Position numbers and translations under genes: made by a program. From assembly GCA_964646415.1 (NCBI GenBank), contig CAZYEL010000005.1, positions 18,601-67,053 of the forward strand: a stretch of 48,453 nucleotides of DNA, in the 5' to 3' direction. Below, piece by piece: positions 1 through 48,453 of this stretch. Position 1 is the stretch's first letter; each line of letters opens with the position of its first letter. Origin of the DNA: an uncultured Candidatus Saccharibacteria bacterium (GTDB taxonomy: Bacteria > Patescibacteriota > Minisyncoccia > UBA6257 > 2-01-FULL-56-20). The notes beneath the pieces are model-generated. The model worked only from the letters and a program-made list of their open reading frames with translations, had not been told where the DNA came from and did not search any database.

Positions 1-97
1 TTCCCAGACGTATGTTCCGCCTTCGTACGGCACGACCAACACTTCCCAGACGTATGTTCCGCCTTCGTACGGCACGACCAACACTTCCCAGACGTAT
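1..97 (+). repeat. 42-bp coding tandem repeat, about 2.3 visible copies
   Basis: TTCCCAGACGTATGTTCCGCCTTCGTACGGCACGACCAACAC at 1-42 and 43-84, partial at 85-97; no spacers between units. Confidence 0.95.
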
Positions 98-298
98 TTG
101 TGCGGAGGAACGGTTTACGGGACGTGTCTCGTGGAAGGACAGGTTTGCCAATACAGTTCTGTGAGGAACAGTTACTCGTGCGTGAGTGGTACTCCGAACT
201 CTAACTCTACGTATAACAGCAGTCAGGCTTCCCAGCTTGGGTCTGTCCTTGAGTCAATGCGTTCGCTTCTCCAACTGTTCCAAGTTCCTGGTCAATAG
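2..298 (+). CDS. 3' part of a Ser/Thr/Tyr-rich repeat protein, probably secreted (5' end outside window)
   Basis: Frame is open from position 2 to TAG at 296-298. It encodes (SQTYVPPSYGTTNT)x2, a 4-Cys segment, then an amphipathic tail QLGSVLESMRSLLQLF. Confidence 0.7.
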   Translation, partial: SQTYVPPSYGTTNTSQTYVPPSYGTTNTSQTYLCGGTVYGTCLVEGQVCQYSSVRNSYSCVSGTPNSNSTYNSSQASQLGSVLESMRSLLQLFQVPGQ

Positions 299-382
299 GC
301 GTGCGGAGTTGGCCCGGTTCCGTACAGGCGCATGGGGAGGTACGCACCTTCCTTTTCGGCACGCGCCGGACGGAGGGTGTTT

Positions 383-482
383 ATCCCGTTAGAAATAATA
401 TCCCGCCGCTTGCAGCGCGGCTTGCCGCCCACGTCAAATCCCCGCAGGGATACGAATGCCCCGCGGGAATTTCTAACGGGAT
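383..482. repeat. 100-bp element bounded by 14-bp inverted repeats
   Basis: ATCCCGTTAGAAAT (383-396) and ATTTCTAACGGGAT (469-482) are exact reverse complements; the element abuts the stop codon at 483. Confidence 0.75.
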
Positions 483-1874
483 TTATATTGAGGAAGCAGC
501 CTCGGTGTTTTTCCCCGGGAAGAGGAGCCTCCCTCCGATATACAGGGATGCAAAAAGATATGAGGCGGTGAGCGGAGAAAGCGGGGTGGGAATCACCATA
601 AGGAACACCGAGAGGAGTATGATGGTGAAACTTGGCAAGAAGAGCGTGAGGAGGGGCAATATCCATAGGAAGTACCACGGCAGCACCCACGGTGTTCCAA
701 AGATGAGAATCGCGAGGAGCGGGAAGGTATAGGCGAGAAGCGGTTTGCTGCGGAAGAGAAACCACGCCATCACGAAAATCCCTATCATAAGACCCATGGT
801 ACGGACGGCGGGCAATTCAAGACCCAGCGTGGTCGCGATTGCCATGGTGGGAAAGAGCGAGGCATCCGTGGTGCCGGGCAGGATGGCGTCGCCTGCGGCG
901 GCGATGCTTGCGGCGATGCCGCCGAACGGGGCGTAGAGAAGCGCGGCAAGCCCGCCTGCGCCAAGCAGTACTCCTCCAAACTGCGCGCATTTCCTGAGCC
1001 ACGGCATATTACTGCGGAAGAGGAGGTAAAAAAGAGGTATGGGAAGAAGGAAAAAGGGCACGTACTTTACGAATCCTCCGAGGAGGAGGATGAGCGCGCT
1101 TGCCGCGTACTTTTCCCGCTTGAAGAAGAGGTAGCTGAAGAGGATGGAAGGAACGACCAAAAAATCGTTGTGCGCGTCCATGAGGAGCAGTTGGAGCATG
1201 GCGGGGTTCCATGCGAGGAGAAGCATAACGGTGTTTCTCTCCCCATCGTTCATGCGGTGGAGCGCCATGATGCGCCAGAGCGCGTATCCCGAGAGGAGGA
1301 GGGAAGCGAGGGCGGCGAGTTTTACCAGGAAGACCGAGGCGGCAAAGGATTGTCCCACATATACCGCTCCCGTGATGAGATAGGTCCACAGGGGTCCGTA
1401 CATCATAGGGAGGTGCGTCCAAGTGAGGTAGGGTGCGAACCACGGGTCGCCCCGGAGCATGTCGGGAGTGGTGAAGTAAGGATTCAAGTGGTGCACCACC
1501 GAACCTTTCGCGAGCAGCATATTCCAGTAGACGTCCTGCGATTTCGTGGGATGCGTCACGACTGCAATCGCGGCGAACACAAAAAAGAAAGCGATGACGA
1601 GCTTGAGGAAAAGCCGGTGAGGAATTTGCCCGGTTCTTTTAAGCAGAATTCCATACCAGAGCAAAAACGACGCGAAGATTGAGGGAAAAAGAAAGTGTGC
1701 GAGGTACCCTGCCCACTCGATTTTTTCCGGCGAGAGTGCGCCGCCGGCTTCCTGAAAATCCATGGGATTCAGGAGGAATCTTTGTGCAAGGAGCGCAGCC
1801 GCGAGCGCAACGCCGGTTCCCACAAGCAGGAACAGTTGCCGCCGCGTTTTGCTTCCCTCGCTTGCCTCGTGCAT
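483..1874 (-). CDS. GT-C membrane glycosyltransferase, MptA/MptB-like polyprenol-phosphomannose-dependent mannosyltransferase
   Basis: Multi-pass hydrophobic protein with SQDVYW...NPY...DPW...MYGPLW and AHND motifs typical of the MptB group; adjacent to a PPM synthase. Confidence 0.7.
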   Translation of the reverse strand: MHEASEGSKTRRQLFLLVGTGVALAAALLAQRFLLNPMDFQEAGGALSPEKIEWAGYLAHFLFPSIFASFLLWYGILLKRTGQIPHRLFLKLVIAFFFVFAAIAVVTHPTKSQDVYWNMLLAKGSVVHHLNPYFTTPDMLRGDPWFAPYLTWTHLPMMYGPLWTYLITGAVYVGQSFAASVFLVKLAALASLLLSGYALWRIMALHRMNDGERNTVMLLLAWNPAMLQLLLMDAHNDFLVVPSILFSYLFFKREKYAASALILLLGGFVKYVPFFLLPIPLFYLLFRSNMPWLRKCAQFGGVLLGAGGLAALLYAPFGGIAASIAAAGDAILPGTTDASLFPTMAIATTLGLELPAVRTMGLMIGIFVMAWFLFRSKPLLAYTFPLLAILIFGTPWVLPWYFLWILPLLTLFLPSFTIILLSVFLMVIPTPLSPLTASYLFASLYIGGRLLFPGKNTEAASSI

Positions 1875-1894
1875 TGGACTATTGTAGCACCACG

Positions 1895-2605
1895 TTACTT
1901 GAGGAATCGCATGCGCCAGGGGGTCAGCAATCCTTCGAGAATCATCATGCCGCCGAACTTCGAAACCCCTCCTTGCCTTTCACTGAAAATAATAGGGACT
2001 TCTGCTGCGGCAGCGCCATACTTGCACGCAAGGAATTTCATCTCGATTTGAAACGCATATCCATTGCTCATTATTCCTTTTTCCACAATCCGTTCCAAAA
2101 TCTCCCGGTGATATGCCACGAACCCGGAAGTCAAATCGGCGATGGGGATTCCGGTGGCCATGCGTGCGTAGATATTGGCACATTTACTCAATAACCGCCT
2201 CCGCATGCTCCAGTTTTCCGTTTTTCCGCCTTTTACATACCGGGATCCCACGACAAGGTCATTTCCTTGCTCCATTACTGCGGAGAGTCGTGCGAGGTCG
2301 TCCGGATTGTGCGAAAAATCGGCATCCATGGTGATAATGCGTGTGATGTGCGGGTCGTTCAGGATTGCCTTGAAGGCGGTAATGTACGCCGAAGCCATGC
2401 CGAGTTTCCCCGGCCGGGAGATGAGAGTGATTCCCTCGTAAGCGTGCGCGAGAGTTTCCACTATTTCCGCAGTGCCGTCGGGTGAATTGTCGTCAACCAC
2501 CGTAATGCGGGTTTTTGGGTGTGATTTTTTTATCGCCCTGATAAGCCGTTCTATGCTTCCTTTTTCGTTGTACGTCGGTATTGCGATGACGCTTTCTTCT
2601 TTCAT
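1895..2605 (-). CDS. Polyprenol monophosphomannose synthase (GT2, Ppm1/DPM1-like)
   Basis: IPTYNE, VVDDNSPDGT, TMDADFSH, GSRY, DLTSGF and GYAFQIE motifs; start placed at ATG 2605 (MKEESVIAIP). Confidence 0.85.
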   Translation of the reverse strand: MKEESVIAIPTYNEKGSIERLIRAIKKSHPKTRITVVDDNSPDGTAEIVETLAHAYEGITLISRPGKLGMASAYITAFKAILNDPHITRIITMDADFSHNPDDLARLSAVMEQGNDLVVGSRYVKGGKTENWSMRRRLLSKCANIYARMATGIPIADLTSGFVAYHREILERIVEKGIMSNGYAFQIEMKFLACKYGAAAAEVPIIFSERQGGVSKFGGMMILEGLLTPWRMRFLK

Positions 2606-2711
2606 GTTCAGGCAAGTGCATAGTATACGCACAGTATAACCAATATGTGAGGAATGCCCATGTGTTGAGCCTTTTTCATGTTCGCGGTATGCTTTTGCCA
2701 TACATACGCCG

Positions 2712-3938
2712 ATGTTGCAGTCCAAACTTTTCACCAAGACCAGCCGCAACGCGCCCAAGGACGAGGAAGCGTTGAACGCACAGCTTCTCGTGCGCGGCGG
2801 GTTTGTGCAGAAACTTATGGCGGGGGTGTACTCATTCCTTCCGCTTGGACTTCGGGTAATTCGGAGGATTGAGACAATTGTGCGTGAAGAAATGGTGGCG
2901 ATTGGTGGAGAAGAACTTGCGTTGCCGGTGTTGCACCCGAAGGCAAATTGGTTCGAGACCGGCCGATGGGAAACGTACGACACGCTGTTCCGCTTCACAA
3001 GCCGTTATTCGAAGAATGAGTATGTGCTTGGCCCCACGCATGAGGAGGTGATCGCGCCGCTTGCAAAACAATTTATTTTTTCCTATCAGGACCTGCCGAA
3101 GTACGTGTTTCAGATTCAGACAAAGCTCCGTGATGAGAAACGGGCGAAGTCGGGCCTTCTCCGCGGGCGCGAATTTTTGATGAAGGACCTTTACTCGTTT
3201 CACCGCGACGACGCCGGCCTTGATGGGTATTACGAGAAAGCAAAAGGAGCGTATGCGCGGGTGTTCGAGCGCGTGGGGCTTGGCGCGGACACCGTGCTTA
3301 CGTTCGCCTCGGGCGGCAGTTTCTCGAAGTATTCGCACGAGTTTCAGACGCTCATCCCCGCGGGAGAAGACACCATTTATCTTTGCGAGAAATGCCGCGT
3401 GGCGGTAAATAAGGAAATTATTGCCGAGCAGCCGACATGTCCTTCGTGCCGTGCGAAGGACCTGCAGGAGTGCACCGGCGCCGAAGTGGGAAATATTTTT
3501 AAACTTAAAACGAAGTATTCCACGCCATTCGGGCTTCAATATAAAGACGAGAAAGGGGCGATGCATGATGTGCTCATGGGTTGTTATGGTATTGGTATTT
3601 CGCGGCTCATGGGGGTGGTGGTGGAGCGGTTCCATGACGAGAAAGGAATCATCTGGCCGGAGTCTATCGCTCCCTTCGCGGCGCATCTTATCGAGTTGAA
3701 TGGCGCGTCCGCGTCGGGAGTCTACGATGCTTTACAGAAGAGAGGCGTAGACATACTCTATGACGAGACTGCGCGCTCGGCGGGCGAGAAGCTCACGGAC
3801 GCCGATTTGCTGGGAATCCCTCTGCGTGCGGTGGTGAGCCCCAAGACGAAGGGAAAAGTAGAGCTCAAAGCGCGCAATGCGGACACCGTGGAGTTGGTTG
3901 ATGAGAAAGAGTTTGTCGCGCGCATGAGTGCGTTATAG
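2712..3938 (+). CDS. proS: Prolyl-tRNA synthetase, short form without INS editing domain
   Basis: LGPTHEE, QTKLRDEKRAKSGLLRGREFLMKDLYSFH, EVGNIFKL, MGCYGIG motifs and an anticodon-binding domain (DADLLGIP). Confidence 0.95.
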   Translation: MLQSKLFTKTSRNAPKDEEALNAQLLVRGGFVQKLMAGVYSFLPLGLRVIRRIETIVREEMVAIGGEELALPVLHPKANWFETGRWETYDTLFRFTSRYSKNEYVLGPTHEEVIAPLAKQFIFSYQDLPKYVFQIQTKLRDEKRAKSGLLRGREFLMKDLYSFHRDDAGLDGYYEKAKGAYARVFERVGLGADTVLTFASGGSFSKYSHEFQTLIPAGEDTIYLCEKCRVAVNKEIIAEQPTCPSCRAKDLQECTGAEVGNIFKLKTKYSTPFGLQYKDEKGAMHDVLMGCYGIGISRLMGVVVERFHDEKGIIWPESIAPFAAHLIELNGASASGVYDALQKRGVDILYDETARSAGEKLTDADLLGIPLRAVVSPKTKGKVELKARNADTVELVDEKEFVARMSAL

Positions 3939-3965
3939 GTTATAAGTCATTTGCTATTCGCCATG
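3933..3965 (+). repeat. Degenerate heptamer array spanning the proS stop and mreB start
   Basis: ttATagG ttATaaG tcATttG ctATtcG ccATG, period 7. Confidence 0.55.
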
Positions 3966-5006
3966 AAAATGTTCGACTATATGTTCAGCGACGCGGGAAT
4001 CGATTTGGGAACTTCCAGTACTCTGGTGTATTTGGGGCGCAAGGGTCTTATGGTGAACGAGCCGTCCGTCGTCTCGGTGAATACAAAGACGAACCAAATT
4101 CTCGCGGTGGGGGAGGAGGCGAAGAAGATGATGGGGAGGACCCCCGCGCACATCAGCGTTATCCGACCGCTTGTGGGCGGCGTGGTTTCGGATTTTGAGA
4201 TGACGCAGGAGATGCTGCGGCAGTTTTTGCGGCGGGCGAGCAGGGCGCCTCTCCTCGGGTTTCGTCATGGTGTAATCGCTATTCCCAATGGCGTGACCGA
4301 GGTGGAGCGGAAATCGGTGGAAGACGCGGCAACGAACGCCGGGTGCAGCAAGGTGTACCTTGTTGAAGCGCCTGTGGCTGCGGCCTTGGGCGCGCGGCTT
4401 CCGATTCTCTCGCCTACCGCGAGTCTTATCGTGGATATTGGCGGGGGAACCACCGATGTCGCAGTTATTTCCATGGGGGGGATTGTGGTGGCGAAGACGC
4501 TCCGGGTAGCGGGTGATAAATTGAATGAGGACATTATCCGTTTTGTGCGCGATGAATTCCGGCTTGCCATCGGTGAGCAGACCGCCGAATACCTGAAAAT
4601 TGCGGCAGGGTCCGCGCTCCCCGTTGAGGGGCGCATTGAGGTGGCAATCCGGGGACGGGATTACACGACCGGACTCCCGCGCGAGGTGAGCGTAAAGAAC
4701 GCTAATGTCCGGCAGGCAACCCAAAAGTCGCTTCGTACGATTGTGGATGCCATTCGAGAAGTGATTGAACTTACGCCGCCGGAGCTTGTGGGTGACATGC
4801 TCGCGCAAGGGATATATCTCTGCGGGGGAGGGGCATTGCTCCGCGGTTTGAACGAGCTTGTGGAGCGGGAAACGGCGGTGAAAACCGCGGTTGCGGAAGA
4901 ACCTCTTACCTGCGTGGTGAGGGGGCTGGGGCAAATCGTGGACGATTTTGAGGGATTCCGGACCTTGCTCGATAATCCCCTGAAGCCGCTGGAAATTAAA
5001 TTGTAG
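3963..5006 (+). CDS. mreB: Rod shape-determining protein MreB
   Basis: GIDLGTS, NEPSVV, IRPLVGGVVSDF, VDIGGGTTD, LCGGGALL; first gene of the mreBCD-pbp2 block. Confidence 0.95.
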   Translation: MKMFDYMFSDAGIDLGTSSTLVYLGRKGLMVNEPSVVSVNTKTNQILAVGEEAKKMMGRTPAHISVIRPLVGGVVSDFEMTQEMLRQFLRRASRAPLLGFRHGVIAIPNGVTEVERKSVEDAATNAGCSKVYLVEAPVAAALGARLPILSPTASLIVDIGGGTTDVAVISMGGIVVAKTLRVAGDKLNEDIIRFVRDEFRLAIGEQTAEYLKIAAGSALPVEGRIEVAIRGRDYTTGLPREVSVKNANVRQATQKSLRTIVDAIREVIELTPPELVGDMLAQGIYLCGGGALLRGLNELVERETAVKTAVAEEPLTCVVRGLGQIVDDFEGFRTLLDNPLKPLEIKL

Positions 5007-5069
5007 GAACATGGAACAAGGAACACGGAACAAGAAAATTGCTTTGTCCCTTGTCGCTTGTCCCTTGTC
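5007..5069 (+). repeat. Paired heptamer arrays (GAACAAG-type x4, then near-complementary CTTGTC-type x4)
   Basis: gaacatg gaacaag gaacacg gaacaag (5007-5034); ctttgtc ccttgtc gcttgtc ccttgtc (5042-5069). Confidence 0.85.
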
Positions 5070-5078
5070 GCTATTGTG

Positions 5079-5756
5079 ATGTCCGAAAAGTATCTCATCG
5101 GTTTCCTGGTGGTAATTGCAGTATTGCTTGCGGCGCTGCAGCCCGGTTTCGGTTTCTGGGCACGTGAGGGAATACAAGGAGGAACCGCCGTCCCTGCGGA
5201 TGAGCTGCGTTCGGAAAACGCCGCGCTCAAGGCGCAGCTCGCACGTCATGAGATTGCGCAGTATCAACTTCCCGATTTTCTCGGGAAGACGACCCTTGTG
5301 GAAGTGCACTCCCGGTATCCGTTCGGCTTGAAAAACGAGCTTCTTGTGAATGCCGGGGAGAAGGACGGAGTGCGTGTGGGACAGCCCGCGCTTTTTCATG
5401 GAATGTTTGTGGGAGTTGTCATGAAAGTATTCGACCATGCGGCGATCATTGAAACGATTTTCGATGTGCGCGCAAAGTATGCGGTGCGCGTGGGGAAAAA
5501 AAGTTTCGATGCATTGCTTGAGGGAGGGAGTGAGCCTCGTCTCACGCTTATCGCGAATAGCGCCGAGATTGAGTCGGGAGCGACAATTTACAGTGCCGCC
5601 CCGTCGGTGCCTTACGGGCTTGCGGTTGGCACGGTGAAAGAAGGACGTGCGGGACGGAGCGGGTTGTTCCAGGAGTCGACCATTGCCATACCGTATAGCA
5701 TTGGGGAAATCAGGGTTCTGGAAATAATGACGGAGCACGTTCCTCCGTCTCTTTGA
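5079..5756 (+). CDS. mreC: Rod shape-determining protein MreC
   Basis: N-terminal TM, coiled coil (LRSENAALKAQL), beta domain with NAGEKDGV and PYGLAVGTV; follows mreB. Confidence 0.85.
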   Translation: MSEKYLIGFLVVIAVLLAALQPGFGFWAREGIQGGTAVPADELRSENAALKAQLARHEIAQYQLPDFLGKTTLVEVHSRYPFGLKNELLVNAGEKDGVRVGQPALFHGMFVGVVMKVFDHAAIIETIFDVRAKYAVRVGKKSFDALLEGGSEPRLTLIANSAEIESGATIYSAAPSVPYGLAVGTVKEGRAGRSGLFQESTIAIPYSIGEIRVLEIMTEHVPPSL

Positions 5757-5763
5757 CGCATAC

Positions 5764-5930
5764 TAGAGCATGTTTCGAAACCCCATATCCTGCATCCTCG
5801 CCGATAGTTTCGGCTGCAAACCGTTTTTCCCTCCTCGTAATAGCCCATGCTATTCCTTGTCGCGAGAAAACGGTTTTCGCTCGGACCTCTCGACAAGGTG
5901 CGACGAAAGAGGGTTTCGAAACATGCTCTA
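5764..5930. mobile_element. 167-bp MITE-like element with perfect 20-bp terminal inverted repeats
   Basis: TAGAGCATGTTTCGAAACCC (5764-5783) and GGGTTTCGAAACATGCTCTA (5911-5930); TA at both extremities, internal hairpins, no transposase. Confidence 0.75.
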
Positions 5931-5933
5931 ACC

Positions 5934-6380
5934 ATGAACCGCACAATGTTTGCCGCAGTGCTTCTTTGCGTGATTGCGTTCCTGCTGCAAATACAGTTTG
6001 GGGGGAACGGGTTCGGTTTTGAAAACGCAGTCCTCGTCACTCTTATTGCGCTCGCGTGCGTGCGTGATGTGCTGCAGATCGTGTTTCTCGGCATCATTGC
6101 CGCATGGTTTTTAAACTGGCAACCGGGTGTGAGTGCGGAAGTCGTGCTTCTTGTGGCGATTCCCGTTGCGGTGAGTTTACTGAAGGGCATATTCCCCGGT
6201 TTGTTCCTGGTGAGTTATTGGGCAGCTGTCGTTCTTGGCGTAGGGTTGTGGTATGTGGCGGCGGATTTTCGCTTGATAGTGGAGACTCCTTCCGCGTTGA
6301 TGAATGAAATTGCGTTGGGTTGTATATGGGCTGCCGCATGTATCGTGCCAATACGTATTCTTGCCCGCGATTCACGCTAG
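5934..6380 (+). CDS. mreD: Probable MreD (multi-pass membrane protein)
   Basis: 148-aa hydrophobic protein between mreC and pbp2; assigned mainly by synteny. Confidence 0.6.
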   Translation: MNRTMFAAVLLCVIAFLLQIQFGGNGFGFENAVLVTLIALACVRDVLQIVFLGIIAAWFLNWQPGVSAEVVLLVAIPVAVSLLKGIFPGLFLVSYWAAVVLGVGLWYVAADFRLIVETPSALMNEIALGCIWAAACIVPIRILARDSR

Positions 6381-6480
6381 TTCATGCAAGCATTGTTGAG
6401 AGCAATTCTCCGCAGCATGTCCCGCGGCAGAATTTCAAGACGTTTGGTGAACTTTGCTTGAAATTTCACTGCGGGGCATA

Positions 6481-8379
6481 ATGGGTTGTATGAGATGGTT
6501 TCCAAGAAAGGATGGCAACGAGGGCGCCCCTGCTTTTGAGGAGGCAGTTGCGGAAGATTGGGCTGAAGGAGCCGAAACGGTGGAAGTACCGCTTGGCAGT
6601 CATCCCCTGATTTATGTGTGGTTTCTTGTATTACTACTGGCCATCGGTTTCGCGGGGCGGGTAGTTTTCTTGAGCATCGGAAAAGGGACGGTGTATGCTG
6701 CGCGCGCCAGGGCGAACCTGGAACAGGTAAAAAAGACCATTCCCCTCCGCGGGATTATCACGGACCGATTTGGCACGGTGCTCGCGGAAAACAAGATTGT
6801 GCCCTATGTGTTTCTGGAAACAGGGAAGTTTTTGAAGCACGAGGAACTGCAGGAACCGACACTCCAGGCGTTGCGCCAGGTTGCGGACATTGCGCCCGAT
6901 GAAGTATGGGGTTGGATTCGCGATGCGGACCCCGACCGTCTCGGCGAGAGAATTCCTATTCCCATAGAGGTGAGCGACAGGATACTGGTGATGCTGAAAG
7001 GATTGAATCTTTCCACGGTCGTTGTCGAGGACGGCGTTGAGCGGGTGTATAAAAAAGGGAAAGCGTTTTCGCAGGTGCTGGGGTATGTGGGGTTTCCCGG
7101 TGCGGCGGATTTGCAGGCGAATCCGTTGATAAGCGCGGATGAGATGGTCGGGAAAGACGGCGTTGAGCGTTCCTATAACAGTTTGCTGCGGGGGGATGCG
7201 GGAATCACCGTGGTGCGGCGGGACGCGCTGGGGAATGTGCTCGATACATCCGAACGGCAAGCGCCCTCCCGCGGCGAGACTTTGCGTCTTACGATTGATG
7301 CGGACCTCCAGACTTATTTTTACGAGCGTCTTGGGGCGGGATTGCGTTCGCTGGGGCGTAAAGTGGGAGTGGGTATTGCGATGAACCCGAAGACCGGAGA
7401 GGTGCTTGCGCTTGTGCAGGAGCCTTCCTATGACAACGGCATTCTCTCGAAGACCGGGCATACGAGCGAGAAAAAGGCAATTTTGACTTCACCCGAGAAG
7501 CCCCTTTTCAACAGGGCGATTTCCGGGGCATATAGTCCCGGTTCCACGATAAAACCGCTTGTGGGAATCGCGGCGCTGAAGGAGGGGGTGATTGACCCCG
7601 AGCGTAAGATTTTTTCCCCGGGGTATCTGGATATTCCAAACCCCTTTGACCCCTCGAAACCCACTCGCTACAAAGACTGGCGGGCTCATGGAAATGTGGA
7701 TTTGGCGGCGGCAATCGCCGTTTCGAGCGACGTCTATTTCTACGAGGTCGGCGGCGGAGCACCGGGTGGTCCGAAAGGATTGGGGATCGAGCGCTTGCGG
7801 GGATGGTGGGAGAAATTCAATCTCGGCACGCTCACCGGCATTGATCTTCCCGGCGAAGTTGAGGGGTTTCTCCCTTCAGTCGAATGGAAAGAGAAGCGCG
7901 AGAAGCGGCCGTGGCTTTTGGGAGACACCTACAACGTTTCGATCGGGCAGGGCGACTTGCTCATAACGCCGATGCAGCTTCTTTTATATCTGAACGCCGT
8001 CGCTACGGGGGGAAAGCTCTTGCGTCCTGTGATTGCGGAGGAAGCGCCGCATCCGGTGGTAGTGAAGGATTTTTCCGACCTTGCACCCGAAATTGCGGAA
8101 GTGGTGAAAGGCATGCGTCAGGCGGTCACCGCACCGAACGCGACGATTTATGCTTTGCATGATTTGCCGTTCACGCTTGCAGCGAAAACCGGAAGCGCCC
8201 AGGTATACAACAACCGCAAGGTAAACGCCTTCTTTGTGGGCTATGCGCCCGTCGAGGACCCGCAGCTTATTGTGCTTGTTCTTGTGGAAGATGCCAAAGA
8301 GGGGGCTTTGAACGCCATCCCCGTGGGCGGGGATGTGCTCAAGTGGTACTATGAGCGTAGGATAGTAGGTAGTAAGTAG
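6481..8379 (+). CDS. mrdA: Penicillin-binding protein 2 (class B transpeptidase)
   Basis: RGIITDRFG dimerisation domain; catalytic STIK (SxxK), SSD (SxD) and KTG motifs. Start may be 6481 or 6490. Confidence 0.92.
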   Translation: MGCMRWFPRKDGNEGAPAFEEAVAEDWAEGAETVEVPLGSHPLIYVWFLVLLLAIGFAGRVVFLSIGKGTVYAARARANLEQVKKTIPLRGIITDRFGTVLAENKIVPYVFLETGKFLKHEELQEPTLQALRQVADIAPDEVWGWIRDADPDRLGERIPIPIEVSDRILVMLKGLNLSTVVVEDGVERVYKKGKAFSQVLGYVGFPGAADLQANPLISADEMVGKDGVERSYNSLLRGDAGITVVRRDALGNVLDTSERQAPSRGETLRLTIDADLQTYFYERLGAGLRSLGRKVGVGIAMNPKTGEVLALVQEPSYDNGILSKTGHTSEKKAILTSPEKPLFNRAISGAYSPGSTIKPLVGIAALKEGVIDPERKIFSPGYLDIPNPFDPSKPTRYKDWRAHGNVDLAAAIAVSSDVYFYEVGGGAPGGPKGLGIERLRGWWEKFNLGTLTGIDLPGEVEGFLPSVEWKEKREKRPWLLGDTYNVSIGQGDLLITPMQLLLYLNAVATGGKLLRPVIAEEAPHPVVVKDFSDLAPEIAEVVKGMRQAVTAPNATIYALHDLPFTLAAKTGSAQVYNNRKVNAFFVGYAPVEDPQLIVLVLVEDAKEGALNAIPVGGDVLKWYYERRIVGSK

Positions 8380-8398
8380 TATGTGGTAGGTAGTAGGG
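8364..8398 (+). repeat. AGTAGGT-type heptamer array containing the pbp2 stop codon
   Basis: agtaggt agtaagt agtatgt ggtaggt agtaggg. Confidence 0.85.
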
Positions 8399-8411
8399 GT
8401 GCGAATGCTTA

Positions 8412-8448
8412 AAGGTTAAACCTTAAGAATTCCCCAAGGTTCAACCTT
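8412..8448. promoter_or_regulatory. Double palindrome AAGGTTNAACCTT (copy A), upstream of paralog 1
   Basis: AAGGTTAAACCTT 8412-8424 and AAGGTTCAACCTT 8436-8448; ATG at 8459. Function inferred only. Confidence 0.6.
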
Positions 8449-8458
8449 GAAGAATCCA

Positions 8459-10237
8459 ATGAATTCCGAAACCAAGGTTTGTCAAAACTGCAACAATAAT
8501 TTCACAATCGAATCGGCTGATCGTGAGTTTTACAAGAAAGTGCAGGTGCCTCCGCCCACGTTTTGCCCGGAGTGCAGGTTCACGCGCCGCTTGATTTTAA
8601 GAAATGAGCGCGGCCTTTATAAGAGAAAATGCGATCTTTGCGGGGAGGAGAAGATAGTATCGTTTCCATTCCAAAGCCCGTTTAAAGTTTATTGCAAAGA
8701 ATGTTGGTGGAGCGACAAGTGGGATGCGGGAATATATGGCCGCGAGTATGATTTTTCTAAACCGTTTTTCGAACAGTTTTTTGATTTGGTTAAAGCGGTT
8801 CCTCGTCCGGGGATCGTTCATCAAGGGATGATTGTAGATAGCCCATATACCAACCGAGCGAGCAATCTCAAGAATTGCTATTTGCTTTATGCGAGTAACT
8901 TTGACGAGAATTGTTCTTACGGCGCGTGGTTCAACGATTCGAAAGATTCGATGGACGGTCTGGCGGTTCAAAAATCGGAGCAATGCTATGAGTGCATAGA
9001 TTGCGTTGAGTGCAGCCGGTTATTATATTCGCAGGAATGTATCGCGTGCAGTAACTCGTATTTTTTGCTGAATTGCCGCAATTGCGAGAGCTGTTTCGGA
9101 TGCGTCAATCTGCGGAATAAAAGCTACTGCATATACAACAAGCAGTATTCGAAAGAGGATTACAAACGGGTGCTCGCGCAGTTTAATCTAGGCAGTCGGA
9201 TGATGCGGGACGCCCTCGCCTTACAATTCGGAGCGCAAAAAGGAAAATATATTTTTCCGTCTTTGATTTCGCGGCACAGTCAGAACGTTTCCGGTAATTG
9301 GATCGAAGAATCCAAAAATGTATTCAGGGGGTTTTCCTGCCGGAAGGTGGAAGATGCGAGATATTCTTCCATGCTTGTCGAATCGAAAGACGTGATGGAT
9401 TACTCGTTCTGGGGCCGCGCGACCGAGCTTATTTATGAATCTGTGAATATAGGGTATCAATCTTCGAATATCCGTTTCAGCACAGAAATTTGGGATAATG
9501 CCGCAGACATAACTTATTCTTTTAATTGCCACAGTTCCCATGATCTTTTTGGGTGTGTCGGATTAAGGAAAAAGGATTATTGCATTTTAAACAAGCAGTA
9601 TTCAAAAGAAGACTTTGAGGCAATCTCCAAAAAAATAATCGAACAGATGAAGACGATGCCGTATATCGATGGCAAGGGCAGGAAATATTCGTACGGAGAG
9701 TTTTTCCCCGCGGACTTGCATCTTTTTGCGTACAATGAGACGACCGCGCATGAATATTTTCCGCTGACAAAAGAAGATGCTCTGCGGCAGGGATATGCAT
9801 GGAAGGATGGAGAGGGCCGCAATTATAAAATAACGCTTCCGGCGGATCAAATTCCTGACGGTATAAAAGAGGTGTCCGGTGACATTCTGAAAGAGATTGT
9901 GGGGTGTGCGCACGCCGGAAATTGCAATCACCAGTGCACTACCGCGTTTCGCGTCACTTCGGAGGAGCTTCAATTTTATAAGACTTTCGGAATACCTATC
10001 CCGCAGTTTTGTCCGAATTGTCGGTATTATGAACGCGTGAGCAAAAGGAACCCCTTGAAATTATGGGCAAGAAAATGCGAGTGCGGCGGGGATCGCGCTA
10101 TGCGGGGCGCTTATAAAAATAACTCCGCGCATTCCCACGGAACAGATCCTTGTGCTGTGGTGTTTGAGACAAGCTACGCCCCCGACCGACCGGAAATCGT
10201 GTATTGCGAGAACTGCTACAATGCCGAGGTCGCATAA
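8459..10237 (+). CDS. Cys-rich multi-zinc-ribbon protein, paralog 1
   Basis: N-terminal CxxC...PPxxCxxCR, W-x-D-x-WD, two CxxCxxC...FGC-x-x-LR-x-K-x-YCI-x-NKQYSKE modules, YGEFFP...AYNET, C-terminal YCxxCY; about 35 Cys by my count. Confidence 0.9.
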   Translation: MNSETKVCQNCNNNFTIESADREFYKKVQVPPPTFCPECRFTRRLILRNERGLYKRKCDLCGEEKIVSFPFQSPFKVYCKECWWSDKWDAGIYGREYDFSKPFFEQFFDLVKAVPRPGIVHQGMIVDSPYTNRASNLKNCYLLYASNFDENCSYGAWFNDSKDSMDGLAVQKSEQCYECIDCVECSRLLYSQECIACSNSYFLLNCRNCESCFGCVNLRNKSYCIYNKQYSKEDYKRVLAQFNLGSRMMRDALALQFGAQKGKYIFPSLISRHSQNVSGNWIEESKNVFRGFSCRKVEDARYSSMLVESKDVMDYSFWGRATELIYESVNIGYQSSNIRFSTEIWDNAADITYSFNCHSSHDLFGCVGLRKKDYCILNKQYSKEDFEAISKKIIEQMKTMPYIDGKGRKYSYGEFFPADLHLFAYNETTAHEYFPLTKEDALRQGYAWKDGEGRNYKITLPADQIPDGIKEVSGDILKEIVGCAHAGNCNHQCTTAFRVTSEELQFYKTFGIPIPQFCPNCRYYERVSKRNPLKLWARKCECGGDRAMRGAYKNNSAHSHGTDPCAVVFETSYAPDRPEIVYCENCYNAEVA

Positions 10238-10244
10238 ACCCACC

Positions 10245-10281
10245 AAGGTTAAACCTTGGGAACCCCTAAAGGTTTAACCTT
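10245..10281. promoter_or_regulatory. Double palindrome AAGGTTNAACCTT (copy B), upstream of paralog 2
   Basis: AAGGTTAAACCTT 10245-10257 and AAGGTTTAACCTT 10269-10281; ATG at 10291. Confidence 0.6.
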
Positions 10282-10290
10282 AACGAATCC

Positions 10291-11985
10291 ATGAATTCCG
10301 AAACAAGAAAATGTAAAAGTTGCAGCTCAGAATTTGTTATCGAACCAGATGACTTCGCGTTCTACGAAGCCGTCCACGTCCCGCCGCCGACGTGGTGCCC
10401 GCAATGCCGACTTGTGCGGCGACTTTCGTGGCAGGGGTACCGGATGCTTTATAAACGGAAGTGTGACTTTACGGGGGAAATGATGCTCACTACGCATCAC
10501 CCTGATGCCCCACACAAAATGTATCGGCAGGATGTGTGGTGGTCGGATAAATGGGACCCCAAGAGCTACGGACGCGATTATGATTTTTCGAAGTCGTTCT
10601 TTGAACAATTCCGGGAGCTTTTCAAAGTAGTGCCGCTCCCGAACTTATATACGGTATATTCAGCGATGACGAACAGCGACTACTGCAATGCTGCCTCCGG
10701 TCTCAAAAATTGCTACTTGTGTTTTCGCATCACTAGTGGTGAAGACAGCGCTTATTTGAACAAGGTCGTGGACGCAAAAAACTCACTCGATTCTTCTTTT
10801 ATAAATCAAGTGGAACTTTGTTATGGCTCGGTTCGCCTCAATAAATGTTATGGGGTTTTCTTCTCGCAGGATTGTGACAATTGCCACAACGTCTGGTTCT
10901 CGAAGGACCTCACGGGATGCTCGGATTGCATCGGATGTATCAATCTCCGAAGCAAGCAGTACTGCATTTTCAATGAACAACATACGAAAGAAGAGTATGA
11001 AAAGTTTCGAGGCGAGCTTGATATTGGTTCGCCGGAGCATCTTGCGGAGTTCAGAGCGAAGGCGGAAGTGTTCTTTGCAAAGCATCCGCGGAGGAATTTC
11101 CATGGGCTGAAAAACACCGATGTTTCCGGCGATTACATTTTTAATTCCAAAAATGTCAAAGACTCATATATGCTCGGGAATGGAGAAAATCTTCGATATT
11201 GTTATCTCTTGAAAAATGGGCCTGCGCGGAATTCCTACGATTGGTCTATTTTCGGTGATAATGGCGAATGGATTTACGATTCCGTATGGGTGGGGCTTAC
11301 CGCATCACACAATAAATTTTCTGCTTGGAACTACGGTTCCCGCGATATTGAGTACTGCTTTGGGTGTATGAATTCGGGAAATCTCTTCGGGTGCGTGGGT
11401 TTGCGAGGCGGAACGGAGTATTGCGTGTTGAACAAGCAACACACGAAGAGCGAGTATGCGGAGCTTGTGACGCGCATCAAAAAGCAGATGCTTGAGGTTC
11501 CATATCGCGACCGGCTCGGGCGCGAATATCGTTATGGAGAAATGTTGCCGGCGGAGATGAGCCCTTGGCTTTATAACGAGTCCACGGCCCATGAATGGTT
11601 CCCGAAAAAGAAAGAAGAGGCGCTCGCCGAGGGTTTCTTGTGGCGCGACCCGGATGTGCGGGAATACCGCGAGGCGACCGTGCAGCTTCCCGAACATATA
11701 AAGGACATTCCCGACAGTATTACGAAGGAAATCCTGAAATGCGGCGCATGCGGAAAAAACTACCAGATTATTCCGATGGAGCTCCAGTTTCTCCGCCGTT
11801 TCGGCTTGCCTGTGCCGCGCGAGTGCCCGCTTTGCCGTGACCGGGCGCGGATACAACAGCTTAATCCGATGGATATCTATAACCGTACTTGCGCAAAGTG
11901 TGGCAAGGCTATCCAAACTTCGTATGCCCCTAACCGACTCGAAATTATATACTGTGAACAATGCTATCAGAAAGAAGTTATATAA
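10291..11985 (+). CDS. Cys-rich multi-zinc-ribbon protein, paralog 2
   Basis: Same motif order as paralog 1; ends in a compact CxxC...CxxC ribbon (CAKCGKAIQTSYAPNRLEIIYCEQC). Confidence 0.9.
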   Translation: MNSETRKCKSCSSEFVIEPDDFAFYEAVHVPPPTWCPQCRLVRRLSWQGYRMLYKRKCDFTGEMMLTTHHPDAPHKMYRQDVWWSDKWDPKSYGRDYDFSKSFFEQFRELFKVVPLPNLYTVYSAMTNSDYCNAASGLKNCYLCFRITSGEDSAYLNKVVDAKNSLDSSFINQVELCYGSVRLNKCYGVFFSQDCDNCHNVWFSKDLTGCSDCIGCINLRSKQYCIFNEQHTKEEYEKFRGELDIGSPEHLAEFRAKAEVFFAKHPRRNFHGLKNTDVSGDYIFNSKNVKDSYMLGNGENLRYCYLLKNGPARNSYDWSIFGDNGEWIYDSVWVGLTASHNKFSAWNYGSRDIEYCFGCMNSGNLFGCVGLRGGTEYCVLNKQHTKSEYAELVTRIKKQMLEVPYRDRLGREYRYGEMLPAEMSPWLYNESTAHEWFPKKKEEALAEGFLWRDPDVREYREATVQLPEHIKDIPDSITKEILKCGACGKNYQIIPMELQFLRRFGLPVPRECPLCRDRARIQQLNPMDIYNRTCAKCGKAIQTSYAPNRLEIIYCEQCYQKEVI

Positions 11986-11991
11986 CGACCG

Positions 11992-13746
11992 ATGTTGATT
12001 GAAACAAGAAGTTGCCAGAATTGTAAAAACCAGTTTGTCATCGAGCCGGAAGATTTTGATTTTTACAAAAAGATGTGTGTGCCGCCGCCGACATTCTGTC
12101 CCGACTGCCGGGCTCAACGGCGGATGCTGTGGCGCAACGAACGTACCTACTACAAGAGGCCTTGTAACGCACCCGGGCACAGTGAGGGCGTCATCAGTAT
12201 CATTGCACCCGAATCGCCCTTCGTCATTTTCGATCAACAATATTGGTGGAGTGATAGTTGGGATCCGCTTGATGCTGGTCGCGACCTCGATTTTTCAAAA
12301 CCGTTTTTTAAACAGTATCGCGAGCTTTTGGAACGAGTGCCAATCATAGCGCTTTCGAACACAAACTCGGTGAATAGCGATTACTGCAGTTCTGCAGCAT
12401 GGAACAAAGATTGCTATCTAATTAGCGGCGGAGGGTGGGATGAGCGAGTATCTTATGCAAATCGCGCCGTCAAGGTGAAGGATTCGCTTGATGTCTACAT
12501 CGTCGATAACAGCGAACTTTGTTACGACTGCTCATACTGCACAAAGTGTTACCGACTTCTCATGAGCCGTAACTGTGAGGCATGCAGCGAATCCGCTTTC
12601 CTTTACAATTGCCGAAATTGTTCAAGCTGTTTTGGCTGTGCGAATTTGCGAAGTAAGCAGTATTGCTTCTTCAATGAACAACTGACGAAAGAAGAGTACG
12701 AAAGGCGCGTACGCAGTGCCGACATTGGTAGTTTCCGTGCTTTGCAGGGCGTTGCACGACGGTTTCACAATTGCGTGTATTTGAAAGCTATCCACAAGTA
12801 CGCGGATATTATGAATTGTACCAACGCGACTGGCGACCATATTCGTAACGCGCGGAACTGTCGCGACTGTTTTGATATTGGCGGTGACGACACTGAACAC
12901 TGCCGTTTTGTGAACTGGAGCGGTTTCAAGACGAAGGACCTCTACGATACTGGCCCGGGTGCCGGATGGAACTCCGAAATGCTTTACGAGGGGCTTGACC
13001 TAAACGACTCATCCCGGCTTGTTGGTTGTGTGACGAACTATAACTGTCAGGATATGTGGTACTGCGTTAATTGCCACAATTCGAGCGACTGCTTTGGTTG
13101 TTACGGGCTTCGCAGTAAACAGCACTGTATTCTGAATAAGCAGTATTCGGAGGAGGAGTATAAGGCGCTACTCTCGAGTGCCAAAGAGCATATGGAAAAG
13201 ATGCCTTACATTGATGCACAAGGGAGGAGGTATGGTCTCGGCGAGTTTTTCCCACCGGAGATACAGCCATTCGCGTACAACGAAACAATAGCGCAAGAGT
13301 ACTTTCCACTGACAAAAGAAGTGGCAACAAGGCAGGGGCATCGGTGGCGCGAGCAAGACGCCCGTCACTATACGGTTACGCTGCATGCAAGAGACGTTCC
13401 AGACCATATCAAAGACGTTTCCGATGATATTCTAAGAGAAATCATAGAGTGTGAACATGCCGGGGCATGTTTGGAACAATGCACGACAGCGTTCAAAATC
13501 ATCCCTGGAGAATTGCAGCTCTATCGGCGACTAGGCATTCCATTACCCCATCTTTGTCCAAACTGTCGGCACTACCAACGCCTTGCACAGCGCAACTCTT
13601 TGAAACTTTGGCACCGTCAATGCATGTGTAATAAAAGCCATCGAGAACACTCCGGGCAGTGCCTAAACGAGTTTGAGACGAGTTATGCACCGGAGCGTCC
13701 GGAAATCGTTTATTGCGAGCAGTGTTACCAACAGGAAATTTCATAA
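11992..13746 (+). CDS. Cys-rich multi-zinc-ribbon protein, paralog 3
   Basis: Same architecture; 6-bp gap from paralog 2. Confidence 0.9.
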   Translation: MLIETRSCQNCKNQFVIEPEDFDFYKKMCVPPPTFCPDCRAQRRMLWRNERTYYKRPCNAPGHSEGVISIIAPESPFVIFDQQYWWSDSWDPLDAGRDLDFSKPFFKQYRELLERVPIIALSNTNSVNSDYCSSAAWNKDCYLISGGGWDERVSYANRAVKVKDSLDVYIVDNSELCYDCSYCTKCYRLLMSRNCEACSESAFLYNCRNCSSCFGCANLRSKQYCFFNEQLTKEEYERRVRSADIGSFRALQGVARRFHNCVYLKAIHKYADIMNCTNATGDHIRNARNCRDCFDIGGDDTEHCRFVNWSGFKTKDLYDTGPGAGWNSEMLYEGLDLNDSSRLVGCVTNYNCQDMWYCVNCHNSSDCFGCYGLRSKQHCILNKQYSEEEYKALLSSAKEHMEKMPYIDAQGRRYGLGEFFPPEIQPFAYNETIAQEYFPLTKEVATRQGHRWREQDARHYTVTLHARDVPDHIKDVSDDILREIIECEHAGACLEQCTTAFKIIPGELQLYRRLGIPLPHLCPNCRHYQRLAQRNSLKLWHRQCMCNKSHREHSGQCLNEFETSYAPERPEIVYCEQCYQQEIS

Positions 13747-13772
13747 CCGATGCCAATATACCAATGGATACT

Positions 13773-13792
13773 CCTGCCTACCGGCAGGCAGG
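13773..13792. repeat. 20-bp REP-like imperfect palindrome CCTGCCTACCGGCAGGCAGG
   Basis: Its exact reverse complement occurs at 33331-33350. Confidence 0.9.
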
Positions 13793-13836
13793 AATTATGC
13801 GAATAAGGAAAACATTAGTATTATTAGCATGAATTC

Positions 13837-13864
13837 TCCGCCAGGCGGATCCGCCTTCGGAGGA
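13837..13864. repeat. REP-like double hairpin TCCGCCAGGCGGATCCGCCTTCGGAGGA
   Basis: Two tccgcc/ggcgga-type stems; a related sequence lies inside aspS (30677-30698). Confidence 0.75.
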
Positions 13865-13888
13865 GTATATTAGCATCGCGTACTACTC

Positions 13889-14899
13889 ATGAGTGAATTA
13901 AGACAAGACCTTGTTTCCGGTGACTGGATTATCACAGCGCCCGGGCGCGCCCGGCGTTTGCACGATATGTTGCCCCCGAAGCGTCGGCGTTTGCCGACCT
14001 CAAAATCGAAGTGCCCTTTTGAAGATTTGCGGGCGTCGGGGAATTGGCCGCCGCGATTCCAATATCCGGCGAAAGGCCCGTGGAAAATAGCGGTGATACG
14101 GAACAAATACCCCGCGCTCCGCCGCGATGAGCGTTGCGCGATGGAAATGCGTCAAGGCCCTTATGCCTATATGGAAGGAATTGGGCATCACGATGTGGTT
14201 ATTACCAAAGACCACGCGAAGGACTTTGCGTCTCTTTCTTCTGCGGAGGCAGTCACGCTGCTTCGCATGGTTCAGCAGATGCATCGCCGATTCAGGGACG
14301 ACGGATGTTCCCGTTACGTTTCCACATTCGCGAATTGGGGACCCTCGGCAGGTGCGTCGTTGTATCACCCCCACTATCAACTGCTCGCGTTGCCTATTGT
14401 TCCCCCCGACGTAGCGCATTCTCTCGAAGGATCAAGAGTCCATTTCGCGAAGCACCGCTCATGTGTTCACTGCGATATGTTGAGATTCGAGCGGGAAGCG
14501 GGCACCCGCATTATTGAAGCGACGCCGCAGGCAATCGCGGCGGCGCCGTTCGTTTCCCGCCAGCCTTTTGAGGTGAGAATATATCCGAAGCGGCATGCAT
14601 CCCGTTTTGAAGATGCGCCCTTGCGTGACATCCGGGAAGTTGCGGGATTGCTGCAGTTGGCCCTCCGCCGCATCAAGAAATTCCTGAATGACCCCGATTA
14701 CAATTTCTTTATCCACACGGCGCCGCTTCATAAGGGGCGTGAATTTGAGCACTATCACTGGCACGTCGAGGTATTTCCGAAGATTTCCATCCTCGCCGGT
14801 TTTGAACTGGGTACGGGCGTGGATATCAACGTGGTGGCCCCCGAGGAAGCAGCAGCGGTACTCAAAGGGAAAGGCAAAGTTGCAGGCACCGATGTATAG
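13889..14899 (+). CDS. galT: Galactose-1-phosphate uridylyltransferase (HIT-like GalT class I)
   Basis: MSELRQDLVSGDWII, CPF, NKYPAL, GASLYHPHYQ (HxHxQ), GFELGTG. Confidence 0.9.
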   Translation: MSELRQDLVSGDWIITAPGRARRLHDMLPPKRRRLPTSKSKCPFEDLRASGNWPPRFQYPAKGPWKIAVIRNKYPALRRDERCAMEMRQGPYAYMEGIGHHDVVITKDHAKDFASLSSAEAVTLLRMVQQMHRRFRDDGCSRYVSTFANWGPSAGASLYHPHYQLLALPIVPPDVAHSLEGSRVHFAKHRSCVHCDMLRFEREAGTRIIEATPQAIAAAPFVSRQPFEVRIYPKRHASRFEDAPLRDIREVAGLLQLALRRIKKFLNDPDYNFFIHTAPLHKGREFEHYHWHVEVFPKISILAGFELGTGVDINVVAPEEAAAVLKGKGKVAGTDV

Positions 14900-15233
14900 A
14901 CTGTTGCTACAGCATAAAGTTCCCGTTGCGCTGCTCGGTGCGTCCGTCGTTCTTCCGATAGCGGGGATGGTGTGGGCATATTTTGCGCTGCGCGGTATCA
15001 ACCAGCCGCTTATCGTCCACTTTACGGAACACACTGGTATTACCGAAGTTGGCACCCTTTCTTACGTTCTCTTTCTCGGAGCATTTTGGGCATTTGCGTC
15101 CTTCGTAAATATTGCGATAGGGATTCCGTTACTTAAAAGAGATGCTTTTTTAGGGTATTTCCTTACCGGAGCGAGTTTTTGCTTGAGCATCTTGATTTTT
15201 ATATGGTTTGCGGCTATCATACATGTCAACTAA
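14892..15233 (+). CDS. Small membrane protein (about 3 TM) of unknown function
   Basis: 113-aa hydrophobic ORF overlapping the galT stop; contains LIVHF...GI. Confidence 0.7.
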   Translation: MYRLLLQHKVPVALLGASVVLPIAGMVWAYFALRGINQPLIVHFTEHTGITEVGTLSYVLFLGAFWAFASFVNIAIGIPLLKRDAFLGYFLTGASFCLSILIFIWFAAIIHVN

Positions 15234-15241
15234 ACAATAGT

Positions 15242-15297
15242 GCTAAGTGAGAAGTGATAAGTGAAAAGCCACTTACCACTTACCACTTACCACTTAC
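15242..15297 (+). repeat. Heptamer arrays: GNNAAGT x3 followed by CACTTAC x4 (near-complementary)
   Basis: Four perfect CACTTAC units at 15270-15297, just before the rplU ATG. Confidence 0.9.
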
Positions 15298-15302
15298 TCA
15301 CT

Positions 15303-15614
15303 ATGTCTAAATTCGCAATTATCGAAACCGGAGGCAAGCAATACAAAGTTGCCGCCGGGGACAAAGTAAAGGTAGAGAAGCTTGACGCGGAAGCGGGGAG
15401 CGCTTTTTCCTTTGATAAGGTGCTTCTCACCGCAGAGGGAGAAAAAGTGACGCTCGGCGCGCCGTATATCTCCGGCGTGAAGGTGGAGGGAAAGGTGCTC
15501 CGCCAGGCGCGCGACCGCAAGAAAATCATCTTTAAGTATCACGCGAAGACGCGGCAGAAAAAGAAGAAGGGCCATCGGCAGCCGTTTACGGAAGTCGAAA
15601 TAGTGAAAGTCTAG
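15303..15614 (+). CDS. rplU: 50S ribosomal protein L21
   Basis: FAIIETGGKQYKV...GHRQPFTEVEI; rpmA does not follow it. Confidence 0.97.
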   Translation: MSKFAIIETGGKQYKVAAGDKVKVEKLDAEAGSAFSFDKVLLTAEGEKVTLGAPYISGVKVEGKVLRQARDRKKIIFKYHAKTRQKKKKGHRQPFTEVEIVKV

Positions 15615-15618
15615 CCAC

Positions 15619-15655
15619 AAAAGAAACCGGCGGCCTCGCTTGTGCGAAGTCGCCG
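15619..15655 (-). terminator. Probable intrinsic terminator after the orphan ORF (between convergent genes)
   Basis: Minus strand: CGGCGACTTCGC-ACAA-GCGAGGCCGCCG imperfect stem followed by GTTTCTTTT. Confidence 0.5.
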
Positions 15656-15679
15656 TGATGTTGCGCCTCCGGGCGGATG

Positions 15680-16105
15680 TTACAGCGCCGTAAAGACTTT
15701 CTTGAATCCCTGACGCTTCAATCTTGGTATGATGTCATCGTTGAGATCCTTGAGTGCAGAGCTGATCGCTTTCCCGTAGTTTTCTGAATCAGGATCGTTT
15801 CCCGCCTCAAAGACCTCCTCTCCGTCAATCTCGCGCGTACAGTAAATGTGCGGAGTGCAGATGCCTTTCTTCAGGTCGAAGGCAATCAAGGTGACTTCGC
15901 AATCGTCAACGTTCCCATCCTCGCTTTTATCCGCGAAGACCGGAAGGCAAATTACATGCCCAACCATCGGGAGGGTGGGAATAGAGATATTAGTTTTGAA
16001 GAACCCCGTGACGCTTCTGGAGCATGACGGACTATCGGCGGAAGGGAATCTCGCCTCGTATGTAAGGGACAGTATAGCTTTCATAATAACTTTCCTTTCT
16101 TTCAT
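15680..16105 (-). CDS. Hypothetical protein under a SAM-I riboswitch
   Basis: 141-aa ORF with GAAAGG shortly upstream of ATG; no motif recognised. Confidence 0.7.
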   Translation of the reverse strand: MKERKVIMKAILSLTYEARFPSADSPSCSRSVTGFFKTNISIPTLPMVGHVICLPVFADKSEDGNVDDCEVTLIAFDLKKGICTPHIYCTREIDGEEVFEAGNDPDSENYGKAISSALKDLNDDIIPRLKRQGFKKVFTAL

Positions 16106-16119
16106 TTTGAATACCTTTC

Positions 16120-16161
16120 AAAGAACAAAAACAACCGCCACACGCGGTTGATTTGTTCTTT
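16120..16161 (-). terminator. Intrinsic terminator, expression platform of the SAM riboswitch
   Basis: CAACCGC-GTGTG-GCGGTTG followed by TTTTTGTTCTTT; the stem can extend with AAAGAACAAA/TTTGTTCTTT. Confidence 0.75.
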
Positions 16162-16163
16162 AG

Positions 16164-16262
16164 ACATCTCTCCCCGTGAAGGGCAGGTTCGCACGTTACC
16201 TACAAGGCACGTTGCGGGCGGAGCATTGGGCCAGTCCCTTAGCATCTCCGCGCTCTTGATGT
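16164..16262 (-). promoter_or_regulatory. SAM-I (S-box) riboswitch aptamer
   Basis: Minus strand: ACATC-AAGAG-C-GCGGAG...GGG-ACTGG-CCC...CTCCGC-C-CGCAACG...CGTGCG-AA-CCTG-CCC-TTCAC-GGG-GAGA-GATGT. P1 is ACATC/GATGT; P3 core CGCAACG/CGTGCG is a covariant of the canonical GGCAACC/GGTGCC. Confidence 0.85.
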
Positions 16263-16280
16263 GTATTCGGTTGTACGGAA

Positions 16281-16309
16281 ATAATAACAAACCCTAAAAC
16301 GAGTGTCAA
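16281..16309 (-). promoter_or_regulatory. sigma70-type promoter for the riboswitch leader
   Basis: TTGACA (16309-16304), 17 bp, TATTAT (16286-16281), with TGn extension. Confidence 0.75.
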
Positions 16310-16310
16310 C

Positions 16311-16928
16311 TTATTTTCTCTTTACTTCCCACACGCGGCCAAAGCGAGTCCATCTTTTCAAAATTTCTGCTTTCGGAAGCCGCATGAAGTAGCGGTTCCC
16401 TTCAAAAAGCTTTGTGTACTCAATGCCCGCTGCTTTATGTGTATCGCAAATATAAAAATTATCAGTATCGTATCCGTAGACGAACATTATATGGTCAAGC
16501 AGTCCGCCGAAGCCCAGCGCAATATCGATTCCGACGGTATCCCCCGAGTCCACAATTTTCTCGACGTTGTCTATTGCTGCTGCGCCATTCTTCCCGTTGG
16601 GCGTGAGAATCGCCCGCGCAAATTGATTGAAGCTGTTAATTTCCCTTCCATTAATTGAAAGTGTGAGATTTTTTGAGGCGAGTAATTTTGGAATATGAAT
16701 AAATTGGGCTTGTGTCCACGCGAGCCAGGATGGGACAGATAAGCCAAAAATTCCTTTCCGTTCGATTTCTTGGGGATTATTCTTTTGCGGGCTGAATTCC
16801 GATGGATAAAAGTAATGTAGCGCATAGTATAAGAAATCCCGGCCGCAGCGGTTCTTTATATATTCACCGTTCTTTTCCTCTCGTTCGACAAAGCCGAATT
16901 CTTCGATGTTTACAGGGAGAGTTTTCAT
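16311..16928 (-). CDS. Papain-fold / peptidase C39-like protein
   Basis: NRCGRDFLYYAL (Cys), DHIMFVYGYD (His), FYICD (Asp) in C39-like order. Confidence 0.55.
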   Translation of the reverse strand: MKTLPVNIEEFGFVEREEKNGEYIKNRCGRDFLYYALHYFYPSEFSPQKNNPQEIERKGIFGLSVPSWLAWTQAQFIHIPKLLASKNLTLSINGREINSFNQFARAILTPNGKNGAAAIDNVEKIVDSGDTVGIDIALGFGGLLDHIMFVYGYDTDNFYICDTHKAAGIEYTKLFEGNRYFMRLPKAEILKRWTRFGRVWEVKRK

Positions 16929-16967
16929 ACGGGTTAAAATAGCATAATCAGTGGCATGCTTTTTGCT

Positions 16968-19334
16968 TCAGTATCCCTTGTTTGCAATGAGAAGCTCCAA
17001 AACTTCCCTTGGGAAGAGTGGTGGGCGTTCCGCAAGCGCCTGGTGGTAAAAGACTGTTGAGGGGGTGATGCCTGGGAGGGTGTTTACTTCGATGATAAAG
17101 AGGTTGCCGGTGGAGAGATGTGCGAACGCATCGAGACGGGAATATCCCCGGATGCCCAGATGTGCTGCGACCGTTTCAATCCGTTCTTTGACGCGCCGAA
17201 GGACGCGCGGCGCCATGAGTATCTCCGGCGGCGGGGTGATATTCACGCCCGTCCCCCCCTGGAATTTTTCTTCGACGGAGAGAACTTCTCCTTCCGCGAC
17301 GGTGATGCTGGGATTGAGCGCGTGTAGTTCTCCGGCTTTTTCGACTACCCCGACCGTTATCTCGAGCCATCCTGTTTTTCTGTGGTGCTTGAGCGTGTGA
17401 TGCACCACTTTCAGCGTATCGGTTTCAACGAAACGTTCAAAGAGAAGCTCTGCGGGCGTTTCCGGTGGCATCTCGATTATTTCCGGTTGATGCGCGAAAG
17501 TGTTTTTTGATGCGCGCGGCGCATGCGCCGCGAGGAGGCGGATATATTTTCCGAGGTCATTTAAAGAGTAAAGATGCACGACGCCGGTGGAGCATCCGTC
17601 GGCGCGGGGTTTTATGACAATAGTGCGCGTCCCCAGTTCTTTCCTGGTCTTTTTCCAGAACTTTTGGACACCGGTGACATCCATGCGCAAAAGAAATTCG
17701 GTTTTTACGGTGGTGCCGGGAATTGCACGGACGCCTTTGATGCCCATTGTGTCGACGGCGATGGACGTTGCGCGTTTATCCATGCACAACCGCGATGCTT
17801 TCCCATCCGGTCCATTGTAGCGTACGCCGCATTTCTCAAAAAGCGCTTGGAGCGTGCCGTCTTCTCCCACGCCCCCGTGGAGCGCATTAAAAACGAATGA
17901 AGCACCTTTGAGAAATTCCCGAAGCGTCATTTTCTCGGGTACGAAGAACTCCTCTTGGTTTTTTTCTTCCTGGAGTCCCAGGCGGAGCCGTGCGCGCGCT
18001 TCAAATGCATCAAGGCGCTCTTTTGCCCTGGGGTATTGGGTGCAGTTCGCCGTGATTTCTTCGACGGTGTGATTCAGCGCGAGGTGGTACGGCAGCCGCC
18101 ACACGCCGCCTTTCGTATCAAGAAGGTAGGGGATGGGTCTATAGCGCGAGGAGCCGCGGAGTTTGAGCCACACGTTCGTGCCGCTCATGAGCGATACTTG
18201 GCGTTCCGACGTGTTTCCGCCGAAGAGCACGCGCACTTCTTTGCGTTTCGCGGGTGCCTCTGTCTTTTTCCCGGGGAAGGCAATGCGGTTGCGCGCGCAT
18301 GCATTCCGGAGAATATGCTGGAGTACGTCCGCATGTGTCATACCGATGCGCGCGGCTTGCTGAAAAAGAAAACTGTTTTGTTCCATGCCGCTTACCGTGT
18401 TGAAATCCGAAAACCATATGTTTCCGTCGGGGAGGACCCACCCGTCGAACCGCCCGAAGTCCCGTACATTGAAGAGTGCGAAGAGTTGCTCGGCTTGGGC
18501 TTGTATTCTCTCAATTACGTGATTATCGAATCGCGGGGGACAGTGCCAGATGACCTGCCGCGTGGGGAGATATTTCCTCCGGAAATCGAAGATTTGGTGC
18601 TGGGTATAGTCGGTTTCGATCTCGGTGGGAGGAAGCGCCACGGGCGTGCCGAAGCGGTTTTGGAGGATGATAGTAGTGAACTCCGTGCCCTCCGCGAAGG
18701 GTTCGATGACTACCCGGGTTGCCATCCGTTTCGAGAAGATGAGGCGCACCTTCTCGAGTGCTTCCTTGGGTGTCGCGACCGAGAACACGCCGATGCTTGA
18801 ACCTCCGCGCGCGGGCTTCACCACCGCACGCCGTACGCGGTGTGCCTCAAAAAATTGCTTGATGATTGCGCGGTGGTCGCGGTGATAAATTTTGAGCACT
18901 GCGGAAGGCAATGCGAAAAAACCGTGCGCGCGTATGAACTCATTCGCGTCGAACTTGTCGAATGCGCGTTCGCATGTGCGGGAGTCGGACCCGACAAAAG
19001 GGATGCGGTGATGCTCAAGAAAGCGTTGTATGCCTCCGTCTTCCCCGAAGTGGCCGTGCATTACGGGGAAGACGATATCGGCGCGCTTGAGGAAGCGTGC
19101 GAGCGATGCGGGCGAGAGCGGTGTCCCGGCTTGCCGGAGTTTGAAATCAAAGTCGGATGGAGTGTTGCTGTAAAGTTGCGCTTTTGAGATAGCATAGGCA
19201 TTTTTTTGCGAATCCAGATACACGGGGATCACTTCAATCTCGCGCGAGGAGAGGTGATCAAGCACCGACCGCGCGGAGTTTAAAGAAATGCCCCGCTCAA
19301 GAGATGGCCCTCCGCAGATAATGGCGACTTTCAT
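16968..19334 (-). CDS. ddl: D-alanine--D-alanine ligase with two fused Ddl domains
   Basis: Two ATP-grasp units: GGPSLERGISLNS...HGHFGEDG...KPARGGSSIG...RRKY and GGNTSERQVSLMS...HGGVGEDG...KPRADGCSTG...EEKF...EVNTLPG. Confidence 0.88.
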   Translation of the reverse strand: MKVAIICGGPSLERGISLNSARSVLDHLSSREIEVIPVYLDSQKNAYAISKAQLYSNTPSDFDFKLRQAGTPLSPASLARFLKRADIVFPVMHGHFGEDGGIQRFLEHHRIPFVGSDSRTCERAFDKFDANEFIRAHGFFALPSAVLKIYHRDHRAIIKQFFEAHRVRRAVVKPARGGSSIGVFSVATPKEALEKVRLIFSKRMATRVVIEPFAEGTEFTTIILQNRFGTPVALPPTEIETDYTQHQIFDFRRKYLPTRQVIWHCPPRFDNHVIERIQAQAEQLFALFNVRDFGRFDGWVLPDGNIWFSDFNTVSGMEQNSFLFQQAARIGMTHADVLQHILRNACARNRIAFPGKKTEAPAKRKEVRVLFGGNTSERQVSLMSGTNVWLKLRGSSRYRPIPYLLDTKGGVWRLPYHLALNHTVEEITANCTQYPRAKERLDAFEARARLRLGLQEEKNQEEFFVPEKMTLREFLKGASFVFNALHGGVGEDGTLQALFEKCGVRYNGPDGKASRLCMDKRATSIAVDTMGIKGVRAIPGTTVKTEFLLRMDVTGVQKFWKKTRKELGTRTIVIKPRADGCSTGVVHLYSLNDLGKYIRLLAAHAPRASKNTFAHQPEIIEMPPETPAELLFERFVETDTLKVVHHTLKHHRKTGWLEITVGVVEKAGELHALNPSITVAEGEVLSVEEKFQGGTGVNITPPPEILMAPRVLRRVKERIETVAAHLGIRGYSRLDAFAHLSTGNLFIIEVNTLPGITPSTVFYHQALAERPPLFPREVLELLIANKGY

Positions 19335-19376
19335 TTGCGAAAATATAATATGATTATTATACTTGAAATACAAAGG

Positions 19377-19407
19377 AAAAAAAGCCACCAATCGCCCTGA
19401 CTGGTGG
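19377..19407 (-). terminator. Intrinsic terminator after the GT39 gene
   Basis: Minus strand: CCACCAGTC-AGGGC-GATTGGTGG then C and a T7 tract. Confidence 0.65.
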
Positions 19408-19438
19408 ATATATTAAAAATCTTGCAATTTTTCCCAAT

Positions 19439-20911
19439 CTAGCGGATATAGAAAATACGGGCGTTTTCCGGGATATTGTGACTTTCGGATGGCAGAATAT
19501 ACCGAATATTCTTCAGTTTTTGCGTTTCGGGCAGGAACGAATCCGTAATAAACATGACGGTTTGCGCGGGCATCGGTATTCCACGCACGTCCACTCCACT
19601 CGCTTCGACAATGACGTATTTGGGAGCTTCTTTCGGCAGTTCGTTGATGGCGCGCCCGATGGCGACGTAGTCGGCGGCGAAAGCTCCTTGAACGTTAGGG
19701 CTATTCGCCCAACGGGTGAAATAGGTGCTATACGCTTCAACCATGACAATGACTATGACGATGACTGCAGCGGCGTGAAGGAAGAATTGAGGCGTCTTTT
19801 TCTTAACCATGTTATAGAGTGCAACGCCGCCCACGGCGGCAAGGATAATGACCGGCGGAATCATGAGAATCGCGCGCAAAGCATGCGGGAGTCCTTCGTT
19901 TGAGATTACCACCGGGAGCGCGGCGAGAAGGAGCCAAGAGAAAAGGATGAAAAATGAGAATGACGATGAGGGTTTCCTGAGAATAGTACGAATGCCGAGT
20001 ACAAGTCCTGCGAGAAAGAAAATTCCCACCGGCCAGAAGAGTTCCGGGCGCCCGGCGAAGTTATGCCGCCAATTCCCGTCTCCTTCAAAGTTGAACATTC
20101 CCGCGGTTTTCAAAATATTCGAGCCGAGGTCGTGGAGAGGAGTCGGCGAGGAGAACACGGAAACTTGGGCGGTGCGGCCGAGGAAGTCCGCGGGGTGGTT
20201 GAGATAATAAAGTCCGAGGGGAAGGGCGACGATGAAAGAAGCAAGAATAAAGAAGCAGGAGGCACGCAAAATTTGCTTGCGGCTTTCGGGAGCAGACTGC
20301 CAGCACCAGAGAATGATGATAAGAATGAGGACGGGGGAGACGCGGTAAGCGATGTAGGTATGGAAACCGGCACCGAATAGTACTCCGGCGAATATGGAAT
20401 ATGCCTGCCCGCCGATTTGTAGGCGGGGAATATGGAATTTGGAGCCGGCTCGGAATGCGCGGAGAAGAAAATAAATTGCCCAGACAAGGAAAAACGGCGC
20501 CATGATTGCGCGGAAGCCGATGCGGGAAAAGATAATGTGCCACACGCTTGTGGCAAGGAGTAACGAAGACAGGAGTCCGATTTGAGTTGAAAAAAGTTCC
20601 CGTGCGAGAAAAAAGACTCCCAGCACCGTAAGCAGTCCGAACAGCGCACTTGGAAGCCGGAGCACCCATGGCTCGGTCGCGCCAAAGGAATCAAGGAATG
20701 CGGCTTGGATATTTATGAAAAATCCTTCGCGTCCGTTATTTTCGGGGTAATACGTTTTAAACTCTCCGGTCCGGAGCGCCTCAAGCGCGTTATTGCCATT
20801 CATCGCTTCGTCGGGATAAAGGCCGGGCGGAGTAGAGGCGAGATGATAGAAGCGCAGGAAACCGGCAAGGAGAAGGATGAGGATAAGGACAAGCTTCGCG
20901 TTGCGGGACAT
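19439..20911 (-). CDS. GT-C glycosyltransferase, ArnT/PMT (GT39-like) family
   Basis: LRFY.L...PPGLYPDE, LRLPSALFGLLTV, WHIIFSRIGFRA; multi-TM with a soluble C-terminal domain. Confidence 0.8.
   Translation of the reverse strand: MSRNAKLVLILILLLAGFLRFYHLASTPPGLYPDEAMNGNNALEALRTGEFKTYYPENNGREGFFINIQAAFLDSFGATEPWVLRLPSALFGLLTVLGVFFLARELFSTQIGLLSSLLLATSVWHIIFSRIGFRAIMAPFFLVWAIYFLLRAFRAGSKFHIPRLQIGGQAYSIFAGVLFGAGFHTYIAYRVSPVLILIIILWCWQSAPESRKQILRASCFFILASFIVALPLGLYYLNHPADFLGRTAQVSVFSSPTPLHDLGSNILKTAGMFNFEGDGNWRHNFAGRPELFWPVGIFFLAGLVLGIRTILRKPSSSFSFFILFSWLLLAALPVVISNEGLPHALRAILMIPPVIILAAVGGVALYNMVKKKTPQFFLHAAAVIVIVIVMVEAYSTYFTRWANSPNVQGAFAADYVAIGRAINELPKEAPKYVIVEASGVDVRGIPMPAQTVMFITDSFLPETQKLKNIRYILPSESHNIPENARIFYIR
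20390..20441. repeat. GAATATG heptamer array interrupted by a 24-bp REP-like palindrome, inside the GT39 CDS
   Basis: gaatatg gaatatg [CCTGCCCGCCGATTTGTAGGCGGG] gaatatg gaatttg. Confidence 0.8.
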
Positions 20912-20948
20912 GGATTTATTCTACATCCTGTTCCACTGGAATCCTACT

Positions 20949-20974
20949 AGGAACAATTCTATAGAATTGTTCCT
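20949..20974. repeat. Perfect 26-bp palindrome in a divergent promoter region
   Basis: AGGAACAATTCTA|TAGAATTGTTCCT, no spacer. Confidence 0.9.
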
Positions 20975-21043
20975 CCCGCACAGGCAATATTTACTTGGAT
21001 TTCGGACTTGAGAATTTATGGCTCGGAGAGTAAAATCCAGATA

Positions 21044-21346
21044 ATGATTGTGCGCCAAAAACTCGTAGAGCCGCTTCAAGATTCTTTTGTAAAAGTGGTG
21101 GTGGACATTGAGCGGGAGATTCTTTCGGCAACGTGCGAATACCATGTGGACTGCGCGGAGGAGCTTTCAGAGGACGGTTCGAAAGCCGAAAGCCTCTGGG
21201 GCGCGAATGTGAATTTCGGCGATAAGAGTATTGCGTTCGTGTCCCTCATTAACATTAAACCGGCGCTCGGGAATAGAGCCATGGAAATCAAACTTCCCGA
21301 TATTCGCAAAAAAGTAGAGGAGGTGGTTAGAAAGTTTTTATTCTAA
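21044..21346 (+). CDS. DUF5674-like protein
   Basis: KVVVDIERE...H.D...L...GS...LWGAN...SLINIKP..GNR; recognised from memory of the family. Start may be 21008. Confidence 0.6.
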   Translation: MIVRQKLVEPLQDSFVKVVVDIEREILSATCEYHVDCAEELSEDGSKAESLWGANVNFGDKSIAFVSLINIKPALGNRAMEIKLPDIRKKVEEVVRKFLF

Positions 21347-21621
21347 TGGCTACACGGGAACGCTGGGCGCGATTTGATAAGCATATGCAGCTTCTCAACA
21401 TTATTGCGGAGCTTGAACGCGCGCGCGTGTGGCAGGAGCAGGGCAATGCCGCATTATATTCTTCTGCATTGGAGCGCGCGCTGGAACTCGTTGATTTTTC
21501 GCTTGATGAGCCGAAGTGGGGAAGGAATAAATTACAGCTCCTCATCCTTCGAGAAGAAGTGGCGAAGTTCTATTGCGGAGAAAGGAAGGAAAGCGTCGCG
21601 GAGCTGTGCCGAATTTTGTAA
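21346..21621 (+). CDS. Small helical protein translationally coupled to DUF5674
   Basis: TAATG overlap at 21344-21348; RW...QL.NI.AELERA...ERALELVD...DEPKW pattern. Confidence 0.75.
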   Translation: MATRERWARFDKHMQLLNIIAELERARVWQEQGNAALYSSALERALELVDFSLDEPKWGRNKLQLLILREEVAKFYCGERKESVAELCRIL

Positions 21622-21658
21622 AGGTTGAACCTTAAAGAGTCCCTAAAGGTTCAACCTT
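21621..21658. promoter_or_regulatory. Double palindrome AAGGTTNAACCTT (copy C), upstream of paralog 4
   Basis: AAGGTTGAACCTT 21621-21633 and AAGGTTCAACCTT 21646-21658; ATG at 21669. Confidence 0.6.
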
Positions 21659-21668
21659 GAGCGAGTGT

Positions 21669-23471
21669 ATGAATTCCGAAACCAAAACCTGCCAGAGTTG
21701 TAAAGCGCAATTTACGGTTGCGCCGGATGACTTCGCGTTCTATGAAAAACTGAAAGTCCCGCCGCCCACATGGTGTCCGGAATGCCGGATGGTGCGGCGG
21801 TTAGTGTGGAGAAATGAGCGTTGTCTATACAAACGGAAGTGCGACCTATGTAGCGTCGCCGTTTTTTCCGCATTCGCACCCCGAGCCCCTTATACGGTTT
21901 ATTGTGTGGAGTGTTATGCATCGGACAAATGGGATGCCGCGCAGCATGCCCGACCCTACGATTGGAATAAAAGTTTCTTCGAGCAATGGCACGCTCTTTT
22001 TGCCGATGTTCCCCAGCGGAACTTGTACGTTACCAACTCTACCAATTCTCCCTATGGCGGAAACATGTTGCGCGATTCTACTCGTATCTATCTTTCCTAT
22101 TCTCTCTTAAGCTCGGAAGACGTGTTTTACTCGAAAGATATTGATAAATCCCGCTCGGTTTTTGACAGCTTTGATTTGGTGGAGTCAGAGAATGTGTTCC
22201 AAGGGGTGCTTGGGTATAAGAACTATAACTGCGATTTTATCTATTTTTCTCGCAGCTGCATGGATTCTCGGTATCTCTATGATTGCGTGAATTGCCGCAA
22301 TTGTTTTATGTGCACGAATCTTCGTAATAAGGAGTTTTGTATTAGAAATAAGCCATACGCGAAAGAGGAATATCAGAAAGAAATCAGCGGAATTGATTTT
22401 GGAAGTTACACAACCTCCTCTGCTCTCTACGGGGAGTTCTTAGAATTAACAAAGAATGCGCTTCATAAGTATGCGACCATTCTCAATTGCTCGCACTGCA
22501 CGGGAAATGACCTTATCAACTCGAAAAATGCGCGCGCATGTTTCAGCAGTCATGACATTGAGAATGTGAAATTCGCATTCCGCATTTTGACGACGCGGGA
22601 CTCTATGGACCTTACCTATCTCGGTTTGAATGCCGAACTTCTGTATGAGTGCCAGGGAACCGGGAGCGCGCACAGCTCATTTGTTCGATTCAACGTTCAT
22701 GGATTCGACGGGCACAACCATGATTTGCAGTACACCGCGAATTGCGGTTTCTCATCACATCTTTTCGGATGTGTCGGAATTCGGAATAAGCAATATTGCA
22801 TTTTAAACAGGCAATATTCAAAGGAAGAATATGAGGTGCTTGTGCCGAAGATTATCGCGCATATGGACGAGATGCCGTATGAATCGCGTGGAGTGAATAG
22901 CGAAGTGCGTATCGTGTATCGGTACGGGGAGTTTTTTCCCGTTGAGTTTTCGCCGTTTGCGTATAATGAAACGCTTGCGCAGGAGTGCTTTTCGCTTACG
23001 AAGGAAGAAGCGGATACACGAGGATACCAATGGAGGGAACCAGAAACGAAACACTACCGTATCACGAAACCCCCCGATGACATTCCCGGTCACATCAAAG
23101 ATGCCGACGATTCAATATGCAGTGAAGTGATAGGATGTGCGCATGGGGGGTTGTGCAAACATCAGTGCGCGACTGCGTTTAAGGTTCTACGCGAGGAACT
23201 TCAGTATTACAAGAAGAGAAATATTCCCTTGCCGCGGCTGTGCCCAAACTGCAGGCATTATGAGCGGCTGGCACAGCGAAATCCGTTGAAGCTGTGGCAT
23301 CGGCGTTGCATGTGCAGCGGGATGAATAGCGTAGAGCGTAGAGCGTATAGCAACACCGTCGCGCACTCCCACGGGAACAGTCCGTGCCCTAACGAATTCG
23401 AAACGCCGTACGCGCCGGAGCGGAAGGAAATCATATATTGTGAGTCGTGTTACAACTCGGAAATCGTGTAG
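21669..23471 (+). CDS. Cys-rich multi-zinc-ribbon protein, paralog 4
   Basis: Starts MNSETKTC like paralogs 1 and 2; same motif order. Confidence 0.9.
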   Translation: MNSETKTCQSCKAQFTVAPDDFAFYEKLKVPPPTWCPECRMVRRLVWRNERCLYKRKCDLCSVAVFSAFAPRAPYTVYCVECYASDKWDAAQHARPYDWNKSFFEQWHALFADVPQRNLYVTNSTNSPYGGNMLRDSTRIYLSYSLLSSEDVFYSKDIDKSRSVFDSFDLVESENVFQGVLGYKNYNCDFIYFSRSCMDSRYLYDCVNCRNCFMCTNLRNKEFCIRNKPYAKEEYQKEISGIDFGSYTTSSALYGEFLELTKNALHKYATILNCSHCTGNDLINSKNARACFSSHDIENVKFAFRILTTRDSMDLTYLGLNAELLYECQGTGSAHSSFVRFNVHGFDGHNHDLQYTANCGFSSHLFGCVGIRNKQYCILNRQYSKEEYEVLVPKIIAHMDEMPYESRGVNSEVRIVYRYGEFFPVEFSPFAYNETLAQECFSLTKEEADTRGYQWREPETKHYRITKPPDDIPGHIKDADDSICSEVIGCAHGGLCKHQCATAFKVLREELQYYKKRNIPLPRLCPNCRHYERLAQRNPLKLWHRRCMCSGMNSVERRAYSNTVAHSHGNSPCPNEFETPYAPERKEIIYCESCYNSEIV

Positions 23472-23505
23472 TTAGAAAATAGCAAGTAGAAATATAGAAA
23501 ATAGA

Positions 23506-25248
23506 ATGAAACCAGAAGTAAGAAAATGCAAAGAATGCGCCGCTCAATTCCCGATTGAAGCGGACGATATTGAGCTTTACGAGAAGTTCAAGGTGCCCGC
23601 GCCGGTGCGGTGCCCGGACTGCCGTCAGCGCCGGAGGTATTCTTGGCGGAACGAGCGTGTGCTCTACCGCCGGAATTGCGACCTCTGCAGGAAAAGCACG
23701 GTAACGATTTATTCGCCGAACAAGCCCTTCAAGGTGTATTGCCCGCCTTGTTTTTGGTCGGATAAATGGACTGGGCTTGATTACGGGCGCGAGTTTGATT
23801 TCAATAAGCCCTTCTTCCCGCAATGGCGGGAGCTGCAGCTTGAAGTACCGCGCATTGCGCTTCTCACCAAGAACAGCGTGAATTCGGAGTATACGAACCA
23901 CTCAAGCAATAACCGGAATTGCTATTTGAGTTTCAGTACATTCGAGTCCGAAAACATTATGCATTCGGCGAATGTGTGGAAGCAATCAAGGGATTGCGTT
24001 GATTGTTACCTCGCAAGCGTGGAGGGTGGCGCGGAATTGTGCTATGAGTGCGTGAATTCCGCGCGGATGTTTAACTGCCAATTCGGCGTGTTGCTTAAGG
24101 ATTGCACGGATTGCTTTTATTCTTACGACCTTCGCAGCTGTTCAAACTGCTGTCTTTCGTGGAATCTCCGGAACAAGCAGTATCACATCTTGAATGTCGG
24201 GCACTCGAAGGAGGAGTATGAGAAGAGATTTGCCGAATTGAATCTTGGGTCTTTTGTGGGGCGCGAGGCTTTGTATGCTCAATTTAAAGAGCTGCTGGAG
24301 AAGCGGGCCCTCCACAAATTCGCGGTGATTGAAAAATGCGTGAACGTGTCGGGGAATATGCTTTTCAACTCGAAAAATACGCGCCATTCGTTCGACGTGG
24401 ATAAAACGGAAGACACCAAATACGGGATTATCACGCCCGATGTGAAGAATTCTATGGATTCATATCATTATGGATTTGCCTGCGAGCTGATTTACGAGTC
24501 GCACGCGCTGATCCACGACTACGATGTGAAGTTTACGCACTTAAGTTACGACAACTCCCATTTGGAATACTGCGATTCGTGCCATAACTCCGAGAATCTT
24601 TTCGGTTGCGTGGGCATAAAGCAAGGGAAGTATGCAATTTTCAACAAACGGTACGAGGAGAGTGAATACGCGGCGCTCAAGAACCGCATTATCGCGCACA
24701 TGAAAGAGACGGGGGAATACGGTGAATTTTTTCCGCCGGAGCTGTCGCCCTTCGGATACAACGAAACCCAGGGGCAGGTATATATGCCCCTCAAAAAGGA
24801 AGAAGCGGCGGCGAAGGGTTATAAATGGGAAGACCTTACGCCGGGCACGTTCGGCAAGGAAACATTGAAACCCGGAAGCATCCCCGACGACATCAAGGAT
24901 ATCCCTGATACTATTTTGAAAGAAGCGCTTGCATGCGTCTCGTGCACGCGAAATTATAACGTGGTACAAGCCGAACTCGATTTCTACCGGCGCGTGCAGG
25001 TCCCCATTCCCAGGGCTTGCCCCGAATGCCGCTATCGCCGGCGGCTTGAGCGGCGTTTGCCGCGGAAGCTTTGGCATAGGCGTTGCAACTGCAACGCGGC
25101 AAATAGCAAAGAGCAAATAGCCCATAGAAACACGGCTCCGCATTTCCACGGCGATGCACCGTGCCCCAATGAATTTGAGACGCCGTATGCGCCGGAGCGG
25201 AAGGAGGTCGTGTACTGCGAGCAGTGTTATCAGGCGGAAGTGGCATAG
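23506..25248 (+). CDS. Cys-rich multi-zinc-ribbon protein, paralog 5
   Basis: Same architecture; preceded by a TAG-initiated heptamer array (23473-23508). Confidence 0.9.
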   Translation: MKPEVRKCKECAAQFPIEADDIELYEKFKVPAPVRCPDCRQRRRYSWRNERVLYRRNCDLCRKSTVTIYSPNKPFKVYCPPCFWSDKWTGLDYGREFDFNKPFFPQWRELQLEVPRIALLTKNSVNSEYTNHSSNNRNCYLSFSTFESENIMHSANVWKQSRDCVDCYLASVEGGAELCYECVNSARMFNCQFGVLLKDCTDCFYSYDLRSCSNCCLSWNLRNKQYHILNVGHSKEEYEKRFAELNLGSFVGREALYAQFKELLEKRALHKFAVIEKCVNVSGNMLFNSKNTRHSFDVDKTEDTKYGIITPDVKNSMDSYHYGFACELIYESHALIHDYDVKFTHLSYDNSHLEYCDSCHNSENLFGCVGIKQGKYAIFNKRYEESEYAALKNRIIAHMKETGEYGEFFPPELSPFGYNETQGQVYMPLKKEEAAAKGYKWEDLTPGTFGKETLKPGSIPDDIKDIPDTILKEALACVSCTRNYNVVQAELDFYRRVQVPIPRACPECRYRRRLERRLPRKLWHRRCNCNAANSKEQIAHRNTAPHFHGDAPCPNEFETPYAPERKEVVYCEQCYQAEVA

Positions 25249-25271
25249 ACACGACTGATGATTCATAGCCA

Positions 25272-27029
25272 ATGACGGAAGTGAGAACGTGCCAAAACTG
25301 CAAACAGGAATTTACGATAGCTCCCGAGGACTTTGATTTTTATAAAAAAGTAAAGGTTCCGCCCCCGACGTTTTGTTGGAAGTGTAGATTTCAGAGGAGA
25401 TTGACCTATAGGAACGAGCGGAATCCGTTTTGGGCGACGAGCGGTAAATCCGGGAAGCGGATACTCTCGATTTTTCCTCCCGAGGCGGGCGTTACGGTCT
25501 ATGATGAAAAGGAGTGGCGGTCGGATGATTGGGACGGGATGGACTACGGCAGGGATTATGATTTCTCGAGGCCGTTTTTCGAGCAAATACATGAATTAGC
25601 AAAAACGGTGCCGCGTTTCGGGCCGCACACGGAGGACAACGTGAATTGCGAGTACCTCGTCAATACCGGCTGGAGCAAAAACTGTTATCTCGTGTGCAAC
25701 ACTTCGTATGCGGAGGATTGCGCGTATGGTAACGCCATGGACTATTGCAAGTCCTCGTTCGATTGTTCGCATGTGACGAAATGCGAACGGTGTTATGGAT
25801 GTTTTTGGACCAGAGAGTCATATCAAACTCATTTTTCCACGCGCTCGATAAGCAATGCCTCAAGTTGGTGTCTCTTTGGTTGCAAAGGCATGACTGACTG
25901 TTTCGGGTGCGTGAATATGATGAACAAGAGCCACTATATCTTTAACCAGCCTTACTCCAGGGAAGAATACGAAGCGAAGATCGGGGCAATGAAGCTTAAT
26001 ACCTGGTCGGGACTCCAAAAAGCAAAGGCGGAGGCGTTTGCCTTCGCGGCAAAGTTTCCCGTGGCATATCTGAACGGAGTTCTGAATGACAACGTGACCG
26101 GGGAATATGTCAGTGAATCAAAGAATGTGCAGTATGGGTATCTGGTGAACGGCGGGAGAGATTTAAAATACGTGCAATACCTCCAAATTCCTGGCGCGGA
26201 GGATTCGCAGGACCTCACCATTTGGGGAGAAAAACACATATTGGGATATGAAAACGCGACCTCCGGCCTTGGAGTCTCAAATTGCCAGTTTTTGGAAGGA
26301 TGCTGGGCGGAGGTTTTTGATTCTCAATATTGTATTGCATGCCGCAACATTTCAAACTGTTTCGGGTGCGTGGGGTTGAAGAAAAAACAATGCTGTATTT
26401 TCAATAAGCAATATTCGAAAGGCGAGTATGAGAAGCTGAAAGCAAAAATAATCGCGCACATGAACGCGATGCCGTTCGTGGATAAAGCGGGAAGAGTATA
26501 TAAATATGGAGAATTTTTCCCTGCGGAGCATGCCCTTTGCGGGTACAACATCTCTCTGGCGAATGAACACTTTCCCTTGACCAAAGAGGAGGCATTGGCA
26601 CAGGGGTATCTGTGGACAGATATGAAATACGGGGATCACAAAGTGACGGTCATGCCGGACAAAATCCCCGATGCCATTGAAGATGTGCCCGACACGTTCA
26701 CGAAGGAAATTTTGGAATGCATGCAATGCAAAAAGGCATTCCGGGTAGTTCCCATGGAACTCGAATTCCTCAAAGCCGTAAAAATTCCGGTTCCGCGCAC
26801 GTGTGGCGACTGCCGACACAGTGAAAGGATTTCCCGGCGAGCGAAGGCGTTTCTCTACCATCAAACATGTGAATGTGCGGGGGCAAAATCCTCAAACGGG
26901 GTCTACGCGAATTTCACGAAGCATATTCATGGTGATGTGCCTTGTCCGGAAGAGTTTGAAACAAGCCATGATAAAAGTCGCCCTGAAATTGTTTATTGCC
27001 TCAAGTGTTTTTGGGCGGAAGTGGGGTAA
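25272..27029 (+). CDS. Cys-rich multi-zinc-ribbon protein, paralog 6 (most divergent)
   Basis: Same architecture, but the second CxxC/CxxC site is replaced (SGKS...YDEKE). Confidence 0.9.
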   Translation: MTEVRTCQNCKQEFTIAPEDFDFYKKVKVPPPTFCWKCRFQRRLTYRNERNPFWATSGKSGKRILSIFPPEAGVTVYDEKEWRSDDWDGMDYGRDYDFSRPFFEQIHELAKTVPRFGPHTEDNVNCEYLVNTGWSKNCYLVCNTSYAEDCAYGNAMDYCKSSFDCSHVTKCERCYGCFWTRESYQTHFSTRSISNASSWCLFGCKGMTDCFGCVNMMNKSHYIFNQPYSREEYEAKIGAMKLNTWSGLQKAKAEAFAFAAKFPVAYLNGVLNDNVTGEYVSESKNVQYGYLVNGGRDLKYVQYLQIPGAEDSQDLTIWGEKHILGYENATSGLGVSNCQFLEGCWAEVFDSQYCIACRNISNCFGCVGLKKKQCCIFNKQYSKGEYEKLKAKIIAHMNAMPFVDKAGRVYKYGEFFPAEHALCGYNISLANEHFPLTKEEALAQGYLWTDMKYGDHKVTVMPDKIPDAIEDVPDTFTKEILECMQCKKAFRVVPMELEFLKAVKIPVPRTCGDCRHSERISRRAKAFLYHQTCECAGAKSSNGVYANFTKHIHGDVPCPEEFETSHDKSRPEIVYCLKCFWAEVG

Positions 27030-27040
27030 AATAAGAAAGT

Positions 27041-28810
27041 ATGAACTTGGAAACTCGAACTTGCCAAAACTGCAAACAATCTTTCACAATCGAGCCAGAG
27101 GATTCCCAATTCTACGAGCGCGTGAACGTCCCGCCGCCGACATTTTGCCCTGATTGCCGACTCCAACGGCGGATGACGTTTCGGAACGAGCGCTCGCTCT
27201 ACAAGCGCACATGCGACCTTTGTAAAAAGCCGTTTGTCTCGATGTATTCACCTGACAAGCCCTTCACGGTGTATTGCAAAGAGTGCTGGTATTCCGATAA
27301 CTGGGACCCGCTTCAGTACGGGCAGGAATACGACTGGAAGAAACCTTTTTTCACGCAATTCCGGGAGTTGATGCATAAAGTGCCGCGCATTGGGATTATG
27401 CATATTCATACGAATATGAATGCCGACTTTGCAAATTATGTTGCAGACAGTAAAAACGTCTATCTCTCGCAATCGGTGATCGCGAAATCCGAAAACGTGT
27501 ATTATTCCCGAAATATTGATACGGGAAAAGATGTATTCGATTGCATGTATGTAAAAGAATCAGAGCGTTGTTATGAAGATTTGGATTGTTTGCACATGTA
27601 CCAAACGCAGTGGTGCGTTCGTTCGCGAGAGTGTCTTGGCTCCGCTTTTCTCTTTGATTGCGTAAGTTGTCAGGATTGTTTTATGAGCGCCAATCTTCGC
27701 AATAAGCGCTATGTGGTGCGCAATCAACAGCTTACGAAGGAAGAATATTCCGTGTTTATAGGGAAGTATAAAAAAGAGGGGTATGAAAGCAGTAAGAAAT
27801 ATCGCGGCGAGTTCCGGGAACTGATGCAACGTGCATTGCATAAATATGGAAATTTGCTCAAGTGCGTGGACTCAACTGGAGATAACCTGGACAATGTCAA
27901 AACAGTGAGAAATTCTTTCGATCTTTATGACGGAGAAAATCTTCGCTTTTGCCTTCGTAATGTAAAAAGCAAGGATTCGTATGATGTGGCTTTTGCAGTG
28001 AGTACTGAGTTGGCGTACGAAGGTATGGCGGCGGGATTTGGAAACTCCAGAGCTTTTTCCGTGGCTCATTGTGATGCGAACGAGAGAGTCTCATATTGTG
28101 ATTGGTGTCAGAGCTCCGCCGACCTTTTTGGATGCGCGGGTCTTCGTAAGAAACAGCATTTTATTTTGAACAAGCAGTATTCGAAAGAGGAATATGAAAA
28201 ATTGAAGGCGCGGATAATTGAGCATATGAACACGCTGCCATATGTCGATAAGACGGGAGGGGTGTATGCGTACGGCGAATTTTTCCCAGCCGAGCTTTCT
28301 CCGTTTGCTTATAATGAAACGCTTGCCGGAGAGTATTTTCCTTTATCGAAAGGTGAAACAGTGGCGCGGGGATATGTATGGCGCGAGTTGGATCCTTCGC
28401 CGCACAAACCCACCATTGTTGCAGGGGAACTTCCGGATGCAATTGCCGATGTTTCAGACGAAATACTCAAGGAAATTATCGAATGTACGGTGTGCAAACG
28501 CGTGTATCGAATACTCGCGCCCGAACTTGCGTTCTTGCGCCGCGAGGGGATTGTTTTGCCGCGCGAGTGCCAGGAATGTCGGCATAAAGACCGATTCGAT
28601 TTGCGGAATCCCTTAAAGCTTTGGCATCGGCGTTGTTGTTGCAGTGGCTTGAAAGGTAAAAATGAAAATGAAAGTGAGAATGAGTATAAGAATACTGCGA
28701 TGCATTTCCACGGGGCGGAGAAGTGTCTAAGTGAGTTCGAGACGAGCTACGCGCCCGAGCGGCCGGAGATGGTGTATTGTGAAAGTTGCTACCAATCAGA
28801 AGTTGTGTGA
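27041..28810 (+). CDS. Cys-rich multi-zinc-ribbon protein, paralog 7
   Basis: Same architecture; NENESENE hexamer expansion near the C-terminus. Confidence 0.9.
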   Translation: MNLETRTCQNCKQSFTIEPEDSQFYERVNVPPPTFCPDCRLQRRMTFRNERSLYKRTCDLCKKPFVSMYSPDKPFTVYCKECWYSDNWDPLQYGQEYDWKKPFFTQFRELMHKVPRIGIMHIHTNMNADFANYVADSKNVYLSQSVIAKSENVYYSRNIDTGKDVFDCMYVKESERCYEDLDCLHMYQTQWCVRSRECLGSAFLFDCVSCQDCFMSANLRNKRYVVRNQQLTKEEYSVFIGKYKKEGYESSKKYRGEFRELMQRALHKYGNLLKCVDSTGDNLDNVKTVRNSFDLYDGENLRFCLRNVKSKDSYDVAFAVSTELAYEGMAAGFGNSRAFSVAHCDANERVSYCDWCQSSADLFGCAGLRKKQHFILNKQYSKEEYEKLKARIIEHMNTLPYVDKTGGVYAYGEFFPAELSPFAYNETLAGEYFPLSKGETVARGYVWRELDPSPHKPTIVAGELPDAIADVSDEILKEIIECTVCKRVYRILAPELAFLRREGIVLPRECQECRHKDRFDLRNPLKLWHRRCCCSGLKGKNENESENEYKNTAMHFHGAEKCLSEFETSYAPERPEMVYCESCYQSEVV

Positions 28811-28840
28811 GAGTAACTTTCATCCCGAGTATGCCCGAGG

Positions 28841-28873
28841 GGCGAGCAGTGTTATCAGGCGGAAGTGGCATGA
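28841..28873 (+). pseudogene. Orphaned 3' end of a paralog-5-type gene (GEQCYQAEVA*)
   Basis: 28842-28871 is identical to 25217-25246 (30 bp); ends in TGA; no in-frame start. Confidence 0.8.
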
Positions 28874-28876
28874 GCC

Positions 28877-28911
28877 GACCCATAACTAATGACCAATAAC
28901 CTATAACGCAT
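28877..28911 (+). repeat. Heptamer array ending in the rnhA start codon
   Basis: gacccat aactaat gaccaat aacctat aacgcAT(G). Confidence 0.7.
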
Positions 28912-29548
28912 GATGGCAAAAAAGATACAAAATCTTTTCGGCGATAAGAAAAAAAAATCGACAAAGTATTACGCATGGAGCATTCCCGGCGGCGGGGAGG
29001 GTGTCGCCGAGGAGTGGGGTGAGGCGGAGAAGCGAGTTTCCGGGAAGCAGGGTGCGCGATTCAAGGGGTTTAAGACGAGAGAGGAAGCCGAGAAATGGCT
29101 TGCGCTCGGCGCGGACTATGGCGTAAAGCATGTGCAAAAGATCGAGCCGGGAATTTACTTTGACGCAGGCACGGGGCGGGGCGAAGGGGTTGAAATCAGC
29201 GTAACCAACGAGAAGGGGAAGAACCTTTTACATAAGGCGATCTCGAAGGTGGAGCTTACGCGGGGGAAGCATTTGCTTGGGAAGGAGGTTACAAACAATT
29301 ACGGCGAGCTTCTTGCATGCAAATACGCTATCGAGATTGCTATGGCTGAAAATATTAAAAAAGTATTCGGGGATAGCAAGCTCGTGATTGAATTTTGGAC
29401 CAGGTGGAGAATAAAAAAAGATGTGCCGGAAGAGACGTTCAAGTTAGCGCGAGAGGCGGCGGGATTACGAAAAGAATTTGAGGAGCAAGGAGGCGAGGTG
29501 ATTCGCATATCAGGCGATGATAATCCCGCGGATTTAGGGTTTCATTAA
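28910..29548 (+). CDS. rnhA: Ribonuclease HI with N-terminal hybrid-binding (caulimovirus viroplasmin-like) domain
   Basis: KYYAW...W.E....V.G..GARFKGF.TREEA domain; catalytic D (YFDAG), E (TNNYGE), D (GDSKLV) and ADLG. Confidence 0.85.
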   Translation: MMAKKIQNLFGDKKKKSTKYYAWSIPGGGEGVAEEWGEAEKRVSGKQGARFKGFKTREEAEKWLALGADYGVKHVQKIEPGIYFDAGTGRGEGVEISVTNEKGKNLLHKAISKVELTRGKHLLGKEVTNNYGELLACKYAIEIAMAENIKKVFGDSKLVIEFWTRWRIKKDVPEETFKLAREAAGLRKEFEEQGGEVIRISGDDNPADLGFH

Positions 29549-29572
29549 ATAAGGGGGTGATGGGTTCCAACG

Positions 29573-29600
29573 AAAAAGGACGGCCTTGCGGTCGTCCCTT
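29573..29600 (-). terminator. Terminator of rnpB
   Basis: Minus strand: GGACGACC-GCAA-GGCCGTCC then TTTTT. Confidence 0.7.
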
Positions 29601-29606
29601 TCCTTC

Positions 29607-29976
29607 GGCAGTTCGTAAGCCGGATTCTGTCTGCTCCGGTTTTCGCCGGAGGAGTGGTAATTTGTCTGGGCCTTTGATTGCTCGCAGGCTCTGGCGACTC
29701 AAACCAATGCTTGCGCATTGGAGTACGGTCTTGCATCCGGTAAGGATTTTGCCGTTTCACTTCCGCCTTGTTATCCCTATAGCGGAATTAAACCAATCTA
29801 GCTTGGGATGGGGTTTCCCCTCGGGTTTCCCCTCGGGACGTCACTGCTCGCACCTCTATGCTTTCGCACGGCGGTCGTTAGCCGCTACCTTTTTAACTGT
29901 TCGCCTTTCGGCGAACGTGTGAATGTCCGGACTTTCCTCTCCGACTGATAACATCGGAGCTACCACATGAACTGCC
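29607..29976 (-). ncRNA. rnpB: RNase P RNA
   Basis: Minus strand has GAGGAAAGTCCGGAC near the 5' end and ACAGAATCCGGCTTAC near the 3' end; P1 is GGCAGTTC/GAACTGCC. Confidence 0.95.
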
Positions 29977-29982
29977 AATTTA

Positions 29983-30011
29983 TTTCTACGCTAACTTTTG
30001 CTAAAAGTCAA
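29983..30011 (-). promoter_or_regulatory. Probable rnpB promoter
   Basis: TTGACT (30011-30006), 17 bp, TAGAAA (29988-29983), 6 nt before the P1 helix. Confidence 0.5.
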
Positions 30012-30012
30012 T

Positions 30013-30504
30013 TTATCGAAACTCCTCCGATGTGGATGCATTCTTTGGCTTCACGAGTTCATAGATACCCAACTTCCGGAAAATAAAAAGCATTCCTGCG
30101 CTCACCACCGTTGCTACCGCGGCGAACTCCGTGAGTCCCAACGCGGCAAGCATCCCTATTGCCGCCATTACCCACACTACCGCCGCAGTGGTGAGCCCGT
30201 GCACATGCTCGGTGGTTTTTATGATGATGCCGCCGCCGATGAAGCCGATGCCCACGACGATGTTTGCAATCACGCCGAATACGCCAGCATTGTTGGTGAT
30301 AATCTCTTGGGCGGTTTCGGAATTGGTTGCGAGGAGATACGGGAGCGCAAGGCCTGCGATGGTGAAGAGCGCCGCTCCTCCCGAAACGAGCATTCCCGTC
30401 CGCACCCCCGCTTCCTTGCCCGCTGACTCCCGCTCAATTCCCATGACCGCGCCCAATACGAGCGCAACCGCGAATCGTGCAAGCATTTGAGAAAAATCGA
30501 GCAT
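30013..30504 (-). CDS. MgtC/SapB family membrane protein
   Basis: ALVLGAVMGIERE...AGVRT, ANIVVGIGFIGGGII, VHGLTTAA. Confidence 0.9.
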   Translation of the reverse strand: MLDFSQMLARFAVALVLGAVMGIERESAGKEAGVRTGMLVSGGAALFTIAGLALPYLLATNSETAQEIITNNAGVFGVIANIVVGIGFIGGGIIIKTTEHVHGLTTAAVVWVMAAIGMLAALGLTEFAAVATVVSAGMLFIFRKLGIYELVKPKNASTSEEFR

Positions 30505-30527
30505 TCGAATATACTCTATTATAACAA

Positions 30528-31970
30528 ATGCGTACTTTTTCGGGAGAAATTGCACAGCACGAAGGCAAGGAAATAACGCTCCTTGGCTGGGTGCATGCGC
30601 GTCGCGACCATGGGAAACTGGTGTTTATTGACCTCCGCGACCGGAGCGGCATTTCGCAGGTGGTGTTTCCTGCCGGAGGCGGGTCCGCCTCTGGCGGAGG
30701 TCCGTCCTTGGCGAATGCGAACGATCTGCGGCTTGAATATGTGGTGAAAATCACGGGCGAAGTGAAGAAGCGTCCGCCCGCGATGGTGAACGAAAAGACC
30801 CCGACGGGGCAGTATGAGGTGAGCGCAAAGACGCTCGAAATTTTGAGCGTTTCGGAAGCTCTTCCTATTCCGGTGGATTCCGACGGGTATGATGTGGACG
30901 AGGAGATTCGGATGAAATACCGCTATCTCGATTTGCGGCGGGAACGTATGCGGCGGAATCTTCGCGTGCGGCACGAGGTGGCGCGTTTTATCCGTACCTA
31001 TCTGATTGAAAAAGGTTTCTGGGAAGTTGACACGCCGATTTTGACGAAGTCCACGCCGGAAGGCGCGCGCGACTTTTTGGTGCCGTCACGCCTCCAAAAG
31101 GGGAAGTTTTATGCCCTGCCGCAGTCTCCCCAGCAGTACAAGCAGATGCTTATGATTGCCGGCGTGGAGAAATATTTCCAGATTGCGCGATGTTTCCGCG
31201 ACGAAGACCCGCGCGCGGACCGGGCGTACGGCGAGTTTACGCAGCTTGACATGGAAATGTCTTTCGTGACGCAGGAGGACATTTTGCAGATTGCCGAGGA
31301 TTTGTTTACGAAGCTTTGCGCCGCGGTATTCCCGGAGAAAAAAATTATGCAGACGCCGTGGCCGCGCCTTACCCACAAAGAAGCCAAGGCAAAGTACGGC
31401 AACGACAAGCCTGACTTGCGGAAGGATAAAAATAACCCCGATGAACTCGCGTTCTGCTGGGTGATTGATTTCCCGCTCTTTACGGAGCAGACCAAGGAGG
31501 ACTTTTTCCACGGCTCCGGCGCGGCGAAGTTTGCGCCGTCACACCATATGTTTACGGCGCCGCACCCCGATGATGTGCCGTTTTTGGATACTGATCCCAT
31601 GAAGGTGCGGGGTTTACAGCATGACATGGTCCTGAACGGCTTTGAGGTGGGCGGCGGGAGCGTTCGTATCCACCAGGCGAAGATTCAGGAGAAAATATTT
31701 GACCTCATCGGCTTCAGTAAAGAGCAGAAGGAGCAGTTCGCCTATTTCCTCGACGCCTTTGCGTACGGCGCGCCGCCGCATGGGGGCATCGCGCCGGGGT
31801 TCGACCGATTCATTTACGCGACGCTCGGGGAGAAGAGCGTCCGCGAAGTGATACCCTTTCCCGCGAGCGCGGGCGGGGCTACTTCGGTCATGACCGCACC
31901 CTCGGAGGTTGAAAAGAAACAGTTGGATGAGCTTGGAATCGAGGTGAAAAAGCCAACGAGCAAAAAGTAG
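30528..31970 (+). CDS. aspS: Aspartyl-tRNA synthetase, short form without GAD domain
   Basis: RRDHG..FIDLRD, RMKYRYLDLRR, YALPQSPQ, ARCFRDED.RADR, EFTQLDMEM, GAPPHGGIAPG. Confidence 0.95.
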   Translation: MRTFSGEIAQHEGKEITLLGWVHARRDHGKLVFIDLRDRSGISQVVFPAGGGSASGGGPSLANANDLRLEYVVKITGEVKKRPPAMVNEKTPTGQYEVSAKTLEILSVSEALPIPVDSDGYDVDEEIRMKYRYLDLRRERMRRNLRVRHEVARFIRTYLIEKGFWEVDTPILTKSTPEGARDFLVPSRLQKGKFYALPQSPQQYKQMLMIAGVEKYFQIARCFRDEDPRADRAYGEFTQLDMEMSFVTQEDILQIAEDLFTKLCAAVFPEKKIMQTPWPRLTHKEAKAKYGNDKPDLRKDKNNPDELAFCWVIDFPLFTEQTKEDFFHGSGAAKFAPSHHMFTAPHPDDVPFLDTDPMKVRGLQHDMVLNGFEVGGGSVRIHQAKIQEKIFDLIGFSKEQKEQFAYFLDAFAYGAPPHGGIAPGFDRFIYATLGEKSVREVIPFPASAGGATSVMTAPSEVEKKQLDELGIEVKKPTSKK

Positions 31971-31971
31971 C

Positions 31972-33045
31972 ATGAAGAATATTCACTTTCCGTTGTTCAA
32001 AACGAAAATCGAAAAGCTTCGGCATCGGTTCGATTTGAGCGACCCGAAGGAGCGGAAAAAGTATTTCCACGCAAAGGCGGGGAAAGAAATTGTAAAGCTG
32101 CGGAAGTACCTCAAGAAGAACACGTTTGTGGGGTATCTCCTCGGCAAAAAGAATTCGGGGAAGGGGACGTATTCGAAGCTTTTTATGGAGGCAATCGGCG
32201 AGGAGCATGTCCAGCATATTTCCGTGGGGGACGTGGTGCGGGATATGTTTGCGGCGCTTTCGTCGAAGAAGCGGAAAAAAGAGCTTGTGGATTTCCTCGA
32301 TCGCAATTACCGCGGGTTCCATTCCATTGAGGAGACGGTGAAGCTCATTGCGAACAAAAATCAGTCGACGCTTATTCCCTCGGAGCTAATCCTCGCGCTT
32401 ATCAAATTCGAAATCAGCAAGCGCCCGAAGAAAGCGCTTTTTATCGACGGATTCCCGCGCGCGCTCGACCAGATTACGCACTCGCTCTTTTTGAAAGAGA
32501 TTATCGGTTACCGCGAGGACCCGGACTTTTTCATTTTCATTGAAGTGCCGGAGGCGGTTATTGATGAGCGTATGAAGTCGCGCGTGGTGTGTCCCATTTG
32601 CAAGACGCCGCGCGGACTGAAGCTTCTCACGACGAAGCGCGTGGGGTACGACGAAGACATGAAGCAGTTTTACCTTATCTGCGACACGCCGTCTTGTGCG
32701 GGCGAGCGGATGGTGGCGAAAGAGGGGGACGAGCTCGGTATCGAACCCATCCGGCAGCGACTCGAACTCGACGACCAGATTTTTCGCCGGCTCATGGCAC
32801 TCCGCGGGATTCCCAGGATTTCTCTGCGCAATTCGATTCCGGTAACGCAGGCAAAAAAGTATGTGGATGACTACGAAATCACGCCTGCCTACGATTACCG
32901 GCGCGACCAGCACACCGGCAAGGTGATTACGAGCCAGAAGCCCTGGACGGTCAAGGACGATGACGGGGTGCGTTCTTACAGCTTGCTCCCGGCGGCAATC
33001 GTGGTTGCGCTTATCAAGCAGATTGTGGAGGTGCTGGGGTTGTAG
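31972..33045 (+). CDS. Adenylate-kinase-like nucleoside monophosphate kinase
   Basis: P-loop GKKNSGKGT, HISVGDVVR, IDGFPRALDQ, LID-like RVVCPIC...CDTPSC. Confidence 0.75.
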   Translation: MKNIHFPLFKTKIEKLRHRFDLSDPKERKKYFHAKAGKEIVKLRKYLKKNTFVGYLLGKKNSGKGTYSKLFMEAIGEEHVQHISVGDVVRDMFAALSSKKRKKELVDFLDRNYRGFHSIEETVKLIANKNQSTLIPSELILALIKFEISKRPKKALFIDGFPRALDQITHSLFLKEIIGYREDPDFFIFIEVPEAVIDERMKSRVVCPICKTPRGLKLLTTKRVGYDEDMKQFYLICDTPSCAGERMVAKEGDELGIEPIRQRLELDDQIFRRLMALRGIPRISLRNSIPVTQAKKYVDDYEITPAYDYRRDQHTGKVITSQKPWTVKDDDGVRSYSLLPAAIVVALIKQIVEVLGL

Positions 33046-33080
33046 AGGCGTAGTGGCGCAATAGAAGGGAGAATCTCCCT

Positions 33081-33308
33081 CTACTCTTCGAGATACCCTC
33101 CCGTTTGGTTTTTGTTCGGATATGTGCGGATTGATTCCTCAATCGTATCCATCGCATCCTCAAGCTTCCGGGCGACATTTTCGATGACGCGTCCGCGGTC
33201 AAGCGATCCCGTTTGGAAGTTGCCGAGAAGATTCCATGCCTCGTGGCCGATTTCAAATGAAATTGTGCTAAGGTACTTCGGCATTTCTTCGGGTGAAATG
33301 ATTGCCAT
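33081..33308 (-). CDS. Hypothetical 75-aa protein under a fluoride riboswitch
   Basis: Most plausible ORF between the riboswitch and the convergent kinase; no motif recognised. Confidence 0.55.
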   Translation of the reverse strand: MAIISPEEMPKYLSTISFEIGHEAWNLLGNFQTGSLDRGRVIENVARKLEDAMDTIEESIRTYPNKNQTGGYLEE

Positions 33309-33330
33309 AGGAATAGGTTAAAGGTTTTAG

Positions 33331-33350
33331 CCTGCCTGCCGGTAGGCAGG
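33331..33350. repeat. 20-bp REP-like palindrome CCTGCCTGCCGGTAGGCAGG
   Basis: Reverse complement of 13773-13792; flanked on the minus strand by ctacaac ccacaac ... ctaaaac ctttaac heptamers. Confidence 0.9.
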
Positions 33351-33390
33351 GTTGTGGGTTGTAGATGCAAACACAAACCGACCTTTCAAT

Positions 33391-33420
33391 AAAAATCCTC
33401 TACCCTAAAAGTGGTAGAGG
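33391..33420 (-). terminator. Terminator overlapping the fluoride aptamer 3' strand
   Basis: CCTCTACC-ACTTTTAG-GGTAGAGG then ATTTTTATT. Confidence 0.8.
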
Positions 33421-33467
33421 TCATCAGTCCCGCATGAGCCGGGACGGTTATTGCGAACCTCATCGCC
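33414..33467 (-). promoter_or_regulatory. Fluoride (crcB) riboswitch aptamer
   Basis: Minus strand: GGCGATGAGGTTCGC-AATAACC-GTCCCG-GCTCATG-CGGGAC-TGATGACCTCTAC. P1 GCGA/TCGC, pseudoknot GAGGT/ACCTC, conserved GATG and CTGATG. Confidence 0.9.
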
Positions 33468-33891
33468 TGTCCTTATTATACAATTTCAAATACATTTCCA
33501 CCGGTTCGCGGGTGGTTTGGGTGAGCGGTTCGGGGAGCTTGTCGATTGGAAACCAGCCGAATTCCTTGGTTTTGTCCGGTTCACAGTTTCGAGGTTTGCC
33601 TTTTGTGATGCGCGCGAGGTAGTGGAACGCCACCCAATGTTCTTTTTCTGCGGGGAGAATTTGGTTGGTAAATCCGAGGGATTCAAGGAGTTCGATTTCC
33701 ACTCCGAATTCTTCTTTTACTTCGCGCCGCACGGCGTCCTCCACCGTTTCGCCGTACTCCACGGCGCCGCCGGGTTTGCACCACATGCCAATCTCGTTCC
33801 TGTTTTTGCGCTTGAGGAGAAGGGTCTCGCCGCAGTCGTTCACGATGAGCGCGCCGCACCCCACGCCGATGTAGTCTTTTCCAGGTTCCAT
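33460..33891 (-). CDS. NUDIX hydrolase
   Basis: Nudix box GGAVEYGETVEDAVRREVKEEFG; start at ATG 33891 (alternative GTG 33918). Confidence 0.92.
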   Translation of the reverse strand: MEPGKDYIGVGCGALIVNDCGETLLLKRKNRNEIGMWCKPGGAVEYGETVEDAVRREVKEEFGVEIELLESLGFTNQILPAEKEHWVAFHYLARITKGKPRNCEPDKTKEFGWFPIDKLPEPLTQTTREPVEMYLKLYNKDRR

Positions 33892-33939
33892 GTTGTGTAA
33901 ATCCTCCGCCTGTGGCACCTCCTTTAGGAAAGGAGGAAT

Positions 33940-34671
33940 TTATTCCTTCGACTTCTCAATTTTTTTGAGCAACGCATCAAGGTCACCATCCAAAACCTTC
34001 TCAATATTATGTACTTTAGCACCAAACCTATGATCAGTTATTCTGTCGTCGGGGAAGTTATACGTGCGGATTTTCTCCGAGCGGTCGGCGGAGCCCACCT
34101 GCTCGCGCCGCATGTCGGTGACGGAACCGGTCGCTCTCTTTTGTTCCATATCGTAAAGCTTTGCGCGGAGCACCTCAAGCGCTTTCTCGCGGTTCGCATG
34201 CTGCGAGCGTTCCTCGCGGCAGGAGACGACGATGCCGGTGGGCTTGTGGAGAATCCGCACGGCGGTTTCCACCTTGTTCACGTTCTGCCCACCGGGGCCT
34301 CCCGCGCGGGAAAAGCTTACCTCAAGGTCGCCGAGGTTCACCGACACATCTTTTGCTTCCACAATCGGAAGAACCGCTACCGACGCGGTTGATGTATGCA
34401 CGCGTCCCGCTTTTTCCGTCTTTGGGATGCGCTGGACGCGGTGGACGCCCGATTCTTGCTTCAACGTTTCATATACTCCTTCGCCTTTGATTTCCGCGAC
34501 GAGCGATTTGAAACCGCTCAAGGATGTCTCGTTCTTGTCAAGAATGGCGAATCCCCAGCCCCGTTGGGCGGCATAGCGCTGATACATCCGCCCCAAATCT
34601 CCCGCGAAAATAGCGGCTTCATCGCCTCCCGCTCCCGCCCGTATTTCCATGATTATTTTTTGAGTGTCCAT
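33940..34671 (-). CDS. prfA: Peptide chain release factor 1 lacking domain 1
   Basis: [27 protein letters not shown] (PxT), [20 protein letters not shown]; 243 aa. Confidence 0.88.
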
Positions 34672-34786
34672 GTAATTATTGAAAGAGTTATTGATATTCC
34701 TCGCAGGGTTTTGCGACGCTATGCGGACCCGGTGCATTTCCGCCCTACTAAGATAATATCTCTACCATATATGATATACTGAATCA

Positions 34787-35176
34787 ATGACGCAAGCATT
34801 GCTTCTTCTTGTGGTGGACGATGAGCCGTACTTCCGGGAAATATTTTCGAAGAAGCTTGTTTCTGCCGGTTTTCGCGTGGAAACCGCGGACAGCGGAGAA
34901 GCGGGAGTGAAGAAGGCAAAAGAGCTTCGCCCCAATTTGGTGCTTATGGACGTGAAAATGCTTGGCGTGGATGGTATTCACGCCATGATGAAAATAAAAG
35001 AAGATCCGCTTATGAAAGACACGAAAGTGGCGTTTCTTACGAATGCGGGAGAACGCACCGAGGAGAGCGGGTATGAAGGAGATCGCCAAGCCGCAAAGGG
35101 GATAGGCGCGGCGGGATATATCCAAAAAACGAACAATCTGGACGAAATCGTGAAGCAGATAAAGTCGCTTTTATAG
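34787..35176 (+). CDS. Stand-alone response regulator receiver 1
   Basis: VVDDE, LVLMDVKM (phospho-Asp), FLTN, YIQK. Confidence 0.92.
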   Translation: MTQALLLLVVDDEPYFREIFSKKLVSAGFRVETADSGEAGVKKAKELRPNLVLMDVKMLGVDGIHAMMKIKEDPLMKDTKVAFLTNAGERTEESGYEGDRQAAKGIGAAGYIQKTNNLDEIVKQIKSLL

Positions 35177-35192
35177 GCAACTGGCCCTCCTC

Positions 35193-35609
35193 ATGCCTTC
35201 TGCAAGAAAGAAGCCCGTGGTACTTGTGGTTGACGACGAAGCGCATTTTCTGGAGATTATGCGGTTAAAGCTCGCCGCCTCCGGTTTCAAGCCTGCGGTG
35301 TTTCAATGCGATACTGCGGCGCCCGCCGCCGAGCAATGTATGAAGCTTATGCCCGACCTTGTGCTTCTTGATATTTATCTTGCGGGAAAGCCGACTGGTC
35401 TTGATGCGGCGTACGCAATCAAGAAAAACCCCAAGACACAAGGAGTGAGGATCCTCTTTTGGAGTTCCTTTAACCGCGCGGCACTCGAGGGCTTTGGCAA
35501 ATCTTACCGGGCGGATATTGCATTTGAAGAAGGCGATTTTCTCGACAAGACCGCGGATCTCCAGATGGTAACCACAAGAATCCGAGAAGCACTCACGCAT
35601 GAGGTGTGA
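35193..35609 (+). CDS. Stand-alone response regulator receiver 2
   Basis: VVDDE, LVLLDIYL, FWSS, FLDK. Confidence 0.88.
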   Translation: MPSARKKPVVLVVDDEAHFLEIMRLKLAASGFKPAVFQCDTAAPAAEQCMKLMPDLVLLDIYLAGKPTGLDAAYAIKKNPKTQGVRILFWSSFNRAALEGFGKSYRADIAFEEGDFLDKTADLQMVTTRIREALTHEV

Positions 35610-35619
35610 AGAATGCCTA

Positions 35620-36645
35620 ATGGCGGATCATCCTATGCAAAAGAATTATCTTGCGTGGGACATCGTATACGAAGATTTTTGGCGAAAATCGGCGGGGCGC
35701 GAACGGTTGCAATTTCTTCTGAACTTCGCGGTGCTTGCGCCGTCAAGCCATAACAGCCAGCCGTGGCGGTTTCGGGTCGGCGACGCGCATATTGAGATAC
35801 TGCCCGACCTTCGGCGGGCGCTCCCGGTGAGCGACCCCGATAACCGGCATCTTTTTATCGGGTTGGGATGCGCGCTCGAAAATATTCTCGTCGCTGCGGA
35901 TTATTACGGTCTGGAAACGACGGTCGAATATATGCCGGAAAACGGAGTGGAAATTGCGGTTCGCGTACTTTTTGCCGGCGGGGGAGCAAAGAATACCGAC
36001 GCGAGGCATCTTATTTTTTCGATTCCGCAGCGCCGGATGAACCGGAACCGATACCGCGAGCACCCTTCGCTCACGGCGTTTTTCGCATGGGCGAGCAGTT
36101 TTGCTTCCGAGGAGGTGTGCGTGGAAACGGTTGCTGACCAGGCGAAGAAAGAGCGCATCGCCGATATTCTTATGGAATCGCGAGTGCGTGCATTTTCGCA
36201 TAAGCCTTTTCGCCATGAAATGGCGGGGTACAAAAGAAATAACCTCACGCATTCCGGGGTGGGCATTACGGGAAACACGATGGGATTCAGCACTCCATTC
36301 TCGCTCATTGCGCCGTTTCTAATCCGGCACATGAACGTGATGAAGGTGATTCGGAAAAGCGAAGAGCGATTACTCAAAAACGATACGCCGGTTTTTGTGA
36401 TTGTGGGAACGCATGAGAATAATCCTCGCGCATGGATTCTTGCAGGCCGGGCGCTTGAACGACTCCTGCTTGAAACGGAGCGCCGGGGGCTGGCGGCGGC
36501 GATAAGCGCGGTTCCGCCGGACGTCGCACCCCTCCAAAAGGCGCTTGGAACAAAATGCCGCCCCCAAATGTTTCTTCGTTTGGGATACGCGGAAAAACTG
36601 CCGCCGCATTCGCCGCGGCTTCGGGCGGAGGAAGTAGTCGAATAA
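35620..36645 (+). CDS. Acg-type twin nitroreductase-fold FMN protein
   Basis: AVLAPSSHNSQPWRF, GLGCALEN, RRMNR..Y, AGRALERLLL, LRLGYA. Confidence 0.85.
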   Translation: MADHPMQKNYLAWDIVYEDFWRKSAGRERLQFLLNFAVLAPSSHNSQPWRFRVGDAHIEILPDLRRALPVSDPDNRHLFIGLGCALENILVAADYYGLETTVEYMPENGVEIAVRVLFAGGGAKNTDARHLIFSIPQRRMNRNRYREHPSLTAFFAWASSFASEEVCVETVADQAKKERIADILMESRVRAFSHKPFRHEMAGYKRNNLTHSGVGITGNTMGFSTPFSLIAPFLIRHMNVMKVIRKSEERLLKNDTPVFVIVGTHENNPRAWILAGRALERLLLETERRGLAAAISAVPPDVAPLQKALGTKCRPQMFLRLGYAEKLPPHSPRLRAEEVVE

Positions 36646-36649
36646 TCCC

Positions 36650-37693
36650 ATGTCTATAAAGAGAATCAAAACTAAAAAATTTCCGGAATACGACCGGCAC
36701 GAGAGTGTGACGCGGATAGAGAATCGGGAGCTTGGGGTGGTGGGATTCATTGCCGTGCACCGGAGGAAAGGGGAAAATCCTTCACTTGGAGCTACCCGCC
36801 TCTGGAGCTATGGGGAGGAGTCCGAAGCGTTACGGGATGCGTTGCGGCTTTCGTGGCTTATGTCGTACAAATCGGCGTTCGCCGAGCTTCCGTACGGCGG
36901 GGCGAAAGCGGCGCTGGTTCTTCGGGGAGAGATGCCCGACCGGGAAGAGCTTTTCGCTTGGTACGCCGAAGCGGTAAACAGTCTTAAAGGGAAATTCGTC
37001 ACGGGGTCGGACGTGGGGGTGAGTCCGCAGGACGTGGAGCGGATGCGCGCCGGAAGCCGGTTCATCATCGGGAACGGCGTTCCCGCGGAGCACTATACGG
37101 CCGTGGGGGTGGTAAAGAGCATCGAGGCGGCGCTTGAAGCGGTGTATGGTTCTCCCGCGATTCAGGGAAGAACATTTGCGGTGCAGGGGCTTGGGAAGAC
37201 GGGTCTTGGACTTGTGCGGCTTTTGTATCCTCATGCGAAGAAGATAACCGTTTCAGATGTGAGCCCGGAGAAATTGCAGGATGCCCGGAAAGAGTTCCCG
37301 CAGCTCGTGTTTGAAGAGCCGTCCCGCATTCATCAGGCGGAGGCGGATGTGTTTTCCCCATGTGCATTGCATCACAGTGTGAACGCCCGCACGGTAAAGG
37401 AATTGCATTGCCGGGCGGTTGTGGGAAGCGCAAACAACCAGCTTGAAAGCGCACAGGTGGGCGAGGAACTCCATGCACGCGGGATTCTCTACGCTCCGGA
37501 CTATGTGGCGAACAATGGGGGGCTTATCAGCGTTGCCGACCAATATGCGGGCGGCACTCACGATGACGCGCGAATTATGCGGCAGATAGAACATTCACAG
37601 GAAAAGCTCAAAGGGATACTTGTCGAGAGTAAAGCTACGGGAACTCCTCCGGTCACGCTCGCCGACCGGCACGCCGCTTCCATGCTTGCATGA
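36650..37693 (+). CDS. Leu/Phe/Val (ELFV family) amino acid dehydrogenase
   Basis: GATR, MSYK, YGGAKA, GSDVG, QGLGKTG, SPCAL, GSANNQL, APDYVANNGG. Confidence 0.9.
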   Translation: MSIKRIKTKKFPEYDRHESVTRIENRELGVVGFIAVHRRKGENPSLGATRLWSYGEESEALRDALRLSWLMSYKSAFAELPYGGAKAALVLRGEMPDREELFAWYAEAVNSLKGKFVTGSDVGVSPQDVERMRAGSRFIIGNGVPAEHYTAVGVVKSIEAALEAVYGSPAIQGRTFAVQGLGKTGLGLVRLLYPHAKKITVSDVSPEKLQDARKEFPQLVFEEPSRIHQAEADVFSPCALHHSVNARTVKELHCRAVVGSANNQLESAQVGEELHARGILYAPDYVANNGGLISVADQYAGGTHDDARIMRQIEHSQEKLKGILVESKATGTPPVTLADRHAASMLA

Positions 37694-39243
37694 GTACTGT
37701 GGAGAAATCCGGTTCCCGTTTCCCCGATGCGCCGCTTGGGCTTGGCGCGACGGAGACGCTCACGCTTTTGCGCCATATGGATGAGTATGGATGGATGCGG
37801 CGCGGCGAGAGGCGTACGCTCAAGTTCTTTCACGAGGCGGCGCAGCGGGTTCCCGCATACAAGGATTTTTTGGAGAAAAACGGAGTCAAACCCGAGCTTG
37901 TGAAAACGATCGGGGATTTCAAAAAGATCCCGCTTACCACCAAAGAAAACTATTTGCTGCAGTATCCTCTCGCGGAGCTTTCATGGGATGGGAACTTCAC
38001 GCGCGGGAAGTGGATAATCTCGTCCACGTCGGGGTCTACGGGAGAACCTTTCTATTTCCCGAGAACCCGCTATCAGGACGAGCAGTTCACGCTTACCGCC
38101 GAGCTTTGTTTCCGGGAATTCTTCGGCATTGAAAGAAAATCCACGCTTTTTATAGATTGTTTTGCTTTGGGGGTTTGGATCGGGGGAATGTTCATGTATC
38201 AGGTGGTGCGCACGCTCATTGATTCCGGGCGGTATCGGCTTTCTCTCATCACTCCGGGCGCGGACAAAACCGAAGCGATTAAGGCGTTCAAAAACCTTGC
38301 GCCGCATTTCGACCAGGTAATCATCGGAGGATACGCTCCGCTCGTGAAGGATTTAATCGACGACGGAGTGCGGGCGGGCATCGAATGGCGCAAATACGAT
38401 GTGAAATATTTTTTCGCCGCGGAGGGGTTCACCGAAGGATTTCGGGATTACATTGTAGCGCATGGGGGAGTAAAGCATCCTCTTGCGGGTACGCTCAATC
38501 ACTATGGCACGGCGGATTTGGGCACTATGGCGCACGAAACTCCATTGAGCATTCTGGTGCGGCGTCTTGCGGTGAACGACGAGGCGCTTTTTGGGAAGAT
38601 TTTCCCCGAAGCATACCGGGAGCCCACGCTCACGCAGTTTATTCCCGAGCTTTTTTATTTTGAGGAAGTGGAGGGTGTTCTTGCGTGCTCCGCGCTCGGA
38701 GGGTTGCCCTTGCTTCGGTATAATTTGAAAGACAGGGGCGGGGTGGCAACGCTTGAGGCGGTTGCGGCGCATTGCGCGGCGCGGGGAATGGATTTATTTG
38801 AGGAGGCGAGGCAGCGGGGAGTCGGGAACATGCTCTGGCAGCTGCCGTTCGTTTATCTTTACGAGCGGGATGACCTTGTGGCAAGTATCTACAGCGTGAA
38901 TATCTATCCGCAAAGTATCCAGCGGGCGCTCCAGCGTCAGGAGTTTGAAGAGATGCTCACCGGGAAATTCACGTTATGGGTTGATTACGACGGCGCGCAG
39001 AATCAGGTTTTGAAGATTTATATCGAATTGAAAACGGGAGCACGCGTGGGCGAGGCGTTTGAGGGAAAGGTTCTTGCGGCAGTGCTCGAAGTGTTGCATA
39101 AGGAAAATTCGGAATGGCGTGACTTCTACGCCCAGGAGCATATTCGCGACAAGGTGACGCCACGGCTTGAGTTTTTGAATTATCAGGACCCGGCGCATTT
39201 TGCTCCCGGCCGAAAACAGAAATGGGTAAAAAAGAAAGCATGA
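37690..39243 (+). CDS. Phenylacetate-CoA ligase (PaaK)-like ANL adenylating enzyme
   Basis: VPAYKDFL, KKIPLTTK, STSGSTGEP, YGTADLG, PLLRYNLKD; ATGA overlap with the dehydrogenase. Confidence 0.85.
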   Translation: MSTVEKSGSRFPDAPLGLGATETLTLLRHMDEYGWMRRGERRTLKFFHEAAQRVPAYKDFLEKNGVKPELVKTIGDFKKIPLTTKENYLLQYPLAELSWDGNFTRGKWIISSTSGSTGEPFYFPRTRYQDEQFTLTAELCFREFFGIERKSTLFIDCFALGVWIGGMFMYQVVRTLIDSGRYRLSLITPGADKTEAIKAFKNLAPHFDQVIIGGYAPLVKDLIDDGVRAGIEWRKYDVKYFFAAEGFTEGFRDYIVAHGGVKHPLAGTLNHYGTADLGTMAHETPLSILVRRLAVNDEALFGKIFPEAYREPTLTQFIPELFYFEEVEGVLACSALGGLPLLRYNLKDRGGVATLEAVAAHCAARGMDLFEEARQRGVGNMLWQLPFVYLYERDDLVASIYSVNIYPQSIQRALQRQEFEEMLTGKFTLWVDYDGAQNQVLKIYIELKTGARVGEAFEGKVLAAVLEVLHKENSEWRDFYAQEHIRDKVTPRLEFLNYQDPAHFAPGRKQKWVKKKA

Positions 39244-40343
39244 AAAATAGCATGGAAGAAAAACCGGTGATTCTCCGCCAGGGAGTGAACTCCCTCGAAG
39301 ATTTGGTGCGCCTTCGGGCGGAAAAAAGGGTATGGCGCGAGAAGGACATTTACAAAAATCAATGCGAAGAGCTTTTTGAGATTACTTATCCGGAGCGCAT
39401 CGGCACCCCCGATTTCAAAGAAGCCCGGGCGGCGTTCGTGGAGACTCGCCTCGCGGAATGTAAAGTGCGCCTCGCGGGGAACTGGGTTTATTTCCCGTGG
39501 AGCGGGGTTTTGCTTCACACGGTTAAGGAGGAGGAATACGCGCGTTTGCGCACGAATCGGAACCGGAATCTCATCACCGAAGAGGAACAGCGGAAACTGG
39601 CGGATTCTTGCGTGGGACTTGTCGGACTTTCCGTCGGCAGCAATGTTGCCGCGGCGCTTGTGTACGGCGGCATCGCGAAGCGGCTTAAGCTCGCGGAGTT
39701 CGATGTGCTTGAGACGACGAACTTGAACCGCGTACGCGGGCGCCTGGAGCATATCGGCATGAAAAAATCGCAGATGGTCGCACAGCAGCTTTATGAGGTG
39801 GATCCATACCTCCAGCTTGTGCATTACGAAGAGAAAATGAGCGCCGGGAACCTACGGGAGTTTTTCCGTGATGAACCGCGGCCGCAGGTCGTGTTTGAAA
39901 TCATGGACAGCTTCGAGGTGAAGCTCCAGCTTCGGGCGTTCGCGCGGGACTACGGCGTTCCGGTGATTATGGTGACCAATCTGGGAGACCGGGTGCTCAT
40001 GGATATCGAGCGGTATGACATCGACAAAAATATCGAATACTTCAACGGCAGGGCGGGGAGTGTTCCCCGCGACATTTTGGAACGCCCCGACGTAAACGAT
40101 GCGTTGAAGCACCAATATGCGGTTGCTCTCGCGGGCGTAGAGCATATCCCGCAGCGGGCGCTCGACTCTGTGGCGGAAATCGGAAAAACGCTTGTGGGGC
40201 GGCCGCAACTCGCGAGTACCGTGGCGCTTGCGGCGGGATTTGGGGCATATTGCACCCGGAAAATCATTCTTGGAGAACCGCTGCCCAGCCGTTCATGGCT
40301 TGTGGATCTTGAGAAGATATTCAGCGAGCCCAATGCGCTATGA
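39240..40343 (+). CDS. ThiF-family adenylyltransferase, Rv1355c-like ThiF module
   Basis: VYFPW, RTNRNRNLIT.EEQ, VGLVGLSVGS, EFDVLETTNLNRV, RPQLAS; ATGA overlap with the ligase. Confidence 0.85.
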   Translation: MKNSMEEKPVILRQGVNSLEDLVRLRAEKRVWREKDIYKNQCEELFEITYPERIGTPDFKEARAAFVETRLAECKVRLAGNWVYFPWSGVLLHTVKEEEYARLRTNRNRNLITEEEQRKLADSCVGLVGLSVGSNVAAALVYGGIAKRLKLAEFDVLETTNLNRVRGRLEHIGMKKSQMVAQQLYEVDPYLQLVHYEEKMSAGNLREFFRDEPRPQVVFEIMDSFEVKLQLRAFARDYGVPVIMVTNLGDRVLMDIERYDIDKNIEYFNGRAGSVPRDILERPDVNDALKHQYAVALAGVEHIPQRALDSVAEIGKTLVGRPQLASTVALAAGFGAYCTRKIILGEPLPSRSWLVDLEKIFSEPNAL

Positions 40344-41209
40344 ATGAAATTACGGAAAAGAATCTCGCGAACGCGGTGGGAGTGCTTGTTACAATCAGGA
40401 GCATTGCGGTTGATGGGTACGAGATTAATTACGCAGTTGCGGGGTCGGGTCCCGCACTTCTTCTCCTGCACGGCGGGAACTTCGGGTGGGGGATGTGGTA
40501 TCCAAACATCGCGGAGTTCGCAAAACGTTTTACCGTATATGCGATGGACTTGCCGGGCGCGGGGCGTTCTTCCCCGGTAGATTACAGGCATCTCAATCCC
40601 GAGAAAGATTTTACTCAGACTGCGCTGCACTTCATCCGTGCATTGGGACTTTCTTCGGTTTCGGTTATCGGGCACTCGATAGGCGCATGGGCAGCGCTCC
40701 GTCTTGCTTCTGGAGGCGGATCGGAAGTGAGGAAGCTTGTGCTGGCTGACCCCGTGGGATTTTCCACGCACGCGGGATTTCCGGAAAAGGTTTTGGGAAT
40801 GTACCCCTTCGCGCTCTTTCTTGGAAACACGGTGCTCCGTCCGCGGCGGGGCAATAAGAACCTTGAACGGTTTCTTCGGAGCGCATTTTATAACGCCGCG
40901 CTTCCTTTAACTCCCGAGTTTGTTGATTATTTCTACGAAACGATGAAGCGGTCGCATGGAATACGGCTTATAAGCCGTCTGATCGCGTTGCGGAGGGATT
41001 TTTTCCTTCCGGACGCGCTTGCATATGTGCGGGAACGTGCCTTAATAATCTGGGGGGAGAACGATGCCACCCTTCCCTTTAAGAACACAGTATTGTTTCG
41101 CAATCCCGTTCCCGGCATCCGGGTGGAAGTTTTCCCGATGACCGGGCATGTTCCCTCGCTTGAGCAGAAAGAGCGTTTCAATACGATAGCGATGCAATTC
41201 CTTTCATGA
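40340..41209 (+). CDS. Alpha/beta hydrolase
   Basis: LHGGN, GHSIG (GxSxG), WGEND, GHVPS triad; ATGA overlap with ThiF. Confidence 0.92.
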   Translation: MNEITEKNLANAVGVLVTIRSIAVDGYEINYAVAGSGPALLLLHGGNFGWGMWYPNIAEFAKRFTVYAMDLPGAGRSSPVDYRHLNPEKDFTQTALHFIRALGLSSVSVIGHSIGAWAALRLASGGGSEVRKLVLADPVGFSTHAGFPEKVLGMYPFALFLGNTVLRPRRGNKNLERFLRSAFYNAALPLTPEFVDYFYETMKRSHGIRLISRLIALRRDFFLPDALAYVRERALIIWGENDATLPFKNTVLFRNPVPGIRVEVFPMTGHVPSLEQKERFNTIAMQFLS

Positions 41210-41228
41210 TTTTTTCCAACTCTTTTCT

Positions 41229-42824
41229 ATGATTACCCTTCCGCTCCGCCTTACGATTCTCTTCATCGCCGTTACGGTGAACGTTTTTTTGCTCATCGCG
41301 GTGTACCGAAGCGATGCGAAGAGCGCGACCAACAGGAGCTACGCGGCGCTGAGTCTTGTGATGTCGATTTGGCTTCTCGCATCGTTTCTTTCCGTGAGTC
41401 CGGAGACGAATTTGCTCTGGGCGCGCCTCACGGTGTGCTTTGCGACGCTCATGAGCATGCTGTTCTTTGTGCTTGCCTACACGCTTCCGGCGCGAACTTT
41501 TACGCTTCGCCGAAGATGGAGCGTGCTTATGGGCGCAAGCACACTCGGCGTGATGGCGGTGACGCTCTCGCCGCTTGTGTTTGAGGGGATTCGCATGAAA
41601 GGCGGCAGTCCGGAGCTCATCGTCGGACCGGGCATCGCCTCGTTCGCGATTCTCACCTCGCTTTTTACTCTGGCGGCAATTGTGGCGCTGGTCGCAAAAG
41701 CCCGCCATGCGCAAGGCGTAGAGAGGAAACAGCTTCTCACGGTGCTGTGGGGGATTGTGAGCATGGTGGGCCTGCTTATTGGGACAGTCCTTGTTCCTGT
41801 CGCAGCGTTTCAGAACGATTTCTTTGTGGCATTCATTCCTCTGTACACGCTGTTTTTTCTGGGGATGACCGCATACGCTATTGTGCAATATCAGCTTTTT
41901 AACTTGAAGGTCATCGCCACCGAGGCGGTGACGACGGTGCTATGGGTGGTGCTTTTCTCCCGGATTGTGACTTCGGAGTCGACGGGAGAAATGGTGGCGG
42001 ATGTGCTTGTCTTCGTTCTCGCGGTGGTCTTCGGGTTATTTCTCATTCAAAGCGTGCGGCAGGAGGTGCGGCAGCGCGAGGAACTTGAGCGGCTCGCGCA
42101 CGAGCTTGAAGCCGCAAATGCAAAGCTCTCCGACCTCAACCGTTTCAAGACGCAGCTCCTTTCGCTTGCGTCGCATCAGATTAAGTCGCCGCTCGCGGCA
42201 ATCAAGGGCTTCATTTCGCTGCTCCTTGAGGGGCTTTATGGTCCCGTGAGCGAAACGGTGAAGGAAACACTTGGGAAGATAAAGATTTCCACCGATAATC
42301 TTGTGGAGCTTATTAACTCATTGCTTGACTTGCGGAAAGTGGAAGAAGGGAAGATGGATTACCGGTTTGTGCGCACGGACTTTGGCGTATTGGTAAAGAA
42401 CGTTTTTGAAGGACTTGCGCCGCTTACGAAAGTGAAAAAATTACAATTTGAATATGCAGGCCCCGCGCAGCCGCTTTTCGTAAATGCCGACGCGCAGAAG
42501 CTCTCGCAGGTGGTGCAGAACCTTATCGATAACGCAATCAAGTACACCCCATCCGGGTTTGTGAGGGTGATAGTCAAGAGCGAGGGCGATATGGCGGTAT
42601 GCGAAGTTTCCGATTCGGGACTGGGGATGAAGCCCGAATTTATTCCGCGGATGTTCGATGAATTTGTCCGTGACGAGCGAGTGAAGAAAGAAATCAAAGG
42701 CACGGGGCTCGGGCTTTATATCGCACGGAAGATTGTAGAGGCGCACGGAGGAACTATCGGGGCCTCATCGCAGGGTGAAGGGAATGGGAGCCGGTTTTTT
42801 GTAAGACTGAAGCTGGCACAATAG
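41229..42824 (+). CDS. Membrane sensor histidine kinase with N-terminal multi-TM (about 7) input region
   Basis: About 260 hydrophobic residues, coiled coil, H-box SHQIKSP, N-box NLIDNAIKY, DSGLG, GTGLGL. Confidence 0.93.
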   Translation: MITLPLRLTILFIAVTVNVFLLIAVYRSDAKSATNRSYAALSLVMSIWLLASFLSVSPETNLLWARLTVCFATLMSMLFFVLAYTLPARTFTLRRRWSVLMGASTLGVMAVTLSPLVFEGIRMKGGSPELIVGPGIASFAILTSLFTLAAIVALVAKARHAQGVERKQLLTVLWGIVSMVGLLIGTVLVPVAAFQNDFFVAFIPLYTLFFLGMTAYAIVQYQLFNLKVIATEAVTTVLWVVLFSRIVTSESTGEMVADVLVFVLAVVFGLFLIQSVRQEVRQREELERLAHELEAANAKLSDLNRFKTQLLSLASHQIKSPLAAIKGFISLLLEGLYGPVSETVKETLGKIKISTDNLVELINSLLDLRKVEEGKMDYRFVRTDFGVLVKNVFEGLAPLTKVKKLQFEYAGPAQPLFVNADAQKLSQVVQNLIDNAIKYTPSGFVRVIVKSEGDMAVCEVSDSGLGMKPEFIPRMFDEFVRDERVKKEIKGTGLGLYIARKIVEAHGGTIGASSQGEGNGSRFFVRLKLAQ

Positions 42825-42861
42825 AAAACCCGCCGGGTCCACAGGACAGGCGGGGGTGCAA

Positions 42862-43110
42862 CTACACCGTCCCCTTTTTCGTACGTACTTTCTTTGCTTT
42901 GGGAGCTACCACTTTAGATCGCCGTGTCTTGAATTTTTCCACGCGTCCGGCGGTGTCGAGCAGTTTTTCCTCTCCGGTGAAGAACGGGTGGCACTTCGCG
43001 CAGACTTCCACCTGGATTTCCGGTTTGGTTGAGCCGAATACAAACGTGGCGCCGCAGGCGCAACGGGCTTTCGCTTCCTTATGGTACGCAGGGTGGATGT
43101 CGTTTTTCAT
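42862..43110 (-). CDS. rpmE: 50S ribosomal protein L31 (Cys-containing, Zn-binding type)
   Basis: [29 protein letters not shown]. Confidence 0.97.
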
Positions 43111-43170
43111 GGAGTAGAGTATAGCGTATAGGGATAATGCTGGCAAATGCGTGCGCAGCGGGAGTTTGAC

Positions 43171-43225
43171 CCCTCACATAACGAGGAGTTATGAATCCAG
43201 CCTGCTACTCCTCGTTATGTTAGGG
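43171..43225. repeat. Long hairpin between divergent rpmE and NTP-transferase genes
   Basis: ACATAACGAGGAGT (43176-43189) / ACTCCTCGTTATGT (43207-43220), extended by CCCT/AGGG. Confidence 0.8.
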
Positions 43226-43226
43226 A

Positions 43227-43254
43227 TTGACGCGTGAGCGGGGCATCGTAGAAT
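43227..43254 (+). promoter_or_regulatory. Probable sigma70 promoter
   Basis: TTGACG (43227-43232), 16 bp, TAGAAT (43249-43254). Confidence 0.5.
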
Positions 43255-43274
43255 GTGGTGAACACGCTATCTTT

Positions 43275-44021
43275 ATGAAAACAAGAATTGTAATCCTTGC
43301 TGCTGGAAACAGCACGCGCATGAACGGTATCCCCAAGGTGCTTTTAGATATCGGCGGCACCCCGATGCTTGTGCGTGTGGTAGATGCGGCGGTTGCGTCC
43401 GGCGTGGACCGCCATCCGGTCATCGTCGTGGGAGTCCACGGCGGCGCGATGCGGCAGGCTCTCGACAACCGGTGCGACTATGTGGTGCAAGAGCGTCAGC
43501 TCGGTACAGGGCACGCGGTTCAGTGTGCCGAGTCGGCGCTCCGCGGGTTTGCGGAAACGGTCATTGTGCTCTATGGCGATAATCCGCTTATTCAGCCCCG
43601 CACAATCCGGTTGCTCGCCGAGGTGCACGAGAGGAGCATGGCGGCAATTACGATGCTTACGACGACCGTACCGGACTTTGAGGATTGGCGGAGGCCCTTC
43701 TATGACTTTGGGCGGCTTGTACGGGATGCAGGCGGGAATGTGGTGAAGAGCGTTGAGAAAAAAGATGCGAGCCCTCAAGAGCTTGGGATCAAGGAACTCA
43801 ATCCCTCGTGTTACTGCTTCACTGCGGCGTGGCTTTGGGAGCACCTTCCGAAGATTAAAAGTCATAATGCGCAAGGGGAGTATTATCTCACGGACCTCGT
43901 GCAGATTGCGATTGAGGAAGGGGCCAAGGTGGAAGCGATTCCCGTTGATGCGCACGAGGTGATTGGCGTGAACACTCCGGAGCAGCTCGAAATCGTGAGG
44001 AAGCTTTCGGAGATGCAGTAA
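43275..44021 (+). CDS. GlmU-like uridyltransferase domain only (no acetyltransferase domain)
   Basis: ILAAGNSTRM...PKVL, QERQLGTGHAV, LYGDNPL, FGRLVRD, EKKDAS, NAQGEYYLTD, GVNTPEQL; stops after 248 aa. Confidence 0.85.
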   Translation: MKTRIVILAAGNSTRMNGIPKVLLDIGGTPMLVRVVDAAVASGVDRHPVIVVGVHGGAMRQALDNRCDYVVQERQLGTGHAVQCAESALRGFAETVIVLYGDNPLIQPRTIRLLAEVHERSMAAITMLTTTVPDFEDWRRPFYDFGRLVRDAGGNVVKSVEKKDASPQELGIKELNPSCYCFTAAWLWEHLPKIKSHNAQGEYYLTDLVQIAIEEGAKVEAIPVDAHEVIGVNTPEQLEIVRKLSEMQ

Positions 44022-44032
44022 ATTCAACTGCA

Positions 44033-44803
44033 TCACTCAAGGGAATTCCAGAGCGCGTCGAAGATGAGGAACTGGGTTTTGTATATCCCCGGGTCTTCGA
44101 TGATGAGGCCGTGCGGCGCGCCGTTCTGGTTCACCGAAATCATCGCGACTTTCCCCGCGTAGAGGAGCGTGTAGGTCGGCGCGCCCTCTTCCTTCGTGAG
44201 CCATTTGCGCTCGTCCTTGCCGTGGATGTCGCCGCCAGGACCGATACCGATGGCGCGCATCGCGATTTTCCGTTTGATGCGTTCTTCGGTGAACGCGGGA
44301 AATGCGTCTTTGTGATAGAGATACGGGCGGATAGTGGAAGATGAGTATGCAGCATATTCACGCGCGGGAAGCGCTTCGGTCGCGTCGAGCACGTCCTCGA
44401 GAATGGTGCGGAGTCCCGCGTAGCCCCTGTAATACTTTACCGTGGGGCTGCTTCCCGCGGCGCGGGAGAGCGAGGAGAGTTCGGGAATAATTTCTTTGAT
44501 GGCGGCTTCGGTTGTTGCGATATCTTGTTTTCTCCGGAGGAGAAGGTTCACGAGCGCCTTTGGTTCTTCGGCGACGAAGTGTTGGCGTTTCTCTTTATGG
44601 TAGTAGGAGACCAGTCCGCGGCTCTGGAGCGCCTTGAGCGCATCATGCGTGGTACCTCTGTTGATGCCCGCGTGCTCCGCGATTTTCCTGATTGCGGTGG
44701 GTCCGAGCGAGAGAAGCGAGAGATAGACTGCCGCTTCCTTAGGGTTTAACCCAAGCCCCAGAAGGGCGGATTGCATGGCTTCTGTGATATTGGATTTTGT
44801 CAT
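44033..44803 (-). CDS. TrmB-family transcriptional regulator
   Basis: LGLNPKEAAVYLSLL...IAEHAGINRGTTHDALKAL..RGLV HTH plus a C-terminal effector domain. Confidence 0.88.
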   Translation of the reverse strand: MTKSNITEAMQSALLGLGLNPKEAAVYLSLLSLGPTAIRKIAEHAGINRGTTHDALKALQSRGLVSYYHKEKRQHFVAEEPKALVNLLLRRKQDIATTEAAIKEIIPELSSLSRAAGSSPTVKYYRGYAGLRTILEDVLDATEALPAREYAAYSSSTIRPYLYHKDAFPAFTEERIKRKIAMRAIGIGPGGDIHGKDERKWLTKEEGAPTYTLLYAGKVAMISVNQNGAPHGLIIEDPGIYKTQFLIFDALWNSLE

Positions 44804-44820
44804 CGGTTCCTTATTTAATA

Positions 44821-44921
44821 TGTCAAATTGCCTTTTTTGTCAAATTAATGCTGACAATAAAAGCTTTTATGAAGTATTATAATGTTTTGTGTCATATATA
44901 TTGTCAAAAAAATCGTTGACA
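44821..44921. promoter_or_regulatory. AT-rich divergent promoter region with TGTCA-N9/10-TGACA inverted motifs
   Basis: TGTCA-N9-TGACA 44838-44856, TGTCA-N10-TGACA 44902-44921, half-sites at 44821 and 44890; TATAAT 44878-44883. Confidence 0.55.
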
Positions 44922-45029
44922 TAAATGGCGTTGGGAATATCCTCTTTGATAAGGTAGAAGGAATTATTGGTTTTTGTTCTGTCTGCCTCCAGTCAACTTA
45001 ACAATTAAAAACCGGAAAGGAGACTTCCT

Positions 45030-45989
45030 ATGAAATGGGAAGGACTTTTGGATAGTGACAGAGTTGTTATCCCCGCACATAACGAGGAAGCCTCCATCGG
45101 CCTCGTCGTGGGTTACCTCATGGAGCACGGGCTTCGTGGGGAACAATTGCTTATCGTGGACAGCAATTGCACTGATGGGACCGTGCAAGCCGCACTTAGT
45201 GCTGCACGGGCTTACCAATCTGATGGCGCGCTCCGGGTTGTCCAGCAGAGTGAAATGCTGAAACTTTACACGCACAAGTTTGTTGTACCGTGCGGGACAG
45301 TCGAACGTGAGGCTACGCTCAGGAATGCGGGAAAGGGAGCAGCGATGTACGCGGCAGTGCTTGCGCTCAAGCGCGAGGGTCACTCGCCAGAAAGTCGCGT
45401 TTTCTTCCTTGATGGGGATATTACAAACCCGGGCAAGGTTGATATGATTGGTTGTTTGCTCAGGGCATGGGAGCGGAAGCCGAACGCTCGCATTGCGAAG
45501 CTTGCGTCCGCAGGCCGTGATAACAATGGGATGCTTTCCTTCATCAACACGCTGCCACGTCCGTACAACCAGTTGAGTAACCTTGCGTGGCCGCTTTGTG
45601 GTCAGCAGTCACTTCGGTTGGGAGACTTGCAACGTATCCCGTTTCCCACGCAGTACAGCGTGGAGGTTGCGCTCCTCGCGGTGCTCGCCGAGCTGTACGG
45701 CGGTGAATGTTTCTCACAAGAACCAATTCCTGCGCCCCTTGTAGAAGAAGCACATCCGGATGACTTGCAGCGATATGTCCGGATGTTCACCAGCATTATG
45801 TTGTTCTTAAAGGCTGTGGTTACCTACGGTCCTTTGGACAACATGGGGCGATCTGAGATTGATGCGTGGAATCGCGGATCGTGGCGTACAGTCACAGACA
45901 TTGGTGTGCCCCACGTTGCTTCGAATGGGAATGTTCGCGAAACGCTCGTAGTCGATGAACTATTGCCGCCAGTCAACAGTCTAGTCTGA
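45030..45989 (+). CDS. Glucosyl-3-phosphoglycerate synthase (GpgS)-like GT-A glycosyltransferase
   Basis: VIPAHNEE, VDSNCTDGT, GKGAAM, FLDGDI, WPLCGQ, QYSVEVALL, parallel to GpgS motifs. Confidence 0.65.
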   Translation: MKWEGLLDSDRVVIPAHNEEASIGLVVGYLMEHGLRGEQLLIVDSNCTDGTVQAALSAARAYQSDGALRVVQQSEMLKLYTHKFVVPCGTVEREATLRNAGKGAAMYAAVLALKREGHSPESRVFFLDGDITNPGKVDMIGCLLRAWERKPNARIAKLASAGRDNNGMLSFINTLPRPYNQLSNLAWPLCGQQSLRLGDLQRIPFPTQYSVEVALLAVLAELYGGECFSQEPIPAPLVEEAHPDDLQRYVRMFTSIMLFLKAVVTYGPLDNMGRSEIDAWNRGSWRTVTDIGVPHVASNGNVRETLVVDELLPPVNSLV

Positions 45990-46061
45990 ACAAGTGAGGG
46001 TGGGAATGTATGCTTTACAAGCTGCTTCCCACCCAAACCCTTATCTAGTAAACTATATTTT

Positions 46062-47150
46062 ATGAATAAGATAACCATTGGCATCATTGGCGCGGGGTAT
46101 ATCGGCAAAGAACATGCCCGTACCATCCGGCTCGTGCAGAATTTTTTCGGCAATTCGGTATCGCTCGTCGGCATTGCGGATAAAAATAAAAAGGCGGCGG
46201 AGGACGCCGCGCGCCATTTTCAGATTTCCTATGCGACGGATGATATAGATGCGGTCATAAACGACGCCCGTATCAATACTATTTTTGTGTGCCTCCCTAC
46301 AGCGTTCCATATTGACGTTGTGCGTAAGGTTGCCGCAGCGGGGAAGAATATTTTTTGCGAGAAACCCTTCGCGGTTTCTCTGGAGAAAGCAAAGGAGGTG
46401 CATCAGCTGCTGGTGAAGAATAAGATTCGGCACCAGGTTGGTTTTGTGCTCCGGTACACTCCCGCATACCATGCTTTAAAGAAAATCATCGAGCAGCGCG
46501 CGGAAGAGTCTGACCTCCGCACAATTTTACTGCGCGACGACCAAGTATTTCCCATTAAAGGACTTTCCCATTTTACGGATTGGCGCAGCAACGTGGAGCT
46601 TGCCGGTGCGGGAGTGCTTGCGGAGCATGGCATTCACGACATTGATATTCTGGAATGGTTTTTTGGGAAGATGAAAAGAGTTTCGGCACGCATCAAAAAT
46701 TATGCAGGGCACAAGGGGATTGAGGACTATATGGAGGTGCGTTTCGAAACAGAGAAGGGTGTAGCGGGCAACATGGTGCATCTCTGGCACGAAATTCAGG
46801 CACACCAATCCATACGTCATTTCGAGATATTTTTTCAAAAAGCGCTTATCGAAGCCGATACGTACGATATGCACCACATCAGCGTGCGCGATAGTGCCGC
46901 ACTGCACATTTATGAGCGTCCTGACCTCTACGCAATGATAAAGAATGACCCTCTTTTTAAGGATATTTCACACCGGGAGGACGTGGTGTTTCTTGCAGAC
47001 TACTATGCGTGCCAAGTGTATTGGTTCTTGAGGAATTTATTGGAAGGTGCCCCTCTTACGCCCACTATTGATGATGGACTGCGTGCATTCGTAATAGCCG
47101 ATGCCTGTTACCGTAGCGCCGCGAAGGACAGTGAGTGGATTATGGTGTAA
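46062..47150 (+). CDS. Gfo/Idh/MocA family oxidoreductase
   Basis: IGIIGAGYIG, CLPTAFH, CEKP, GFVLRY, GVLAEHGIHDID. Confidence 0.92.
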   Translation: MNKITIGIIGAGYIGKEHARTIRLVQNFFGNSVSLVGIADKNKKAAEDAARHFQISYATDDIDAVINDARINTIFVCLPTAFHIDVVRKVAAAGKNIFCEKPFAVSLEKAKEVHQLLVKNKIRHQVGFVLRYTPAYHALKKIIEQRAEESDLRTILLRDDQVFPIKGLSHFTDWRSNVELAGAGVLAEHGIHDIDILEWFFGKMKRVSARIKNYAGHKGIEDYMEVRFETEKGVAGNMVHLWHEIQAHQSIRHFEIFFQKALIEADTYDMHHISVRDSAALHIYERPDLYAMIKNDPLFKDISHREDVVFLADYYACQVYWFLRNLLEGAPLTPTIDDGLRAFVIADACYRSAAKDSEWIMV

Positions 47151-48176
47151 CTAACGCGCCGCAATTATCTCCCGCACTTCCTTCTCCTTGCGGAGGATGT
47201 CTTGCGTGAGAGCGACAAGGCTCTTGGCACGGGCTTTATTGTGCTCTTTGCGGGAAGGATATTTCTTCGGATTCCATCCGAAGTAGCTGTCGAGGTGCAC
47301 ATCCTTCGCAAACCGTGAGGCGAGCCCGAGCGTGACCATGGCAAACGCCTGCACAAGGTACTCTTTCATCTCCGGCGAGAGGGGCTGCACGCTGCGGTAG
47401 CCCTCAATACTGTATTTGAACCGCGGGAGGGACATCGTATTGGGAAATGCTTCCTCCGAAATGGCGCACCAGCGAAGCGCATCGCCCATGTCTACGAGCG
47501 GCGTGTGTTGCATACAGGTATCGAGGTCTATCATGCAAACACCCTTGCCGTTCCTGAATACGACATTCGAGATTTTTGGGTCGGCGTGGATGACGGTTTG
47601 CGGGAGGTCGGTGGGAAGCATGAGCGAGGGGAATTTCTCATGGATGTAGCGGTAGCTCTCGCGCTGTTCTTTATTTGGCTCATCACGCAGAAGATTTTCG
47701 TACGCCGCGCAAAACGATTTGTAGATTTCCTGTGCGTTATGAAGGAACGGTTTGCTGGCGAGGAGCTTTGCGTCAAAATCTTTCATGGCGGCATGGAACG
47801 TCGCGAGCACTTTGCCTGCCTCGGCGGCGTATTCATCATGGGGCAAGTTTTCATAGATGTCGCCTTCGATGAATGTGGTGAGGCGCCACACTTTTCCCGG
47901 AGCTTCCTTGTGGAATAGGGCCCCGTCATTGGTGTGAATAATACGGGGAGCAATCACGCCCTTGTGCGCAAGGTGTGCTGTTACTCGCTCCATATCCCGA
48001 ACCGTCGCTTCATCAAAAACTTTTCCCAACAATTGGAGGATATATTTCCCGCTTTCGGCCTTAACGCGGTAGGTGGTATTGATGTGCCCGGAAAGGATGG
48101 GGGATATGTTTTCTATTTGCCCGATGGAGTAATGGGCAAGCACTTCGCGAACACTCTTTTCGTCTATGCCGTTCAT
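47151..48176 (-). CDS. N-acetylhexosamine 1-kinase (NahK)-like APH-fold kinase
   Basis: GHINTTY, YILQ, WRL, HADPKISN, IDLDT, DMGDALR, RF..D...SYF, EHN.AR; motif order matches NahK as I recall it. Confidence 0.7.
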   Translation of the reverse strand: MNGIDEKSVREVLAHYSIGQIENISPILSGHINTTYRVKAESGKYILQLLGKVFDEATVRDMERVTAHLAHKGVIAPRIIHTNDGALFHKEAPGKVWRLTTFIEGDIYENLPHDEYAAEAGKVLATFHAAMKDFDAKLLASKPFLHNAQEIYKSFCAAYENLLRDEPNKEQRESYRYIHEKFPSLMLPTDLPQTVIHADPKISNVVFRNGKGVCMIDLDTCMQHTPLVDMGDALRWCAISEEAFPNTMSLPRFKYSIEGYRSVQPLSPEMKEYLVQAFAMVTLGLASRFAKDVHLDSYFGWNPKKYPSRKEHNKARAKSLVALTQDILRKEKEVREIIAAR

Positions 48177-48192
48177 GGCAATATTCGCAGGA

Positions 48193-48221
48193 ATTATACA
48201 CAATTCCCATACCATTGACAG
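48193..48221 (-). promoter_or_regulatory. Probable sigma70 promoter of the kinase
   Basis: CTGTCA (48221-48216), 17 bp, TATAAT (48198-48193). Confidence 0.55.
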
Positions 48222-48453
48222 CTTTGCTGTTATCCTTATACTTTCCTTTGCGACAGGTTCGATGGGGTGCTCACGTTGTGCTTGGTTAATTAATGGTAGT
48301 GAGCTTTTCGAACTATGATACACGACCGACTTTTGAAAAGTACCTTGCCGTTTCGCGTTGCGGAGCCGCAAGGGATATATCGGAATCAAACCAATAAAAG
48401 TTTTTTAGTTGTTCCAATTACGTTTTAGCAATTTCGTAAAAATTGCAGTGCGA

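What the first reader, a model, noticed from the sequence alone, without database searches (positions are those of the whole stretch)
43275..48176. Possible host-GlcNAc salvage route: NahK-like kinase plus uridyltransferase-only GlmU
Seen: the GlmU-like protein ends before the acetyltransferase domain, and a NahK-like kinase lies about 3 kb away, with a Gfo/Idh/MocA enzyme, GpgS-like GT and TrmB regulator between them. Established: NahK makes GlcNAc-1-P directly, the substrate of the GlmU N-domain; AmgK-MurU is the analogous shortcut for MurNAc. Inference: an episymbiont builds UDP-GlcNAc for its wall (mre/pbp2/ddl are in this window) from scavenged host amino sugars, bypassing GlmS/GlmM.
Basis: partly seen in the sequence, partly recalled or inferred. 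Interest (0 to 1): 0.55.

Follow-up and report, generated by a model that had tools for sequence, protein, structure and literature searches.

The report
GlcNAc salvage kinase plus half-GlmU
A tiny groundwater bacterium that cannot make or acetylate amino sugars carries a NahK-type sugar kinase near a GlmU enzyme that has only its uridine-adding half, which together probably turn scavenged N-acetylglucosamine into the cell-wall precursor UDP-GlcNAc.

Summary
The window holds a GlmU uridylyltransferase domain with no acetyltransferase half (43275-44021), a TrmB-like regulator, a GT2-like transferase, a Gfo/Idh/MocA oxidoreductase and an APH-fold kinase (47151-48176). The kinase's closest solved relative in sequence and fold is NahK.

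The 1.03 Mb, 98% complete genome has no GlmS, no full GlmU, no hexapeptide acetyltransferase, no ROK kinase and no NagA. It does have MurA, MurC-F, MraY, MurG and a signal-peptide-bearing NagZ-like GH3. GlcNAc -> GlcNAc-1-P -> UDP-GlcNAc is therefore the only route I can see.

The kinase and half-GlmU lie close together in at least four deeply diverged kinase lineages. In other genomes the kinase sits beside other enzymes that use sugar-1-phosphates.

Limits:
- The kinase is rare: 2 of 300 sampled Patescibacteria.
- Half-GlmU is common (65 of 300) and mostly occurs without the kinase.
- The sister species keeps GlmS inside the same island.
- Substrate and host origin are untested.

An earlier report of this scan (e1-5215950) described the same arrangement on other DNA. 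Verdict: a plausible new variant of known anomeric-kinase salvage shortcuts, of moderate interest.

The parts
43275..44021 (+). GlmU N-terminal domain only: predicted GlcNAc-1-P uridylyltransferase, 248 aa (an upstream TTG at 43227 would give 264 aa)
   Evidence: GlmU equivalog models match only over model positions about 2-240. Best PDB hits are GlmU N-domains, E 6e-41. All 16 E. coli GlmU uridylyltransferase residues checked are kept except G16S, and the protein ends at E. coli position about 242.
44033..44803 (-). TrmB-family HTH regulator, convergent with the half-GlmU gene and divergent from GT2
   Evidence: PF01978, 45.3 bits. Orthologues (40-83% identity) lie next to the kinase and/or half-GlmU in 10 of the fetched loci and in G003.
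44838..44921 (.). Two palindromes TGTCA-N9/10-TGACA (44838-44856 and 44902-44921) in the trmB/GT2 divergent intergenic region: candidate TrmB operators
   Evidence: These are the only two matches in the 48 kb window. Equivalent pairs lie directly upstream of trmB in G003 (L018 9949, 10014) and L095 (4348, 4424).
45030..45989 (+). GT-A/GT2-like glycosyltransferase, function unknown
   Evidence: PF00535 is below cut-off and the GpgS model gives 50.6 bits against a cut-off of 262. Orthologues sit in the same island in L072 (39% identity) and L053.
46062..47150 (+). Gfo/Idh/MocA NAD(P)-dependent sugar oxidoreductase, substrate unknown
   Evidence: PF01408 and PF02894. Nearest solved relatives are levoglucosan and inositol dehydrogenases. 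Orthologues of 57-62% identity lie beside the kinase in L072 and L053.
47151..48176 (-). NahK-family anomeric sugar kinase, 341 aa (ORF open to 48389; alternative ATG at 48215)
   Evidence: PF01636. NahK is the best PDB match by phmmer (E 2e-27), by family profile (186 bits, E 7e-54, against homoserine kinase at 58.6 bits) and by fold (pLDDT 94.6; TM 0.87/0.84 to 4ocj). An extended -10-like TGTGTATAAT lies just upstream of the ATG at 48176.

Best explanation
This is a two-enzyme salvage shortcut to UDP-GlcNAc. The proposed steps are below; (1) to (3) are inferred from homology and context, and only the gene content of (4) and (5) is shown.

1. Free N-acetylglucosamine is taken up. It is probably released outside the cell by the signal-peptide-bearing NagZ-like GH3 encoded elsewhere in the genome.
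2. The NahK-family kinase (47151-48176) phosphorylates it at C1 with ATP, giving GlcNAc-alpha-1-P.
3. The GlmU uridylyltransferase-only protein (43275-44021) converts GlcNAc-1-P plus UTP to UDP-GlcNAc.
4. UDP-GlcNAc feeds MurA and MurG for peptidoglycan, and possibly the neighbouring GT2/Gfo pair.
5. Because the sugar arrives already N-acetylated, GlmS, GlmM and the GlmU acetyltransferase are all dispensable, and none of them was found in this genome.

A TrmB-like regulator with paired palindromic sites probably controls part of the island.
For: Kinase:
- NahK is the nearest solved protein, end to end, by sequence, by family profile (186 against 58.6 bits for the next hit) and by fold (TM 0.87).
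- By my count, about 25 of the 34 most conserved profile positions are identical in NahK. These include HxDxK..N, IDLDT, GD, RF..D, YF and HN..R.

Product is a sugar-1-phosphate. Across more than 537 loci of the family, the recurrent neighbours outside a ribosomal-operon lineage are:
- half-GlmU (own, G003, L026, L030, L063, L072);
- archaeal-type sugar-1-P nucleotidylyltransferases directly downstream (L089, L100);
- GalU (L045);
- a PGM/PMM mutase directly downstream in 8 Myxococcota loci.

The kinases in the half-GlmU-linked loci are only 31-62% identical to each other. A second, divergent NahK-like kinase lies 1 kb from half-GlmU in G002.

Half-GlmU:
- All catalytic and GlcNAc-contact residues checked are conserved.
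- In other CPR genomes it is fused to, or adjacent to, Mur ligases, which ties it to peptidoglycan precursor synthesis.

Need for the route. The own genome (98.3% complete) gave:
- no GlmS;
- no GlmM above cut-off;
- no Hexapep protein, no ROK, no NagA;
- MurA, MurC-F, MraY, MurG and Ddl, and a NagZ-like GH3 with an N-terminal hydrophobic leader.

Of 37 small kinase-positive genomes, 27 have half-GlmU, against 65 of 300 in the phylum sample.
Against: - No biochemical data exist, and identity to NahK is only about 26%, so the sugar could differ (MurNAc, GalNAc or another hexose).
- The two genes are 3 kb apart, on opposite strands and in different transcription units. The TGTCA-N9/10-TGACA site was not found upstream of either.
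- The kinase is rare in the phylum (2 of 300). 64 of the 65 half-GlmU genomes in that sample lack it, so other GlcNAc-1-P sources exist.
- In the same genus, G001 has half-GlmU beside a divergent PfkB kinase and a HAD protein and has no APH kinase.
- G003, G164 and G249 have the kinase together with GlmS.
- One PGM/PMM-type mutase (Arch_GlmM model 330 bits, below the cut-off of 439) could in principle make GlcNAc-1-P from GlcNAc-6-P.
- No GlcNAc transporter was identified.
- The assembly is in 41 contigs, and the island ends at a contig end.
Confidence: 0.6

Rival explanations
1. The kinase phosphorylates a different substrate, such as MurNAc (AmgK-like), another hexose or a non-sugar. Its nearness to half-GlmU would then reflect a shared sugar island rather than consecutive steps.
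For: Identity to NahK is only about 26%. No curated NCBIfam model claims the protein; the best is homoserine kinase at 93 bits, below its cut-off. About 21 loci place the gene between fusA and tuf with no sugar genes nearby. Neighbours also include GalU and PGM, which act on glucose phosphates.
Against: NahK scores three times higher than homoserine kinase with the family profile, and the match covers the C-terminal substrate lobe. The half-GlmU linked in four or more diverged lineages keeps the GlcNAc-contact residues, including N169. MurA is present, so UDP-MurNAc can be made from UDP-GlcNAc.
Confidence: 0.17
2. GlcNAc-1-P comes mainly from GlcNAc-6-P through the single PGM/PMM-type mutase (a eukaryote-like AGM1 step). 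The kinase would be auxiliary.
For: A 483-aa mutase is present, scoring 330 bits on the archaeal GlmM model. Half of the half-GlmU genomes in the phylum have GlmS but no GlmU acetyltransferase, which implies acetylation at the 6-phosphate level followed by a mutase or a phosphatase/kinase step. ROK and HAD genes lie in the L026, L030 and L072 islands.
Against: No source of GlcNAc-6-P or GlcN-6-P was found in this genome: no GlmS, no ROK kinase, no NagA.
Confidence: 0.1
3. The island is a five-gene module that makes a specialised GlcNAc-derived glycoside or solute. The kinase and half-GlmU would supply the UDP-sugar and GT2 and Gfo would transform it. Peptidoglycan supply would be secondary or come from elsewhere, for example UDP-GlcNAc imported from a host as proposed for TM7x.
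For: The full set (kinase, Gfo, GT2, half-GlmU, TrmB) recurs in L072, with GT2 and Gfo on the same strand and in the same run of genes as half-GlmU. Gfo, GT2 and the kinase also recur together in L053. The candidate TrmB operators face the GT2-Gfo pair. Host transfer of UDP-GlcNAc has been proposed for TM7x (PMC10768705).
Against: GT2 and Gfo are missing from most kinase/half-GlmU loci and are replaced by GlmS-Acs-Xfp in G003. Fusions of half-GlmU to Mur ligases point to peptidoglycan. The two uses of UDP-GlcNAc do not exclude each other.
Confidence: 0.12

Closest known systems
NahK, N-acetylhexosamine 1-kinase of Bifidobacterium longum (PDB 4OCJ, 4WH1-3)
   Same: The fold and full-length architecture are the same. 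The catalytic HxDxK..N and IDLDT motifs, the GHINTTY N-lobe motif and the C-terminal RF..D / YF / HN..R motifs are shared. The predicted chemistry is the same: ATP-dependent C1 phosphorylation of GlcNAc.
   Different: Identity is about 26%. The gene context is not the catabolic GNB/LNB operon (GH112 phosphorylase, GalT, GalE; PMC8106489). Here the context is anabolic: half-GlmU, TrmB, GT2 and Gfo. The family occurs in CPR and in Myxococcota, Bradymonadia and Bdellovibrionales-type genomes.
AmgK-MurU (with MupP) anabolic peptidoglycan-sugar recycling of Pseudomonas
   Same: The logic is the same: an anomeric kinase of the APH superfamily followed by a GlmU-like uridylyltransferase bypasses de novo steps. 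AmgK is described as an anomeric MurNAc and GlcNAc kinase (PMC5371407). HAD-type proteins accompany the pair in L026, L030 and L072.
   Different: The kinase is NahK-like, not AmgK-like. The transferase is a true GlmU N-domain rather than MurU: GlmU models score 216 bits and MurU is not among the top models. The predicted product is UDP-GlcNAc rather than UDP-MurNAc. In this genome the route would be the only one, not a bypass.
Bifunctional GlmU, and the engineered NahK + GlmU route used to make UDP-GlcNAc
   Same: The uridylyltransferase active site is conserved. Expressing NahK to feed GlcNAc-1-P to GlmU in E. coli is an established engineered shortcut (PMC10462111, listed).
   Different: No LbH acetyltransferase domain is present here or anywhere in the genome. 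N-only GlmU has been noted in a few non-CPR bacteria, with an unknown acetyltransferase postulated (bioRxiv 10.64898/2026.06.23.733835).

Membership tests
NahK (N-acetylhexosamine 1-kinase) | APH/ePK-like fold with catalytic HxDxxxxN and Mg-binding DxD motifs | tested here: met
   PF01636, 93.5 bits. IHADPKISN and IDLDT align with NahK's HNDTKLNN and IDLDT. These positions are invariant in 22 family members.
NahK (N-acetylhexosamine 1-kinase) | Closest solved relative over the full length, including the substrate lobe | tested here: met
   phmmer E 2e-27 over residues 83-410 against chain residues 31-372. Profile score 186 bits against 58.6 for homoserine kinase. Foldseek TM 0.87/0.84, rmsd 2.7 A.
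NahK (N-acetylhexosamine 1-kinase) | Phosphorylates GlcNAc/GalNAc at the anomeric C1 | not testable with these tools
   This needs an enzyme assay. The papers listing NahK's sugar-contact residues are not in the held library.
NahK (N-acetylhexosamine 1-kinase) | Sits in the GNB/LNB catabolic operon (GH112 phosphorylase, GalT, GalE, ABC transporter) | tested here: not met
   The neighbours here are Gfo/Idh/MocA, GT2, TrmB and half-GlmU. None of the recurrent neighbour clusters I annotated in the 80 loci is one of those genes.
GlmU (bifunctional) | N-terminal uridylyltransferase domain with the LxxGxGTxMxxxxPK signature and sugar/metal residues | tested here: met
   L11 A12 A13 G14 R18 K25 Q76 Q79 G81 T82 Y103 D105 G140 E154 N169 N227 are all conserved, with G16S the only change.
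GlmU (bifunctional) | C-terminal left-handed beta-helix acetyltransferase domain | tested here: not met
   The match stops at model position about 240 of 452 and the stop codon aligns with E. coli residue about 242. No Hexapep match was found anywhere in the genome.
AmgK-MurU recycling pair | AmgK-type kinase adjacent to a MurU-type uridylyltransferase | tested here: not met
   The kinase's nearest relative is NahK. The transferase scores as GlmU, not MurU. The genes are 3 kb apart on opposite strands. The logic is analogous, but this is not membership.
TrmB sugar-sensing regulators | N-terminal TrmB winged-helix domain plus a C-terminal sugar-binding domain | tested here: inconclusive
   The HTH domain is met (PF01978 45.3 bits, above the cut-off of 25.6). 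The full-length TrmB/TrmBL1 models give only 23-25 bits against cut-offs of 600-650. The C-terminal 180 aa are unassigned.
GpgS (glucosyl-3-phosphoglycerate synthase, GT81) | Full-length match to GpgS models or structures | tested here: not met
   NF010496 gives 50.6 bits against a cut-off of 262, over residues 12-72 only. PDB GpgS E 0.003.

The most novel reading that the evidence does not exclude
Patescibacteria as a whole may lack bifunctional GlmU (0 of 300 sampled) and build UDP-GlcNAc from GlcNAc-1-P with a stand-alone, sometimes Mur-ligase-fused, uridylyltransferase. The locus around this gene would be a hot spot where interchangeable feeder modules plug in: a NahK-like anomeric kinase, a divergent PfkB kinase with HAD, or GlmS with Acs and phosphoketolase. 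In genomes such as this one, only the kinase feeder is left, so the cell wall would depend strictly on N-acetylglucosamine taken from other cells. The same kinase family in predatory Myxococcota, Bradymonadia and Bdellovibrionales would serve prey cell-wall salvage.
Probability: 0.3. Interest if true: 0.7.

Novelty: new variant of a known kind. Interest (0 to 1): 0.5.

Why it matters
How ultra-small CPR bacteria obtain UDP-GlcNAc is unresolved. For the cultivated TM7x, the literature states that it cannot make UDP-GlcNAc and suggests transfer from the host (PMC10768705). A natural NahK-type kinase plus uridylyltransferase-only GlmU would give some lineages a simple two-step answer that can be tested directly. 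It would also name the exact nutrient (free GlcNAc) that ties them to other cells, which is useful for cultivation attempts.

The broader counts add to recent evidence that GlmU is not universal in bacteria. No full-length GlmU was found in 300 sampled Patescibacteria, half-GlmU was found in about a fifth of them, and some copies are fused to Mur ligases.

The kinase itself is rare. It solves the problem for a few lineages, not for the phylum.

Tried and rejected
I took context from the genome search, the fetch from genomes and the search for related loci instead.
- Papers listing NahK's sugar-contact residues are not held, so I could not do a residue-by-residue test of the sugar pocket.
- No paper in the library combines NahK or GlmU with CPR/Patescibacteria.
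- A MurA-like gene lies 5-6 kb from the kinase in 13 loci. I rejected this as evidence because it belongs to a single lineage's synteny block (MurA, M50 peptidase, rpsL, rpsG, fusA, kinase, tuf).
- A phylum-wide co-occurrence test was not informative, with only 2 kinase-positive genomes in 300.
- The TGTCA-N9/10-TGACA site is not present upstream of the kinase or of half-GlmU, so a shared regulon is not shown.
- The 'GpgS-like' label for the GT is rejected.
- The ESM Atlas look-up gave only generic APH clusters.
- The PfkB and CofD/YvcK genes that flank half-GlmU in sister genomes are not found in this genome.
- My simple ORF caller masked some genes in GC-rich loci; for example, half-GlmU in L017 was hidden by an antisense ORF.
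Full report
**What is there**

The window is G000:C5:18601-67053 of a 1.03 Mb assembly in 41 contigs, 98.3% complete and 0.2% contaminated. Earlier notes of this scan call the genome Candidatus Liptonbacteria. The closest kinase homologue and the closest related locus carry that name in public records.

ORF listing and family scans give the following genes, in order:
- ribosomal protein L31 (42862-43146, -);
- a GlmU-like nucleotidyltransferase (ATG at 43275, to 44021, +);
- a TrmB-HTH regulator (44033-44803, -);
- a GT2-like glycosyltransferase (45030-45989, +);
- a Gfo/Idh/MocA oxidoreductase (46062-47150, +);
- an APH-fold kinase (47151-48176, -; ORF open to 48389).

The contig ends at 48453. 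The genes form at least three transcription units.

**The half-GlmU**

Eleven GlmU equivalog models match it, but only over their first about 240 positions. The best solved relatives are GlmU N-domains (E 6e-41).

I aligned it to E. coli GlmU, taken from the K-12 record. It keeps L11, A12, A13, G14, R18, K25, Q76, Q79, G81, T82, Y103, D105, G140, E154, N169 and N227, with G16S the only change. It stops at E. coli residue about 242. The roles I attach to these residues come from my own knowledge of the E. coli and S. pneumoniae GlmU structures. The importance of position 169 is also stated in the S. aureus NagU preprint. That truncated N-terminal GlmU fragments keep uridylyltransferase activity is likewise from my own knowledge and was not checked here.

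No other contig holds a GlmU C-domain. The Hexapep model finds nothing in the whole genome, while it rings in all 14 control genomes.

In other Patescibacteria the same domain is fused to Mur ligases: G142 (686 aa), G340 (684 aa) and G325 (666 aa). In G143 and G276 it lies next to Mur ligase genes. This independently ties the stand-alone domain to peptidoglycan precursor synthesis.

**The kinase**

- phmmer against PDB sequences puts NahK first (E 2e-27, aligned end to end) and homoserine kinase second (8e-16).
- A profile of 22 family members (alignment A1) widens the gap: 186 bits (E 7e-54) against 58.6 bits.
- An AlphaFold2 model (mean pLDDT 94.6) superposes best on NahK with GlcNAc (4ocj; TM 0.87/0.84, rmsd 2.7 A, 26% identity). 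Homoserine kinase follows at TM 0.72.
- By my count on the printed alignment, about 25 of the 34 most conserved profile positions are identical in NahK. They include motifs in the C-terminal helical lobe (RF..D, YF, HN..R), which in APH-type kinases shapes the substrate site; that last point is an inference.
- No curated NCBIfam model claims the protein. I could not obtain the papers that list NahK's sugar contacts. The substrate therefore remains inferred.

**Is the route needed?**

Searches of the own genome gave these results:

| Searched for | Result | Calls |
|---|---|---|
| glmS | only PurF and a 312-aa SIS protein | 10, 13; tblastn 77 |
| glmM | a single PGM/PMM-type mutase (PgmG 367 bits, archaeal GlmM model 330 bits against a cut-off of 439) | 11, 13 |
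| ROK kinase | none | 64 |
| NagA | none | 65 |
| GH73 | none | 78 |
| MurA | 445 bits, above cut-off | 32 |
| MurC, D, E, F, MraY, MurG, FtsW, Ddl | present | 98 |
| MreB, MreC, PBP2 | present in the window | 86 |
| GH3 | a 373-aa single-domain protein, best match the NagZ-type beta-N-acetylhexosaminidase model (168.6 bits against a cut-off of 207), with a hydrophobic N-terminal leader | 79, 82, 83 |

The cell therefore consumes UDP-GlcNAc but has no visible way to make or acetylate an amino sugar. Entry of pre-acetylated GlcNAc through an anomeric kinase is the simplest closure.

**Linkage elsewhere**

The kinase family is large. At least 537 loci were found in species-representative genomes. 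They come from CPR lineages (Uhr-, Kerfeld-, Lipton-, Pace-, Taylor-, Saccharibacteria and Parcubacteria) and from Myxococcota, Bradymonadia, Bdellovibrionales and others. Several MAGs of 1 Mb or less labelled 'Gammaproteobacteria' also carry it.

I fetched 80 loci. About 21 share one lineage-specific arrangement, with the kinase between fusA and tuf, and say nothing about function. In the rest, the most recurrent neighbours are as follows:
- the TrmB-like regulator, in 8-10 loci, directly adjacent in L046, L048, L081 and L095;
- nucleotidyltransferases: half-GlmU in L026, L030, L063 and L072, archaeal-type sugar-1-P transferases directly downstream in L089 and L100, and GalU in L045;
- a PGM/PMM mutase directly downstream in eight Myxococcota loci;
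- HAD, ROK and DUF218 proteins in some islands.

All of these partners use or make sugar-1-phosphates, which fits an anomeric kinase.

The kinases in the half-GlmU-linked loci are only 31-62% identical to one another, so the linkage has survived deep divergence. A rough binomial estimate for four or more of 27 genomes having the two genes within 8 kb by chance is about 0.001. The loci are not fully independent, so this overstates the case.

L072 (OZ246400.1) carries the complete set of kinase, Gfo, GT2, half-GlmU and TrmB.

**Limits of the co-occurrence**

| Sample | NahK-like kinase | Half-GlmU | Full-length GlmU | GlmS |
|---|---|---|---|---|
| 60 close relatives | only G003 (79% identical) | 8 | none | not searched (G001-G004 and G036 only: G003 alone positive) |
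| 300 Patescibacteria (even sample) | 2 | 65 | 0 | 141 |
| 37 small kinase-positive genomes | all | 27 | none | not searched |
| 13 large kinase-positive genomes | all | - | 10 | not searched |

In the 300-genome sample, 34 of the 65 half-GlmU genomes also have GlmS, by my cross-tabulation. Half-GlmU is thus a common CPR feature that mostly works without this kinase, so other sources of GlcNAc-1-P must exist.

Within the genus, the gene next to half-GlmU varies:
- G001 has a divergent PfkB kinase plus a HAD protein.
- G002 and G004 have a second NahK-like subfamily (best PDB hit again NahK, E 8e-16), the PfkB kinase and a CofD/YvcK protein.
- G003 has the orthologous kinase. Between it and trmB lie an IMPase-family phosphatase, a phosphoketolase fused to a CoA-binding domain, acetyl-CoA synthetase and a full GlmS.

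In this genome GT2 and Gfo occupy that slot, and GlmS, Acs and Xfp are not found anywhere. The kinase is therefore not a marker of GlmS loss. Here it simply appears to be the only feeder left.

**Regulation**

The only two matches to TGTCA-N9/10-TGACA in the window lie in the trmB/GT2 intergenic region. Similar pairs lie just upstream of trmB in G003 and in L095. This suggests autoregulation and control of the divergent operon. It does not show control of the kinase or of half-GlmU.

**Comparison with what is known**

- Mechanistically this resembles NahK chemistry placed in an AmgK-MurU-like anabolic setting (PMC5371407).
- It also resembles the engineered NahK + GlmU shortcut (PMC10462111).
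- It is not a member of the GNB/LNB operon type, nor of AmgK/MurU.
- N-only GlmU has been noted in a few non-CPR species.
- No paper in the library links NahK or GlmU with CPR.
- For TM7x, host supply of UDP-GlcNAc has been proposed (PMC10768705).
- An earlier report of this scan (e1-5215950) reached the same reading on another genome. I treat that as a lead, not as support.

**Verdict**

The salvage route is the best explanation (about 0.6). It is a new variant of known anomeric-kinase shortcuts, restricted to certain lineages, and of moderate interest.

Noticed in passing
window 44838-44856 and 44902-44921; L018 9949 and 10014; L095 4348 and 4424: Paired palindromes TGTCA-N9/10-TGACA lie directly upstream of the TrmB-like gene in three lineages, and are the only matches in each sequence. 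They are candidate operators, facing GT2-Gfo here and GlmS-Acs-Xfp in G003.
   Followed up: partly
L105:795-2855 (+), L106:741-2795 (-), L107:903-2903 (-): In other Patescibacteria the GlmU uridylyltransferase-only domain is fused to a complete Mur ligase, at either end. In L108 and L109 it lies beside Mur ligase genes.
   Followed up: partly
phylum sample of 300 genomes: No sampled Patescibacteria genome has a GlmU match above the full-length cut-off. 65 have the N-domain alone, and 34 of those also have GlmS, which implies an unidentified acetylation step. G325:C9:1851-2426 encodes an LbH-only fragment matching GlmU positions 247-439.
   Followed up: partly
L018 (G003:C12) 2061-9944: In the sister species, the slot between the kinase and trmB holds an IMPase-family phosphatase, a phosphoketolase fused to a CoA-binding domain (934 aa), acetyl-CoA synthetase and GlmS. 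This genome has GT2 and Gfo there instead.
   Followed up: partly
L017 8570-12450; L019 8039-10645; L023 3285-6221; L022 622-3186: In sister genomes half-GlmU is flanked by a very divergent PfkB-family kinase (42-58 bits), a HAD hydrolase and/or a CofD/YvcK-family protein. Neither PfkB nor CofD was found in this genome by tblastn; the HAD query also gave no hit.
   Followed up: partly
L082:9032-10768 and seven other Myxococcota loci (L036, L039, L047, L052, L055, L091, L097): A 578-aa PGM/PMM-family mutase (archaeal GlmM model, 170 bits) lies directly downstream of the NahK-like kinase. This suggests a sugar-1-P to sugar-6-P catabolic pairing in predatory bacteria.
   Followed up: partly
about 21 loci, e.g. 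L049, L042, L092: In an Uhrbacteria-type lineage the kinase is a fixed insert between fusA and tuf in the str/S10 ribosomal region. A small PrmA-like methyltransferase gene lies on the opposite strand just upstream of it.
   Followed up: no
G000:C30:5248-6369 (-) = L114: A single-domain GH3 protein, NagZ-like, with an N-terminal hydrophobic leader (MRRITLTIFILAIFMGGMNLLAQ...). It is probably extracytoplasmic. A uridine phosphorylase gene lies about 2 kb away.
   Followed up: partly
L072:14763-15731 (-), L030:12406-13335 (-), L026:6502-7437 (-): A ROK-family sugar kinase and a HAD hydrolase sit in the same gene run as TrmB and half-GlmU in three loci. This hints at a 6-kinase / phosphatase-or-mutase / 1-kinase network.
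   Followed up: no
window 48177-48200 (minus strand): An extended -10-like TGTGTATAAT lies immediately upstream of the ATG at 48176 of the kinase, suggesting a very short leader. The database gene call (354 aa) starts at 48215.
   Followed up: no
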